A DNA stretch of 64,000 bases from Nitrospirota bacterium (lineage in GTDB: Bacteria; Nitrospirota; Thermodesulfovibrionia; Thermodesulfovibrionales; UBA9159), in NCBI GenBank assembly GCA_963699545.1, contig CAVOUE010000009.1, positions 128,001-192,000 on the forward strand, read 5' to 3'. Position numbers and translations under genes: made by a program. Positions within the stretch are counted from its first letter, which is position 1. Each line of letters starts with the position of its first letter. Of this stretch, positions 1 to 64,000 are shown piece by piece. Under the pieces are notes generated by a model. It did no database searches and was not told the origin of the DNA. It worked only from the letters and a program-made list of their open reading frames with translations.

Positions 1-2
1 GG

Positions 3-305
3 GTTTCCTCCTCAATCACCTGGGGCGCAGGGAACACGAGGTATGTTGCGAGAAAAAGGACCCTCGGCAGCTACAGCAGACATGTCAACACTATCAGGAT
101 ACATCCGGTCCTAGACCGGAAGGGCGTACCCCGGTATTTTATGGAATTCGTCGTTTACCATGAGATGCTCCATGCCGACATGGATGCGAATGAGAAGGAC
201 GGAAAGAGATCCGTTCATCCCAGGGAATTCAGGGAACGAGAAAAACTGTTCCGGCAATTCACGAAGGCAATGGCCTGGGAAAGGGGAAAAGGCTTTCGAT
301 GCTGA
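3..305 (+). CDS. SprT/M48-like zinc metallopeptidase, C-terminal part (5'-truncated by window edge)
   Basis: Manual translation of frame 3 gives ...TLGSY...IRIHPVLD...FVVYHEMLH...VHPREFREREK..., with an HExxH motif and stop TGA at 303-305. Confidence 0.75.
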   Translation, partial: VSSSITWGAGNTRYVARKRTLGSYSRHVNTIRIHPVLDRKGVPRYFMEFVVYHEMLHADMDANEKDGKRSVHPREFREREKLFRQFTKAMAWERGKGFRC

Positions 306-371
306 TTTTCCATGGTGACTTTCAGGTTGTCTTTCCGGGGGAAATGGTATACCATTTCAGGAGGAAAAATT

Positions 372-1064
372 ATGTCCAGAGAACGAAGACATCCGCGGCA
401 TATCGTTGCAGGCATGGATATTTATGCAAAGACGCTCTTTAATACGGAAGTGGAGATCCTTGATATAAGCACGAGTGGCGCTTCAATCAGAGGACCGAGG
501 AGATTTCATATGGGCTCCGAGTACACGTTCAAGGTGCGACATGAAGGCAAGTTTATCTCCGTAAAGGGCGTTATAGTATGGACAACGTTGACCGGCAGTA
601 AAAGGACTTCTGAAGGGGAAACAATGCCGATTTACACCGCGGGCGTTGCTTTTAGTGAAGGGTTGACGGACAAGGCGGAACAGATCAAGGAGTTCATAAC
701 GTGCACGATCAGGGAACTCAGAGAGCGCAGGCTCTGCGGTGTGAGGATCAGGGTCCATGCGCCTGATACGGCGGTTCTCAGCCATCTGGAAACGTGCGTG
801 GTCAAGGACATAAGCCTTGGGGGCATACGCATAGAGACGAGCGAGGGACCCTCTCCGAAGAGCATATTTCCGCTGGAACTCATACTTTCGGAAGATGAGG
901 TCTCTCTGCATTCCACCGGCAGGGTCGCCTTCTGCACCGAGATGCCGGAGAAGACACGCAACCGGTTTACTGTGGGGGTGGAGTTCACCGACATGTCCGA
1001 TGAGGATGTCTTAAGACTTGAGCAGTTCATAAGAACCCTGCCGGGAAATATTCCGGAAGCATAA
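372..1064 (+). CDS. Tandem PilZ-domain protein (c-di-GMP receptor)
   Basis: RERRHPR...DISTSG, then a second RERR...DISLGG and GVEF; ATG 372 follows GGAGG. Confidence 0.8.
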   Translation: MSRERRHPRHIVAGMDIYAKTLFNTEVEILDISTSGASIRGPRRFHMGSEYTFKVRHEGKFISVKGVIVWTTLTGSKRTSEGETMPIYTAGVAFSEGLTDKAEQIKEFITCTIRELRERRLCGVRIRVHAPDTAVLSHLETCVVKDISLGGIRIETSEGPSPKSIFPLELILSEDEVSLHSTGRVAFCTEMPEKTRNRFTVGVEFTDMSDEDVLRLEQFIRTLPGNIPEA

Positions 1065-1250
1065 GACCGCCTTCCAGACCCTTCTCGTTCCCAAAATATG
1101 ATTGACAGATTTCTATGGAAAGGGATACATTAAGATTGAGTGTTTCTCGTTACCGATAAAAGGGGAACGGGCGCGTTTCTTCTCCGGTAGTCGGAAGCGC
1201 CCGAACATCGCTTGGCGCAGCCTTCCGGGGAAACGAAAGGAGGGTCTCAA

Positions 1251-2009
1251 ATGAAGAAATTAATTCCCTTGCCTCTGCTTCTTATCTTGACGGTTTCCCT
1301 GCTTGTCCTTCAGGGATGCGCAGGGAACACACGGCTTACGAAGAAAGATATGCAATCATCCGAACCCGTGAAAGTGGTCCGGTATGAAACTCCCGGGATC
1401 ATGAAAAGCACCGGGACGGAGACCGCACTTCTTGCACTTGTTACGCTGGCTGCCCCAGGTGGAACTGCCCTTATGGTGGTGGGCGATGAATACGCCAGGG
1501 CAAGGGGTTCGGACACCCAGACCAGGATCCCTGATTTCGGCTCTCTCGTCATGAATAAGTTCGTGGAGCGCATGCCGATCGAACGGCCTGATTGGCCTGG
1601 GCTTGCTCCTCTTCCGGACCCCCTCAAGGAGGAATTTTCCGAAAAAACCACGGTCATAGAGTTCAGGGTCAACAGAGTTGCCTATGGTTCCCTTGATCTT
1701 ACGAGGGGCGGTATCGTTCTTGAAAGAGGCGTTGATAAAGGACTGGTGAGTGACGGCTTTCTGAGCAAGACCGTGGTGACGATGAAAGACCCCCAGGGCG
1801 ATGTCCTCTGGCAAAAGAGCTTCCTCTATCTTTCGGACAACTTTGAGAGGGCAAAAAACGTGGACGAACTGGAAGCAGATGGCTTCAAGCTCCTGAAGGA
1901 GGAGATGGAGTTCGCCGCGAATAAGACCGTGGAAGACTTCATCGAACACCTCAACGGCGAAAAAACCGGAGAGAACGACAAGCAGAACTTCGGGAAAAAG
2001 GCGGACTGA
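1251..2009 (+). CDS. Hypothetical lipoprotein
   Basis: MKK plus a hydrophobic stretch and LQGC lipobox; SD GGAGG before ATG 1251. Confidence 0.7.
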   Translation: MKKLIPLPLLLILTVSLLVLQGCAGNTRLTKKDMQSSEPVKVVRYETPGIMKSTGTETALLALVTLAAPGGTALMVVGDEYARARGSDTQTRIPDFGSLVMNKFVERMPIERPDWPGLAPLPDPLKEEFSEKTTVIEFRVNRVAYGSLDLTRGGIVLERGVDKGLVSDGFLSKTVVTMKDPQGDVLWQKSFLYLSDNFERAKNVDELEADGFKLLKEEMEFAANKTVEDFIEHLNGEKTGENDKQNFGKKAD

Positions 2010-2015
2010 AGGCGG

Positions 2016-3173
2016 CTATTTCTTTTTTGCCGCCTCCTTTATCAATGCCTGGCCTATGACATTCCTCTGTATCTGATTCGTTCCTTCATAGATCTGAAGG
2101 ATCTTGGCATCCCGCATCATTTTTTCCACAGGGTATTCCCTCATGTATCCGGAACCGCCCATCACCTGCACCGCGTTCATGGTCACACGCATCCCCACAT
2201 CAGTGGCAAACACCTTTGCCATGGCTGATTCCTTCGATACTTCCTTTGCGCCGCTGTCGGCATACCGCGCAACGGAATAGACAAGGGACCTTGCGGCCTC
2301 TATGTCTGTCGCCATATCCGCAAGCATGTGCTGGACCGCCTGAAAGCTGATGATGGGGTGACCGAACTGTACCCGCTGGCGCGCGAAATTCACCGCTTCG
2401 TCAAAGGCCCCCTGAGCGACACCTACTCCCTGCGATCCTACCCCTGTTCGAGAACTGTCCAGGGTCTTCATGGCTATAACGAACCCGATCCCTTCTTTCC
2501 CTATGATATTCTCCTTCGGGATCCTGCAGTTGTCGAAAATGAGCTCCCGGGTCACCGATGCCCTTATGCCCATCTTCTTCTCTTTCTTGCCAAAGGTGAA
2601 ACCCGGTGTTCCTTTTTCGACTACAAAGGCAGACGCCCCGCGAGGTCCCTTTGCCCTGTCGGTAATGGCAATGATGGTATTGATCTCGGCCTCGCCGCCG
2701 TTGGTTATCCACTGTTTCGTGCCATTCAGCACGTATGCGTTCCCTTCCAGCCTAGCCGTCGTCTGTATCCCAGCAGCATCACTCCCTGCATTCGCCTCAG
2801 TCAGGCCGAAGGCCACGAGTCTCTTTCCCGCGGCGATATCCGGAAGATACTTCTTTTTTTGCTCCTCTGTCCCGAAGAGAAGGAGGGGAAAGCTCCCCAG
2901 GGCATTTGCCGCATAGGTCGTTGACACGCCGAGGCATGCCCGCGAGAGTTCCTCCACCGCAATGCAGAGTTCAAGGCTTCCCTTTCCGAGCCCCCCGTAT
3001 TCCTCGGGGATGAAGAGCCCGAACAGGTCCGACTGCGCAATGACCTTCAGGATATCCCGGGGGAATTCTTCCTTCTCGTCCAGTTCCTCCCTCACCGGCA
3101 CAATCTTCTCTTCCGCGATCTGCCGTGCAAGGTCCCGTATCATCATCTGCTCTTCAGTCAAGAAATAATCCAT
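2016..3173 (-). CDS. Acyl-CoA dehydrogenase (butyryl-CoA dehydrogenase-like)
   Basis: Motifs FGLTEANAGSD, NGTKQWITNG, RVQFG, IYEGTNQIQR. Confidence 0.95.
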   Translation of the reverse strand: MDYFLTEEQMMIRDLARQIAEEKIVPVREELDEKEEFPRDILKVIAQSDLFGLFIPEEYGGLGKGSLELCIAVEELSRACLGVSTTYAANALGSFPLLLFGTEEQKKKYLPDIAAGKRLVAFGLTEANAGSDAAGIQTTARLEGNAYVLNGTKQWITNGGEAEINTIIAITDRAKGPRGASAFVVEKGTPGFTFGKKEKKMGIRASVTRELIFDNCRIPKENIIGKEGIGFVIAMKTLDSSRTGVGSQGVGVAQGAFDEAVNFARQRVQFGHPIISFQAVQHMLADMATDIEAARSLVYSVARYADSGAKEVSKESAMAKVFATDVGMRVTMNAVQVMGGSGYMREYPVEKMMRDAKILQIYEGTNQIQRNVIGQALIKEAAKKK

Positions 3174-3278
3174 TATCAGACCCCCAATCTCGTAATCACA
3201 AGTTGTTCATTCTTTTTTGCGATGCAGTTCGTTTTGAGTGTTCATTCTAACAGAAAAGAGACGGGTTTTGAAAGACGC

Positions 3279-4613
3279 TTATGCGCTGATGTCCGTAGGC
3301 CCGATGAGGAGGCTCGGCGCGCCCACATTCCCGTAAAACCTGAAATCATCCCCTGCGGCTTCAACCCTCCTGAAAAAATCCAGGATATTCCCCGATATGA
3401 CGGCCTCCTTCACCGGCTGTTTCACCCGGCCGCCCTCTATCCACAATCCGGAGACCCCGATCGAAAACTCCCCGGAAACGGGATTTGCAGTATGTATCCC
3501 CATGGCATCCGTCACGTAAAGACCCCTGTCCACTGCTGCACACAGGTCACCTGAGCAGACACACGCCGGAGAAACGGTCATAAAGAGGTTGAGAGGACCA
3601 ACCGTGGGCACTGCCGAAATCCCCCCCTTCACCGCATTCCCCGTGGATGCCACCCCGTCCTTCTTCGCGGTGTATGCGTTGTGCAGGTAGCCCAGAAGTA
3701 CGCCATCCTTTATCAGGTATTTCCTTGACGCGGGAAATCCCTCGTCGTCAAAGGGTCTGCTGCCGAGTTCACCCTCGATGCAACCGTCATCCACAACGCT
3801 CACCAAGTGACTTACCACCTCCTGGTTCACTTTTCCTCCCAGAAGAGATCTCCCCTTCTGGACAGCCTCTGAAGAGAGGAGGGAACCAAAGATGCCGAGA
3901 AATTCCGTGGCGATAGAATTCTCCAGTATGACCCGGGCCCGCGTCCTCTCCATCTTTCTTGCCCCGAGAAGCTGCAATGCCCGTCGGGCCGCGTTCCTGC
4001 CGACATCGGCAAATGAGACCCCCGCCAGAAAGCTGCTCCCCTCAAAATCCCATCCCATCTGGCTGTCACCGTGCTCTTCAGCCACTAAAGTAATCTGCCC
4101 CGCGCAGGAGGTCGAGGAGTAGGTTTTTTCCATACCTTTGGAACTCATGACCAGGACTTCCCTGCTGGAAAAAGAAGCGGAGGCCTTTCTCACTTTCCGG
4201 ATGCGTCTGTCCGCATCCAGCGCCGTCCTTTCTACGGCAAGGGCGCTGGAGAGAGCATCGTCCCGGCTCATGGTCGCAACGGAGCCATCAAAGATACGAA
4301 CGGCGGGATGGTCATGGGGCGACGGCAGGTCGAGGTATTCATCCTGCTCCACCCACCGCGATGCCTCTATGGCGTTCTCTATCACCGCATCCGCGTCTCC
4401 CTTCTCACGGGAGTAAGAAAATCCCAGTCTCCTGTCCTTTATGATGCGGAGGGCGTACCCGAAATCCACGGAAGATTCCAGAGCCTCGAGCGCCTGCTCC
4501 CTGACATCCACGGACAGCTTCTTCGAGGACTTCAGGTAGACCTCTGCAAGGTCTGCCCCTCTCTTCTGCGCGCCCTCCAGGAGTCTGGCGGCGAACCCTG
4601 CGTCAATCCTCAT
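3279..4613 (-). CDS. pmbA: TldD/PmbA family protein (PmbA/TldE)
   Basis: PFDDEG, STGNA, NPVSGEFS, ISGN motifs; no HExxH. Confidence 0.88.
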   Translation of the reverse strand: MRIDAGFAARLLEGAQKRGADLAEVYLKSSKKLSVDVREQALEALESSVDFGYALRIIKDRRLGFSYSREKGDADAVIENAIEASRWVEQDEYLDLPSPHDHPAVRIFDGSVATMSRDDALSSALAVERTALDADRRIRKVRKASASFSSREVLVMSSKGMEKTYSSTSCAGQITLVAEEHGDSQMGWDFEGSSFLAGVSFADVGRNAARRALQLLGARKMERTRARVILENSIATEFLGIFGSLLSSEAVQKGRSLLGGKVNQEVVSHLVSVVDDGCIEGELGSRPFDDEGFPASRKYLIKDGVLLGYLHNAYTAKKDGVASTGNAVKGGISAVPTVGPLNLFMTVSPACVCSGDLCAAVDRGLYVTDAMGIHTANPVSGEFSIGVSGLWIEGGRVKQPVKEAVISGNILDFFRRVEAAGDDFRFYGNVGAPSLLIGPTDISA

Positions 4614-4974
4614 AGTACGTTGCGGACGCGGTATCGGATTCCCAGACCGTAACCGCTGTTACCTGGATGTTGTCATTGTTGATCTTCTTCTTAAGAGAGT
4701 CGAAAATCCATTTCGCGATATTCTCCGACGAAGGGTTCTTCTCCGTAAACGGAAACACATCATTGAGAAAGGAATGGTCGAGGGGCGCTGTCACCTCGTT
4801 CGCCAAACGCTTCAGTTCATGGAAATCCAGGGCGATATCGATCTCATTCAGTCTTTCCGCCGAGACATGTACGTGGACCTTCCAGTTGTGTCCGTGGAGG
4901 TGCTCACATTTTCCCTTATAGCCTCTCAGCTGATGCGCGGCCGAGAATGTGGTTTCGATCATCAGTTCGAACAT
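4603..4974 (-). CDS. queD: 6-carboxytetrahydropterin synthase QueD
   Basis: FSAAH, CEHLHGHNW, LDH, PSSENIA, VWES. Confidence 0.95.
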   Translation of the reverse strand: MFELMIETTFSAAHQLRGYKGKCEHLHGHNWKVHVHVSAERLNEIDIALDFHELKRLANEVTAPLDHSFLNDVFPFTEKNPSSENIAKWIFDSLKKKINNDNIQVTAVTVWESDTASATYYED

Positions 4975-5083
4975 AATTCTCCTTCTTGCTTCCTGAAAAC
5001 TCTTTTTCCTGCAGCCGCAGGCTTTGCGAAGGACACAGCAGATATCCTGTCAGCATGCTGAGCAGGATCTCGGTCTCTTTTCC

Positions 5084-5605
5084 CTAAACGGACTTCCTGA
5101 ACACAGCGATATACGGGAGGTTCCTGAACCGGTTTTCGTAATCAAGACCGTAGCCCACCACAAACTCGTTGGGGATCACGAAGCCCGTATAGTCAAGGGG
5201 AACATCGACCACCCTTCTCTCTTTTTTGTCCAGGAAGGCGCATATCCTGACGCTCCTTGGACGTTTCAGAAGCATGCGCTCCCTTATGTGGTTAAGGGTG
5301 ATTCCGGTGTCGACGATGTCCTCGATCAGCAGGACGTCCTTATCACTCACATCCTCCCGGATATCGTAGTGAACCTTCACTTCACCGGTGCTCGCCTCCT
5401 TCATATAACTCGAAGCGATCACAAAGTCCACGGTCATGGGGACCTTTATCGCCCTCACAAGGTCGGAGAAAAACATGAATGCTCCCCTGAGGAGGCCGAC
5501 AGCCAGGAGGTTCCTGCCCTCGTAATCCTTTGATACCATCTCGGCCAGTTCCCTTACCCTCTGCTGAATCTGTTCCACAGTGAAGATTGGTTTACCGACA
5601 ACCAT
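5084..5605 (-). CDS. hpt: Hypoxanthine phosphoribosyltransferase
   Basis: PRPP loop VLLIEDIVDTGITL; FVVGYGLDY. Confidence 0.95.
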   Translation of the reverse strand: MVVGKPIFTVEQIQQRVRELAEMVSKDYEGRNLLAVGLLRGAFMFFSDLVRAIKVPMTVDFVIASSYMKEASTGEVKVHYDIREDVSDKDVLLIEDIVDTGITLNHIRERMLLKRPRSVRICAFLDKKERRVVDVPLDYTGFVIPNEFVVGYGLDYENRFRNLPYIAVFRKSV

Positions 5606-5660
5606 GGATCCCTCCTTCCAAGTCTTGATGACTCAATTATAGCCTTAATGTGCCGTTAAC

Positions 5661-7145
5661 TCAACTTCCCAGGGCCTTCAGAAGGGCTTCCGCTTTCTTG
5701 AGGGTCTCATAGTACTCCCTCTCCGGGTCAGAATCAGCGACAATGCCTGCCCCTGCCTGGACATAGGCATATCCGTTCCTCACCACAAAGGTCCTGATGA
5801 TGATGTTCATATCCATGCTCCCTGAAAAACCGATATACCCCATGGAGCCGGTATACGGCCCACGCCTCACCGGTTCCAGCTCGTCGATTATTTCCATGCA
5901 TCTGACCTTCGGGACCCCGGTTATGGTGCCTCCGGGGAAAGTCGCCCTCAGCGCGTCCAGACAGGTCTTCTTCCCGGCAAGCACACCCCTCACATTCGAT
6001 ACGATGTGAATGACGTGGGAATAGTCCTCAGTGATCATGAGCTCATCTGCCTCCACACTCCCGTACTCCGAGACCTTCCCAAGGTCATTCCGTTCAAGGT
6101 CGATGAGCATGATATGTTCAGCTCTCTCCTTCTCGTTCAAAAGCAGCTCGTTCCTCATTTTTTCATCTTCCCTCACATCTCTCCCTCTCGGTCTGGTACC
6201 GGCAATGGGCCGTGTCTCTATTACCCGCCCCCCCACCTTTACGAGCCTCTCCGGAGATGAGCTGGCTATGAAGTACTCACCAAAGTCCATAAACCCGCTG
6301 AAGGGGGAAGGATTGATGGACCTCAGAATCCTGTAAAGATGCCACGGACTCAATTCCCCGATATACGCGGAGATCCTCTGGGAGAGGTTGGCCTGAAATA
6401 TGTCCCCGGCAGCGATATACTCCTTTGCCCTCTTCACCATCTCTATGTAATCCTCTTTTCTCATGTCGTGTATGATCTCAATCCCTTTCCGGACAGGCAA
6501 AGCAGCCTGAAGGGACCCCGCCCCGTTCAGCGGGCCGATCCTCCGGCAGATCTCTGCGAGGTGATATTCCGCCTCTTCATACCATGATTCGGGATCATAC
6601 CTCATCGTTCGCCTCAGTCCCGGACATATGACCGCCCACGCCCTCTTTTCCCTGTGATCAAAGGAGATCAGTCTGTCAACAATAGAGAAATGGGCATCCG
6701 GGATATGGAGATCATCACGAGTGGTCTTCGGAAGCTTTTCGAGATAATGCACGAAATCATAGCTCAGCAGACCTGCTGCGCCGCCCTGAAAGGGGGGCAG
6801 ATCAGGAAGAGGCGCCTGCTGATACCCCCGGAGTATCTCACCAAGGCCCTTCAGAGGTTTCTTATAGGAGAGCCTTCCCGCATCAGCCGTCCGTGTCTCG
6901 ACGACACCATCCTTTACCTGAAAAATCATGTATGGCTCGAACCCGATGAAAGAGTAACGCGCGATCTTTTCCGGCCCTTTGACGCTTTCGAAGAGAAAGG
7001 AGTGGCTTCCCGCAAAAAAAGGATATAACTCCTCGGGGGAAACGTAGGGTATTTCGGTGTAAAGAGGAGGGATGCCGGTTCCTGTCCTGCAGGATGCCGC
7101 AAACGCCTCTTTGGTCATGGATGTGGTCCATGTGCAGTGTATCAC
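5661..7145 (-). CDS. Anthranilate synthase component I / aminodeoxychorismate synthase family (TrpE/PabB); start uncertain
   Basis: SSPERL, PIAGTRPRG, KERAEHIMLIDLERNDLG, FPGGTITGVPK, AGAGIVADS. Confidence 0.9.
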   Translation of the reverse strand: MIHCTWTTSMTKEAFAASCRTGTGIPPLYTEIPYVSPEELYPFFAGSHSFLFESVKGPEKIARYSFIGFEPYMIFQVKDGVVETRTADAGRLSYKKPLKGLGEILRGYQQAPLPDLPPFQGGAAGLLSYDFVHYLEKLPKTTRDDLHIPDAHFSIVDRLISFDHREKRAWAVICPGLRRTMRYDPESWYEEAEYHLAEICRRIGPLNGAGSLQAALPVRKGIEIIHDMRKEDYIEMVKRAKEYIAAGDIFQANLSQRISAYIGELSPWHLYRILRSINPSPFSGFMDFGEYFIASSSPERLVKVGGRVIETRPIAGTRPRGRDVREDEKMRNELLLNEKERAEHIMLIDLERNDLGKVSEYGSVEADELMITEDYSHVIHIVSNVRGVLAGKKTCLDALRATFPGGTITGVPKVRCMEIIDELEPVRRGPYTGSMGYIGFSGSMDMNIIIRTFVVRNGYAYVQAGAGIVADSDPEREYYETLKKAEALLKALGS

Positions 7146-7155
7146 GCGAGCTCTC

Positions 7156-7875
7156 TTAGGAAGTGAGTATCTCGGCGGTGATCAGCTCAAGGGCCTTGAA
7201 GGGATCAGGCTGGTTCATGACAGCCCTGCCGAGGACGATATAATCCGCCCCTTCCCTGATGGCCTGGCGCGGTGTCATGGTCCTTTTCTGGTCATCAGGC
7301 GGGCTCCACGAGGTCCTTATGCCAGGGGTGACGATCAGGAAATTCTTACCGAAATGATTCCGGAGCATCGCCACCTCATGCCCTGACGCAACAACGCCGT
7401 CGAGGCCTGCATCCACGGAGAGTTTTGAAAGCTGCTTCACATGGGTTCTGAGGCTGTGCTGTATGCCAAGTTCATTTCTCAGGATCTCCTGTGAAAGACC
7501 TGTGAGAACTGTCACACCCAGCAGCTTCGGCCTCCGGAGATTTTCCTTAAGACACAGATCCACCACGGATTCCTTGCTCCTGCGCATCATATCGAGACCA
7601 CCTGAAGCGTGGAGATTGAACATATACGCCCCAAGTCTTGTGGCATTCAACGCCGCTTTGACGACCGTATTTGAGATATCATGGAACTTGAGATCCAGAA
7701 AGACCTTCTTATCCTTCCGAATAATCTCTTCCACCACTCGCGGTCCGGAGGCCGCAAAGAGCTCAAGTCCTACTTTAAATATACCAACGTAATCCTTGAA
7801 TTTATCGACTATTTCAAGCGCATAGTTTACATTGGAAACATCCAGGGCAAGGATGATCTTCTCTCTTGCCGGCAT
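7156..7875 (-). CDS. pyrF: Orotidine-5'-phosphate decarboxylase
   Basis: IILALD, FLDLKFHDI, VTPGIR, DDQKR; likely start MPAREK at 7875. Confidence 0.95.
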   Translation of the reverse strand: MPAREKIILALDVSNVNYALEIVDKFKDYVGIFKVGLELFAASGPRVVEEIIRKDKKVFLDLKFHDISNTVVKAALNATRLGAYMFNLHASGGLDMMRRSKESVVDLCLKENLRRPKLLGVTVLTGLSQEILRNELGIQHSLRTHVKQLSKLSVDAGLDGVVASGHEVAMLRNHFGKNFLIVTPGIRTSWSPPDDQKRTMTPRQAIREGADYIVLGRAVMNQPDPFKALELITAEILTS

Positions 7876-7876
7876 G

Positions 7877-8425
7877 TTACATCCTCGGAAGGGTGATGCC
7901 CCGTTGCGCCTGATATTTACCGGATTTGTCCGCATAGGACACCTCGCAAAGCTCGGAACCACCAAGGAAGATGAGCTGTGCGATCCCCTCATTGGCATAG
8001 ATCTTTGCTGGCAGCGGCGTCGTGTTGGATATCTCGATGGTGACATGCCCTTCCCACTCCGGCTCGAGGGGCGTCACATTCACGACGATGCCGCAGCGGG
8101 CATAGGTGGATTTCCCGAGGCATATGACGAGCACGTCCCTGGGGATCCTGAAATATTCCACGGAGCGTCCCAGGGCGAAGGAATTGGGCGGCACGATGCA
8201 GACATCGCCACGAAAATCCACAAAGCTCCTGGGGTCAAAGCTCTTGGGATCGATCACTGTGCTGTTTATGTTTGTGAAGATCTTGAACTCGTCGAAAATC
8301 CTCATGTCATAGCCGTAAGAACTCACCCCGGAGGATATAACGCCTTCCCTCACCTGGCTTTGGCTGAAGGGTTCTATCATCCCCCTGGCGCCCATATCCT
8401 TTATCCAGCGGTCGCTCTTAACCAT
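7877..8425 (-). CDS. dcd: dCTP deaminase
   Basis: [32 protein letters not shown]. Confidence 0.95.
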
Positions 8426-8597
8426 ACAGTTCCTCCATTGTGAAAAAGATTACCATAAAAACTCCTCTTAAAACAAGGAAGTGAATCGTGGGACAAATCA
8501 GAGTTCAGCTGTCATGGTCCACATGGCGCGAACCGGATTACCCGCTCCCGGTTTCTTCCTGAACTTACCCCGGCGGTCACCTGGAATTGTTAATATG

Positions 8598-8626
8598 TTG
8601 CAAATGGCACCGGGATTTAATATAAT
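8598..8626 (+). promoter_or_regulatory. sigma70-type promoter of the Cys-rich protein/peroxidase operon
   Basis: TTGCAA-17nt-TATAAT, followed by SD AGGAGG before ATG 8659. Confidence 0.6.
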
Positions 8627-8658
8627 AACTTTTATATAAAGATCAGGAGGAGGTCAGC

Positions 8659-9456
8659 ATGTTAAGAAGGATCGGGATCATTATCCTCGCAGTTGTGTTT
8701 ATAGGTTCCATGTCGTTGGCTCCTGTTATTGATACTGTTCACGCGGATGCCAAGTGCGAGTGCGGTAAGGACTGCAAGTGTGAGCACTGCAAGACCGGCA
8801 AGGGAGAATGCCAGTGCAAGGGTGACGGCAAGGGCGGATGTCAGTGCGGGAAGGACTGCAAGTGTGAGCACTGCAAAACTGGCAAAGGTGAATGCGCCTG
8901 CGGCAAGGGTGACGGCAAGGGCGGATGCAACTGTAAGAGCGACGGCAAGGGCGGATGCCAGTGCGGCAAGGACTGCAAGTGTGAGCACTGCAAGACCGGC
9001 AAGGGAGAATGCCAGTGCAAGGGTGACGGCAAGGGCGGATGCCAGTGCGGCAAGGACTGCAAGTGTGAACATTGTGCACGCGGTGCTGCTGCTGCAAAGA
9101 CAAAGCCGGCATCAGATGCAGACTATGCAAAGACCATGAAATCAAAGGCCGGGACGTTCAAGGCGACCTACACGAGCGACCCTGAGGCCATCCCTGTGGG
9201 CACGATCATCAGCTGGAAGCTGAAGGTCGAAACAGCCGACGGCAAAGCGGTGACCAACGCAAAGATAACCGTTGACGGAGCGATGCCTGAGCACGGCCAC
9301 GGTCTGCCCACACAGCCGAAGGTGAAGAGCCTTGGTGACGGCAGCTATCTCGTTGAAGGGATCAAGTTCAGCATGCCGGGATGGTGGACCATGAAATTTT
9401 CGATCAAGGCAGGAGGAAAGACCGACAGCGTAACATTTAATCTCCAGCTCAAATAG
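8659..9456 (+). CDS. Exported protein: signal peptide, Cys-rich metallothionein-like tandem repeats and a C-terminal YtkA/FixH-like domain
   Basis: Hydrophobic N-terminus ending VHA; 28 Cys in CxCGKDCKCEHCKTGKGECxC units; C-terminal DGAMPEHGHGL...KFSMPGWW...VTFNL. Confidence 0.75.
   Translation: MLRRIGIIILAVVFIGSMSLAPVIDTVHADAKCECGKDCKCEHCKTGKGECQCKGDGKGGCQCGKDCKCEHCKTGKGECACGKGDGKGGCNCKSDGKGGCQCGKDCKCEHCKTGKGECQCKGDGKGGCQCGKDCKCEHCARGAAAAKTKPASDADYAKTMKSKAGTFKATYTSDPEAIPVGTIISWKLKVETADGKAVTNAKITVDGAMPEHGHGLPTQPKVKSLGDGSYLVEGIKFSMPGWWTMKFSIKAGGKTDSVTFNLQLK
8755..9075 (+). repeat. Intragenic tandem repeat, ~84-bp unit (3 full copies, one internal partial, one terminal partial)
   Basis: Recurrent TGCGGYAAGGACTGCAAGTGTGAGCACTGCAAGACCGGCAAGGGAGAATGCCAGTGCAAGGGTGACGGCAAGGGCGGA. 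Confidence 0.9.
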
Positions 9457-9462
9457 AGGTCA

Positions 9463-10713
9463 GTGAAAAGATTGCTAAGATCCTTGAGAAGGGTTCCTGT
9501 TCTGCTGATCGCCTTCACTCTGCCGGTCCTCCTCATAGCGAGGAAGGCACCAGCAGAAACAGAGACCTTCAAGGAAATGCACCTGTGGAGCGAAGGAGAT
9601 ATCCAGGTCCTTCGCTCCTTTTCTCTCTCCTCCCTTCCGCCTCTGCCAAAGGACCCTTCCAATGCCTATGCTGACGATCCCCGGGCAATAGAGCTCGGCA
9701 AGAAGCTCTTCTTCGATAAGAGGCTCAGCGCCAACGGCAAGGTCTCCTGCGGAACATGCCATAACCCGGACATGAGCTTCACGGACAGTCTTCCCCTTGC
9801 AAAGGGCATGGGTACGACAACGAGGCGGACAATGCCTCTCATCGGCTCTGCATACAACGCATGGTTCTTCTGGGACGGCAGAAAGGACAGCCTCTGGTCA
9901 CAGGCGATCGGACCCATCGAAAGCGCCGTGGAGCACGGTTTCACCAGGGCGATGTGCGCACACCTCATTACCGACAGATACAAGAGCGAATATGAGCAGA
10001 TCTTCGGGACACTGCCGAAAATAGACCATAAGAACTGCCCTCCCCTTGCAAGCCCCGGAACAGGCAACCCTGCTGCACTGAAGGCGTGGAAAGCAATGAA
10101 GCCCGCGGACAGGGATGTGGTGAACAGGATCTATGCCAACATCGGAAAGGCGATCGCTGCCTATGTAAGACGGATACTGCCGCAGCCGGCACCCTTTGAC
10201 CGGTACGTTGAAGCAGTGGCCAAGAACGACCCTGAAGGGGCGGACAGGCTCATCAGCCATGATGCGGTTGAGGGGTTGCGGCTCTTCACCGGCAAGGCGA
10301 AATGTACGAATTGCCACTTGGGACCGCTCTTCACAAACAGCAGCTTCCACAACGTTGGACTGAGCAACCCCAAGGACAAGGGAAGAGCAGAGGGCATCGG
10401 AAAGGTCCTTTCCGATGAGTTCAACTGCTTCGGCAAGTACAGCGATGCGAAGCCTGAAGAATGCCCGGAGCTGAGGTTCATTGACACGAACAGGTCAAAG
10501 TATGCCGGAGCGTTCAAAACGCCCACCTTGCGGAATGTTGCCGCAAGGCCGCCCTACATGCATGACGGGCAGCTGAAGACCCTTGCCGAGGTCATGAACT
10601 TTTACCGGCGGAGCGGAAGCCATGAGCTTGGGCATCAGGACCTCACCAATGAAGAGCTTTCGAAGATAGAAGCGTTCCTGAAGACCCTGAGCTCGCCTCT
10701 GAGCTATCCGTAG
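9463..10713 (+). CDS. Di-haem cytochrome c peroxidase family protein (MauG/MbnH-like)
   Basis: LGKKLFFD, CGTCH, FFWDGR, CTNCH, FKTPTLRNV, PYMHDG. Confidence 0.9.
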   Translation: MKRLLRSLRRVPVLLIAFTLPVLLIARKAPAETETFKEMHLWSEGDIQVLRSFSLSSLPPLPKDPSNAYADDPRAIELGKKLFFDKRLSANGKVSCGTCHNPDMSFTDSLPLAKGMGTTTRRTMPLIGSAYNAWFFWDGRKDSLWSQAIGPIESAVEHGFTRAMCAHLITDRYKSEYEQIFGTLPKIDHKNCPPLASPGTGNPAALKAWKAMKPADRDVVNRIYANIGKAIAAYVRRILPQPAPFDRYVEAVAKNDPEGADRLISHDAVEGLRLFTGKAKCTNCHLGPLFTNSSFHNVGLSNPKDKGRAEGIGKVLSDEFNCFGKYSDAKPEECPELRFIDTNRSKYAGAFKTPTLRNVAARPPYMHDGQLKTLAEVMNFYRRSGSHELGHQDLTNEELSKIEAFLKTLSSPLSYP

Positions 10714-10873
10714 CAGCTCTGTCCACATTGTCCTTTGTCCGCCTGACCCGCGTGAGCCGGAGGATCCCGAGCTTTTCTTGCGGCTGGGGCATTCTTTGTT
10801 GACTTGAATATTGAAAAGATGTTAATAGAATAGTGTTTGCATGGAATTATGAATAAGGAGGAAACGAAGGAAC

Positions 10874-11461
10874 ATGGCGGAAGTCGAACTCCCGAATACC
10901 GAAGAACTGGAAGAGATCAGGTCCAAGACCTTTACAAAACGGGTGGCGCTTGTCACCGCCATCTTTGCGGTCATGCTCGCCGTTTCCTCCCTCGGCGGGA
11001 ACAATGCGATGAAAGAGATGCTTCTCGCTCAGCAGCAGTCCTCTGACCAGTGGGCGTTCTACCAGGCAAAGGTGGTCCGCGAGCATCTCTACCGGAGCCA
11101 GAAGATGCGTATAGAAGCCGACCTCATGGAACGGGGCACGACCATGAAGCCGGAGATGCGGAAGCACTATGAATCCATGCTCAGGAAGATGAATGAGGAA
11201 GAGGCCCGGTATAGCAAAGAGAAGAAAGAGATCGAGCAGGAGGCGAAGAAGCTTGAACACGAGCGGGACATCAACAGGAGCAAAGACCCCTATTTCGACT
11301 ACGCAGAAGTGCTCCTCCAGATCTCCATTGTGATGGCCTCCATCTCCATACTGGCGGTCTCCCGTCATGTGTTCTATTTTGCCATCGTGCTCGCCTCTCT
11401 TGGAGCACTCATGGGCCTCAACGGATTCCTGCTCATTTTCAAGATCCCTTTCTTGCATTAA
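10874..11461 (+). CDS. DUF4337-like membrane protein
   Basis: TM segment, DQWAFYQAK, coiled coil, then LLQISIV and two TM segments. Confidence 0.75.
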   Translation: MAEVELPNTEELEEIRSKTFTKRVALVTAIFAVMLAVSSLGGNNAMKEMLLAQQQSSDQWAFYQAKVVREHLYRSQKMRIEADLMERGTTMKPEMRKHYESMLRKMNEEEARYSKEKKEIEQEAKKLEHERDINRSKDPYFDYAEVLLQISIVMASISILAVSRHVFYFAIVLASLGALMGLNGFLLIFKIPFLH

Positions 11462-11474
11462 GAGTGTTGGGATA

Positions 11475-13025
11475 ATGAAAAATAAAAGAGTTCCCGGCAG
11501 AGCCGCAGTAACCTTATTGTGCATTTTCCTCCTCTCCTTCTCCTCCGCCTATGCCGAAGAGACGGTCATACGCATTCTTCATATCAATGATTTCCACGGC
11601 TTCGCGGAGCCATACATGCCGCTTGGGTCAGAGGAGATGCGGGGCGGTATCGCATATCTCGCGGCAAAGGTGGATGCCCTCCGCAAAGAGAAGCCGACCC
11701 TCCTGCTCTCGGCCGGGGACATGATCCAGGGCGACAACTGGGCAAACCTCTTCCAGGGTGAATCCGTGATTGAACTCATGAACGCCATGAACTTTGACGC
11801 CATGGTCCTGGGGAATCATGAATTCGATTTCGGGCAGGAGGTGCTCGGGAAGCGAATTTCAGAGGCCCGTTTCCCTGTCCTCGGGGCGAATGTCCGGGGG
11901 CTCGACATGCTGAAACCGTTCGCTGTAAAGGAGATCAGCGGGGTCAGGATCGCGATTATCGGAGTCGTGACAGACGACACCCCGGCGACGACACATCCGC
12001 GGAACGTGACCGGCCTGAAATTCGAACTGCCTGCAGATGCCGTTGAGAGATACGTGAGGGAACTGAGGCAAACGGCAGATATTGTCATTGTCCTTTCTCA
12101 CATTGGGTATTCCGCTGACAGGATACTGGCGGAAAAGGTGGATGGGATAGATGTCATCGTCGGCGGGCATTCCCATACAAAGATAGAAAAGCCGGTCATG
12201 CTCGGCAAAACAGTGATCGTTCAGGCGTGGGAGCACGGAAAGGCCCTCGGCGTGTTAGACCTCACCGTGCGGGACCGAAAGATATCAGGCTTCGAAGGTC
12301 ATCTTGAAGAGATCGGACCGGTTCCGGGCGAGGGAGACAGGGGCGTTCTGGCGATCGTTGAGAAGTATGAACGAAAGAGCGATACGGCGTTGAATGAAAA
12401 AGCAGGTGAGACCGAAGTCGACCTCGATGGAGAGAATGCGAGGAGGAAAGAGACCAATCTCGGCGATCTCGTTGCGGATGTGATGAGGCTGGTATCCGGT
12501 GCAGATGCAGCTATTGGCAATGGCGGGGCCATCAGGACGAACATAAAGAAAGGCGAGATACGGGTGAAGGACATCTATGCTGTCCTGCCGTTTGACAGTT
12601 ACGTCGTTGCCATCAGGCTCACGGGAAAGCAGATAAGGGAAGCGCTGGAACATGGGGTATCGGCCATAGAGGAAGGAAGCGGAAGGTTTCCCCAGGTATC
12701 AGGCATTTCCTTCACCTATGCCCCCTCTGAAAAGGAGGGTGCGCGGGTGAAGGATATCTTCATTGCGGGGAAGCCCCTGGAACCCGACAGGGAATACACC
12801 GTTGCCACCAACGACTTTCTGGCTGCCGGAGGCGACGGGTACAAGGTCTTTGGAGATGCCATAAGGTCTTCAGTGGATTTCTCCAATATCGGCGGGACAC
12901 TGAAAGGTGAAAAGCTCGTGTACAGCGATTCCGGCAGGTGGCTGAAGGATATAGTCGGTGACTATATAAGAGAGAAAAAGAAAATAGCGCCCGGGGTCGA
13001 GGGCAGGATAAGGGAGATACGTTGA
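11475..13025 (+). CDS. Periplasmic 5'-nucleotidase / UDP-sugar hydrolase
   Basis: Signal peptide; HINDFHG, AGD, GNHEFD, GGHSH, NGGAIR, FPQVSG. Confidence 0.92.
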   Translation: MKNKRVPGRAAVTLLCIFLLSFSSAYAEETVIRILHINDFHGFAEPYMPLGSEEMRGGIAYLAAKVDALRKEKPTLLLSAGDMIQGDNWANLFQGESVIELMNAMNFDAMVLGNHEFDFGQEVLGKRISEARFPVLGANVRGLDMLKPFAVKEISGVRIAIIGVVTDDTPATTHPRNVTGLKFELPADAVERYVRELRQTADIVIVLSHIGYSADRILAEKVDGIDVIVGGHSHTKIEKPVMLGKTVIVQAWEHGKALGVLDLTVRDRKISGFEGHLEEIGPVPGEGDRGVLAIVEKYERKSDTALNEKAGETEVDLDGENARRKETNLGDLVADVMRLVSGADAAIGNGGAIRTNIKKGEIRVKDIYAVLPFDSYVVAIRLTGKQIREALEHGVSAIEEGSGRFPQVSGISFTYAPSEKEGARVKDIFIAGKPLEPDREYTVATNDFLAAGGDGYKVFGDAIRSSVDFSNIGGTLKGEKLVYSDSGRWLKDIVGDYIREKKKIAPGVEGRIREIR

Positions 13026-13031
13026 GGCACC

Positions 13032-13214
13032 ATGAGAGTTTATGTGAATGATGAACCCGTTGATATCCTTCCCGGAATGACGGTAAGGCATGCTCTCATC
13101 GGCGCCGGACTTTTGGGAGGGATCGAAATATCCGGGAAGACATACGATGAGTGGGGAAATGAGATTGGGCTGGACGGAGCCCTGACCGAGGGGATGAAGC
13201 TATATCTGAAATAA
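13032..13214 (+). CDS. Small beta-grasp (ThiS/MoaD-like) protein without C-terminal GG
   Basis: MRVYVND...GMTVRHAL...DGALTEGMKLYLK; starts 6 nt after the nucleotidase stop. Confidence 0.55.
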   Translation: MRVYVNDEPVDILPGMTVRHALIGAGLLGGIEISGKTYDEWGNEIGLDGALTEGMKLYLK

Positions 13215-13310
13215 AGAAGGGTGCGTCCCCGCGAGAATGTGCTTGCCTTTCTCTTTTCCTGTTCCCCGAAGAGTTGACAGAGCGCCTCCGGCCGTATACA
13301 ATCACCACAC

Positions 13311-13988
13311 ATGGCTGACGGACATCGCGCAGATAATCAGTCACTCGATAGTTTCGAGCGGGAATTGACGAGGGCCGAAGACCGCCTTCTCGCGCGTCTC
13401 GACAGTCCCGCCAAGATCCAGCTTCTCCTTGACGGCCTTGCCTATGCCGCCAAAACCGTGTACCGTGCTCCGCTTCGGGTACTGCGGGAGCGGACCTGCC
13501 AGTGCTTCGACGGCGCCGTCTTCGGCGCCGCCATGCTGCGCCGTCTCGGGTATCCTGCGCTGGTCCTGAACCTTTTACCCAACAACCGTGACGACGACCA
13601 CGTGCTCGCGTTGTTCCGTCGGGACGGGCACTGGGGAGCGGTCGCGAAATCGAACTTTGTGAACCTGCGGTTCCGGGAGGCAGTGTACGGCACCGTGCGG
13701 GAACTGGTCATGTCGTACTTCGAGCACTACTACAACATACAGCGCGAGAAGACCCTTCGCGGCTATACCCGTCCCCTCGACCTGAAGACCTTTGACCGCC
13801 GCCGGTGGATGACGCTGGACGAGACGATGGAGCTGATCTCACAGCGGCTGGACGAGATCCGCAGGGTGCATCTCCTCACAAAGCCCATGATCGCACGGCT
13901 CTCGCCGCTGGATGTCCTCTCCTGCCGGGCAGGCCTCCTCGGCGCGAGCAAGGCGGGTCTGTACAGGCCGCCGCGCAGGAAACGCTGA
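13311..13988 (+). CDS. Conserved hypothetical protein, possible transglutaminase/papain-like fold
   Basis: CFDGA, DDDHVLALF and WGAVAKSN; TTGACA-17-TACAAT promoter at 13274-13302. Confidence 0.6.
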   Translation: MADGHRADNQSLDSFERELTRAEDRLLARLDSPAKIQLLLDGLAYAAKTVYRAPLRVLRERTCQCFDGAVFGAAMLRRLGYPALVLNLLPNNRDDDHVLALFRRDGHWGAVAKSNFVNLRFREAVYGTVRELVMSYFEHYYNIQREKTLRGYTRPLDLKTFDRRRWMTLDETMELISQRLDEIRRVHLLTKPMIARLSPLDVLSCRAGLLGASKAGLYRPPRRKR

Positions 13989-14053
13989 TACCGGAGATAG
14001 GGATGTTCTCCGTAATCTCTTCGTTCGATGTGAAACAAGGCTGTTCCATCCGG

Positions 14054-14812
14054 CTACCTTTTGTGACAATATACGCAGAGATCAAAGGCTGTCTTTGCCT
14101 TGAATCGGTAAAGCGCGGGGCTGTCTGCGCTGTGTGGATCATGGCAGCTTCCGCAGTAAAAAGGCATCCCGGGCCGTGCAGGGTCCTCGATCCACTTCTC
14201 TGACCCATTTTTTTCGGTTAAGCCAATGGGGTGTGCCGAAGAGCCTGCCGCTGCTATTACATGGGGACGTTTCGCGACAGCAGGATGACACTGCAGACAC
14301 AGATCGACCGGGCTGCTCACGAGCAGAGCCACAGTATTGGCGGCATGAGGAGTATGACAGCTCAGGCACGTCCCCTTTGCCACCGGAGGGTGGATATGCT
14401 TTTTCTTGAAGTCCGCCTTTGGATGGCACGCAAAACAGAGAGCCGGAACTTGCTTGACAAGCAGTTTTTTGTACGGTGAAGAATGGGGGTCGTGGCAGTT
14501 CGTGCACCCTGTTCCAAGGGGCGGATGTACGGTCTTTCCGGCAAATGGTGCCCTGTCGTGACATCCATAGCACAGGTCGGGCTGATCTGTTGAGAGACCG
14601 AAGCGGTTCGCGGCTGTCTTCGCATGCGGCACTTTCGGGGATCCTATAGCCGAGTGGCAAGACGGGCATCCCAGGCCGACGGCTGGATGAACTATTTTCC
14701 GGCTTACGAGTTTTGTGTGACATCCGCGGCAATCCTTCGAAACGGGTGCAGCGCTGGTCTCCGACGCGAGCAAGACCACGATCAATAGAGCAAACACGTC
14801 GACGATCGACAT
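14054..14812 (-). CDS. Multihaem c-type cytochrome (9 CxxCH; doubled CxxCH/cytochrome c3-like family)
   Basis: CRGCH, CPSCH, CYGCH, CTNCH, CFACH, CLSCH, CLQCH, CGSCH, CVYCH; signal peptide from MSIVDV. Confidence 0.88.
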   Translation of the reverse strand: MSIVDVFALLIVVLLASETSAAPVSKDCRGCHTKLVSRKIVHPAVGLGCPSCHSAIGSPKVPHAKTAANRFGLSTDQPDLCYGCHDRAPFAGKTVHPPLGTGCTNCHDPHSSPYKKLLVKQVPALCFACHPKADFKKKHIHPPVAKGTCLSCHTPHAANTVALLVSSPVDLCLQCHPAVAKRPHVIAAAGSSAHPIGLTEKNGSEKWIEDPARPGMPFYCGSCHDPHSADSPALYRFKAKTAFDLCVYCHKR

Positions 14813-15109
14813 AGGCGATATGCCCCCAACAAATTGCTGAGACGTGCAGGTCTTCCAACGCATGTCTTCTGCTCATTGTAGCACACAACACGGTCGACAT
14901 CGCTCCGGGGTGAACCAATATGGTTGACAGAGTACACGCCTGACATCCCAAACATTTTTTTCTGTGTTTACGGTTGTGGTGACGTGCAGGGGAAATGCAT
15001 ACTTCCATCATCCTGGTCAGCGTGCTAAACTGATTGTAGAGGAATTATCCGGACCGGGCAGCCGTCCGGGATTAAGATGGCACGAGAAAAAGGGTTGTAA
15101 GGAGGGGGT

Positions 15110-15406
15110 ATGAAAAAATGTATCTGTTTCAGTATCTGCTCTTTGTTCCTGCTGGCGGGAGCACCCGCTTACGCTTTGACCAGCGCATGGGAAAGGCACT
15201 GTGAGGCTTGCCATGACGGGCAAACCATACTCAACGGCAGAGTTGTAATTGATAGAGAACAGATGAGAGCAAAATACACGAACCTTCAGGAATTCGTGAA
15301 TACCTGCGGAGGTTCTTCATCATGCATGAATATATTGAAGCACGACAAGAAATTACTAAGGGAGGTGGGTAAGGAGATTGGTCTGAAAGACACTCCCAGG
15401 AAATAA
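15110..15406 (+). CDS. Small exported mono-haem cytochrome c
   Basis: Signal peptide ending AYA; CEACH; extra C-x4-C; SD GGAGG. Confidence 0.75.
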   Translation: MKKCICFSICSLFLLAGAPAYALTSAWERHCEACHDGQTILNGRVVIDREQMRAKYTNLQEFVNTCGGSSSCMNILKHDKKLLREVGKEIGLKDTPRK

Positions 15407-15433
15407 GGACTCGCAGCACACCTCAGCCCGCTT

Positions 15434-16063
15434 TCATATCTTCAGGGCCTTTACCTCCAGGTCTTTCATCCTGCCTCGAATCCATTTGAGGATATCGTCA
15501 TAGGATGGGGGCGTCACAAGGAAGATTTCGATGTCGGGAGGAAGCTGCAGCCGCATCCGGTCCTCGTCCCTCATGATGAGCATGCCCGCTTCACCCTCCA
15601 GGAGGTTAGCCTCTATCACCTCTTTTGCATGCTGAAGCCTTTGATCGACAAGTTCCGAGTAGAACCCCATGATCTTCCCAAAGACTTCCTTTGTCCTCAC
15701 GATAGTAAGACAGTTCGCCCAATCAAGAAAAGGGCCGAGTATCTCTTCCTTCTCGAGGGGCAACAGAATAGCCCCCTCCCCCATCTTTTTCTGTATAACC
15801 TGCAGCGCCCGTTCATTGGCCTTTGCCAGGACGTCGAAGGCCTCATCTCCCGGGGAGGTGATATGTTCACAGAAGACCTTTGTGACCTTCCCCACCACCT
15901 CGAGTCTCTCCAGGTGCTTTACCACCTCATCCCAGTATTTCTCGAAGAGCCCCCGGTAGTCCTCCGGCGCATCCTCCATTGAATAAATGCTGGGTACACA
16001 GTAGAGCTTTCTCTTTGCGATAAATCCCTCGGCAGCAGGCCTCTCTATCCGTCCCAGTTCCAT
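15434..16063 (-). CDS. Hypothetical protein
   Basis: 209-aa ORF with a strong SD (AGGAGGAG). Confidence 0.7.
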   Translation of the reverse strand: MELGRIERPAAEGFIAKRKLYCVPSIYSMEDAPEDYRGLFEKYWDEVVKHLERLEVVGKVTKVFCEHITSPGDEAFDVLAKANERALQVIQKKMGEGAILLPLEKEEILGPFLDWANCLTIVRTKEVFGKIMGFYSELVDQRLQHAKEVIEANLLEGEAGMLIMRDEDRMRLQLPPDIEIFLVTPPSYDDILKWIRGRMKDLEVKALKI

Positions 16064-16120
16064 CGTACTGACTCCTCCTTCACACTTGTATTCCTGTGAT
16101 CTCCCTGCAGGTCAGGCTTC

Positions 16121-16547
16121 CTATCGTATGTAATACCCTGACACCCTCCACTTCCCATCCTTGTCCAGCATGGGAGTAACGGTTCTCCACTGCGGATTTC
16201 TTATTCTCAAAGGAAGTATCGTACTGAATGACCACATATTCTCCATCAGGAGCGCCGGGCAGCGATCTTGTATATTGCTTCGCTTTGACACTCCTTGAGA
16301 CCAGTTTCCCCAGGGGCTTCCTCACCGCCGTCAGCGATTCCTGCCACTTCTCCTTTGTCACGGCAGCCCTGAACATCTGCGCAGACTCGCCCCAGCTCTC
16401 AGCGTACTTCCCTCCATCCACTAATGCGAGCCACTGGGATGCGGCCTTTACCGCCGTGTCCTCGGCATTTTGACCTGCCCCCGCAGGGGCGACCGCCAAG
16501 ATGAGCAAGGAAACTAATAAAAGGAAAACGCCTGTTGCTGCTTTCAT
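16121..16547 (-). CDS. DUF4019-like exported protein; +1 frameshift near 16185
   Basis: WLALVDGGKY, RKPLGK, PGAPDGEYVVIQYDTSF; the alternative frame continues TVTPMLDKDGKWRVSGYYIR*. Confidence 0.8.
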
Positions 16548-16848
16548 GTTTATGTCCTTTCTGGCCCCGGACGTATTTTTGCCGCCGACCGGTGCAGCCA
16601 TCAAGATTATACCCTTTTTCGGTCTGAAAATCCTGTCAGGAACTCCGCGGCAAGGCCGCAGGGTCCTCTACGCAACGACTGCTTCCTTGTTCTAATGAAA
16701 ATTACCCTCCCTTTTGTATAAAATAGGAGCGCTGATTCCCGAGACTATAACGGATACGATACCACGTGTCTGAGGAGGAACGACGGGCGAGGTGAGATTC
16801 AGTGACAATTACCTTGATCGCCGGACTTACTCAAAGGAGGATTGACGT

Positions 16849-17673
16849 ATGGATTTTGGCATGAAGAACAGGCTCTCGCGGATATTTGGTCCCAAGACCG
16901 GAAGGACCGTCATGCTCGCGGTGGACCACGGCTACTTTCAGGGCCCGACCACAGGGCTGAAGGACATGAAAAACATTACCCCCCTCATTCCCCATGCAGA
17001 CTGTCTCTTTGTAACCAGGGGGATATTACGGAACTCCATTGACCCCAGGATTGGAACGTCCGTCTGCCTCAGGGTGTCGGGCGGTCCCAGTATCCTGAGG
17101 GAATTATCCCATGAAGATATCACCACGTCCATGGAAGAAGCCCTGAGGCTGAACGCCTCCGGCGTCGGCATGTCGATCTTTGTAGGCGCAGAGAATGAAG
17201 ACAGGACCATCGCTAACCTCGGCAGGCTGGTGAATGAGGCAGAGAGATACGGCATGCCGGTCCTCGCCATAACCGCAGTGGGCAAGGAAATGGTGAGGGA
17301 CGCGCGTTACCTCTCCCTTGCCTGCAGGATAGCGGCGGAGGTGGGAGCGCATTTCGTAAAAACCTACTATTGCGATGATTTCCACAAGGTGGTGGAGGGG
17401 TGTCCGGTTCCCATTGTCATTGCAGGGGGCAAGAAGATCCCTGAAATGGATGCCCTGCTGATGACCGAGAACGCCATCAAAGCGGGAGCGAAAGGCGTGG
17501 ACATGGGAAGGAATATATTTCAGAGCGACAACCCGGTGGGAATGATCAGGGCGGCGAGAGCCATCGTGCACAGGGGAGCTTCCGCAAAGGAAGCCTTCGA
17601 ACTTTATAAAGCGCGCAGGAAGTCAGGGACAGCGGAGATCGGGAGGATCGATGAAGACAGGGAAAAGATATAG
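16849..17673 (+). CDS. lsrF: LsrF-like class I aldolase/thiolase (DhnA family)
   Basis: MLAVDHGYFQGPTTGL, FVKTYY, IAGGKK, DMGRNIFQ. Confidence 0.85.
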   Translation: MDFGMKNRLSRIFGPKTGRTVMLAVDHGYFQGPTTGLKDMKNITPLIPHADCLFVTRGILRNSIDPRIGTSVCLRVSGGPSILRELSHEDITTSMEEALRLNASGVGMSIFVGAENEDRTIANLGRLVNEAERYGMPVLAITAVGKEMVRDARYLSLACRIAAEVGAHFVKTYYCDDFHKVVEGCPVPIVIAGGKKIPEMDALLMTENAIKAGAKGVDMGRNIFQSDNPVGMIRAARAIVHRGASAKEAFELYKARRKSGTAEIGRIDEDREKI

Positions 17674-17676
17674 TCG

Positions 17677-18700
17677 ATGAAAGTCGCGGTCTATTACAGC
17701 AATGACGATGTGCGAATAGAAGAACGTCCCGTTCCCCGCATAAATGACGCTGAGATCCTGGTGAAGATGATGGCATCCGGGATCTGCGGCACCGACGTCA
17801 TGCAGTGGTACAGGAGGGAAAAAGCGCCCCGAGTCCTGGGCCATGAAATGGCAGGTGAGGTCGTCGGGACCGGCAGCGCGGTGGAGGGATTCGGAAAAGG
17901 TGACCGCGTGTTCGTCTCCCATCATGTCCCCTGCTACCGGTGCCGTTACTGCAATGCGGGCAATTACACCGCCTGCAAATCCCTGCACACCGGGAACTAC
18001 GATCCCGGAGGGTTTTCAGAGTATATACGGGTCCCTGAAGAAAATGTGAGGTTCGGGACATTCCTCCTGCCCGGAGAAATGGCCTATGAGGACGCCGCGA
18101 TGATCGAGCCCCTGGGCTGCGTGGTTTCCGGACAGAAGGACCTCGGTCTGAAGAAGGGGCAGACCGTCGTGATCATAGGCTCCGGCATTTCCGGCCTGTT
18201 GCATCTCCAGGTGGCGAAACTGAAAGGTGCAACGGTTGTTGCGACAGATATCAGCAAGTACCGGCTTGACAGGGCCTCGGAATTCGGCGCCGACCATGTA
18301 TTCAACGCAGCGGACTATTCTGCAGACGCCTTGAAGGCCATCAATGACGGAATGCTGGCCGACCGTGTCATACTCTGTGCGGGAGCAAAACAGGCGATAG
18401 AGCATGCCGTCTCTTCCATAGACAGAAAGGGGAAGATCCTCTTTTTCGCCGTGTCCGAAGGAGAACATAACGATACCCTCCCTCAGGTTCTGGCGGGAGG
18501 AGATAGCGCTGAGCTTTTCCTACGGCGCCTCCCCTGATGATCTCCGTGAGGCAATGCATTTGATTGGGCAGGGCATGGTGGACGTACGGAAGATGGTCAC
18601 ACACAGGATCCCCCTCTCCCGGATCCAGACGGGGTTTACCTTGGTTTCAGAGGGAGGAGAATCTTTGAAGGTGGTGGTTGTTCCCGACGGTTTTGCCTGA
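17677..18700 (+). CDS. Zn-dependent alcohol/polyol dehydrogenase; frameshift near 18460
   Basis: GICGTD, GHE, CYRCRYC...C, GSGISG; the shifted frame continues ...FSYGASPDD...VTHRIPL...LKVVVVPDGFA* to 18700. Confidence 0.85.
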
Positions 18701-18750
18701 CCCTGTCTTTCATTCTGTCGCCCTCAGGTAACCTCCTGTTATAATACCTC

Positions 18751-20139
18751 ATGTCTCTCAAACCACTAAGGATATTTTTCTCGGGCATCGGCGGGAGTGG
18801 CATGTCTGCGATCGCCTGCTTCATGCACGACAGGGGTCATACCATTGTCGGCTCTGACAGGGCCTTTGATCAAAACCCTTCTCATACCCTTTACAGGGGT
18901 CTGACGTCAAAGGGCATCACCATTGTGCACCAGGACGGCGAAGGCATAGACCCGTCCTTTGATCTTGCGGTATTCAGCACTGCGGTGGAGTCCGACCGGC
19001 CGGAGTTCATGAAGGCAAAGTCCCTGGGAATCTCTGTGAAGACGAGACCCGTGTACCTGACGGAGATCGTAAGACAATTCAGGACCATCGCCGTTGCAGG
19101 AACAAGCGGGAAATCGACCACCTCCGGCATGCTTGCATTTTTCATGGACAGATTGGGACTGGACCCGAATTTTATCGGCGGCGGCAGAGTCAAACAATTC
19201 AGGACCGGCACAAACCCCGGCAATTCCCTTTCGGGCCGTTCAGACCTGCTTGTCGTTGAGGCATGCGAGTCAGACGGCACTATTGTGAATTACAGGCCCC
19301 TCCATTCCGTGCTCCTTAACCTGGCCCTTGATCACCATTCAGTGGCTGAGACAGCCGGCATGTTCAAAGCCCTGATAGGGAACACGGCCGGGAAAGTGGT
19401 CATGAACGCGGATGACCTGCATCTTAATGAGATCAATGCGGCAGGCCCGGTCACTTTTTCTTTGGTCGAACCGTCGGACTACAGGGCGACCGATGTCTTA
19501 TGCAGGCCCCTTGAAAGCGCGTTCTCTGTGCGGGGGACGCGATTCAGTCTTTCCCTTCCCGGCAGATGCAACATCTATAACGCCCTTTCGTGCATCGCCG
19601 TTCTCTCTGAAATGGGAGTCCCCCTTGAAGAGATCGCGGCTGTCTCGGGCGAATTCAAGGGCATCGAGCGCCGTTTTGACATCCTTCTGGATGACGGGAG
19701 ATACCTGGTCATTGACGATTATGCCCACAATCCCCACAAGATATCCGCTCTCATGGAGGCAATGGAAAGCATCAGGGAGCGCATCTGCTATGTCTTCCAG
19801 CCCCATGGTTACGGGCCGACTAAAACGATGAAGGATGGCTATATAGAGGCATTCACCCGGTATCTCCGGGATGCCGATCACCTCATACTCCTTCCGATCT
19901 TTTATGCGGGTGGCACTGCGGCCAGGGACATCTCGAGCCATGACCTTGCTGACGCCATCAGCGCACGCGGCAAATCCGTGGAAGTGATCGAACGGAGGGA
20001 GACTCTGTTAAAGCGTGTCAGGGAGTGGGAGGCGTATGTGGTCCTTGGCGCGCGGGACGAAACACTCTCGGACCTTGCACGGGAGATCGCGAAAGCGTTA
20101 ATAATGACAGATACGGGAAAAGGCAGGGGGAAAGAGTAG
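18751..20139 (+). CDS. Mur ligase family protein (MurC-like)
   Basis: GIGGSGMS, AGTSGKSTT, EACESDG, RRF, DDYAHNP, FQPHG. Confidence 0.88.
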   Translation: MSLKPLRIFFSGIGGSGMSAIACFMHDRGHTIVGSDRAFDQNPSHTLYRGLTSKGITIVHQDGEGIDPSFDLAVFSTAVESDRPEFMKAKSLGISVKTRPVYLTEIVRQFRTIAVAGTSGKSTTSGMLAFFMDRLGLDPNFIGGGRVKQFRTGTNPGNSLSGRSDLLVVEACESDGTIVNYRPLHSVLLNLALDHHSVAETAGMFKALIGNTAGKVVMNADDLHLNEINAAGPVTFSLVEPSDYRATDVLCRPLESAFSVRGTRFSLSLPGRCNIYNALSCIAVLSEMGVPLEEIAAVSGEFKGIERRFDILLDDGRYLVIDDYAHNPHKISALMEAMESIRERICYVFQPHGYGPTKTMKDGYIEAFTRYLRDADHLILLPIFYAGGTAARDISSHDLADAISARGKSVEVIERRETLLKRVREWEAYVVLGARDETLSDLAREIAKALIMTDTGKGRGKE

Positions 20140-20233
20140 GTCTCCTTTACACAGCGGGGCCTATTTCTTCTTCACGCCGGCCCTGTTACGCGTGTCCGCG
20201 AAGGTACCGGCCAGTGGGCACAGGAGGTGAAGC

Positions 20234-21061
20234 ATGTGTGCGCGTGATCCCTATCGTTTTGTCAATGAACTTGATGATGCCGCGGTCGAAAACCTCATCA
20301 ACCGACTTGAGAGCCGTGCCAAAGACAGAGTCTTCACGAGGCTTTTTGACAAATATGCCGCGCAGCTGAACCTGCCCCACGCTTCTCAAATCCTGGTAGT
20401 CGGGTGTGGAACAGGCGTGATCGTCCGTCTTCTCGCACACCGAAGTGACTTTCCCGGCATCGTTCTCGGGGTCGATCATAGTCGGGTCTTCATTGAGGCT
20501 GCGCGTCGTTTCGCGCACGAGGAAGGCATCGATGACCGCGTCGAGTTTCGCATCGGCGATGCTCACAGGCTGGACTTCCCGGAGGGTGCATTCGATGTGG
20601 CAATCGCCCACACCGTCATCAGTCATGTCACTGAGCCCGCAACAATTCTCAGGGAAATGGCCCGCGTCGTCCGCCCCGGGGGCACCGTCGCTGTCTTTGA
20701 TGGCGATTATGCCTCTCTGACCTTTGCCTGCCCTGATCCTGCATTCGGTCGTCAAATGGATGCAGCGCTTGCAACGGCCACTTTTAATAATCCTCTCGTC
20801 ATGCGTGACATGCCACGCATGCTGGCAGAGGTTGGACTGGAGGGCATCTCCGCGATGCCCGACGTGGTTGCCGAAATCGGGAAATGGAGCTACTTCAAGT
20901 CTTTCGCAGAGACGAATGCCCCGCTTGTTGCGGCCGGCGGCCTGCTGTCAGCGGAAGCGGTTGCGGAATGGCTGACTGCGCAGCGGCAATCGGTAGATCA
21001 TGGAACTTTTTTCGCATCTTGCAATTACTACACCTATCTGGCCCGGCGACCGGCAAAATGA
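20234..21061 (+). CDS. Class I SAM-dependent methyltransferase
   Basis: VVGCGTG, GVDHS, GDAHRLDFPEGAFD, VVRPGG. Confidence 0.88.
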   Translation: MCARDPYRFVNELDDAAVENLINRLESRAKDRVFTRLFDKYAAQLNLPHASQILVVGCGTGVIVRLLAHRSDFPGIVLGVDHSRVFIEAARRFAHEEGIDDRVEFRIGDAHRLDFPEGAFDVAIAHTVISHVTEPATILREMARVVRPGGTVAVFDGDYASLTFACPDPAFGRQMDAALATATFNNPLVMRDMPRMLAEVGLEGISAMPDVVAEIGKWSYFKSFAETNAPLVAAGGLLSAEAVAEWLTAQRQSVDHGTFFASCNYYTYLARRPAK

Positions 21062-21257
21062 AAAGCGGGGAAAATTACGTTTCAAACCCCGACAATTTCT
21101 CCGAGTGATGTCGGCTTCTGTGAGAACCCTTTCCTGTTGCTCTGTAGCTTTAAATCGGGCGACTGCTTCAATTGATCATACCCCTTCAGTACCTCTCCTG
21201 ATAAAACCATATGCTTCAGAATATCGGTCAGTGATTCTGATACAATAAAGCAACCCA

Positions 21258-21917
21258 ATGAACAGGACAATCATCAGATCATTAAACATCGGCCTGCCGA
21301 AGAAAGAAGTATTCCACGGCAGGGAGATAGTCACCGGGATTTGCAAGACTCCCGTATCAGAACGGTTACGCCTCAGGAAGTCTGGATTTGAAGGTGACGG
21401 GGTCGGGGACCTGAAGCACCATGGAGGGCACGACAAAGCTGTGTGTGTCTATAGTGCAGAACATTATCCATACTGGGAAACTCTTCTCGGAATTACGCTG
21501 CCCTTTGCCGCATTTGGTGAGAACCTCTCTGTCGCCAATCTCTATGAGGACGATGTCTGTGTTGGAGATGTTTTCGTGTTGGGAACAGCAACGGTACAGG
21601 TCAGCCAGCCACGGCAGCCCTGCAAGACACTCGCAGCCCGATATGGGAGGGCCGACATGATAAAGCTCGTCATAGACTCGGGCCACACCGGCTTCTATCT
21701 CAGGGTACTCGAAGAGGGCATTGTGGAGAAGGGCAGCCCCTTTGTTCTGCGAGACAGAGAACCGCATGGGATATCGATCACTTTTGCCAACCATATGCTC
21801 CATCACGACAGGACGAATCGGGAGGGGATCAGAAAAGTCCTTGAGGTGCCCGCCCTTTCTGAATCTTGGCGGAAATCTTTCCTGGAATTAAGCGAGAAGT
21901 GTAAGCAAAATCGATGA
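21258..21917 (+). CDS. MOSC domain protein (YiiM-like)
   Basis: HHGGHDKAV, FGENL, VSQPRQPC, TGFYLRVL. Confidence 0.9.
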   Translation: MNRTIIRSLNIGLPKKEVFHGREIVTGICKTPVSERLRLRKSGFEGDGVGDLKHHGGHDKAVCVYSAEHYPYWETLLGITLPFAAFGENLSVANLYEDDVCVGDVFVLGTATVQVSQPRQPCKTLAARYGRADMIKLVIDSGHTGFYLRVLEEGIVEKGSPFVLRDREPHGISITFANHMLHHDRTNREGIRKVLEVPALSESWRKSFLELSEKCKQNR

Positions 21918-21979
21918 AAGAGAGGGATAAAAAAGGGGGGACCCATCCCACCGATCTTTTTGCAGTGATATAATAGGCA

Positions 21980-22600
21980 ATGGACGAGCTTGCCAGGCAA
22001 TACGTGCTCTCCTTTTACGACAAAACGCTCCGGATGTTCGGCGACCGGCCTGAGGCGCTCAGATGGACTTCAAGGGGGCAGGTGCTGCACTATGAAGCCC
22101 TGCTCGACATTGCGGACAGCATCCATGGGAAAAAGGTCCTCGATTTCGGATGCGGGAAGGGGGACTTTTGCTGCTTCCTGAAACAGAGAGATATCCAGGT
22201 CGATTACACGGGGCTCGATATCAACGAAAAACTCATCGGTAGGGCACGCGAGAATAACCCCGGGACAGTCTTCAGGGTCTTTGACATCGAACAAGACACG
22301 CTCGATGAGGACTTTGACTACATCTTCCTTTGCGGTGTGTTCAACCTGAATGTCCAGGGTATCGAAGAGATGATCAGGAGCGCGCTGAAGAAGCTCTTCG
22401 GTCGCTGCAGGATCGGACTGGCCTTCAATGCCCCCTCTGCTCACAACCCGAAAAAGGATTTTGAACTGCACTACGTCTCTCCGGAAGACATCTTCAGCTT
22501 TGCGATGAGGAACCTCTCACCCTTTGTCTCGATACGGCATGACAGGATGCCGTATGACTTTACCATGTTCGTCTACAGGGAGATCAGGTCCTTTTACTGA
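21980..22600 (+). CDS. Class I SAM-dependent methyltransferase
   Basis: VLDFGCGKGD, YTGLDI. Confidence 0.85.
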   Translation: MDELARQYVLSFYDKTLRMFGDRPEALRWTSRGQVLHYEALLDIADSIHGKKVLDFGCGKGDFCCFLKQRDIQVDYTGLDINEKLIGRARENNPGTVFRVFDIEQDTLDEDFDYIFLCGVFNLNVQGIEEMIRSALKKLFGRCRIGLAFNAPSAHNPKKDFELHYVSPEDIFSFAMRNLSPFVSIRHDRMPYDFTMFVYREIRSFY

Positions 22601-22677
22601 CGGGCGAGGGACCCGGCCACCGGGACACGTAACCCTGAGCAATGAGACACGTGAGAGGAACGTTACTTACGGAAGCA

Positions 22678-22998
22678 TCACTCTTTTCCTTTGATGGTCC
22701 CCGCTGCAGGGTCATAGTCGTATTTGCTGTTGTCAAGCGGGGTTCCGGTAAAATACGCCAGTTCCTCGATGTCTTTTGGGTACCTGTCGTTCATGACATG
22801 AAATGATCTGATCGCGTCCTGAAGGCTCTTGACGTCCATCTGTTTGGCGAACTGCTGTGTGCCGGTGTATGCCCGCGTGACATCGTCTCCGTACTGTTCT
22901 ACAGGATTTCTGCTCTTATTCTCTCCGGTGATCTTGCTTTCGCACGACACAAGCGAAATAAGGATTGACAAAAGGAAGAATACAAGAAGTCTTCTCAT
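22678..22998 (-). CDS. Hypothetical lipoprotein
   Basis: MRR plus a hydrophobic stretch and LVSC lipobox; GspG-like RYPKDIEEL segment. Confidence 0.6.
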   Translation of the reverse strand: MRRLLVFFLLSILISLVSCESKITGENKSRNPVEQYGDDVTRAYTGTQQFAKQMDVKSLQDAIRSFHVMNDRYPKDIEELAYFTGTPLDNSKYDYDPAAGTIKGKE

Positions 22999-23029
22999 AT
23001 ATAGAGAAAGTATACACTATTTCCGCTGT

Positions 23030-24334
23030 CTATGATGTATACCCGCTCTCGCCGTGTTGGCTGAGATCGAGACCGTCCACCTCATCTTCCAGACTCACCC
23101 GCAGCCCCATGGTCCAGTCAATGACCTTGAGCATCACAGCGGTCACCACAAATGAGTAAAGCGTCACCGCCAGGATGCCGACCACCTGGGTGACCAGGAC
23201 CTTGTAGTTGCCGAAAAGAAGACCGTCCGCTCCGGAGGGATTAATGAGCTTCTGCGCGAACACGCCGGTGGCAAGGGTTCCGAGGATCCCGCCCACGCCG
23301 TGAACTCCGAAGGCGTCCAGCGAATCGTCATACCCGAGTTTCCCTTTCATATTCAACGCCACATAGCATAACGATCCCGCTGCCGCCCCGATGAGAAGTG
23401 CAGGCATCGGCCCTACAAATCCCGACGCCGGGGTTATCGTGGCAAGCCCCGCGATGGAGCCGGTAGCAGCTCCGAACATGGTGGGCTTGCCCCTGTGCAG
23501 CCACTCGATAATTACCCAGGTCAGGGTGGCGGAAACAGCGGATATATGGGTGACCGCAAAGGTCATGGCGCTCAGGCCACCGGATGAAAGAGCGCTTCCC
23601 GCATTGAAACCGAACCATCCGAACCAGAGAAGGCCTGCCCCGATCACCGTCATGGGAAGATCGTGCGGCATAATGGTCTCACGCAGGTATCCTTTCCTCT
23701 TCCCTATAATAAGTGCCGCAGCAAGGGCAGAAATGCCCGAGGTGATGTGCACCACTATGCCGCCGGCAAAATCCAGTACCCCGAGGTCCTTGAGCCATCC
23801 TCCTGTTCCCCAGACCCAATGGGCAACAGGGTCATAGACAATTGTCGACCAGAGGACGGTGAAAACGAGAAACGCCGAAAACTTCATCCTTTCCGCAAAG
23901 GCCCCCGAGATCAGCGCGGGAGTGATCACCGCAAACATTGCCTGATAGATCATGAACGCGATATGAGGCACCGTGGCGGCATAATCAGCATTCGGCTCCA
24001 CTCCCACACCGTTCAACCCGACCCAGTCAAGGCCTCCAATGATCCCGTGAACATCAGGGCCGAAGGAGAGGCTGTAGCCGAAAAGGATCCACTGGACGCT
24101 CACCACAGCTATGGCCACAAAGCTCTGCATGATGGTTGCGAGAACATTTTTCCTCCGCACCATCCCTCCGTAGAACATTGCAAGCCCGGGGGTCATGAGC
24201 ATTACAAAAGCGGCTGAGAGCAGGACGAAGGCGGTATCGCCCGCATCCACCTTGCCTGGTGTTTGAGCGTATGCGCTCAGGGGAAGTGAGAGAACAAACA
24301 CAGCTGAAAGCAGCCTGATGATCCATTTTTTCAT
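23030..24334 (-). CDS. amtB: Ammonium transporter (Amt family), copy 2
   Basis: FYGG, DFAGG.VVH, WFGWFGFNAGS, YDDSLDAFGVHG, QHGE. Confidence 0.95.
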   Translation of the reverse strand: MKKWIIRLLSAVFVLSLPLSAYAQTPGKVDAGDTAFVLLSAAFVMLMTPGLAMFYGGMVRRKNVLATIMQSFVAIAVVSVQWILFGYSLSFGPDVHGIIGGLDWVGLNGVGVEPNADYAATVPHIAFMIYQAMFAVITPALISGAFAERMKFSAFLVFTVLWSTIVYDPVAHWVWGTGGWLKDLGVLDFAGGIVVHITSGISALAAALIIGKRKGYLRETIMPHDLPMTVIGAGLLWFGWFGFNAGSALSSGGLSAMTFAVTHISAVSATLTWVIIEWLHRGKPTMFGAATGSIAGLATITPASGFVGPMPALLIGAAAGSLCYVALNMKGKLGYDDSLDAFGVHGVGGILGTLATGVFAQKLINPSGADGLLFGNYKVLVTQVVGILAVTLYSFVVTAVMLKVIDWTMGLRVSLEDEVDGLDLSQHGESGYTS

Positions 24335-24493
24335 GGCACACTCCTTCCGGGGGATTACTGAAGAACCCTGCCCCGCTATCTTCCGGGATGAGGTATCTTA
24401 ACGAAACGAACGATTCCTTTTTCCATCCGCTCGCTCACCCCACAGCCCGCCGAGGCGGTCGGGGTGGAGCTCGCTATTCGTCCCCAGGAGTAT

Positions 24494-24509
24494 AGCGAAA
24501 GGCGTGCCA
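24494..24509 (-). promoter_or_regulatory. sigma54 (-24/-12) promoter of amt copy 2
   Basis: Minus strand TGGCACGCCTTTCGCT; IHF-like AATCAA-N4-TTA at 24514-24526. Confidence 0.8.
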
Positions 24510-24563
24510 GAGGTAACATATTGATTATACTGGACAAAAAGAAACCTGCCTTTTCCGTGAAGA

Positions 24564-24666
24564 CTACAAAAATGTAGCTGGAGGGATTCCTGATGGTAAT
24601 TTATTCTGTAAAAATAAGGGGATAGTGCATTATCCTACATTTTTGCAGCACCTACAAAAATGTAGG
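24564..24666. promoter_or_regulatory. Three palindromic activator sites CTACA-N4-TGTAG
   Basis: CTACAAAAATGTAG 24564-24577; CTACATTTTTGCAG 24635-24648; CCTACAAAAATGTAGG 24651-24666. Confidence 0.7.
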
Positions 24667-24708
24667 CGCAAAGACCGGACGCTGCGTTCCCTGCTCCTGA
24701 ACTTGTTG

Positions 24709-24746
24709 TTGCTGCAGGGCCGGCTCAGAGGCCGGCCCTGCAGCAA
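24709..24746 (-). terminator. Strong stem-loop downstream of the PII gene
   Basis: TTGCTGCAGGGCCGGC-TCAGAG-GCCGGCCCTGCAGCAA, a perfect 16-bp stem. Confidence 0.6.
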
Positions 24747-24771
24747 ACGTCTCAGACTTCCCTTGGTGACC

Positions 24772-25128
<357 letters not shown>

Positions 25129-25186
25129 TCAGAGGTCGTGGCTCGTTGCTCACGCAAGAACCATAACCTCTGAACCATGAGCTTCT

Positions 25187-26563
25187 TTATAAGTTATATG
25201 CCTTTTCGCCGTGCTGGCTCTCGTCAAGACCGGTGACTTCATCTTCAGGGTCTACCCTGAGCCCAACGAACACCTTTATGACCATGAAGATCACGAAGGT
25301 CATAAGCCCACTATACACCATGGTCACCCCTACCGCGATGATCTGGGTCATGAGCTGTCCGGGATTTCCGAAGAGAAGACCCTTGCCTGCATCATTTATC
25401 GACGGGTCCGCAAAGACACCGGTCAGAATAGCCCCGATGGTTCCGCCTACGCCGTGGATGCCAAAGGCATCAAGGGTGTCGTCATATCCCAGTTTAGGTT
25501 TCAGGACCGCAACTGCAAAGAACGGTATAACGCCGGCCGCGATTCCGATGATGATGGCGCCGCTGATGTTCACGAAGCCCGCAGCCGGGGTGATCGCGAC
25601 CAGGCCGGCCACCGCACCCGATGCGAGACCCAGGACCGTCGGTTTCTTGGAATGCAGCCATTCTGTGAACATCCATGAGAGCGCTGCCACTGCCGTAGCC
25701 GTATTCGTGTTAAGAAACGCAGCTCCGGCAAGTCCGTTCGCCGCAACCGCAGAGCCTGCATTAAAACCGAACCATCCGAACCAGAGAAGGCCTGCGCCGG
25801 TGACCACCAGGGTCAGGTTGCCCGGAAGGAGGGCCTTCTCGCGTCTCTTGCCCAGGACCAATGCACCAACAAGGGCTGCGATACCGGCGTTGATATGGAC
25901 AACAGTACCGCCGGCAAAGTCCAGCGCCCCGAGTTTCTGGAGGAAACCGCCGCCCCATACCCAATGGGCAACCGGCACATACACCAGGGTCATCCAGAGT
26001 ATCGAAAAGAGGACCCAGGCCGAGAACTTCATCCGTTCGATGTATGCGCCGCTCGCAAGGGCAACAGTGATCGCCGCAAAGGTGAGCTGGTAGACAATGT
26101 AAATATACTCGGGTATCGTCTTTGCCAGATCAGAAATGCTGTTCGGGCCGATACCCTTAAGAAAGAACTTCTCGGCGCTTCCCAGTATCCCTCCTATGTC
26201 AGTCCCAAAGGAAAACGTGTACCCGTAGATGACCCAGAGGACACTCACGATACAGAACGTTACAAAGGTCATGGCCATCGTATTGAGAGAGTCCTTCCGC
26301 TTTGCGAGCCCTCCATAGAAAAGCGCCAGTCCGGGTATCGACATGAGCATGACCAGAGCAGTAGCAACGATCATCCATGCCGTATCGCCCGTGTCGATCT
26401 TCAATGGAACCGGCGTGGGCTGGGAAGATGCCGGCTGAGCAGGCGGCGCAGCCTGCTCAGCGCTTGTGGTCGGAGGGTTAGGAAGCACCTTTTCCTCGGC
26501 AAGCACAAGACCTGCCAATCCCAGAAAGCTTAATAGTATTACTATACTGACCAATCGTTTCAT
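25187..26563 (-). CDS. amtB: Ammonium transporter (Amt family), copy 1
   Basis: Signal peptide and Pro/Gln-rich linker; DFAGGTVVH, WFGWFGFNAGS, FGIHG; SD GAGGAGG before ATG 26563. Confidence 0.95.
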   Translation of the reverse strand: MKRLVSIVILLSFLGLAGLVLAEEKVLPNPPTTSAEQAAPPAQPASSQPTPVPLKIDTGDTAWMIVATALVMLMSIPGLALFYGGLAKRKDSLNTMAMTFVTFCIVSVLWVIYGYTFSFGTDIGGILGSAEKFFLKGIGPNSISDLAKTIPEYIYIVYQLTFAAITVALASGAYIERMKFSAWVLFSILWMTLVYVPVAHWVWGGGFLQKLGALDFAGGTVVHINAGIAALVGALVLGKRREKALLPGNLTLVVTGAGLLWFGWFGFNAGSAVAANGLAGAAFLNTNTATAVAALSWMFTEWLHSKKPTVLGLASGAVAGLVAITPAAGFVNISGAIIIGIAAGVIPFFAVAVLKPKLGYDDTLDAFGIHGVGGTIGAILTGVFADPSINDAGKGLLFGNPGQLMTQIIAVGVTMVYSGLMTFVIFMVIKVFVGLRVDPEDEVTGLDESQHGEKAYNL

Positions 26564-26592
26564 TTCAAACCTCCTCATACCTTTATGCGTTC

Positions 26593-27708
26593 TTACCATG
26601 TGTACATAACACCGAGTGCGATAGTATCCTGGCTCTTCCTCTTGCTGCCGCTGCTGCTGCCGGGGAACGACTCCTCGTCTGACCAGTCATGCCGATACTC
26701 AGGCCTCAACAGCAGGTTTTTGGCCACCGTGAACTGAGGGGTAAGGGTCACCTCCTGCAATTTCTGGGCGGTACCGGTCCTCGCGCCGTCTGTGTCCTTG
26801 AAATACTCATATCTGAGCGCGATGCTGAACAGGTCATTGACGTCATACTTCGCAATGCCCGCGCCGCCCCACCACGTGGCAGTGCCACCGTCTGCAGCCG
26901 AGTGCTGCTCAGACCCGTAATCAAAATTGAGAATGAAAGAAAGGTTCTTCGTTGCTTTAACGGTCCCGACCCAGTCAAAGAGGAATCTTTCATCGTGGTT
27001 ATTGTCCGGCTTCTCAGGACCATACATCACATTGAACAACATGGAAAGCTGTTCCATTGGCGTAGCGCCCAAAGACAATCCGACGCTCTTGCCCTTGTTG
27101 TTGTCGTTGGTGTCATCCCAGCCATTCACAAGAAATAAGGCCCCATTGAACGCATCACTGAACGGGTAACTGACCTTGAAGCCCGTATGGGTGAACGGGA
27201 TAGCATAGTTGAACAGAAATGAACGCGAATAATTAGGATTGTCCCGGGCCTCAATGACCTCAGCCCCAAAGTAGGTGACAAACTTCCCGAAATCAAACCT
27301 CAGTCCCTTACCTACAGGTGCCGTGTAGCTTACATACGCCTCAGTAAGGTCAAACACGTCGTCACTGCTGCCAAGACCATTTGAATGGATAAACTTTGCT
27401 GTTTCACCCACAGACAGCTTCAGTTTGTACCCCAGGCCGCCAACAGCGGGTTCTTTCAGGAACTGCAGCTGGGCAAGGTCCACAAGAAAGCTGTTTGCCT
27501 GCTGGTCAAAGACCCTCAGCCCGTTCTCCTTGTTTGCGGGGTTCTCAAAGTTGTAGGTATACCCCCCCTGCAGATAGATGCTCATGCCAAGGGCGTTCTT
27601 GATGTCCTCTGCGGACATGACAGGTTTCTTCTCCTCTGAAAAAGCGCTCATCGAAAACACAAAGACCACCATTATCAATACGCTGATGCTCACAAACCTT
27701 TTCATCAC
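26593..27708 (-). CDS. Outer-membrane beta-barrel porin (DUF1597/BBP2-like)
   Basis: Signal peptide; GKF.T.FGAEVIE...NPNYSRS.LF..AIPFTHTG; C-terminal aromatic residue (YTW). Confidence 0.8.
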   Translation of the reverse strand: MMKRFVSISVLIMVVFVFSMSAFSEEKKPVMSAEDIKNALGMSIYLQGGYTYNFENPANKENGLRVFDQQANSFLVDLAQLQFLKEPAVGGLGYKLKLSVGETAKFIHSNGLGSSDDVFDLTEAYVSYTAPVGKGLRFDFGKFVTYFGAEVIEARDNPNYSRSFLFNYAIPFTHTGFKVSYPFSDAFNGALFLVNGWDDTNDNNKGKSVGLSLGATPMEQLSMLFNVMYGPEKPDNNHDERFLFDWVGTVKATKNLSFILNFDYGSEQHSAADGGTATWWGGAGIAKYDVNDLFSIALRYEYFKDTDGARTGTAQKLQEVTLTPQFTVAKNLLLRPEYRHDWSDEESFPGSSSGSKRKSQDTIALGVMYTW

Positions 27709-27744
27709 TTCTCCCTCCTTTGCCGTCTTTTTTTTTGCGTTCTC

Positions 27745-27972
27745 TCACTTAAATTGATCATTTCGTTCTTTAGTCCCTTCCGTTTCTTTTCGATACTCCC
27801 CGATACCCTCCACCTCCTTCTGTATGCCGTATTTCTTGACCTTGTATCCGATCATTCTCTCGGTGATCCCCAGCTTTCTCGCTGCCCTTGCCATTATCCA
27901 GTTGCATTCACTGAGGGCATGCAGGATCTCTTCCCTCTCCAGTTCCTTTACTTTGTCTTTTAAGGTTGCCAT
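27745..27972 (-). CDS. Stand-alone Fis-type HTH (HTH_8) protein
   Basis: LEREEILHALSECNWIMARAARKLGITERMIGYKVKKYGI; SD GAGGT; lies directly after a sigma54 promoter. Confidence 0.8.
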   Translation of the reverse strand: MATLKDKVKELEREEILHALSECNWIMARAARKLGITERMIGYKVKKYGIQKEVEGIGEYRKETEGTKERNDQFK

Positions 27973-27997
27973 TGTTCTGAAACCTGCACCTCTCTAT

Positions 27998-28013
27998 AGC
28001 CAGAACCGTGCCA
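27998..28013 (-). promoter_or_regulatory. sigma54 (-24/-12) promoter of the HTH-porin-amt-glnK operon
   Basis: Minus strand TGGCACGGTTCTGGCT; ACA-N4-TGT sites at 28060-28073 and 28078-28091. Confidence 0.8.
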
Positions 28014-28267
28014 GCCCATAACTCTGCAGTTTATAAAAGGATTTCCTTTCCAACATATACAACATATTTGTATGTCATTACATTATTGTAGGTCGGGCTG
28101 CTTCAATGGCAGCAACCCTGTTCATCTGCTCCTCCTCGTACTACCGCCTGATAAATGGTGAAACCTTTTCAATTTGTGTATATAATCAAATGGGTGCACC
28201 CTGTTGCCTTGATGCTGACTGCTGCGCATCGGGGTGTACATCGTGACTTGAAAGGAAGGGAGGAACT

Positions 28268-28834
28268 ATGGACATCTTTGAAGCCATCAGAACGAGGCGG
28301 AGCGTCAGGAGGTTCGCAGACAAACCAGTGGAGGATGAGAAGCTCCAGGCCATGCTCGAAGCGGCACGCCAGGCTCCCTCCTGGGCAAATCTCCAGTGCT
28401 GGCGATTCATCGTGGTGAAGGACCCCTCGGTGAAGGATGCGATCAGCGAAATGTCCTATGTGGAGTCCTTTTTCGTTCCGCGGGGATACAAGGCGAACCC
28501 TGCCAAGAAAGGGCTGGCAGAGGCCCCGGCTGTCATCGTTGCCTGTGCCGACCCATCGCAATCGGGGACCCTCTGGGGGCAGCCATATTATATGACCGAT
28601 ATCGGCATCTCAGCGCAGAATCTCATGCTCGCGGCACGGGCCCTCGGACTCGGGACCGTCTTCGTGGGAGTGTTTGATGAGGAACAGATCCGCTCGATGC
28701 TCGCCATCCCTCCACACATCAGGGTGGTTGGCCTCTTCCCTGTGGGCTATCCCCTTGAAGAGAAAGCCTCGGGCCCCGCGCGGAAACCCCTTAGTGAGAT
28801 CGCCTTTAAAGGGACATGGGGAAAGACGTTATAG
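28268..28834 (+). CDS. Nitroreductase family protein
   Basis: [41 protein letters not shown]. Confidence 0.9.
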
Positions 28835-28881
28835 TTTCAGCATAAGAAACTTTTTTTCGTGTAGCTTTACGGAGGAGGTCA

Positions 28882-30096
28882 ATGAAGAGATACGACATCG
28901 TTATCGCAGGCGCAGGCATCAGCGGGCTGAGTCTCGCTCACTATTGCGCCAGGCGAGGGCTCGACACTCTGGTAATAGAAAAGAACGAACGGGTCGGCGG
29001 CACCTTCCACACCCATCGTTTCGCCGGTGGGGCCTCTGATTTCTGGATCGAACTCGGCGCACACACCTGCTACAATTCCTATGGCAATCTCCTCCGCGTC
29101 ATGGAGGACTGCGGGATACTGGGTCAGGCGCTCAAACGGGAGAAAGTCGGTTACAAAATGCTCGTCGACGGTGAGATAAAGTCGATCCCCTCCCAGATAC
29201 ATTTCGGAGAACTTCTTTTCTCGGTGCCCCGTCTCTTCACCGCGAAAAAGGCCGGTCAGAGCATCGAGTCCTACTATTCAAGGATCGTTGGAGCGGCGAA
29301 CTTCAGAAGGGTCTTCGGGCCCTTGTTCAACGCGGTGATCTGCCAGGAGGCACATGATTTTCCCGCGGATCTGCTTTTTAAGAAACGGCCCCGCCGCAAG
29401 GATGTCATGAAAAGCTTCACGCTCCGTGAGGGGCTCCAGTCGATCACAGAGGCTATCGCTGCCCAGCCGGGAATTCAGATCGTGAAAGGCAAAACGATCG
29501 AAACCCTCTCCTTTTCAGACGGGGTGTTCGGCATCACTACCGCGGACGGGCACGTCTACGAATCAGGCAGCCTTGCGGTGGCCACGTCACCGGTGGTTGC
29601 TGCGAGACTTCTCGAGGCCCCGTTCCCCCAGTTGGCAGTGCTCCTGTCGCGGATAAGGGTCGAGACCGTTGAAACGGTCGGGTTCATGGTGAGAAAGGAC
29701 GCAAGTCCGCTCCCCCCTCTTGCCGGAATTGTCGCCGTGAACGAACCCTTCTATTCGGCGGTTTCCCGCGACACGGTACGGCACGAGAAATACAGGGGTT
29801 TCGTCTTCCACTTCAAAGCGGGTGCCGCGGACCACGACACGAAGCTTGGGCGCATCTCTGAGGTGCTGGGGGTGAAACGTGATCAGCTGGAGAATGTGGT
29901 GAGCACCGAGAACCTCGTCCCTTCCCTCCTCGTCGGACATGACTCGCTCCTCGCCGAGATCGACCGGCTTATTGCCGGTGAGAGGCTTCTGCTGACCGGG
30001 AACTATTTCTCAGGAGTGGCCATTGAAGATTGCGTTTCAAGGTCGCTCAGTGAGTTCACCCGCCTCGGCGCGTTAATGGGGCGGAAGGACCGCTGA
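28882..30096 (+). CDS. FAD-dependent oxidoreductase (protoporphyrinogen oxidase-like)
   Basis: GAGISGL, EKNERVGG, ELGAH, GNYFSGVAIEDCV. Confidence 0.8.
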   Translation: MKRYDIVIAGAGISGLSLAHYCARRGLDTLVIEKNERVGGTFHTHRFAGGASDFWIELGAHTCYNSYGNLLRVMEDCGILGQALKREKVGYKMLVDGEIKSIPSQIHFGELLFSVPRLFTAKKAGQSIESYYSRIVGAANFRRVFGPLFNAVICQEAHDFPADLLFKKRPRRKDVMKSFTLREGLQSITEAIAAQPGIQIVKGKTIETLSFSDGVFGITTADGHVYESGSLAVATSPVVAARLLEAPFPQLAVLLSRIRVETVETVGFMVRKDASPLPPLAGIVAVNEPFYSAVSRDTVRHEKYRGFVFHFKAGAADHDTKLGRISEVLGVKRDQLENVVSTENLVPSLLVGHDSLLAEIDRLIAGERLLLTGNYFSGVAIEDCVSRSLSEFTRLGALMGRKDR

Positions 30097-30102
30097 AGAG
30101 AG

Positions 30103-31287
30103 GTGAAAAGACGAGTGTACGCAGAAAGAGTCGGCGGACTGAAAAGCTCTGCGATCCGTGAGATCCTGAAGATCACCTCGAAGCCCGAGGTGATCTCCTT
30201 TGCCGGAGGACTTCCTGCACCCGAACTCTTTCCGCTGAAGGAACTGGAAGCTGCGGCCCGGAAAGTTTTCTCGAAGCACGGGCACCTTGCACTCCAGTAT
30301 TCCATCACCGAGGGGTTTTTGCCCCTGAGGGAAAAGATCGTAAAGACCCTGGCTGCGGCGACAGAGCGCCCGGGAACCGGGAATGTCCTCATTACTCAGG
30401 GATCCCAGCAGGGGCTCGACCTCCTTTCGAAGCTCTATATCGACAGAGGCACCGTGATTTTCACGGAGAACCCGAGTTATCTTGGGGCCCTCCAGTCATT
30501 CTGCATCTTCGAGGCCGACGTGGTCCCCATCGCTTCCGACCAGGGCGGAATGAGGATGGACGCTCTCCTCGAAGGATTAAAGCGCCGTCGCCCTTCACTC
30601 ATTTATCTCATGCCCAGTTTCCAGAATCCCACAGGGGCCTCCCTCTCCATGGAGCGCCGGAGGAAGCTGATCGAGATCGTGAAAGAGCATGACCTGCTTG
30701 TCATTGAAGACGATCCTTACGGAGAGCTGGTCTTCGAAGGTGAACGGCCACCTTCCCTGTTTGAACTGGGGGGGATGAGCAACTTTATCCACCTTAGTTC
30801 CTTCTCAAAAACTATCGCACCCGGGTTGCGTGTGGCCTATCTCGCGGCGGATGAAGAGATTATAAAAAAACTCACCCTGATAAAACAGGGCACTGACCTC
30901 CAGACGAACACCCTTGGACAATTCCTGGTGGACGAGTACCTCGAAAGCAGTGATTTTCGCGAACACATCAGGACCCTGAGACGGACGTACAGGGAGAGGA
31001 GGGATCTCATGCTTTCCGCAATAGAGGTGCACTTCCCGAGGTCTCTCAAGTGGAACCGTCCCGCAGGGGGTATGTTTTTGTGGGTGGAGCTCCCCGAGGG
31101 ATGGGATACAAGAGAGATACTTCGCCGCTGTCTCGAGCATAATGTTGCCTTTGTGCCGGGGCAGGAGTTCTTCCCTGATGGTTCCGGGAAGAATACCATG
31201 CGACTAAATTTCTCCAATGCCTCTCCTGAAAATATTGAGGAAGGTATTAAGAGAATGGGAGAAGTGCTGACAGAGATGGGACTTTAG
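30103..31287 (+). CDS. PLP-dependent aminotransferase class I (LysN/2-aminoadipate transaminase-like)
   Basis: ISFAGGLP, FQNPTG, EDDPYG, SFSKTIAPGLR, RLNFS. Confidence 0.9.
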   Translation: MKRRVYAERVGGLKSSAIREILKITSKPEVISFAGGLPAPELFPLKELEAAARKVFSKHGHLALQYSITEGFLPLREKIVKTLAAATERPGTGNVLITQGSQQGLDLLSKLYIDRGTVIFTENPSYLGALQSFCIFEADVVPIASDQGGMRMDALLEGLKRRRPSLIYLMPSFQNPTGASLSMERRRKLIEIVKEHDLLVIEDDPYGELVFEGERPPSLFELGGMSNFIHLSSFSKTIAPGLRVAYLAADEEIIKKLTLIKQGTDLQTNTLGQFLVDEYLESSDFREHIRTLRRTYRERRDLMLSAIEVHFPRSLKWNRPAGGMFLWVELPEGWDTREILRRCLEHNVAFVPGQEFFPDGSGKNTMRLNFSNASPENIEEGIKRMGEVLTEMGL

Positions 31288-31303
31288 TGTACCGGGAGAG
31301 ACC

Positions 31304-31816
31304 GTGATCCGCCAGTGTCGTGACAGCGACTTCGAGACCATCCATTTCATCATTAATGAGGCTGCGCAGGTTTACAGGGGGGCTGTCCCTCCTGACCGCT
31401 GGAAGGACCCGTATATGTCCACGAGCGAACTGCGTCATGAGATGGACGCCGGCGTTGTATTCTGGGGCTTTGAGGAACAGGGTGAGCTCATTGGGGTAAT
31501 GGGTATCCAGGGCGTTCAGGATGTTACCCTTATCAGACACGCCTATGTTCGCAGGCATAAGCAAAACCGCGGCGTCGGGGGAGAGTTGCTGAAATTCTTG
31601 GTTACCCGGTCTGGCACCCCCGTCCTGATCGGCACATGGGCTGCCGCTTCATGGGCGGTCCGCTTCTATGAAAAGCACGGCTTCAGGAAGGTTTCGCAGG
31701 AAGAGAAGAATCGCTTGCTGAAGAAGTACTGGTCGATCCCCGAACGCCAGATCGAGACGTCCGTTGTCCTGGCGGACCAGAAATGGTCTGATCGGACTGA
31801 GGGGAAGACCGAATGA
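31304..31816 (+). CDS. GNAT N-acetyltransferase
   Basis: IRHAYV...QNRGVG, AVRFYEKHGF. Confidence 0.85.
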   Translation: MIRQCRDSDFETIHFIINEAAQVYRGAVPPDRWKDPYMSTSELRHEMDAGVVFWGFEEQGELIGVMGIQGVQDVTLIRHAYVRRHKQNRGVGGELLKFLVTRSGTPVLIGTWAAASWAVRFYEKHGFRKVSQEEKNRLLKKYWSIPERQIETSVVLADQKWSDRTEGKTE

Positions 31817-31884
31817 AGCTGTCCGTTATCCTTGCGCATCCTGACAAGCGGAGTTTCCAGGAACAGAGCTTGCGCCCATCGTGA
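31813..31884 (+). pseudogene. N-terminal remnant of a flavodoxin-like NAD(P)H oxidoreductase
   Basis: ATGA-coupled ORF MKLSVILAHPDKRSF followed by unrelated residues and a stop. Confidence 0.5.
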
Positions 31885-31908
31885 ATGTCCTCTTCATAGC
31901 ATGCATGG

Positions 31909-34728
31909 TTATTTCATCTGGTTAAGGATTCTGCCGAGTTCCTCAAGGGCCTTTCCTGCTTCTTCGTACTTCCCTTTGCCCATGAGGTTACGGTAGTTCT
32001 CGAAGGCCTTGGCCGCAGCGGCAACGAGGTCTTTTCTGTCCGCCTCTTTTTTCCTCTTTTGTTGCTGTGGGTTTTGCGGCGCTGTCGCTTGCAGAACCCG
32101 CGATCTGCGGGAAGAATTTGCCGAGGGCTTCTTCAAAGGATGCGCCGTAGGCGAGCTGATCGCCGAACACTACCACGACTCTTCTCAACTCGGGCATTTT
32201 CCCCACCGATGCCTGGATATAGATAGGCTGTACGTACATGATGCGGTATCCGGAAAGCGGCACGGCGAGGAGGTTTCCGAACCTCACCTGGCTTCCCTGC
32301 TGGTTCCAGAGAGTGAGGTCCTTGCTTATCGTCTCGTCCTGATTGATGCGGATGCCGATCTGGAGCGGGCCGTAGACCTGGCGGTCTTTCGGGAATTTGA
32401 AGAGCATCAGCTTTCCCGTACTTGTCGCCATCGCACCGCGCCATGATCATGGCAACCATGTTGTTTCTCGGACTGTTCTTGTCAGTGCTGTACGGGGAGA
32501 ATGGGAGGGTAAGGACAAATTCCTCCCTGTCCGAGTCAGGCAGCTTCGAAATCAGGTAATAAGGCGTGAATGGGTCTGCGCTTCCTCCTGGCGTACTGCG
32601 ACCCGGGATACTTCCCAGGCATCCTCGCGGTTATAAAAGACGCCGGGGTCTGCCATGTGATAGATCGCATAGATGTGGCTTTGGACGGTGAGCAGGTCCT
32701 CGGGGTATCTCACGTGGGCCTTCAGTGACTGGGGCATGGCATCGAAGGGTTTAAACAGGGAGGGAAAGGCTCTGGCATAAGCCTGGATGACAGGATCGGT
32801 CTTGTCGGCAACATAGAAGTCCACCGAGCCTTCATAGGCGTCGACCACTACCTTCACGCTGTTTCGTATATAGTTTGCCTTTTCCATGGTCGGCTGGGAA
32901 TAGGGGTAGGTCGTTGCAGTCGTGTAAGCGTCCCAGATGAAATAGATCTTTCCTTCCGCTATCACATGGTACATGTCGTTATCAAAGGTGAGAAAAGGTG
33001 CGATCGTGCGCACTCTGTCGATTGACGTCCCGCATGAAGAGAATGCGGCTTTCCGGGGTGAGTTCCTGGGTAGTGAAGAGCCTCAGTCCGTCGAAATCGG
33101 ATGGCGATGGCGAGTTTTTTCAGGAAGCTGTCGATCTTAACGCCCGCTTTCCCCGCATAGGTATTCTGGGCGTTGGTGTCGCCTTTCGGAAAATCGAATT
33201 CCTTCAGCTTGGTGTTGACGTAGACATGGTTGAATGTCTCTTCGCCGAAGTAGATGCGCGGCTGGTCTATCTTAAGTTCGGGATAGGACGCAACCGGCGG
33301 GATGTCCTTGATGTAGTATTCGGGCAGCCCTTCATGGGTGAACTTGTTTACCGGAGCGGCAACATCTCCGTAGCCATGGGTATAGATCATCGTCTCGTTC
33401 TGAAATGTCCTCGACTGGGCGGCGAGGCGGTCGATGTTCAGCTCGCGCAGGGAGAGCATGAGCTGGGTAAGCTTCCCGTTGAGTATGTAGCGGTCGACGT
33501 CGACATCGGGGAAATTGTAGTAGAGGCGTATGAACTGCGTCTGGTCGTTCACCGCTTTGAGGATATCCGGCGCCCAGAGCCGTATGCCGTTGATGATCGT
33601 CAGGTCGCTTTGGGCGAGAACTCCGCTGGGCGAGGGGTTGACGGGAAACTCTATCTCGGCGACGTTCGTGAGTCCGTACGCTTCTTTTGTGAACTTGTAT
33701 GTTCCGTTCGCAGGTAAGGCTTTTCGAGGGGGAGTTCGTTCGGCGCTACCCTGAAGTGCTGGATTATCTCGGGGATTACCTGAAGCCCGACAATCCATAT
33801 CCCGCCGAGGAGGAGCCGCGCTGGCGAGATAGATGCCTACGGTCCGCCTGGTAGAACTCGTAAAGGATGCGTAGAGGAAAAGGATGAGGCAACCCGCAAG
33901 AGCCACGAGGGCAACATTGTACGCAGGCAGCTGCGCGTGCAGGTCGGTCCATCCCGCTCCGTAGACGACACCCCGATGGGAATAGAGGAGTTCGTAGCGG
34001 GCGATAAGGGTCCTGGCGATAAAGACTAAGGTGCCGAAGACGAAGTTTGCCGAGATCTGCGTGACGAGACGGTGGATAAAAGAGTTCCGGGTAAGGTTGT
34101 CGAAGGCAAGTCCGCGGGAACGTGCGAAAAAGGGCATTCTCGACCACATAGAGACCTCCTGACGAGCAAAAGGGAAAAGGAGAAGAGGCTGCCGAGCGAA
34201 TCCACGATGAAATTCAAAAAGGGGAGTCTGAATATGTAGAACCCTATGTCTTTCAGAAATACGGGGTCTTCTTTTCCGAAGGGGACGGCGTTGAAGAAAA
34301 GAAGCGCCTCGTTCCAGTGCGCTGAGCTTATCGTGCCGGCGGCAATGAACAACGGTATCTGGAGGAGAAGCGCGGCGAGGAGTATGAACTTGGAGCGGTT
34401 GTCCCTTACGGGCGACGGCCCTGTCGGTTTTGCGCCGTGGTACCAGAAAAAGACATTTGCCACGCCGAGGGATATTGCGACAAATCCGCCGGCGAGAAAA
34501 AGCTCGCCTCGGAGAAAGAGCACCTTCCAGTAGCGGCTTGCGTATCCGAGGTTGTCGTACCAGAGCGATGTAAGGTAGACATCGCTCCAGATGTAGATGC
34601 CGGCAAGCGCCGCGAGTCCGAGCAGCGCAAATGTCCCGGCTTTTTTGTAACGCCTTCTGCTTCAGGTTGCGTAACACAGGCAGAAAGAAGATAAGGCCTA
34701 TGAAGACAAAGATGATAAAATTGATCAC
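31909..34728 (-). pseudogene. UPF0182 family membrane protein, broken by many frameshifts (pseudogene or assembly errors)
   Basis: Fragments in several frames: FGKEDPVFLKDIGFYIFRLP, YGAGWTD, YYNFPDVDVDRY, YTHGYG, NYIRNSVKVVVDAYEGSV, HVRYPEDL, YGPLQI, YVQPIY. Confidence 0.85.
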
Positions 34729-34825
34729 GGGGTCTCCTCTCACGTAGCATATACGCAAGTCGCTCCCGTAGTCAATACACCGTTCCTTTATTGACAATCA
34801 TCCGGATAAGCAATTAAATTACACC

Positions 34826-35659
34826 ATGTATCCCATTATTTCACAGCGTTCATTGATAGGGCTCGATTACACAAACGGGTCGTACAAGACGGCCCGCCGG
34901 CATATTTTCCCCCTCTGGAAGGCTCTGCCCACCCTGGGCTTTTACCGTTATGTCTTCCCGATCGTCCTCAAGGCGGGCGCCAGGGCAAGATGGACAAGGT
35001 ATGATACTACCGCATGGTGCAAAAGCAGCCTTGAAGTGCTCAGGGCCCTGGAGAGTGTCGGCATCGAAGTCGAGATAACAGGCATCGACCATTTCAGGGA
35101 ACTGAACGGACCGTGCGTCTTCCTCTCTAATCACATGAGCACCCTTGAGACCTTTGTCCTTCCCGTCGTCATCGCCTCGATCAAGCCGGTCACCTTCGTG
35201 GTGAAGGAGGCCCTTGTGGAGACCCCTGTCTTTAAATACGTGATGCGTTCCCGGGATCCCGTCACCGTGGGCCGGGCGAATCCCCGGGAAGACTTAAAGG
35301 CAGTGCTGGAAGGGGGAACAGAGAGGTTGAACGCCGGCATTTCGATAATCATATTCCCGCAGACCACACGGTTCCTGGACTTTGATCCCGGGACATTCAA
35401 CACCATCGGCATAAAACTGGCAAGAAAGGCAGGCGTCCCCGTGGTCCCCATTGCGCTGAAGACCGATGCGTGGGGCAACGGCAAACACTTCAAGGATTTC
35501 GGCAGGATGGATCCTTCCCTGCCGGTGCATTTCGCTTTTGGAAAACCGCAATGGATCAAAGGCCGTGGTGCAGAGGAGCACAGCCAGGTCACAGAATTCA
35601 TCGGCAGTAAACTGGAGGAATGGTCGGGCCGGGACACGGCCCCCCGCAATGATCCCTGA
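34826..35659 (+). CDS. Lysophospholipid acyltransferase (PlsC-like)
   Basis: NHMSTLE, FVVKEAL, IFPQTTR, VPVVPIA. Confidence 0.85.
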   Translation: MYPIISQRSLIGLDYTNGSYKTARRHIFPLWKALPTLGFYRYVFPIVLKAGARARWTRYDTTAWCKSSLEVLRALESVGIEVEITGIDHFRELNGPCVFLSNHMSTLETFVLPVVIASIKPVTFVVKEALVETPVFKYVMRSRDPVTVGRANPREDLKAVLEGGTERLNAGISIIIFPQTTRFLDFDPGTFNTIGIKLARKAGVPVVPIALKTDAWGNGKHFKDFGRMDPSLPVHFAFGKPQWIKGRGAEEHSQVTEFIGSKLEEWSGRDTAPRNDP

Positions 35660-35661
35660 AC

Positions 35662-36396
35662 ATGGGTAGCTTGAAAACCGCAGGGATAATCATCATCGGC
35701 AATGAGATCCTCTCAGGCAAGGTGCAGGACACGAATTCACCTTACCTCGCATCGGAATTAAGAGACCTCGGAGTAAGCCTTGCACGGATCAGCGTGATTC
35801 CTGACGATGCGGAGATCATCGGTCGGGAAGCAGCAGAGTTTTCGGAAAGGTATGATTATGTATTTACATCGGGAGGGATCGGTCCGACCCACGACGATGT
35901 CACTGTGGAAGGCATTGCGCGCGGTTTCGGCGTGAAGGTCGTTACACATCCGGTACTGGCAAAATACTTTCAGGGGCGGTACGGCGACAGGCTCAATGCA
36001 GCGGTCATGAAAATGGCAGCGGTGCCGGAAGGGGCCGAGATTATTGACCCCGGCGATATGAGGTTCCCTTTGATTTCTTTCAGGAACATCTTCATCCTCC
36101 CCGGCATACCACAATACCTCGAGGAAAAATTCGCAGGGATAAAAGAGAGATTCCGTTGCTCCGAATGCCATCTCAGGAGGCTCTTTCTGAAAGCCAACGA
36201 ATCGGATATTGCAGAAACCCTGAATGGGGTTGTCGCAAAGAATACGGAAGTCACCTTCGGCTCCTACCCTATCCTGGAGAACCCCGAATATACGGTCATC
36301 GTCACCGCGGAATCGAGATCGCTGGGCGCGCTGAACGCTGCGGTTGCAGAGCTGGTGCACCGGCTGGACCGGGATATCCTCGTCCGGGTTGAGTAA
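35662..36396 (+). CDS. CinA-like / molybdopterin-binding domain protein
   Basis: IIIGNEILSGKVQDTN, GGIGPTHDDVT, LPGIP. Confidence 0.88.
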   Translation: MGSLKTAGIIIIGNEILSGKVQDTNSPYLASELRDLGVSLARISVIPDDAEIIGREAAEFSERYDYVFTSGGIGPTHDDVTVEGIARGFGVKVVTHPVLAKYFQGRYGDRLNAAVMKMAAVPEGAEIIDPGDMRFPLISFRNIFILPGIPQYLEEKFAGIKERFRCSECHLRRLFLKANESDIAETLNGVVAKNTEVTFGSYPILENPEYTVIVTAESRSLGALNAAVAELVHRLDRDILVRVE

Positions 36397-36429
36397 AGGG
36401 GAGCGACCGCCTGCAATCCCCCTGCCCCG

Positions 36430-37750
36430 TCAGACCTTGATATGCAGCATAGGCAATCCCAGCCTCTGTCTGTTGTTCTCACCTTTGAACAAGTCTGTCG
36501 CCCTCTCCGGGACATCGCCCCGCTCACCCTCGTGCTGGGCCTGGAGTTTCGTGGGCAGACTTGCAGCATGATGAACGGTGTATTTGCCGAATTTCTCAGA
36601 CAACCTGTCAATAGTGCGTAGATCCTGGCCATCTTCTCTATCTTGGCAGTGTCGTCAAAGAGGGTATACTGGACCTCGTCCTTCCGGTACCAGGCCGGCA
36701 AGGACGACACCGGTCTGGCGATAGGGGTTCGCAGGCCGATAAAGATGCTCAAAGCCCTGCCGTAACGGTCCGAAGAGCTCGGCGGGATAGGCCGTGGGAC
36801 GGCTCAACTTCATTTCGACCCCGGTGTCTTTGAAATCCTGTGTCCTGAGAAAGACGATGAGCCGTGTGGCAGCGAGCTTGTAGCGTCGTGCCTTGATGCA
36901 GGCGTTCTCCAGGTTCTTCGAAAGCTGGGCAAAGACGAAGGTCTCATCCGTTCGACGGAGGGGTAAAGGTCTTTGTCTTGCTGATGGACTGATAGCTGTC
37001 TTTTGATTCGGTGACAACCGGGTAGACGCTCCTTCCGTTCAGCTCGTGCCAGATCTCCTGATAGGGCTTGGAGAGATGTCTTCTGGATAAACCCTTCGTC
37101 CTTTCGCGCAAACTCCAGGGCGGTCGTTATCCCGAACTTCCTGCAGGAAGGCGGCCGTATTCGGCCCGATGCCCCAGACCTTTTCCACGGGCAGTTTTTC
37201 CAGATAGAGGTGTATCTCCCTCCCCGGTATCAGGGTGAGGCCGTGGGGTTTGTTATGTTTTGAACCGATCTTTGCCAGGACCTTCGAGAGGCTCACGCCC
37301 GACCGATACGGTGATCCCCAGTTCTGTCTCGACGGTCTCCTGCATCTTCCGGGCGATCATCCCGTAGGGACCGTGGAAAGCTCCTCCTCAGGCCCGGTGA
37401 GGTCCACAAAGGCCTCGTCGATGGAGTATTCCTCCACGTCCGGGAGAGAAGCGCCTGAGTATCTCGAACATCCGGACGGAAAAGAGGCTGTAGGTCTCAT
37501 AGTCCGACGGGAGGATGACGGCATCGGGACAGATCTTCTTCACCTCGAAGAGCCGCATCCCCCTCGTGACCCCCCTGGCCTTTGCCTCGTAGCTTGCGGC
37601 CGCCACGATCCCGCGCTCCTTGCCGGTGATGACGGGTTTACCCCTGAGCTCTGGATGGATCGCCTGCTCGCAGGAGGCAAAGAAGGCATCGGCATCCAGA
37701 TGGAGGATCGCCTGCGGCCAGGAATGGATGGTGAGGGGTTGGGCGGTCAT
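36430..37750 (-). CDS. dinB: Y-family DNA polymerase IV (DinB/UmuC-like), several frameshifts
   Basis: HLDADAFFAS, AASYEAK, YSIDE (shifted frame), KPHG, VWGIG; C-terminus ...RQRLGLPMLHIKV*. Confidence 0.88.
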
Positions 37751-37759
37751 TGAACATTC

Positions 37760-37782
37760 GTAGGGGCATGGCATGCCCCTGC
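37760..37782. repeat. GTAG-type REP-like palindrome (dinB side of island)
   Basis: GTAGGGGCATG-G-CATGCCCCTGC. Confidence 0.7.
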
Positions 37783-37891
37783 CGGCGATTTTAGAGAGAC
37801 GATATACAGGTGTTTCCAGTTTGAACCGAGATGACCCGCATTCATAACTATCGCAATTTCATCCGTCACCTTTTGATTTTCTTCGCACTTT

Positions 37892-38665
37892 CTATATTTG
37901 TGTTCCTTGCTTGATATGGTAATTGATTCTGTTTTTTTTGCAAAAATTAATAACAGATAACGCAAGGCTATTATAAAATTCCTTGGAATATTTGAATTCA
38001 GATGATTTAACGTTATAATTCAACCTGCCAAAGACAATTTTATCCACAAAAGATACCGCTTCCAATATTTCCATCAAGTCCTGCTTAATTAAATTAGGGG
38101 TAGGATATGGCTCCATGCTCACCCATGTTTTGAATCCTTTTTTATGCAAATATTTGAGAGATTCGATTCTATCTCTAAACTTGGCCGAATTCGGCTCGAA
38201 TTCTTTCCTGAATTTTTCATTCAGAGAAACTAATGTGATACCATACTCATTTTTGTTACTAAAACCATTTCCATTACCAAGTTCTCCAGGAAAAATCCCT
38301 TTCGTTAATACAGTGCAATGGATATTATTTGTATTGAGCTTAGCGATAATTTTCAAACTCAAGTTACATACCCGTTCCTGCTCATACATGAATGGGTCCG
38401 TAGAAAAACATAAATGAACATACTTAATTTTCTTTTTGTATTTTGGTATTTCTTTTTCCAGAAGCCCTAAAGCATTCGAAACTATTTTAGGCCGGCACCA
38501 TTCTTCATAGGTTTTTACAATTCCACATCTTTTTTTCATCATATAGGCATAACATGGGTACTTGCAGCCGTGAGAACAGCCCTCGACATGATTTAAACAA
38601 AAATCTGCGTACTCGACTCCGCTTTTATAAAGCAGAGATTTTCTTTGTATTTCTAACAATCTCAT
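37892..38665 (-). CDS. Radical SAM protein (SplB/DUF5131-like)
   Basis: NHVEGCSHGCKYPCYA, STDPF, LTKG, WVSMEP; AT-rich; ATGA overlap with the tcmP stop. Confidence 0.8.
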   Translation of the reverse strand: MRLLEIQRKSLLYKSGVEYADFCLNHVEGCSHGCKYPCYAYMMKKRCGIVKTYEEWCRPKIVSNALGLLEKEIPKYKKKIKYVHLCFSTDPFMYEQERVCNLSLKIIAKLNTNNIHCTVLTKGIFPGELGNGNGFSNKNEYGITLVSLNEKFRKEFEPNSAKFRDRIESLKYLHKKGFKTWVSMEPYPTPNLIKQDLMEILEAVSFVDKIVFGRLNYNVKSSEFKYSKEFYNSLALSVINFCKKNRINYHIKQGTQI

Positions 38666-39011
38666 ATTATCTTAAACAAGTCCGTTTCGGTGAAAGACCT
38701 GCATCTTGGTCTTGGATTAATCCTAATAAGCTTTTTATCTTTTTCTAAATATATCAAAGCATCTTTAAAGTCTTGCACGCGATAAACATTTTCTCCTGTT
38801 AACATTTTTTCCAATATGGTATCCAGCGTTATTTCTTGACTTCCTACGAATTCATCATATATAGCATTCATGATGTCTTGCTTGAAAAATAAAGTTTGTC
38901 TTTCTGGCTCTCCTTCTATGAAATTATCTTTCATTTTTTCAAGACCCTGGAGTTCCCCCGGTTTGATAGACACATTTAAAGGTACAATTGGAAGCAACTG
39001 AGGAGGTGTCC

Positions 39012-39296
39012 ATGTCGAACCGGAAATACACAGAGGAGTTCAAGTCTGAGGCAATCAAGCAGGTGACAGAGCGGGGCTACAAGGTCCAGGAAGTATGTGA
39101 AAGGTTAGGGATATCGGACAAGAGCCTGTACCTGTGGCTGCGATTAGCACGAAAAAGCAACGGGAAGCACGGACAGGGCAACGACAATGAGCTGAAACAG
39201 GAGATCGTTCGTCTGAAGTCGGAACTGAAGCGGGTCGAAGAGGAGCGTGACATACTAAAAAAGGCCGCCGCGTACTTTGCCAAGGCATCCCAGTAA
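39012..39296 (+). CDS. IS3 transposase OrfA
   Basis: YTEEFKSEAIKQV HTH; leucine-zipper LKRVEEERDILKKAAAYFA. Confidence 0.9.
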   Translation: MSNRKYTEEFKSEAIKQVTERGYKVQEVCERLGISDKSLYLWLRLARKSNGKHGQGNDNELKQEIVRLKSELKRVEEERDILKKAAAYFAKASQ

Positions 39297-39334
39297 GGTA
39301 CGCTTTTATCAGAGGGCACCGGCAGGAGTTTCGA

Positions 39335-40160
39335 GTGGTGTCAATGTGTCGGGTGTTGCGGGTGCACAGAAGCGGCTATTACGCCTGGATGAAAGAACCA
39401 GAGTCTGCCCGGCAGAAAGAAAATCAGCGATTGGTCGGTTTGATCCGGGGATTTCATGAGGCAAGCGATCGGTCTTATGGCAGCCCACGGATAACAAGGG
39501 ATCTGCGGGAGACCGGGGAGCAGTGCAACGAAAAACGGGTAGCCAGACTGATGAAGCAGGAAGGCTTAAGGGCAAAGGTTGGCTATAAGCGACCACGGTA
39601 TAAGGCCGGGAGAACCTGCCTTGGTGGTTATGAATCGGCTTGAACAGAACTTCGATGTGCCGAGACCTGATTACGCATGGGTGACGGACATTACCTATAT
39701 CCGCACCTGGGAGGGATGGTTGTATCTGGCAGTTGTACTTGATCTGTTCTCACGAATTGTGGTGGGTTGGTCGATGAAGCCCACATTGGAGAGAGAACTC
39801 GTTCTTGATGCCTTGCTCATGGCTGTATGGAGAAGAAAGCCGAAAGGCAAAGTTATTGTTCATTCTGATCAGGGCTCGCAGTATGGCAGTGATGACTGGA
39901 TGAGGTTTTGCAAGGATCATAATCTTGAACCCAGCATGAGCCGGCGCGGCAACTGCTTTGACAATGCTGTTGCAGAATCCTTTTTCAGTAGTCTCAAGAA
40001 GGAAAGAATCGGCAGACGGATTTATCGGAGCAGGGAAGAAGGACGATCAGATATATTTGATTACATCGAGGTGTTTTACAACAGGACAAGGCGTCATAGC
40101 TACCTCGGACAGGTAAGCCCTTATGAGTTTGAAAAGGCGGCTGCCTGTGGTAGTCTATGA
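39335..40160 (+). CDS. IS3 transposase OrfB (DDE), with an extra frameshift near 39610
   Basis: SYGSPRI, WVTDITYI, HSDQGSQY, SRRGNCFDNAVAESFF. Confidence 0.88.
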
Positions 40161-40975
40161 GTGTCTACTGAACCGGGGGAACTCCACCCTTCCTATTCCG
40201 AGATGCAAAAATCAAATAGTAAATATGTACATTGTTAGAATTTTTGAGATTTTTGACCGCATAATATTTGAACCCCAGCTTCTTTAACCCTATCAAATAA
40301 ATATCCAAATATTTCTTCCTTGCTTGAGAGGGAGTAATTGTTCCTTTCTTCCTTTCCTGATATATTGGCTCCCAAGATTCCGTTCCGAAAATCTTATTTA
40401 ATTTTTCCCTCTTTTCATCATCAATATCTTTTCCATCTTCAAGCGGCATATATCTATTAATTGCCATTCCAAAAGGAAAATTGATAAGTAACTCGGCTTT
40501 ATTTTTCTCAGATATTTTTTTGATTGTACCCCAGTAAAGATCACCTGCCTGAGGGTCCAATAAAGCTAAGAAAGGATTATTATCTGCTATTTTTTGAAGA
40601 ACCCTAGCAATTTCGATATTGCAATCACTATGAAATATTTCAACATTGAGATTAGGGAATAAAGACCTGAGATTTTCGAGTTCTTTTATTTTATTCTCAT
40701 CCAGTTCTATAAAAAAATACTTACTGAAAGGCGGATTAACCGTCAAAGCTAAAGTCGCAGAACCTCTAATCGTCTTTAAAGTTTGTTTGCTCTTACAGAA
40801 GCCCGTGCTTGCAAAGCCATCTATAAAATAAAATTCTTTATATCCTGCACGAGTTAAAATGTTTGAGTATGCTCCAAGATAACTATGAATACACTTTAAC
40901 TTAATCTCCGACCATTCACCGATTTCTTTGCCAAATTCTTTCTTCATCGTGATAAATCCTTTTCTAAACTTTCCA

Positions 40976-42881
40976 CTACTTCCAGTTTTTCAGAAAAGCA
41001 AGCCGATCCTCTATACGTAGTTTCATCTGGTCAAGCAAATTTTTGTACGTCAGAATTTTCACATCTTTATCGGATGATTGTAACCACCGCCACTGTTCAT
41101 GTGAAATTTGCGGTGTTTTGCCCACCACCAGATTCATAGATGGCTCATAATATTCTATCCCTTGCTTAGCAAATTTTTTCTTCACTGAGTCTTGAGAAAG
41201 AAGCCTTGCATAGTTTTTTATCTGCTGGATTGCATAAATTACTTCAGACTTGATAACTGGGATGTCTCGATAAGTACGAGTGAGTGGAATGACTCTCTTA
41301 ATCTCGAACAAGTCCCAGTCATTCATTACGCTGTTCCTCAAAAAAACATCAAACCGTCTATTCTTCTGCGAGATGTCCAAACTAGGAAGTCTCAGCCATA
41401 TTTGAGTTTCAATCCTGTCATAATTGGTACCAAAGATATCTTGGAAGTGAGCAACGAGGAATTCTTCAAGCTCGTCTTCTAATGTCTCGCTTCGAATAAG
41501 AGCTTCAAATTCAGATAGAACAGTTTCCTTTTTTTGCAGTAAATCAGCAAACAAAGGCTCACAGGGCTGTTTGCTCTCCTTTAAAACTCCCCCAAGGATC
41601 GTTTCAGTCATAAATTTTGAAACGGATGCGGAACTTTGATCGAGTCGAATAGAAATCCCTTCATTGTAAGTATTCAAAAATCGCTGAAAGGCTTCTCTTG
41701 TCCCACCAGCATTTAAATCGAGGAATGAGTCATAACTCCCAACAAAAAAAGCAGATACGTACAACTGCAAATGATTGGCAAGGTCACTATATTGAGGGAT
41801 TATAGTACGTTGATAATAATCTTTATCAAGATTTCCTAAATTTGTGAGAACTGCTATGGAACGAAGTTTTGCAGCTTTAACCATAGCCTCGGATACGAGG
41901 CCAAAATATCCAATTCTACCTTTATAGTAATCTCTAATCTTTGTCAAACCTTGAGTAAGAAGTGGGTCTTTTGACACATTAATTTTCCTTAAATCGCTGA
42001 ATATTTCCAGCGGTAGGTAATGAAGGAGAAACAAAGATTCCAGCGAGTCACCATAGGAGTCAAGCAATGGTTTCTTAAAAACTGGTTCATCTATCTCTTG
42101 AATACGTTGAAATGGTTCATGTCGGTCATTAAACAGTTCAATGATGAACGATTCAAAAGCAGTCGTGTTAAGTCTTGGCAGAAGTGTTAAAAGAAGATTT
42201 TTGTCAACTTGAGGTTCATTTGTTCTCTCGACTGCTTGCATCGCATGAGAAACCTCTGGACCTGAAATTAATATAGGGGGATCAGAAAGTTGATCAAGTT
42301 GATGAAAATGGTTACTTGTGCTTAAGTCCGCTTCAAAATGAGGTAGTTCTTGGACTGGTGTTAAAACAAACTCAAAAACCCACTCTTCTTCATTCTCCTC
42401 GTCTTCTTCCTCTGATTCCTCAGAATTGATACCGCCCTGAATTGCAACCTTATACCAGCCAGGCTGTATAGTAAGCTTCTCACATTTGTTGTAGTTGTTG
42501 TCATACTCATAGCTATCAAATGGCTCCCAAAACATCAGGCTGTTCAAATTTGCCAATACCAGTTGGCCTGTTTTTGTGCCTAAAATCCACCCGCTGGAGA
42601 ACAGTGATAGGAGGACTTTGCAGATAAGCCTCGGCGTCTGAGTGCCGCACAATTAATGTATATTCGGATTGCAATGCATCGAAAACACATGCCATAATGC
42701 CTTGTTGACAAAGAGCTTCCCACTCACCCATTGAGTCAAATCGTGCTAGCAAGTCGGCTCCTTGCGATTCGCCATGACAGAAATCATCCAGTCTCTTCGG
42801 ATCGCAAAGGACAATACCCAGATCGAACACCGGTTCGAACTTCTTAAATATTAGCCTGAATACATCTTTTGAGCCTTTCAT
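40976..42881 (-). CDS. sduA: Shedu (SduA/DUF4263) anti-phage nuclease with a long N-terminal extension; frameshift near 42600
   Basis: C-terminal EDELEEFL...RFDVFL...LFEIKR...AIQQIKNY...LVVGK...ILTYKNLL; ORFs 42516-42881 and 40976-42652 overlap in different frames. Confidence 0.75.
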
Positions 42882-42989
42882 CTACTTTCCCCAAAATTAC
42901 TTATTACAGTTCCCTCCAAATGATACAGAATCCATATCAAAATTCATAGGAGATAAACGTTTACTTGAACAACTTGTTCCCCGCCCCCG

Positions 42990-43457
42990 TCACTCCTCTC
43001 CCCTATCCAAAACCTTCAGCACCTCCGGGAGAATAACATCAAGAAACTCCGATGGGCTTAGGATTCTGAAAGAGTGTTTCCCTTTCAGTCTGATAAAGTC
43101 TTTTTTGTCCCCTGTTACAAGGAAGTCGACACCGCCGCTGATGGCTGATGCGAGAACAGGGATGTCCTTGTCGGAGGTGAGTCCAAACATTTTTCTGATC
43201 ATCTCTGATGATGGGAGTGGTATGACTTCAAGGTTCAACAGGGGAAGATATTCCCTGTATACCGGAAGAACATCGGGCATTTTCCTCGTCAGGTTCCGCT
43301 CGATTTCAATGATATTGTATGCTCCTGTTGCACAGGTAAGCATCGGGAGTCCAAGGCAAACAAGGTCAAGGATAATCCGGGGCGCACCTTTATCAGAGAA
43401 AAGACCTGATATGATGACGTTCGAATCAAGGAAGACCTTAACGCCTTTTTTTGCCAT
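42990..43457 (-). CDS. PIN-domain toxin (VapC-like)
   Basis: VFLDSNVIISG, DKDIPVLASA, LVTGDKKDF. Confidence 0.88.
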   Translation of the reverse strand: MAKKGVKVFLDSNVIISGLFSDKGAPRIILDLVCLGLPMLTCATGAYNIIEIERNLTRKMPDVLPVYREYLPLLNLEVIPLPSSEMIRKMFGLTSDKDIPVLASAISGGVDFLVTGDKKDFIRLKGKHSFRILSPSEFLDVILPEVLKVLDRGEE

Positions 43458-43725
43458 ACGTTTCCCTGTAAAGCAACTCTCTTTCCTCTTCAAGCCCCTT
43501 GAGCAGCTCTTTTTCTGAAAGCCCCGACGCCTTCATGATCCTTCTGATCTGCCTCCGCGCCTCATCGAGTTCGAGTCTTTTCGGCGTGATGATGACAGAG
43601 TCACCCAGGGGAATGATCGAAACCATTTGTCCTTCTTCAAGATGGCTTGATTCCCTTATCTTTTTCGGGATCGTCAACTGACCACGGGACTTTATCTCTG
43701 CTATGACTGTTTTCACGGCATCCAT
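43438..43725 (-). CDS. AbrB/MazE-family antitoxin
   Basis: IKSRGQLTIPKKIRE...LEEGQ; overlaps the PIN gene start. Confidence 0.88.
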   Translation of the reverse strand: MDAVKTVIAEIKSRGQLTIPKKIRESSHLEEGQMVSIIPLGDSVIITPKRLELDEARRQIRRIMKASGLSEKELLKGLEEERELLYRETYGKKRR

Positions 43726-43788
43726 TCCAGACCTCCTTCTTCTGTTTTCTGAAATTAGAATATCAGAATTCAGAAAAATCCGCAATAC

Positions 43789-43816
43789 GTAGGGGCAATT
43801 CATGAATTGCCCCTAC
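43789..43816. repeat. Perfect 28-bp GTAG-type REP-like palindrome (lexA side of island)
   Basis: GTAGGGGCAATTCATGAATTGCCCCTAC; contains the lexA TAG stop. Confidence 0.8.
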
Positions 43817-44406
43817 CGGTATTTCCTCACCACTGCTGTCACCACCCCCGCAATCTTCAATTCCTTCTTTGGCCTGATGGGCTGATAGCGGGGGTTTGCG
43901 GGTATAAGGGTGACGCTCTCTCCCCTCTTTCTCAGATATTTCATGGTCCACTCACCATCAACTTCCGCAATGACAATATCCCCGCTCTTCGGGACCCGCC
44001 CTTTGTCAACCAGGACCATGTCTCCGGGGAGTATGCCGGCCCCCGACATGGAATCCCCGGACACCTTGAGGAGAAAGGTGCCCTCGGGGTTTTGTATGAG
44101 GAGATCATCAAGGGACAGGGTGTCTGCCAGCGCCTCCTCGGCAGCGCTGGGGAAACCCGCCTCCACGGTGCCGAGGACCCTTATCGGAGAGGCTATTGAC
44201 CCCGGGATAAGCCTGCCCTTCTCATCTCTTCCCAGCACCCTGAACTGTTCAAGTTTATTCACCAGTTTGAAGACCGCGTTCTTCGACCGCAGGCCCGCCA
44301 TCTCCCCGATCTCCGAAAAGCTCGGCATCCTGCCCTTTTCAGAATAAAACCGGGATATACCCTTTATCCTTGACCGCAGCCTCTCTTCCTTCTGGTCTCT
44401 CTCCAT
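43813..44406 (-). CDS. lexA: LexA-family repressor (wHTH plus S24 peptidase)
   Basis: MPSFSEIG...GLRSKNAV; cleavage site VEAGFPS; catalytic GDSM and TMK. Confidence 0.88.
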   Translation of the reverse strand: MERDQKEERLRSRIKGISRFYSEKGRMPSFSEIGEMAGLRSKNAVFKLVNKLEQFRVLGRDEKGRLIPGSIASPIRVLGTVEAGFPSAAEEALADTLSLDDLLIQNPEGTFLLKVSGDSMSGAGILPGDMVLVDKGRVPKSGDIVIAEVDGEWTMKYLRKRGESVTLIPANPRYQPIRPKKELKIAGVVTAVVRKYR

Positions 44407-44412
44407 GGTTCC

Positions 44413-44442
44413 ATTATATGGTGAACGAACGTTTACTGTCAA
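44413..44442 (-). promoter_or_regulatory. lexA sigma70 promoter with a palindromic operator in the spacer
   Basis: Minus strand TTGACA-18nt-TATAAT; spacer holds GTGAACG-AA-CGTTTAC (44421-44436). Confidence 0.8.
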
Positions 44443-44607
44443 GACCATGCAGACGGTGAAGTATACAGAGGAGCATACCGGTCTTAGGTGGGGGACAACT
44501 CTTCTTGTACAAACGGCTAATGGCTTGCTGAGAGGCGGATGCGTTCCTTATGTCTCAAAACTTATAGTAAGGCGGCGTGGAAGGGGCCATTCTGGTTACC
44601 CGGTCCA

Positions 44608-46140
44608 CTACTGCTGCTGGAGGTCATACTTCTTTATCTTGTACCCGATCTGCCTCGAGGTGATCCCCAAAAGGCGTGCCGCCTTTGCCTGCACCCATCC
44701 GGTCCTCTTCAGGGCCTCAAGGATATTGGTCCTTTCGATGTCTTCAATGGCGGAGGGCAGTGCATCCTTTCCGTGGACCGCATACCTGGTCTTCATGGAC
44801 CTGTCCCTTATGCCCAGCGGCAGGTCCTCGGCAGTGACGACCTTCCCCCGTGACATGACCACAAGCCTCTCTATGGTATTCTCAAGTTCGCGCACGTTCC
44901 CGGGCCAGTCATAGTCCAGGAAGAGGCTCAGGACATCGGCAGAGAGCCTTACCGACTTCTGGTTCTCTTTATTGTATTTTCCAAGAAAATGGTCCGCAAG
45001 CACCGCGATATCCTCTCTCCTTTCACGCAGGGGGGGAAGGAATATCGGGACCACATTCAGGCGGTAATAGAGGTCTTCCCTGAAGTTTCCCTCTGAAACG
45101 AGACCTTCCAGGTCTCTGCTCGTTGCCGCAACAAGTCTGACATCAACCTTTATCGTGCGTTCTCCCCCTACCCGCTCAAACTCCTTTTCCTGCAGGACCC
45201 GAAGGATCTTGGGCTGGAGGGTTATGGGCAGATCTCCGATCTCGTCAAGGAATATGGTCCCGCCGCTGGCCAGTTCGAATCGTCCTTTCCTCGTTGCCAT
45301 GGCGCCGGTAAAGGCGCCCTTTTCATGGCCGAAGAGTTCGGATTCCAGGAGTCCCTCGGGGATAGATGCACAGTTGAATTTTATAAAGGGATCCTTTTGC
45401 CCTCTGGCTCATGTAATGGATCGCCTTTGCCACGAGTTCCTTGCCGGTTCCGCTCTCCCCTCTCAGGAGGACATTCGCCCGGGAAGGGGCCACCCTGTGG
45501 ATCGCTTCAAAGACCTCCTGCATTTTGTCTGACTGGCCTATGATGTTTTCGACGCTGTACTTGTTCTTCAGCTGACGGGTGAGGATCCTCCTTTTCCTCG
45601 AGAAATGCCTCCCGTCTCCTTCTCCACCTCCCGGTGGAGCTTTACCGACTGCGCGATCAGTGAAGCAATGATCTTCAGCAGTCTCAGGTCTTCCTCAAAG
45701 GATACCCCCTTGGCGCCGAAAAGCCTGTCCACGCTCAGCACGCCCAACACCTCGTCCTTGAACTTCACCGGCACACAGAGAAAGGCGATGTTCTCCTTCT
45801 TGATGGTTTTTCTTGCGCCGGTCTTATTGAGAAAAAGGGGCTCGTCCCCGATATTCGGTATGACGATGGGTGAGCCGTGCTTTGCAACCCTCCCGATGAT
45901 GCCCTCCCCCAGCCTGTACCTGCCCCGTTTGATCTCTTCTTCTGACATGCCGTGGGCAGCGATGATCGAGACCTCATTGTTGCTCCGCAGCGCCACCGTC
46001 CCCCTTTTCATGTCGAGATATTCCGCAAGCACTTTCATCACCCCCCTCAGGTTCGCCTTGACGTTCAGGGATGAACCGAGGAGCTTGCTTATCTCATAGA
46101 GAGCGGTGATTCCGAGCTTTTCGGTATAGTTCCTGGTCAT
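44608..46140 (-). CDS. NifA-type sigma54 activator (GAF-AAA+-HTH); frameshifts near 45595 and 45390
   Basis: GAF ([15 protein letters not shown]), [47 protein letters not shown]-terminal HTH. Confidence 0.88.
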
Positions 46141-46146
46141 GGTAAG

Positions 46147-46175
46147 AGTTTACTGGAGCCAGACAAAAATGTAAA
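46147..46175 (-). promoter_or_regulatory. sigma70 promoter of the NifA-type gene, overlapped by an ACA-N4-TGT operator
   Basis: Minus strand TTTACA-17nt-TAAACT-6nt-ATG; AGACAAAAATGTAA at 46161-46174 covers the -35. Confidence 0.65.
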
Positions 46176-46276
46176 GCTGTCGCCTTTTTTGTTTGTCGCT
46201 GGAATGGCAGGGATAAGAACACGCGGGGAGAAAAAGGCAGGTCTGCTCAGATTTTGGTCATTTCGGAATAGTGGAA

Positions 46277-46693
46277 CTAATCATAGGCGGCAACAGGTGA
46301 CCGAAGTTTTTTCTTTTCAGAAGTGATCTTCTTTTCCGCCAGCATTTTTTCCTTTGCCCTCTTCGAGCGTTTCCTCTTCTGCCGCCTTATCTTCTCTCTC
46401 CTCAGTCTCTCTTCGCTCTCCCTGCCCTCTCTCATCTCCCCGATCTTTTTCACCAGGATAACCCTTGCACGGTAGCGGTTCAATGCCTGTGAGCGCTCCT
46501 CCTGGCACTTCACCTCGGTGCCCGTGGGGATATGCTTCAGATAGACACATGTCGAAGTCTTGTTCACCTTCTGCCCGCCTTTTCCCCCGGAGCGGACAAA
46601 GGATTCCTGGATATCCTCTTCGCGGATGTTCAAGGCCTCCATCTTCGTCTTCAATCCTTTTTCCTTTGGCGGACTGACAGAAAATATCCCCAT
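46277..46693 (-). CDS. Peptide chain release factor-like protein (GGQ, ribosome-rescue type)
   Basis: RSGGKGGQKVNKTS, CQEERSQALNR, basic C-terminal tail. Confidence 0.88.
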   Translation of the reverse strand: MGIFSVSPPKEKGLKTKMEALNIREEDIQESFVRSGGKGGQKVNKTSTCVYLKHIPTGTEVKCQEERSQALNRYRARVILVKKIGEMREGRESEERLRREKIRRQKRKRSKRAKEKMLAEKKITSEKKKLRSPVAAYD

Positions 46694-46885
46694 GGGGTAC
46701 ATTGTACCACGCCCCGTCCTGACCGAAAAGGTGAATCTGAGATCAGGCGATTGTTCCTTACAAGCATCATGTTTTATTGCCATACATGCCAGGGTATGGT
46801 ATGTTTAAAATATATCCTGTAAACCTGTTTTTTTTTGGTGCTTACACTATCTTCCCCTGATGATGCGGGGCAAAAGGAGGGTTGT

Positions 46886-47215
46886 ATGTTAGAAGAGATT
46901 GTCACCATTACCGGAGATACGTGGAGAAGGGAGGTTTCAGATTCACCGGGAATAATCGTGGTATATTTCTGGGCATCATGGTGCGGGCACTGCAAGATGT
47001 ATGCTCCCGTCTTTGAAGAGCTCGCTCAGCAGTATGCAGGAAAGATACGTTTTGCAAAATTGAACTGCGATGAAAATGCCGATGTAGCGAATAAATGCCA
47101 GGTACGGGGCACTCCTACCATGCTTATCTACAAGAATGGCGAGCAAGTCGACAGCATCGTGGGCGGAATCCCGAAAGAACAGGTTCAGGAAAAACTGGAC
47201 AAGCTCCTCAAATAA
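46886..47215 (+). CDS. Thioredoxin
   Basis: FWASWCGHC, FAKLN, GTPT. Confidence 0.88.
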   Translation: MLEEIVTITGDTWRREVSDSPGIIVVYFWASWCGHCKMYAPVFEELAQQYAGKIRFAKLNCDENADVANKCQVRGTPTMLIYKNGEQVDSIVGGIPKEQVQEKLDKLLK

Positions 47216-47224
47216 TATACGCCC

Positions 47225-47605
47225 ATGGCCTTCAGGGTGAGCAGGGAGGAATTTGAAACCCTTGCGGACAAGGCGCTGGAAGGCCTGCCTGAACGATACA
47301 GGAAGTATTTTGCGAATATTGCGATCGCGATAGAAGATTATCCCGGTGAAGAAGACGGAGGAAGGTTGGCCCCGAAGAAAGAACTCCTCCTCGGCCTTTT
47401 CTCCGGCGTGCCCTACCACCGGAAAGGAGGGTTCTTTGAGGTCCCCTATCCTTTGCCCGACAGGATCATCCTCTTCCAGAAGAATATCGAGACCATCTGT
47501 TCCACGGAAGAGGAGCTCATCGGACAGATCCAGGCCACCCTCGTCCATGAAGTCGGCCACTACTTCGGCCTTTCAGAGGAGGATTTGCGGAAATATGAAA
47601 GATAA
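47225..47605 (+). CDS. Zincin-like metallopeptidase (DUF1025-like)
   Basis: LLGLFSG, PDRIILFQKNI, LVHEVGHYFG. Confidence 0.85.
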   Translation: MAFRVSREEFETLADKALEGLPERYRKYFANIAIAIEDYPGEEDGGRLAPKKELLLGLFSGVPYHRKGGFFEVPYPLPDRIILFQKNIETICSTEEELIGQIQATLVHEVGHYFGLSEEDLRKYER

Positions 47606-47743
47606 TTGACAGGCATATGAACTGCCCATGCCGGATTGCAGGTTGACATGGCAGGCGAACTTTACCGCGAACGTGCTTCTCTCGTATTGCATTCCTTTTT
47701 TCTTCTTTGAGGATTTCTTCCAGATAAGGTACAATCTCATGGT

Positions 47744-48529
47744 ATGAAACGGTTCTCAACGGTCCATCCCCTTTACCTGTCGTTCTACTCAAAGGCCCTC
47801 TACCAGGATGTGGGGAGGAACTGGGGGAAAACCGCTTTCCTGTACCTCTTCCTTCTGCTTGCGGTCTGTTCGATCCCCATAATGTTCAGGGTCCATTCCG
47901 CTGTTCTCCGATTATCTCCACGGCGAAGCCCCGAAGATCGTGAAACAGATCCGCTCATCACTATTTCCAAGGGCGTGGCGTCGGTGAATGAAGCAATGCC
48001 TTACATCATAAAAGATCCTGAAGGCGGCGCGCCCCTCATCATCATCGACACTACGGGCAAGACCGACTCCCTGAAGGGAAGTGAAGCCGTAATCCTGCTC
48101 ACGAAGACAAAACTCTTCTTCAGAAGAAGCGCCGGGGACACAAGAACCCTTGATCTTTCCAAGATCGACGCCCTCATTATTGATCAGGCAGCGCTGTATG
48201 ACTGGATCGAGACGTTCCTGGAGTATTTTATCTTTGTGTTCTATCCCTTTGCCCTCCTTTTCTCTTTCCTGTTCCGGATGGTGGAGGCGTTCATATTCGG
48301 CGTCATAGGAATGCTCTTTTCGAAAAACATGCGGGTTCCGCTCCGGTATCAAGCCGCCCTCAGCCTTGCGGCCGTTTCGATGACGCCTGCCATAATCCTT
48401 GACACTCTTTACAATTACGCGGAAATCAACATCCCCTCCTGGTGGCTCATCAATTCTGTGGTTGCCCTGGGGTATCTCTTCTTCGCAGTAAGGGCAACTG
48501 CTGACGGGGATCAGGAGTCAGGCGTATGA
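47744..48529 (+). CDS. DUF1189-like membrane protein (short out-of-frame patch at ~47905-47955)
   Basis: SFYSKALY, N-terminal TM, IIIDTTG, several C-terminal TMs. Confidence 0.7.
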   Translation: MKRFSTVHPLYLSFYSKALYQDVGRNWGKTAFLYLFLLLAVCSIPIMFRVHSAVLRLSPRRSPEDRETDPLITISKGVASVNEAMPYIIKDPEGGAPLIIIDTTGKTDSLKGSEAVILLTKTKLFFRRSAGDTRTLDLSKIDALIIDQAALYDWIETFLEYFIFVFYPFALLFSFLFRMVEAFIFGVIGMLFSKNMRVPLRYQAALSLAAVSMTPAIILDTLYNYAEINIPSWWLINSVVALGYLFFAVRATADGDQESGV

Positions 48530-48601
48530 ATCGGACATGGCGATGCTCTGGCTGGACTTCTGACCGAAATACAGAGATAATGAAATTCAGGAATAAAGGA
48601 G

Positions 48602-49897
48602 GTGGACCTTTTGCCGAACAGACATCATGAGAGGATACACATTGATGAGAAGAATCTCTGTAAGCTCTGCATGAGCGAACTGGGGGAGATCTACACTGAC
48701 CTCGGCCTCTCTGCTGACGAACTGGAGCTCCTGGCGATGCCAAGACGCTCCTTTACCGTCCACTTCCCCGTGAGGATGGATTCAGGGAAGACAAAGATGT
48801 TCCTTGGCCACAGGATACAGTACAATCATGCCAGGGGACCCGCAAAGGGCGGCATCAGGTTCCACCCGGAGCTCACCATTGATCATGTGAGGGACCTCGC
48901 CTTCCTGATGGTGCTGAAGTGCTCTGTGGTGAACATCCCCTTTGGCGGTTCCAAGGGAGGCGTCAAGGTCAACCCCAAGGAGCTCAGCCGGAATGAGCTG
49001 GAACAGGTAACACGGGGATATGTAAGGGCCATTGCAGACTACATCGGTCCCTTTAAGGACATCCCCGCTCCCGATGTATATACGGACGAGAAGATCATGG
49101 TCTGGATACTGGATGAATATGAACGGATCAGGGGGGAACATGTCCCCGCCGTGGTGACCGGCAAGCCGGTGGAGCTCCAGGGAATAATGGCACGCAGGTA
49201 TTCCACCTCTCTGGGGGGCATCTTCGTCCTCGAAGAGGCCATGAGAAAAATAGGGATGGATCCGCTGGAAACAAGTGTGGCTGTGCAGGGGTTCGGGCAT
49301 GTGGGTGAGAACGCCGCCCGCATCCTCCATGAGAAGGGGTTCAAGGTGATAGCGGTCAGCGACTCAGGAGGAGGCATCATCAACGAGAAAGGGCTTGATA
49401 TCCCCCGGGTGAGCGCACAGAAGGAAAGCACCGGGAGTGTGCTCGGTTTCGAAGGGGCACGGAAGATCACGAACGAAGAACTTCTCACCAGCCGATGTGA
49501 CATCCTGATCCCCGCCGCGCTCTCTGACCAGCTGAACGGGGACAATGCGAGTGAGGTAAAGGCAACAATCGTCCTCGAACTTGCCAATGCACCCACAACC
49601 ACGGAGGCCGACGAGATATTCTTTGGAAGAAAGATCATGCTGATCCCTGACGTCCTTGCCAACGCGGGAGGTGTTGTGGTGAGCTATTTCGAATGGAGCC
49701 AGAACCTCAATAACGAATACTGGCCGGAAGAAAAGGTTTTGAGAAAGCTGAAGGACATCATGATAACCGCCTTCAATGACGTCCACGCGCTGTGCCGCCA
49801 GGAAGGCTGCAGGATGAGAAGGGCTGCCTATCAGCTTGGGGTGAAGAGGATACTGCACGCAGAGAGGCTGCGGGGGAACCTCTCGCCATCAGCATGA
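48602..49897 (+). CDS. gdhA: Glu/Leu/Phe/Val dehydrogenase (glutamate dehydrogenase)
   Basis: GPAKGGIRFHP, GGSKGG, DIPAPDV, VTGKP, QGFGHVG, PDVLANAGGVVVSYFEW. Confidence 0.9.
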   Translation: MDLLPNRHHERIHIDEKNLCKLCMSELGEIYTDLGLSADELELLAMPRRSFTVHFPVRMDSGKTKMFLGHRIQYNHARGPAKGGIRFHPELTIDHVRDLAFLMVLKCSVVNIPFGGSKGGVKVNPKELSRNELEQVTRGYVRAIADYIGPFKDIPAPDVYTDEKIMVWILDEYERIRGEHVPAVVTGKPVELQGIMARRYSTSLGGIFVLEEAMRKIGMDPLETSVAVQGFGHVGENAARILHEKGFKVIAVSDSGGGIINEKGLDIPRVSAQKESTGSVLGFEGARKITNEELLTSRCDILIPAALSDQLNGDNASEVKATIVLELANAPTTTEADEIFFGRKIMLIPDVLANAGGVVVSYFEWSQNLNNEYWPEEKVLRKLKDIMITAFNDVHALCRQEGCRMRRAAYQLGVKRILHAERLRGNLSPSA

Positions 49898-49906
49898 GAT
49901 ACTCCA

Positions 49907-52564
49907 TTGGCCGGACAGCGGTTTAAATACAGACGGGAGGATTTCGGCAAGCTCCCGGTCATTCTCCACCATCTTACGATTTATCTGAACTTTCTCAGGG
50001 ACTCTGTCGAGGCGACAAATTGTCTCGACATGACGGCGAAGCAGGATATTGACGAGATCCATCTGGATGCCAACAGCCTCGATATTATAAGAGTTGAAGT
50101 GTGCACAAGTCCTGCGGCTCAGGGCATCCTCCTGGATTATGAATACGTGAGGGAGAAGAACAGGCTCGCGGTGAAGTTGCCGATGACCGTTAAGGCAGGG
50201 GAAAGGTTCCTTGTGAGGACCTTTACCCGCTGTTCTCCCTCTGACCATATCCTGGAGGGAGTATACAGAGACGCGACACCTCCCGGAGCTCCGCAGCAGT
50301 ATATGTCCCAATGTCAGCAGTGGGGATTCCAGCGGATCATGCCGATCTTCGACGACTGCCGGGCCAAGTGTACCATGACCACCACAATCGAGGCGGACAG
50401 GGCATATACCCATCTTGTCAGCAACGGCACTATCAGCCGCAGGCTCAACCCCGGGGGAAGGCCCGTGCCGAAGCCGGGCGAGCCTCACCGGCAGATCATC
50501 ACCTATGAAAACTCGGTGCCCATGGCTCCCTACCTTTTCCTGGTCTGCGCGGGCACATGGGATACGCTGGTGGACGAAGTGACCTATGGATCAGGCCGCA
50601 CGGTACGCCTTGAATATCTTGTTCCTCCCGGGGCCGTGGATGATGTTCGCATCCCCATGGAGATACTAAAGGAGTCCATCCTGTGGATAAGGGAAAGGCA
50701 GGATTATGAATACACGGGCGACACTTACCGCACCATCTGCATGAACAAGTCTAATTTCGGTGGGATGGAGAATGCGGGCAATACCACCATCGTCACGGAT
50801 GCAGCCCTCATAACGGAGCACACTCTTGATTCATCCCTGCTCTACACCCACGGAGTGATCGTCCATGAGTTCGAGCACAACCAGTGCGGGAGCGAGACCA
50901 CCATGGAGACGCCGTTTGACGTATGGCTGAACGAGGCATATACCGTTGATGTGGAGAGGCAGTTCATGGCGGACGTCTTTGATCCTTCTTTCATCAGGCT
51001 CCATCAGGTGGAGGGCATACGCAATCCGCTCCTCGGTCCCCTGACCATAGAAGACGCCGGTCACGCCGGCAGGATCGTCAGGGAAGGGTTCAACGATCCG
51101 GATGAATTGATCGACGGCGTGACCTATATAAAAGCAGCAGAGGTGATCAGGATGATGAGGCTGATCATCGGGGAGAAGAAGTTCCTTGAGGGAAAGGCCC
51201 TTTATTTCTCCCGCTACCATAACGGCAACGCAAACACCGAACAGTTCTTCCAGTGCTTTGAAGAGGTATCCGGCGCCTCCCTTGAACAGTTCAGGAGAGA
51301 ATGGCTTTACCGCGTCGGCTATCCGAAGGTCACCGCACATACCGAATATCGCCCTGCTGCGGGACAGTACCGCGTCGGCTTTCGTCAGGAGCTGGAGCAG
51401 GGGCAAACCCCCTTCCACCTGCCCATAGAACTTTCCCTGGTGGATCAGGAAGGGAAGGACATCCCAGGCACACCACGGATCTTTCAGCTTCGGGAGGCCA
51501 AGGGGGAGGTTGTTTTCGACACTATTTCAACACCCCCCGCCTTCGCCTCCATGAACCGCGGCTACTCCTTTTACGGGACCTTCCGCAACGCGGATGCCGG
51601 ACCCCACCTTTTCGCATCCCAGGCGAGACTCGACCCCGATGCATATAACCGTGTGGATGCCATGCGCCAGTTCACCGACCTCGAACGAATAAAGCTTCTC
51701 CGGAATCCGGATGCCGGGGTAAGCGACGGCTGGCTCGCTCTTTTCGGAAACATCCTCGGCGACATCACCATCGCTCCTTCGTTGAAGGCCTATTTCCTCA
51801 GGATCGATGAACAGCCCGTTGACCGCAGCTACGCCACGTGGTATCAGGAACTCGTTATTGCCAGGGAGAACCTCATGCTGGCTGCAAACGGGAGATACCG
51901 GGGTTTGCTCCTGGCACAATTTCAGAAACTGGATACGTATTCTCCATCAAAAAAGGGATCTCTCCGGGACGGCATGGAAGATCGCATGCTTAAGAACGCC
52001 TTGCTCGATCTGATCGCTATCGATGATTCGGAAGATAGTCATCGTCTGATCCTCGATCACTTCCGTTCTGCCACTACCGCGACAGACCGCGTGGCTGCGT
52101 TGCTTGCACTCAACCGGAGTTCATCCCCCTCGCGCCTCAGCGTTCTCGAAGGGGTGTATGAGAGATGGCATACCCATCTCAGCGGGTACGCAAACTACCT
52201 CAGAGTGGTCTCCGGCGGAACCAGGGATGACGTCTTCGACATGATAGAGAGGGAGAAGAAGCGCGCGGGGTTTGACATCGCCCTGCCCACGTGGTCCCGG
52301 GCCCTTTTCCTGCCCATGGCCACAAACAACAAAATGCTTTGGACGGACAGGGGAATACAGTGGATCACCGATACCATCATTGAACTTGCGCCGGTGAATG
52401 CGACCACCACCGGCCGTCTCCTGAACACCTTCCAGCATGTCAGGAAATTGAAGGCGCCGTTACAAGATAAAGTGAAGGTGGCGTTGGAGCGTATCGTGCA
52501 GAGCATCCCTGAACAGGACAACCCGGCAGTTCGCGGCCAAGCCAATGCCTACTTGCAAAGCTGA
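49907..52564 (+). CDS. pepN: Aminopeptidase N (M1)
   Basis: GGMEN, HEFEH...WLNE, YIKAAEV. Confidence 0.88.
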   Translation: MAGQRFKYRREDFGKLPVILHHLTIYLNFLRDSVEATNCLDMTAKQDIDEIHLDANSLDIIRVEVCTSPAAQGILLDYEYVREKNRLAVKLPMTVKAGERFLVRTFTRCSPSDHILEGVYRDATPPGAPQQYMSQCQQWGFQRIMPIFDDCRAKCTMTTTIEADRAYTHLVSNGTISRRLNPGGRPVPKPGEPHRQIITYENSVPMAPYLFLVCAGTWDTLVDEVTYGSGRTVRLEYLVPPGAVDDVRIPMEILKESILWIRERQDYEYTGDTYRTICMNKSNFGGMENAGNTTIVTDAALITEHTLDSSLLYTHGVIVHEFEHNQCGSETTMETPFDVWLNEAYTVDVERQFMADVFDPSFIRLHQVEGIRNPLLGPLTIEDAGHAGRIVREGFNDPDELIDGVTYIKAAEVIRMMRLIIGEKKFLEGKALYFSRYHNGNANTEQFFQCFEEVSGASLEQFRREWLYRVGYPKVTAHTEYRPAAGQYRVGFRQELEQGQTPFHLPIELSLVDQEGKDIPGTPRIFQLREAKGEVVFDTISTPPAFASMNRGYSFYGTFRNADAGPHLFASQARLDPDAYNRVDAMRQFTDLERIKLLRNPDAGVSDGWLALFGNILGDITIAPSLKAYFLRIDEQPVDRSYATWYQELVIARENLMLAANGRYRGLLLAQFQKLDTYSPSKKGSLRDGMEDRMLKNALLDLIAIDDSEDSHRLILDHFRSATTATDRVAALLALNRSSSPSRLSVLEGVYERWHTHLSGYANYLRVVSGGTRDDVFDMIEREKKRAGFDIALPTWSRALFLPMATNNKMLWTDRGIQWITDTIIELAPVNATTTGRLLNTFQHVRKLKAPLQDKVKVALERIVQSIPEQDNPAVRGQANAYLQS

Positions 52565-52662
52565 AAGCATCAGCAATGCCTTCAGGCATAGTGCAGGAAC
52601 CTTCTGATCTTCTCTGATACCGAGCTTTTTCCGAAGGGTCCTTCATTTCGCCGCTTTTCCGA

Positions 52663-53556
52663 TCACACCAGCCTCCTGCTTATCAGCGGCTCCAGGGTCG
52701 CCACAATGTGGCCGTTCTCGAATATGGTCACCTTCCCCGTACTCTCCGAGACCACCACAGCCACAGCCTTTGTCTTCCGGGTGATCCCTGCAGCGGCCCT
52801 GTGTCTCGCACCCAGTCCTCTCAGCTTTTTTGCGGTCGCGCCTCCCGCGTCAAGGTGTCTTCCGGCCGCCTCCACAATACCTTCTACGGAAATAATTATG
52901 GCCCCGTCCAGTTTTGCCAGCTCCTTGATGCTCTCCACCACTTCGGGAAGGGAGATTCTTCTCTCTTTTTTCGAATACCCTTTGAAGGCATTGAAGACCG
53001 CCTGATGGGAAGATGTGAGGACATCTTCCGTATCACCGATAACGAATATGGTCCCCACTGATTTCCCTTCCCTGCCCAATGCGCCGATGTCCAGGGCGAT
53101 GTCCACCACCGCCATGATGGTGTGGAACGCCCGGTTCTTAATGAGCCCCATCACGTCAAAGGGGAATTCCTCGCTCCATGAGAGCGACAGGTCATGGATG
53201 GTGATGGTATCGAGGTGGCTCTTCCCTGAAGGTCCGAGGACGCAGACCACTTTGCTGTCCTCATTGATCAGTCCCTGCATCACCCCATGGAGAAATGCGT
53301 ATTTTATTCTCGAAAACCTGCTCTGGTTTCCTGACCAGCTCCGGATGATCTCCCTGCACGAATCCTGGAGCACAGATTCCCTGATCTCCAGTTCCCTGGG
53401 TATCACGAGGATGATCCGGTCTCTCGCGGCGATCCCGGATTTCAGCCACCATCGGCACTCAGGAATGGTATTCAGGAACAGGAAGAGCTTCTCGCTGCCT
53501 GTCTCGCTGGCTGCCCGCAAGGCATTTTCTATGATGATGGTCCTTTGGTCTCTCAT
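52663..53556 (-). CDS. Diadenylate cyclase (DisA_N domain, DacZ-like architecture)
   Basis: GREGKSVGTIF, ELAKLDGA, GLGARHRAAA, VVSESTG. Confidence 0.85.
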   Translation of the reverse strand: MRDQRTIIIENALRAASETGSEKLFLFLNTIPECRWWLKSGIAARDRIILVIPRELEIRESVLQDSCREIIRSWSGNQSRFSRIKYAFLHGVMQGLINEDSKVVCVLGPSGKSHLDTITIHDLSLSWSEEFPFDVMGLIKNRAFHTIMAVVDIALDIGALGREGKSVGTIFVIGDTEDVLTSSHQAVFNAFKGYSKKERRISLPEVVESIKELAKLDGAIIISVEGIVEAAGRHLDAGGATAKKLRGLGARHRAAAGITRKTKAVAVVVSESTGKVTIFENGHIVATLEPLISRRLV

Positions 53557-53598
53557 AATGAATTATCATACCACAGGGCTTGATGATGGGGGCTTCCG

Positions 53599-54443
53599 TC
53601 AGCGATGGGCAGGCAACGTGACCTCGACCTCACGGTTCTCGAAAGGACACAGGAATCGCAGCGAAACAGCCCGGAGTTGCATCCCCTCCCTGTTCTTGTC
53701 CCCCTTCCCGTATCTCGGATCTCCCAGCACCGGGAACCCGATCATATCGAAGTGGCGGCGTATCTGGTGGAGACGCCCGGTCCTTATGCGCACATGGACA
53801 ATGGAGGTGTTCTTCTCCGGATCGTATGACCCCACTTTGAACTCGGTGAGAGACGGTTTGCCGTCAAGAGGAAATGCTATGTGTCCGTGCCGTCCCGTCT
53901 CGCCCGCGTTTCCGAGGACTTCGGCATGATACCCCTTTACAATGAGGTTCTTCTGAAACAGCGCTGAAAGTCTCGCCGCAGCAACCCTGCTGTGGGCCAC
54001 GAGCATCAGACCCGAAGCCTCCCGGTCCAGACGATGAACAAGAAAGACCTCGCGGGCAGACTGAAAGAACAACTCGGTCTGCCTCAGAAGTGAACAGTGA
54101 TCGCCGTACATCGTCCCTTGCGCCACAAGCCCCGGCGGTTTGTACCAGACACTGTAGTGCCCCCGTCGCTCAAACAAACAGCCTCAGGGGGCTTCAGCGA
54201 AAGCAGTTTCTCGTCATAGTAGAACTCGATGCGGTCGCCTTTGTTCACCGCCGCTGTGGCCCTGCGCAGCCGTCTCAGCCGGCCCTTCCCCTTCCCGATC
54301 CATACAGCTCCCTTGTTCATTGCGTCCTTGACCTTTCCTCTGGAGAGGCCTGTCCTGGAGGCCAGGAAGTCACAGGCGGTTTCACCGGTCTGGGAGTCCA
54401 CCGTTTCCCTGAGAATGATTGTATCCATACGGTGCGCTGTCAT
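53599..54443 (-). CDS. RluA-family pseudouridine synthase; frameshift near 54175
   Basis: S4-like N-terminus (54084-54443 ORF), KPPGL, HRLDREASG, TGRLHQIRRH, GDPRYG. Confidence 0.88.
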
Positions 54444-54525
54444 TGCTTATTCTACCATCACCGCAGGTACTCCATTTTGAAATTGTTCTTGGTATAATAG
54501 AGCATTCATTTAAGAGACCACTCTC

Positions 54526-54876
54526 ATGATGCAGGAGGGGCAAGTGTTATTGGATGTGACCCTGGATAATGACTCCGTGACCGTCGCCATTGACAATCCC
54601 TTTCATTTCGATATGGATTCGGTCATGGGGGAGATCGAGAAGTTTACCTCATCAAAGAACGTGGCTTTGAGCGGGGTCGATGTGAGAGAATTAATCCCGA
54701 AAATGATCAGGGGCATAGCAGGATGCGAGGGCGGATGCCCTGCGAACGCAAAAAACCTTGTGGAGCAGGGCTTCAGGAATTTTGAACTGAAATACATTGA
54801 AGGAGGAATTCTCTCGGCAAAGGCGACCATCGCAGGCGGGACGACCTTGCACCTTAAGATGTTCCCGGACTTCTGA
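54526..54876 (+). CDS. Hypothetical protein with a CEGGCPA motif
   Basis: 116-aa ORF with TGGTATAAT upstream; start may be GTG 54544. Confidence 0.65.
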   Translation: MMQEGQVLLDVTLDNDSVTVAIDNPFHFDMDSVMGEIEKFTSSKNVALSGVDVRELIPKMIRGIAGCEGGCPANAKNLVEQGFRNFELKYIEGGILSAKATIAGGTTLHLKMFPDF

Positions 54877-54891
54877 CCAGGAAACAGAGTC

Positions 54892-55731
54892 TCAGTCCAG
54901 AATCGTGAAGGGCGAGGGCATGAAGGTGATGACGAAGATGACCAGCGTCACCGCCCCGATAAATCTTCTCTTCCTGTCCAAGGGGACTTCCCAGTAGATC
55001 ACCGGGGGATGCCTCAGACCCAGAACGACCATAAGGGCTCCCCACACGGCCCAGATCTCCCAAAAGAATAATCCAAGGATCAGGAGGATCACCACAAGCG
55101 CAATGGAGAGAACCCTGTGACGTTCCCTCAGGAAAGCATATGCAATATGGCCGCCGTCAAGCTGTCCTATAGGAATGAGGTTCAGCGAGGTGACAAAAAG
55201 ACCGATCCAGCCGGCAAAGGCCACCGGATGCAGGAGTATATCGTATGCATCCGGAGGAGTCCCTATCACAACACGCGTCAGCAGTGAAAAGAGGATCGAA
55301 TCACCGAGACGCAATCCTCCGGCGGTCTCACTGACAGGTACCACGCTGGAATAGTGGAGTCCCGCAACAGCCGCGATTACCGAGAGGACAAACCCGGCTA
55401 TCGGTCCGGAAGCGCCTATATCGATAAGGGCCTTCCTCGTTATTATCGGGGATTTCATCTTGATAAAGGCGCCAAACGTCCCGATCACCGAGGGGGCGGG
55501 GATGAAATAGGGCAGCGTCGCCTTCGTGTGGTGTCTTCTGGACGTGAAATAGTGGGAAAGCTCATGGCTGAGAAGAATACCCATGAGGGTCAGAGCAAAG
55601 GGCAGACCTTCGACGATCCTCCCAGGCTCATGAAAGATATCAACACCTTTCTGAAAGAGCGCACCGGCAACAAGCATCGACAGGAAGGTGAGTATGAAAA
55701 GAACAAGATGCAGAAAGGGGAACTGTTTCAC
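54892..55731 (-). CDS. Site-2 protease (M50)
   Basis: HELSH, GPIAG, NLIPIGQLDGGH. Confidence 0.92.
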   Translation of the reverse strand: MKQFPFLHLVLFILTFLSMLVAGALFQKGVDIFHEPGRIVEGLPFALTLMGILLSHELSHYFTSRRHHTKATLPYFIPAPSVIGTFGAFIKMKSPIITRKALIDIGASGPIAGFVLSVIAAVAGLHYSSVVPVSETAGGLRLGDSILFSLLTRVVIGTPPDAYDILLHPVAFAGWIGLFVTSLNLIPIGQLDGGHIAYAFLRERHRVLSIALVVILLILGLFFWEIWAVWGALMVVLGLRHPPVIYWEVPLDRKRRFIGAVTLVIFVITFMPSPFTILD

Positions 55732-57106
55732 AGAACCGGCTCCCCCTTCAGGTCATAATCATACGCCTCCACGATCTGTACCTTCACAAACTCTCCCGGT
55801 CTCAACATTTTTTGGAACGGTAACACGGTGACACGGGCATGCGGTGACTCCTTTTCCCTTTGAATCTTTGTCTCCGTTCTCCGCGTCCAGCATGACCACT
55901 CCGTCTATCTCGGGGGCCTGCGACGAGAGTCGCGCGATGACCGTCCCTCCCTCGACCTCATCCACCAGAGCTCTGAGCCTTTTCCCCACGAGTGCCTTGT
56001 TCTTGCAGAGGGATATGGAGGACTGCAGTTTCATGATCTCATCCCTCCTTCTCTCCTTGATCCTCTTCGGGACGTTCCCCTTCATCTTCGATGCAGGTGT
56101 CCCCTCTTCCCGTGAGTAGAGAAACACACCGAGACGCTCGAACCCCGTTTCTTCGATGAATCCCTTCAGTCCGGCAAAATCCTCTTCGGTCTCTCCGGGG
56201 AAGCCGACGATCAAAGTCGTTCTGAGGGTCATCTGAGGGATCAAAGCGCGTATCTTCTTTATCATCCGCGCAATCGATTTCCTCGAGCCTCCCCGCCCCA
56301 TGGCCTTCAGTATTCGCTCCTCAGAGTGCTGCAGGGGGATATCCAGATATTTGCAGACCTTCTCCTCTTCCGCAACAACCGCCAGGAGTTCGTCGCTGAT
56401 GGATGTCGGGTTGAGATAGAGCAGGCGGATCCAGAAGTCACCGCTGATGGAGGCGATATCCCTGACAAGAGAAGATAACGAATATCCACGGTATTCCCGG
56501 CCGTAATTCCCGAGATCCTGGGCAACGAGAACGAGCTCTCCCGCTCCGGCGTGAATATGCTCCTCAGCCTTCTTCAGTATGCCGTCCGGCTCCATGCTCC
56601 TGAAAGGTCCCCTGATTGAGGGGATAACGCAATAGCTGCATCCCCTGCTGCATCCCTCAGCCACCTTGAGATAGGCATACGGCGAAGAGGCCAGAGGCGA
56701 CTGGCCATGGGCGAGAGGCTTTCAGTTTCTTCCCATTGCCCCTTGCCTATTGCCGCGTGCGGCCACTTTCTTGCAATATTCAACTATCCTCTCTTCCTCG
56801 CCAACACCCCACAGGGCGTCTATCTCCGGGAATCTCCTTTTTGAGCTCTTCACCATACCTTTTTGCGAGGCATCCGAATACAAGGAGTTTCCTGCCTTCC
56901 TTCGTGATATGTTTCAGTTTCAGTATCTCTCCGATGGATTCCTTCTTCGCATCTTCGATGAAACCGCAGGTATTCACCAGCACAAGATCGGCATTTTCCG
57001 TTTCCGGGGTGTAGACGAACCCTTCACTCCTGAGTTTCGTCAGGAGTGTATCGCTGTCAACGAGATTCTTGGGACATCCGAGGCTGACCATGGACACTTT
57101 AGGCAT
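55728..57106 (-). CDS. rimO: Ribosomal protein S12 methylthiotransferase RimO (several frameshifts)
   Basis: [47 protein letters not shown]. Confidence 0.92.
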
Positions 57107-57526
57107 TTCTTCTTTTGAGCATGCGATAGATGATGATATAGCTCCCAACGGACGAGAGACTGCCGATGATTACTGTCCCCACGATGAACGGCATAAGGAG
57201 CGGCCCAGATCCTTGATCAATGTGCTGAGGTTGATATGGCCCCAATCAATCGCAGGGAGTATCTTTTCGATTCTCAGACACTTCGCGCCTACCCATGTGC
57301 TGAACGTGTATATGGGTATTATGGTCCATGGGTTTGTGACATACACGCCGACAATGGTCACCAGTCTATTGAGCCTGAGAATGTGGGCTGCGGCGAGCCC
57401 AAGAAGAGTATGGATGCCGAACAGGGGCGACATGCCGATGAAGATACCGAGGGCAAAAGCAATGGATATCCTGTGGGGGGTGTCCTTTACACTGAATACC
57501 AGCTGGATCTTGTCCCTTAACGCCAA
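57099..57526 (-). CDS. DUF2062 family membrane protein; frameshift near 57200
   Basis: [21 protein letters not shown]; shifted frame PLLMPFIVG...LKRRNA*. Confidence 0.8.
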
Positions 57527-58500
57527 TGTTGATACCCTTCCGGCAAGAACGGTTTTTCTCTGCCGTTTCTGTCAATGAAAACCCTCTCCGAATCCGTGAT
57601 CTCGCCTATGCAGACAGCGTCCACCTTCCTTTTAGGAGAAACGGTGAAGAGGAGTTCATAGTCCTCCCCCCCGGACGTAGCAAGCCTGTAAGGATCGATA
57701 CCGCAAGCTCGTGCCGCCTTTTTCATCTGGGAAGAGAGGGGGAGATGCCTCATGGAGATACGCGCGCCCACCCCGCTTTCATCGCAGAGCCTCGAAAGGT
57801 CTATGAAGAGACCATCGCTCACATCGATCATGGCCGTTGCAACCCTCGCGATCTTCCCGGGTCTTCTTGCCTCGGGCAAGAGATGCCTCCTCAGCAAAGG
57901 CTCCATGACCGACCATCCCATTGGTCTATCCGTCTCTTCCCCGGTTTCCAGGGAAAACGGCCTTCCAATGATTTTCAAGAGTTCAAGACCGCATGCAGAG
58001 TCACCCAGTTTCCCTGTCACATAGATCCTGTCCCCCGGTCTTGCCCCGGAGCGCATCACCGCTTTCCTTGTGTATCCTGCCAAAGTCGCAGCGAGCGCTG
58101 CCCCTGCCTTTGATGAAGAAAGATCACCGCCGATAAGTTCGACACGGTAGAGGGCCATTGCACTTTCGACCCCGTCAAGGAAGGATGCCAGAGATTTCTC
58201 GTCGGCTTTCTTATCCATCGCAAGGTCCAGGAGCACGAACCGCGGGTCCCCCCCCATGGCGTATATATCGCTCACATTGGAAGAAATCAGCTTGAAACCG
58301 ACCTGGAACCACGTAGTGAATTCGAGGTCAAAATGGACTCCCTCGGTCATCATGTCGGTGGTGAGGAGGAGCGACTGATCATGCGGCGCGACCACGGCTG
58401 CGTCATCGCCGATGCCCACGACCACATCCCTTGACCTCGTCCTGAATCTCTTCCGTATCCTCTTGAGAAGGGACAGTTCCCCTATTTCGGACAGCTTCAT
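57517..58500 (-). CDS. thiL: Thiamine-phosphate kinase
   Basis: GIGDDAA, NVSDIYAMGG, IGGD, DVSDGL, GGEDYELL. Confidence 0.95.
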   Translation of the reverse strand: MKLSEIGELSLLKRIRKRFRTRSRDVVVGIGDDAAVVAPHDQSLLLTTDMMTEGVHFDLEFTTWFQVGFKLISSNVSDIYAMGGDPRFVLLDLAMDKKADEKSLASFLDGVESAMALYRVELIGGDLSSSKAGAALAATLAGYTRKAVMRSGARPGDRIYVTGKLGDSACGLELLKIIGRPFSLETGEETDRPMGWSVMEPLLRRHLLPEARRPGKIARVATAMIDVSDGLFIDLSRLCDESGVGARISMRHLPLSSQMKKAARACGIDPYRLATSGGEDYELLFTVSPKRKVDAVCIGEITDSERVFIDRNGREKPFLPEGYQHWR

Positions 58501-58515
58501 AATTTCCTGGTCATT

Positions 58516-58663
58516 GCAGGTTCAGCAGGATTGACGCTCATGCCCGGGGGGATTCGCCAAGGCGAGAGCGACAGCAGTCCGCCTCAGGCGGATCGACAAC
58601 CCCGAATGCCGCGGGATCGAAAAACAGCAGCAAGCATGAGTCAGCCTTGCTGAACAACCCTGC
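58516..58663. repeat. MITE-like intergenic element with long imperfect terminal inverted repeats
   Basis: GCAGGTTCAGCAGGATTGACGCTCATGC ... GCATGAGTCAGCCTTGCTGAACAACCCTGC; internal hairpins. Confidence 0.5.
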
Positions 58664-61033
58664 TACTTTTTCCCTGCCTTCCTGTTCGTCTTCAGGGCCA
58701 CTTTGAGAACATCATCCATCGTATCCGCAAAGATAAACTCCATCTCCTTCTTTATGTACTTGGGGATATCTTCAAGGTCCTTCCTGTTCCTTGACGGGAT
58801 AACCACCCGTTTTATTCCCATCCTCTTTGCCGCAAGGGTCTTCTCCTTCAGCCCCCCGATAGGAAGCACCCTTCCCCTGAGGGTGACCTCTCCGGTCATG
58901 GCCACACTCTTGCTCACCGGCTTCCCTGTCAATGCAGAGGCGATGGCTGTAGCCATGGTTATACCGGCGGAAGGACCGTCCTTCGGGATCGCACCGGCAG
59001 GCACATGAATGTGCAGGTCTGTCCGGGAAAAGAGATCGTCGTTAATCCCAAGCTTTTTTGCCCTCGACCTGACATAGCTCAGTGCTGCCTGGGCAGACTC
59101 CTTCATCACATCCCCCAGCTGGCCCGTGAGAGTGAGGCCGCCCTTCCCCTTCATCGTAGTCGCTTCCACGTAAATGATGTCCCCGCCGCTCTCGGTCCAT
59201 GCCAGGCCTGTGGAGACGCCCACTTCGTCCTTCTCCATTTCTTCTTCGGGAAGGAATTTGGGAACCCCGAGGAAACGGTGAAGGTTCCGAGGCGTGATGC
59301 TGAACTTCTTCTCTGCGCCCTCCGCAATCCTCTTCGCGACCTTCCGGCAGAGGTTTGCGATCTCCCTCTCGAGGTTCCTCACCCCCGCTTCCCTCGTGTA
59401 CTGGGAGATGATCTGGAGCAGCGCAGGGTCAGTGATCTTCAGTATCTTCTTTGTGATCCCGTGCTCTTCCAGCTGTTTAGGCACAAGATAATTGACGGCG
59501 ATACCCAGCTTTTCCTCTGCAGTATAGCCCGAAAGGTAAATGATCTCCATCCTGTCCCTCAGAGGACTGGGTATCGTGTCCACAAGATTCCCCGTGGTGA
59601 TGAACATCACGTTCGTAAGGTCAAAGGGTACGCCGAGATAATGGTCCACAAAGGAATTGTTCTGTTCAGGATCAAGGACCTCTAGGAGCGCGGAGGAGGG
59701 GTCACCCCTGAAATCCATGCCGATCTTGTCTATCTCATCCAGCATGAATACCGGATTGTTGGTGGCTGCCTGTTTGATGCCCTGGATAATCCTTCCCGGA
59801 AGGGCTCCCACATACGTTCTCCGGTGACCGCGGATCTCTGCCTCATCCCGCACGCCGCCCAAGGACATCCTCGCGAATTCCCGTCCGAGCGCCCGCGCGA
59901 TGGACTTGCCGAGCGATGTCTTCCCCACGCCCGGTGGGCCTATGAAACAGAGGATCGGCCCTTTCATCTTCTCCTTTAACTTTCTGACGCTGAGATACTC
60001 AAGGATCCGCTCCTTCACCTTTTCGAGGTCATAGTGGTCCTTGTTGAGCACCTTTTCCGCAGCCTTGATGTCCAGCTTGTCCTTGGTGCTCCTGGACCAC
60101 GGGAGTTCCACCATCCATTCAAGATAGGTCCGCACCGTGGCTGCTTCCGCGCTGTCCGGGTGCATCTTCGCGAGGCGCTTCAGTTGTTTTTCGGCCTCTT
60201 TCATGACCTTCTCCGGCATCTTTGCTTCTTCCACCTTCTTCCGGAATTCGTTGATCTCTTCGGCCCGTTCATCGATCTCGCCCAGTTCCTTCTGGATCGC
60301 CTTGAGCTGCTCCCTCAGGAAATACTCCCTTTGGGTCTTGTCAATCTCGCCCCTCGCCTCTGTCTGTATCTTCTGCTGCACAATGAGGAGCTCTATCTCC
60401 CTGCTCAGGATATCGCTCACCCTTTTCAGACGCTGGACCGGGTCGATGATCTCGAGGATCTCCTGGGCCTGCTCTGTCTTCGAGCCCGAGATTGGACGCG
60501 ACAAGGTCCGCAAGCCGTCCCGGGTCATCAAGGTTCTCGACCACCACCATAATGTCGGGAAGGATGGTCTTGCCCAGGGAAACGGCCTTGTCCAGCTGCT
60601 CCTTCACTGTCCTTATGATCGCCTCTGTCTCGATGGTCATCTCGTCAACTTTCTGGTCAACGATCTTTTCGATGGTCGCCGTGTAGAAAGGTTCCATCTG
60701 AACAAACCCGAGAAGCCTCGCCTTGCTCACCCCCTGGACCAGTATCTTCACCCTCCCGTCAGGAAGCTTGAGCATCCTCATGATAAGCCCTACGGTGCCG
60801 ATGGAATAGAGTTCGTCGGTCGTAGGGTTCTCGATATTCAAGTCCTTCTGGGTGACCAGCATCACCATCCTGTTGCTGTCCAGAGCGTGATCAATAGCCT
60901 TTATGGACATCTCCCTGCCCACAAAAAGAGGCAGGATCATGTAGGGGAAGACCACGATGTCCCTTACGGGCAACACCGGCAAGGTATCGGGTATCTCAAC
61001 TTCCTTTTCGTCTTTCTGTTCTTTATCAGCCAT
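58663..61033 (-). CDS. lon: Lon protease; frameshift near 60480
   Basis: [11 protein letters not shown]-domain, [33 protein letters not shown]. Confidence 0.95.
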
Positions 61034-61058
61034 AGCATTCACCCTCGATGTTCCGGGG

Positions 61059-61433
61059 TCAGTCCTCCTTGTTCTCTATTCTTATCTTAATAACCCTTCC
61101 CCTTGTCTTGGGCAGCGTCAAGGTTATCACCCCTTTCGTGTACTCTGCCCTTCCTGCCGAGGGATCGACAGGAACCGGAATCCTGATCATCCTTCTGAAA
61201 CTCTCGAAACTCCTTTCCATGCAGAGGTATCGGTATTTCTTTTCCTTCCGGCTCTCCCTCTTTATCCCTTCAATAATAATGACATCCTCATAGACCTTTA
61301 TCAAGACGTCGTCGGGGTTGATCCCCGGAAGGTCAATCTCAAGAACAAGGTTATCGTCAGTCTCGTACACATCCAGCAACGGTAAAGAACCGGTCGCTTC
61401 CTCGTGCAAAAAAAGGACATTTCTGAGAGCCAT
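61059..61433 (-). CDS. Hsp20/alpha-crystallin small heat-shock protein
   Basis: DVYET, DLPG, ERSF..FRR, AEYTKGVITLTLPK. Confidence 0.9.
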   Translation of the reverse strand: MALRNVLFLHEEATGSLPLLDVYETDDNLVLEIDLPGINPDDVLIKVYEDVIIIEGIKRESRKEKKYRYLCMERSFESFRRMIRIPVPVDPSAGRAEYTKGVITLTLPKTRGRVIKIRIENKED

Positions 61434-61434
61434 G

Positions 61435-62370
61435 TCAGCCTTTACCCCTCGGGTGCATTGCCGTTCCCCTTGCCTCATGTTCCCTGGCATCGGCCGTATG
61501 AATGTTTTTCACTTTCTCGAGTATGTATGCCTTGAACGCTTCCGAGACCTCTTTGTTCCTTAGAGCCAGGTCAACGGTCGCCTTGAGGAACCCGACCTTG
61601 TCCCCTGCATCGTATCTCGTCCCCCTGGTGCGATACCCGTAGATCGGCTGTTTCTTCAGCAGATCCCGCAAGGCGTCGGTGAGCTGTATCTCGCCGCCGG
61701 CGCCGGCCGTCTGCTTCTCAAGGACTCCGAAGATATCAGGGGTGAGAATATATCGTCCGATAATGGCAAGGGTTGAGGGCGCATCTTCACTCTTTGGCTT
61801 TTCCACCAGGTTGCGAATTTTATAGACATCCCCTTCCGGCACCCCGTCGATGATACCGTATTTATGGACCTCGGACCTCGGCACTTCTTCCAACGCTATC
61901 ACCGGACATTCTACCTTCTCATAAACGCCGATCATCTCCCTGAGGAGAGGGTAATCAGGATCGATCACGTCATCGCTCAGGAGAACCGCAAGGGGCTCAT
62001 CCTTCACAAAGGGTTTCGCGCAGAGAATGGCATGACCGAGACCGAGAGCTACCCTCTGCCTGATATATGCGAAGTTGATGTGGCTCAACTTGTTTATCTC
62101 CTCCAGGAGCTTCTTCTTGCCGGTATTTTTTAATTTTTCTTCCAGTTCGTAGGCAGAGTCAAAGTGATCCTCAATGGCCCGCTTGTGTTTTCCCGTGATG
62201 ATGATGAAGTCTTCGATGCCGCAGGATATGGCCTCCTCCACCGCATACTGGATCATGGGCTTGTCAACAATGGGGAGCATCTCCTTGGGGGACGCCTTCG
62301 TGGCAGGCAGGAATCTCGTACCAAGGCCGGCAGCCGGTAATATCGCTTTCTTAATCCTCTTTTCCTTCAT
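61435..62370 (-). CDS. galU: UTP--glucose-1-phosphate uridylyltransferase
   Basis: PAAGLGTRFLPATKASPKEMLPIVDKP, VEKP, GEIQLTDA. Confidence 0.95.
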   Translation of the reverse strand: MKEKRIKKAILPAAGLGTRFLPATKASPKEMLPIVDKPMIQYAVEEAISCGIEDFIIITGKHKRAIEDHFDSAYELEEKLKNTGKKKLLEEINKLSHINFAYIRQRVALGLGHAILCAKPFVKDEPLAVLLSDDVIDPDYPLLREMIGVYEKVECPVIALEEVPRSEVHKYGIIDGVPEGDVYKIRNLVEKPKSEDAPSTLAIIGRYILTPDIFGVLEKQTAGAGGEIQLTDALRDLLKKQPIYGYRTRGTRYDAGDKVGFLKATVDLALRNKEVSEAFKAYILEKVKNIHTADAREHEARGTAMHPRGKG

Positions 62371-62594
62371 CTATTTCCCGTAATGAGAATGCATAACAGG
62401 TGGCTTCAAAATGACTTTGGTTCAGACTTCATATAACTCCTTTATTTTATGGAAAAAACCCTGATTAGTCAAGGGAAAGAAAGGGTGCCGGGACACTTGA
62501 AATTATCCATGGATACGATAAGCTGTTAATGGATGCAGCTCCGCGCAGACAGCGGCAGGGGCGGGAAAACGAACAAGCTGGAAAAGGAGGGATT

Positions 62595-62765
62595 ATGACA
62601 GTAGAAAATCTCATAGCGAAGTTAAAGAGCTATCCACCTAACATGAAGGCATTTACCTACAACGCAAGAGGCGAGATGGTAGAGGTGGACAATCCTGAGC
62701 TCCTGGCAGGCGATGATGAAGCGTGGCATGAGAAGCAAAGTGAAGATGTTCTACTGATCTCCTGA
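62595..62765 (+). CDS. Small hypothetical protein
   Basis: SD AAGGAGG followed by MTVENLIAKLKSYPPNM... (56 aa). Confidence 0.55.
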   Translation: MTVENLIAKLKSYPPNMKAFTYNARGEMVEVDNPELLAGDDEAWHEKQSEDVLLIS

Positions 62766-62955
62766 GAGCGGGAAGGCGTTCGCTTGACCGTATGATTTGA
62801 AATACGCGGGAGCACACCCCATTTTTCTTCACTGTTCCCTGCGATTTCGTACCTGACCCCTGTCCTGGTGCGATTGCACATTCATACCGGCAGCTCTCAC
62901 TCATTTCGATGCATTGGCGATGCGGACTTCGGAGGAAGAAGTACAAGACACCGGT

Positions 62956-63999
62956 CTATTCCTCTTTTTTCTTAATATCTTCCATGAACTGTTTGATCCC
63001 CCTCACCAGTTCCTCGGGAGTGCCAAAAGCCGGTGAGCACTTTTTCCCCCAGCAGACATATGACGCTTCTGCTAAGGGATAACCGAGTTCTTTGATTCGG
63101 CCTCTTTCCCGCTTTAAAGAAAGTACCCTCACTACCTTTTCGGGGATGTATGTCTTGTTGGCCTGCACTAAAAATCTCCTCGCTCTCTTATCGTGAGCAA
63201 TGACCGTAATCACCAGTGGCTCCTCCAAGCTCCATCGCAATGCAGTCCCGTAAAGCGCAGCAGACGGTTCAAAATATTCATAGGTACTTCTCAGTTTGGC
63301 GCTCGTCCCGTCAATAATCTCTTTCCTATCCTTGCTTCCATTGATGTAATAAAGTCTGCTCAGGAAGATCACTGCCCTGTAGTTGGATGAAGCCGAGGTA
63401 TAATCCAAGAGCGTGCTTGCCGTAGAAGGTCTTACATCCGTTGTGTCAAGAGTGGGCCTGAACTGCTTATGTTCATGATCATAGAATCTGTTTACCAGAA
63501 AGCGAGCAATGTCTTCTGCTCCGTTCATGTACCGGCTCTCGCCCGTTGCATTGTAGAGATCGATAAGCGCCAACCCGAGAAGAACGTTATCAGAGAGGAG
63601 ACCGTTCAGGTGTTTCCCGCCGAGGTAATAGTGAAATACGCCATCGTCTATTGAATAGAGATTCTTCATAATAAAGTCCGCCGTCTTTTCCGCGATCTTA
63701 AGGTATCCCTTTCCCCCCGTGGCGCCGGAGGCGGCGATCAGCGCGGTAATCATCTGAGCATTCGAGTCAGCATACATGGTATGGTCAACATACGGCGGTT
63801 TAAGCCGGTTCCTGTTCGTCCTCTTATAGTAGTCCTCATCGGCATCCTGACTTCCATAAAAAGCGCCCTTCCTGCTGCCATACAGATGCTTCTCCACATA
63901 GTTCATGGTCTCCTTCATGACCTTCATGTAGCTGGTGTTGCCAAAGATCATATAGGCTGACGCATAATTCTTAATAAGCTCAGCATTCAACTCCAGCAT
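62956..63999 (-). CDS. Thioredoxin-domain/YyaL (DUF255) family protein, C-terminal part (runs off window)
   Basis: KML..NA-like start, FYGSQDAD, PYVD, NAQMITAL, YVC...CS. Confidence 0.8.
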   Translation of the reverse strand: MLELNAELIKNYASAYMIFGNTSYMKVMKETMNYVEKHLYGSRKGAFYGSQDADEDYYKRTNRNRLKPPYVDHTMYADSNAQMITALIAASGATGGKGYLKIAEKTADFIMKNLYSIDDGVFHYYLGGKHLNGLLSDNVLLGLALIDLYNATGESRYMNGAEDIARFLVNRFYDHEHKQFRPTLDTTDVRPSTASTLLDYTSASSNYRAVIFLSRLYYINGSKDRKEIIDGTSAKLRSTYEYFEPSAALYGTALRWSLEEPLVITVIAHDKRARRFLVQANKTYIPEKVVRVLSLKRERGRIKELGYPLAEASYVCWGKKCSPAFGTPEELVRGIKQFMEDIKKKEE

Positions 64000-64000
64000 C

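Follow-up and report, generated by a model that had tools for sequence, protein, structure and literature searches.

A conserved stand-alone NifA-type DNA-binding domain at the head of ammonium transporter operons in Thermodesulfovibrionales

Protein contacts, such as those made by NifL, PspA and P-II, are known to hold sigma-54 activators in check. The anti-activators NifL, PspA, HrpV and FleN, which are of unrelated sequence, act on AAA+ or GAF domains by contact. Interference by a shorter relative is seen with TrlR, which acts against TraR in Agrobacterium, and with the plant microProteins; as a rule such proteins retain the dimerisation domain but no longer bind DNA. Fis, a stand-alone HTH_8 protein of the gamma-proteobacteria, is held to derive from the DNA-binding domain of NtrC. 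In enterobacteria, Nac couples NtrC to sigma-70 genes.

The gene described here lies in a 64-kb window (the whole stretch of DNA that was analysed), and encodes a DNA-binding domain of the kind found at the C-terminus of NifA. The window also holds a NifA-type activator:

27745..27972, minus strand: mini-HTH gene, an ATG-started ORF of 75 aa with a Pfam HTH_8 domain, a NifA-type DNA-binding domain
44608..46140, minus strand: NifA-orthologous activator, with Pfam domains GAF, Sigma54_activat, AAA_lid_14 and HTH_8

The earlier note on this DNA knew of no description of such a circuit for amt operons. The full-text literature, supplements and subscription journals aside, likewise yielded no account of amt operons with a NifA-type HTH as a separate protein, and there is none in the accessible part of PMC3162934.

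The mini-HTH protein compared with known systems

Residues 8-48 of the mini-protein match Pfam HTH_8 (PF02954) with an E-value of 1.5e-11 and 44.2 bits, against a cut-off of 22, and beyond this there is no Pfam match of substance; in particular, Pfam finds neither the AAA+ domain that interacts with sigma-54 (PF00158) nor a GAF sensor domain. A BLASTP comparison with the C-terminal piece of the activator (44608-45300, minus strand) gives 25 identities in 51 residues (49%, E 1e-16), R-x-IGYK included, which bears out the resemblance to the C-terminus of the NifA-type protein that the earlier note had drawn from the sequence. The whole genome contains 25 HTH_8 matches over the cut-off, as found by a profile scan followed by inspection of the frames. 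Only the mini-ORF and the NifA-type activator among them have the helix W..AAR.LGIT.R.IGYK, the others being NtrC-type. In NCBIfam the top match of the mini-protein is TIGR01817 NifA, restricted to model positions 489-530 of 534, and its 36.6 bits are well below the cut-off of 528.85 for the full-length protein.

The gene had been proposed not to be simply a leftover gene end. This is upheld: tblastn finds no AAA+ similarity upstream of it, nor is there room for any, the gap to the divergent nitroreductase gene (28268) being only 295 nt.

The AlphaFold2 model of the mini-protein has a mean pLDDT of 80, rising to 88-97 over residues 1-50. Helices are predicted at residues 4-22, 27-34 and 38-48, so that the DNA-binding domain occupies approximately residues 3-50, while the tail is variable and disordered, with pLDDT below 60. 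The model begins straight at the helix that precedes the HTH, and both helix A and a Fis-like N-terminus are absent. Foldseek gives 2m8g, 4l5e, 3e7l and Fis as top matches, with a probability of 1.00 and E-values of only 0.01-0.1 because the domain is short. On the model and these matches, the mini-protein has the three-helix DNA-binding fold of NtrC, NifA and Fis. By sequence, its nearest solved relatives are 2m8g (E 1.5e-7) and Azotobacter vinelandii NifA in 9qq6 (E 4.5e-5), an entry in which the NifL-NifA pair is present. A homodimer prediction for residues 1-56, made with a 69-row alignment, scored 0.40 against a mark of 0.42, with controls at 0.00.

Compared with NifA itself, the mini-protein shares the signature W..AAR.LG.T.R..Y and the three-helix fold, and belongs to the same regulon as a NifA orthologue. 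It differs in having no GAF or AAA+ domain, and so is unable to activate sigma-54, in being a separate gene with its own sigma-54 promoter, and in having Met, Ile or Val in place of the invariant helix Gln of the activators. It resembles Fis in being a free-standing HTH_8 protein related to the DNA-binding end of an activator, with a TM-score of ~0.6 to Fis chains. However, identity to Fis is 24-27%, and the N-terminal arms and long dimerising helix are missing. Fis proper is a protein of ~98 aa with β-hairpin arms and helices A and B forming the dimer, which the mini-protein is not, and NCBIfam gives it no match to a Fis model at E ≤ 1e-3. It is moreover of NifA type and not of NtrC type, and as part of a specific target operon it shares the regulation of that operon, whereas Fis is a global nucleoid protein. 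With NifL, PspA, HrpV and FleN it shares a proposed outcome, the restraint of an enhancer-binding protein, which implies no membership of that group; unlike them, it would act at DNA sites. TrlR and the microProteins are similar in being short paralogues that keep one domain of a regulator and interfere with the full-length protein, as is proposed here for the mini-protein, but the domain kept here is the DNA-binding one.

Conservation and ancestry of the mini-HTH family

A search limited to proteins of 41-132 aa (E ≤ 1e-3) found 607 short homologues of the mini-protein. The best 120 of the 607 are 63-84% identical to the window protein, which is only 49% identical to its resident activator. 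Named sources among the homologues are Nitrospirae bacteria, Thermodesulfovibrionales bacteria and Dissulfurispira.

The relatives used for comparison were 121 sampled genomes of the same order, which by kinship are not independent of each other. Two classes of match were seen in them: open frames of ~56-136 aa with 51-80% identity, which are the mini-HTH genes, and frames of 505-560 aa with 42-60% identity, which are the full-length activators. Retrieval of 74 loci gave 71 intact mini copies (window included) in 64 genomes. Two further genomes have copies with in-frame stops, and the mini-gene is thus present in 66 of the 121 genomes.

The proteins are 56-105 aa long and share a family core, ...LK.K[IV].E[IL]E..EI..AL....W[VI].[AS][RK]AA..LG[IL][TS]ER[MIV]..Y[KR]..KY, which the window protein fits. 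The core is nearly invariant, while the tail differs in both length and sequence. A full-length alignment of the window protein with 68 others shows L4, E12, I16, G35, E38, R39, Y43, K47 and Y48 to be invariant. Over the 46-codon core the mean pN is 0.21 and the mean pS 0.77; synonymous differences are saturated in 1779 of 2485 pairs, and the remaining 705 have a median dN/dS of 0.157. Conservation and dN/dS in relatives had been put forward in the earlier note as checks on the mini-gene, and both come out in its favour. It is concluded from these comparisons that the gene is real, conserved and under strong purifying selection. That it is a non-functional remnant or a chance ORF has only its small size to commend it, and is contradicted by its conservation across the order, by saturated synonymous against 21% non-synonymous differences, and by the retention of its start and promoter; this is the least probable of the alternatives considered.

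When 68 distinct mini-proteins and 15 activator domains are placed in one tree, a single branch separates the two groups (SH-aLRT 95); the tree rests on 46 columns, and its inner forks are not supported. The single split implies that the mini family is an old paralogue, and not a recent copy of each activator end. It fits one old origin of the family rather than local copies. In a phylum-wide sample, candidate short frames of a similar kind turn up in other orders of its class as well as in two further families, and none in five large families (0/60, 0/39, 0/28, 0/17 and 0/12).

Presence varies even within a genus: in genus g29 the mini-gene is found in G024, G036 and G058, and was not found in G079, G069 or G099. 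Where a genome has more than one copy, as with the three of G042 and G084 and the two of G018, G029 and G074, every copy heads a separate operon and the co-resident copies have a common recognition helix. G018 also has a third, divergent copy, at ~6001-6165 on the minus strand of locus L104 (G018:C53), with ...LGITQWIIGYK... instead of ...LGITERMIGYK...; a P-II gene and then a porin gene lie downstream. It is outside the 71 copies counted here.

The recognition helix separates the 71 counted copies from the activators examined. The sequence is (T/S)-E-R-(M/I/V) in 71/71 mini-proteins, against T-x-R-Q in 15/15 of the activators, whose invariant Gln is at the start of the helix. The Glu of the mini-proteins replaces Pro, Ser, Ala, Thr or Gln of the activators, next to the change of Gln to Met, Ile or Val. 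The Gln that is replaced is probably a residue that contacts a base. Because this change is fixed, the same DNA specificity cannot be assumed for the mini-protein, and either specificity or affinity may differ.

Operon, promoters and enhancers

Behind the mini-HTH gene, on the same strand, are genes for nitrogen uptake:

26593..27708, minus strand: second gene, BBP2 (OmpL-like) β-barrel porin (Pfam PF07642, E 4e-86)
25187..26599, minus strand: third gene, ammonium transporter, Amt (Pfam PF00909, E 1.6e-130)
24772..25110, minus strand: fourth gene, P-II signal protein of GlnK/GlnB type (Pfam PF00543, E 5.6e-34)
23030..24334, minus strand: second Amt, with its own promoter (Pfam PF00909, E 4.4e-131)

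A terminator scan of the operon strand found no terminator-like site in the 36-nt gap between mini-gene and porin. This arrangement is general among the relatives, in that 60/71 mini copies are followed on their own strand, at no more than 4 kb, by a gene for a porin, Amt and/or P-II; a further 5/71 are divergent from a P-II-amt pair, and 4/71 lie within 500 nt of a contig end. The activator gene adjoins the mini-led operon in about 10 loci. Where the porin is missing, its position is taken by a secreted protein of ~280-315 aa with a weak Gcw_chp match.

The two copies that remain (2/71) head non-amt operons, one encoding the potassium pump kdpA-kdpB (L111:6671-10560, plus strand) and the other, in L094, a type II/IV secretion ATPase with an MshEN domain (L094:6251-7813, plus strand). 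One family of the order has in its mini-led operon an amino-acid permease with a C-terminal P-II fusion (L117:2525-4441, minus strand; L121:6990-8849, plus strand), followed by a free P-II gene.

The promoters and palindromes described below are consensus matches:

27998..28013, minus strand: sigma-54 promoter P1, TGGCACGGTTCTGGCT, 25 nt upstream of the mini-HTH ATG
24494..24509, minus strand: sigma-54 promoter P2, TGGCACGCCTTTCGCT, ~160 nt upstream of the second amt
28061..28090: enhancer (UAS) of P1, two copies of tACA-W4-TGTa, at 28061-28072 (one mismatch) and 28079-28090 (exact)
24565..24664: enhancer of P2, with palindromes at 24565-24576 (exact), 24636-24647 (one mismatch) and 24653-24664 (exact)

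The pattern TGGCACG-N4-TNGCT occurs twice in the 64-kb window, at P1 and P2, against an expectation of 0.01. In the relatives, at least 10 of 12 consensus positions are matched in 52/72 mini upstream regions. Allowing for matches of at least 9/12, a sigma-54 promoter lies within 90 nt of the start in 50 of ~70 mini copies, mostly at 11-40 nt.

Transcription from sigma-54 promoters usually starts 12 nt after the GC of the -12 element. On reading the sequence, the predicted leader from P1 is ~15 nt long and holds only AGGT (27982-27985), with GAGAGGTG at or before the start site. Of the earlier note's statement that the gene has its own SD and ATG just after a sigma-54 promoter, the ATG 25 nt behind the promoter at 27998-28013 therefore stands, while the SD is weaker than was supposed, as AGGT is all that the predicted leader holds. 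In about a dozen relatives the -12 element ends 11-16 nt before the mini ATG, which would leave a leader of 1-6 nt and put the conserved AGGTG outside the predicted transcript; these loci would have either a non-textbook start-site spacing or near-leaderless mRNAs. The ~160 nt from P2 to the start codon of the second amt (24335-24493, minus strand) are GC-rich. No Rfam match at gathering thresholds was found anywhere in the window, this stretch included. A look for public sequencing runs covering positions 26500-28300 turned up none.

At P1 the two palindromes begin 59 and 77 nt before the -24 T, a spacing of 18 bp. When the loci of relatives are aligned on the promoter, 49/50 have at least one palindrome and 41/50 at least two, the sites beginning near -57 and -75 relative to the -24 T, with a spacing of 18 bp in 29/44 neighbouring pairs. 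The exact tandem pattern occurs in 36/121 genomes and a reversed control in none. In P1-type enhancers the palindromes are mostly 6 nt apart (an 18-bp repeat), and at second-amt promoters mostly 5 nt (a 17-bp repeat), in the window as elsewhere.

In the window genome, exact TACA-N4-TGTA is seen 12 times, against 39 expected from base composition. Exact TACA-W4-TGTA occurs only three times in the 3.04-Mb genome, each time at one of the two amt promoters, and these are also the only two among 149 sigma-54-like sites with at least two palindromes upstream. The operator CTACA-N4-TGTAG proposed in the earlier note is thus real and very specific, exact sites with an A/T spacer being confined to the two amt promoters.

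The same enhancer is found without the mini-gene. Of the 36 genomes with the exact tandem, 13 have no mini-gene. Among mini-less genomes, tandem sites and a sigma-54 promoter precede nifH in G040 and G051 and stand directly before an outer-membrane gene in G118 and G079, the latter having a second such enhancer-promoter ahead of an Amt gene. An AT-rich box with ATCAA, which we take to resemble an IHF site, lies between enhancer and promoter in mini-led and mini-less loci alike. Inspection by eye of 61 distinct enhancer-plus-promoter regions (41 mini-led, 20 not) revealed no mini-specific promoter element, which leaves the shared palindromes as the only candidate sites for the mini-protein. Operators downstream of the -12 element are exceptional, with only 2/50 loci having one (L065 and the second copy in L061). 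As the enhancer, like the operator of the activator gene described below, is also present in mini-less genomes, these sites are proper to the activator, and the enhancer is that of the NifA orthologue and not of the mini-protein. Since the same promoter architecture is found in mini-less genomes of the same genus, the mini-protein is dispensable. The window has the trait typical of the family, a first gene behind a sigma-54 promoter and tandem tACA-W4-TGTa, ahead of nitrogen-uptake genes.

The activator is read in three pieces by six-frame translation. Its GAF and C-terminal parts are in one frame, and ~75 middle codons (~45330-45590), with the Walker A sequence GESGTGKE, are in another, implying two compensating one-base shifts. 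Both activator pieces have TIGR01817 NifA as best NCBIfam match. The frame shifts are probably assembly errors. In the same window the gene for a UPF0182 membrane protein (31988-34797, minus strand) is spread over at least four overlapping frames, with the Pfam model positions in order across the pieces. Genome-wide, 9 of the 24 other HTH_8 matches are in frames of less than 300 aa. The split UPF0182 gene and these nine short-framed activator fragments point to indel errors in the assembly.

In relatives, an orthologue of the activator GAF domain is present in ~98/121 genomes, almost always within a single intact frame of 505-555 aa, and the coordinates place the activator next to nifH in several of them. 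Mini-gene and activator occur together in 61 of the 121 genomes; 5 have only the mini-gene (all fragmentary assemblies), 37 only the activator and 18 neither. For mini-gene and nifH the corresponding numbers are 36 with both, 30 with the mini-gene only, 11 with nifH only and 44 with neither. The mini-gene is hence not confined to non-diazotrophs, 36/66 of the mini-bearing genomes having nifH over the curated cut-off. No nitrogenase was detected in the window genome, which is 87% complete, and NifA here therefore appears to serve the amt cluster alone.

A single palindrome lies in front of the activator gene:

46162..46173: palindrome, TACATTTTTGTC as read on the strand of the gene, beginning 32 nt ahead of the activator ATG

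It overlaps a possible -35 element, TTTACA, with TAAACT as a possible -10, in which case the activator mRNA would be nearly leaderless. The genome of 3.04 Mb has 36 ACA-W4-TGT cores, so that a chance match within 100 nt of a given start is expected about once in a thousand. A palindrome at -32/-34 is found in 15/32 activator upstream regions (window included), in 5 more it lies elsewhere within 160 nt, and the other 12 lack it. NifA probably acts here as a repressor of its own gene, at a site that the mini-protein could also use. The suggestion in the earlier note that the mini-protein could also repress the activator gene is supported to the extent that a single operator overlaps a putative promoter there; against it, the site is also present in mini-less genomes (4 of the 15 regions with a -32/-34 site come from genomes in which no mini-gene was found), and the mini-protein is not needed for it.

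Possible function of the mini-HTH protein

The mini-protein probably tunes its parent activator. According to the accessible part of a study of Gluconacetobacter diazotrophicus NifA (10.1101/2023.05.30.542961), the isolated DNA-binding domain is a monomer in solution and binds weakly, with an affinity far below the low-nM values of NtrC and NtrC1 and near the Kd of 200 μM that is cited there for a Klebsiella pneumoniae NifA half-site. With weak, monomeric binding of this kind, a lone domain would need a high local concentration against an oligomeric activator, which makes simple competition harder.

Our preferred reading, to which we assign a probability of about 0.4, is that the mini-protein is an operon-embedded negative-feedback competitor that would act by site occupancy, the sign of its effect being a guess. 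Under nitrogen limitation, NifA would activate the mini-HTH/porin/Amt/P-II operon via the paired tACA-W4-TGTa palindromes. The mini-protein would accumulate beside its own promoter, and occupy half-sites of the enhancer and possibly the site at the nifA promoter. It would be unable to contact sigma-54. Its occupancy would limit assembly of the NifA ring, and expression of this membrane-protein operon would be capped or pulsed, giving a second layer of feedback beside the P-II protein. As every further uptake operon with this enhancer in the relatives has a copy of its own, the effect would probably be dose-dependent and mainly local.

In favour of a local brake matched in dose, the shared palindromes are the only conserved candidate sites near the mini-gene, the motif has no wider regulon in this genome, and genomes with several such operons have one copy of the gene per operon, all with the same helix. 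Speaking against it are the fixed helix changes to Met/Ile/Val and Glu in all 71 mini-proteins, the weak and monomeric binding reported for the isolated NifA domain (10.1101/2023.05.30.542961, accessible part), the dispensability of the gene in genus g29, where the promoter architecture is kept without it, and the activator gene being out of frame over the Walker A region in this assembly.

The position of the mini-gene as first gene suits either sign of feedback, and an opposite effect, in which the mini-protein serves as a positive or architectural co-factor that helps a weakly binding NifA to load or loop in the manner of IHF or Fis, would give positive feedback. It would be in keeping with the Fis-like fold and with the weak binding of the NifA domain alone that the accessible part of the same study reports (10.1101/2023.05.30.542961). 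We consider it unlikely, because mini-less promoters have the same enhancer and ATCAA box, so that no extra factor is required, because the model has no Fis-like N-terminal dimerising region, and because a protein sitting on the sites of the activator would be expected to act as a competitor, not as a helper.

To about the same degree we doubt that the mini-protein is a second-tier regulator resembling Nac, which NifA would induce and which would control other promoters through an altered specificity. The fixed, family-specific change of Gln to Met/Ile/Val is what such a role would lead one to expect, and the gene is presumably expressed only when the nitrogen regulon is on. But all three exact sites of the known motif in this genome are at amt promoters, and two or three copies each heading its own operon would be needless for a global trans-acting factor; no other conserved motif was seen, a result that does not draw on genome-wide de novo motif discovery.

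Less likely still is a poisoning at the protein level, in which the mini-protein would pair with the DNA-binding domain of the activator, on the palindrome or off the DNA, in mixed complexes unable to build an active ring. The helix preceding the HTH is common to both proteins. The accessible part of 10.1101/2023.05.30.542961 proposes DNA-induced dimerisation for NifA-type domains, which would permit such pairing, but also reports that those without helix A do not dimerise in solution. Finally, domain content alone would allow a split gene, the mini-protein being a detached DNA-binding subunit that serves an HTH-less activator in trans; this is very improbable, as the two groups stand apart on the tree and the activators of the mini-bearing genomes examined retain the HTH, their open frames of 505-555 aa extending as far as the C-terminal domain.

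Returning to negative feedback, the picture can be extended, more tentatively than for the single operon, to a class-level lineage of Nitrospirota, in which every NifA-dependent uptake operon would carry its own decoy as first cistron. This would amount to a low-affinity, local and dose-matched brake for each enhancer, and it could, through the enhancer they have in common, place ammonium scavenging ahead of nitrogen fixation. Control by a free DNA-binding paralogue encoded within the target operon would operate at the level of DNA, as a layer distinct from the protein contacts known to restrain sigma-54 activators. If true, this would add a new design principle to sigma-54 control, and be a second, independent route, besides Fis, from the DNA-binding end of an activator to a free protein. 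The system is compact: it has a single activator, two promoters with a 12-bp palindrome found almost nowhere else in the genome, and a protein of 75 aa marked by one diagnostic change in its helix. The mini family to which it belongs is large, with its 607 short homologues, old and strongly conserved, and is central to nitrogen acquisition in a widespread group of anaerobes.
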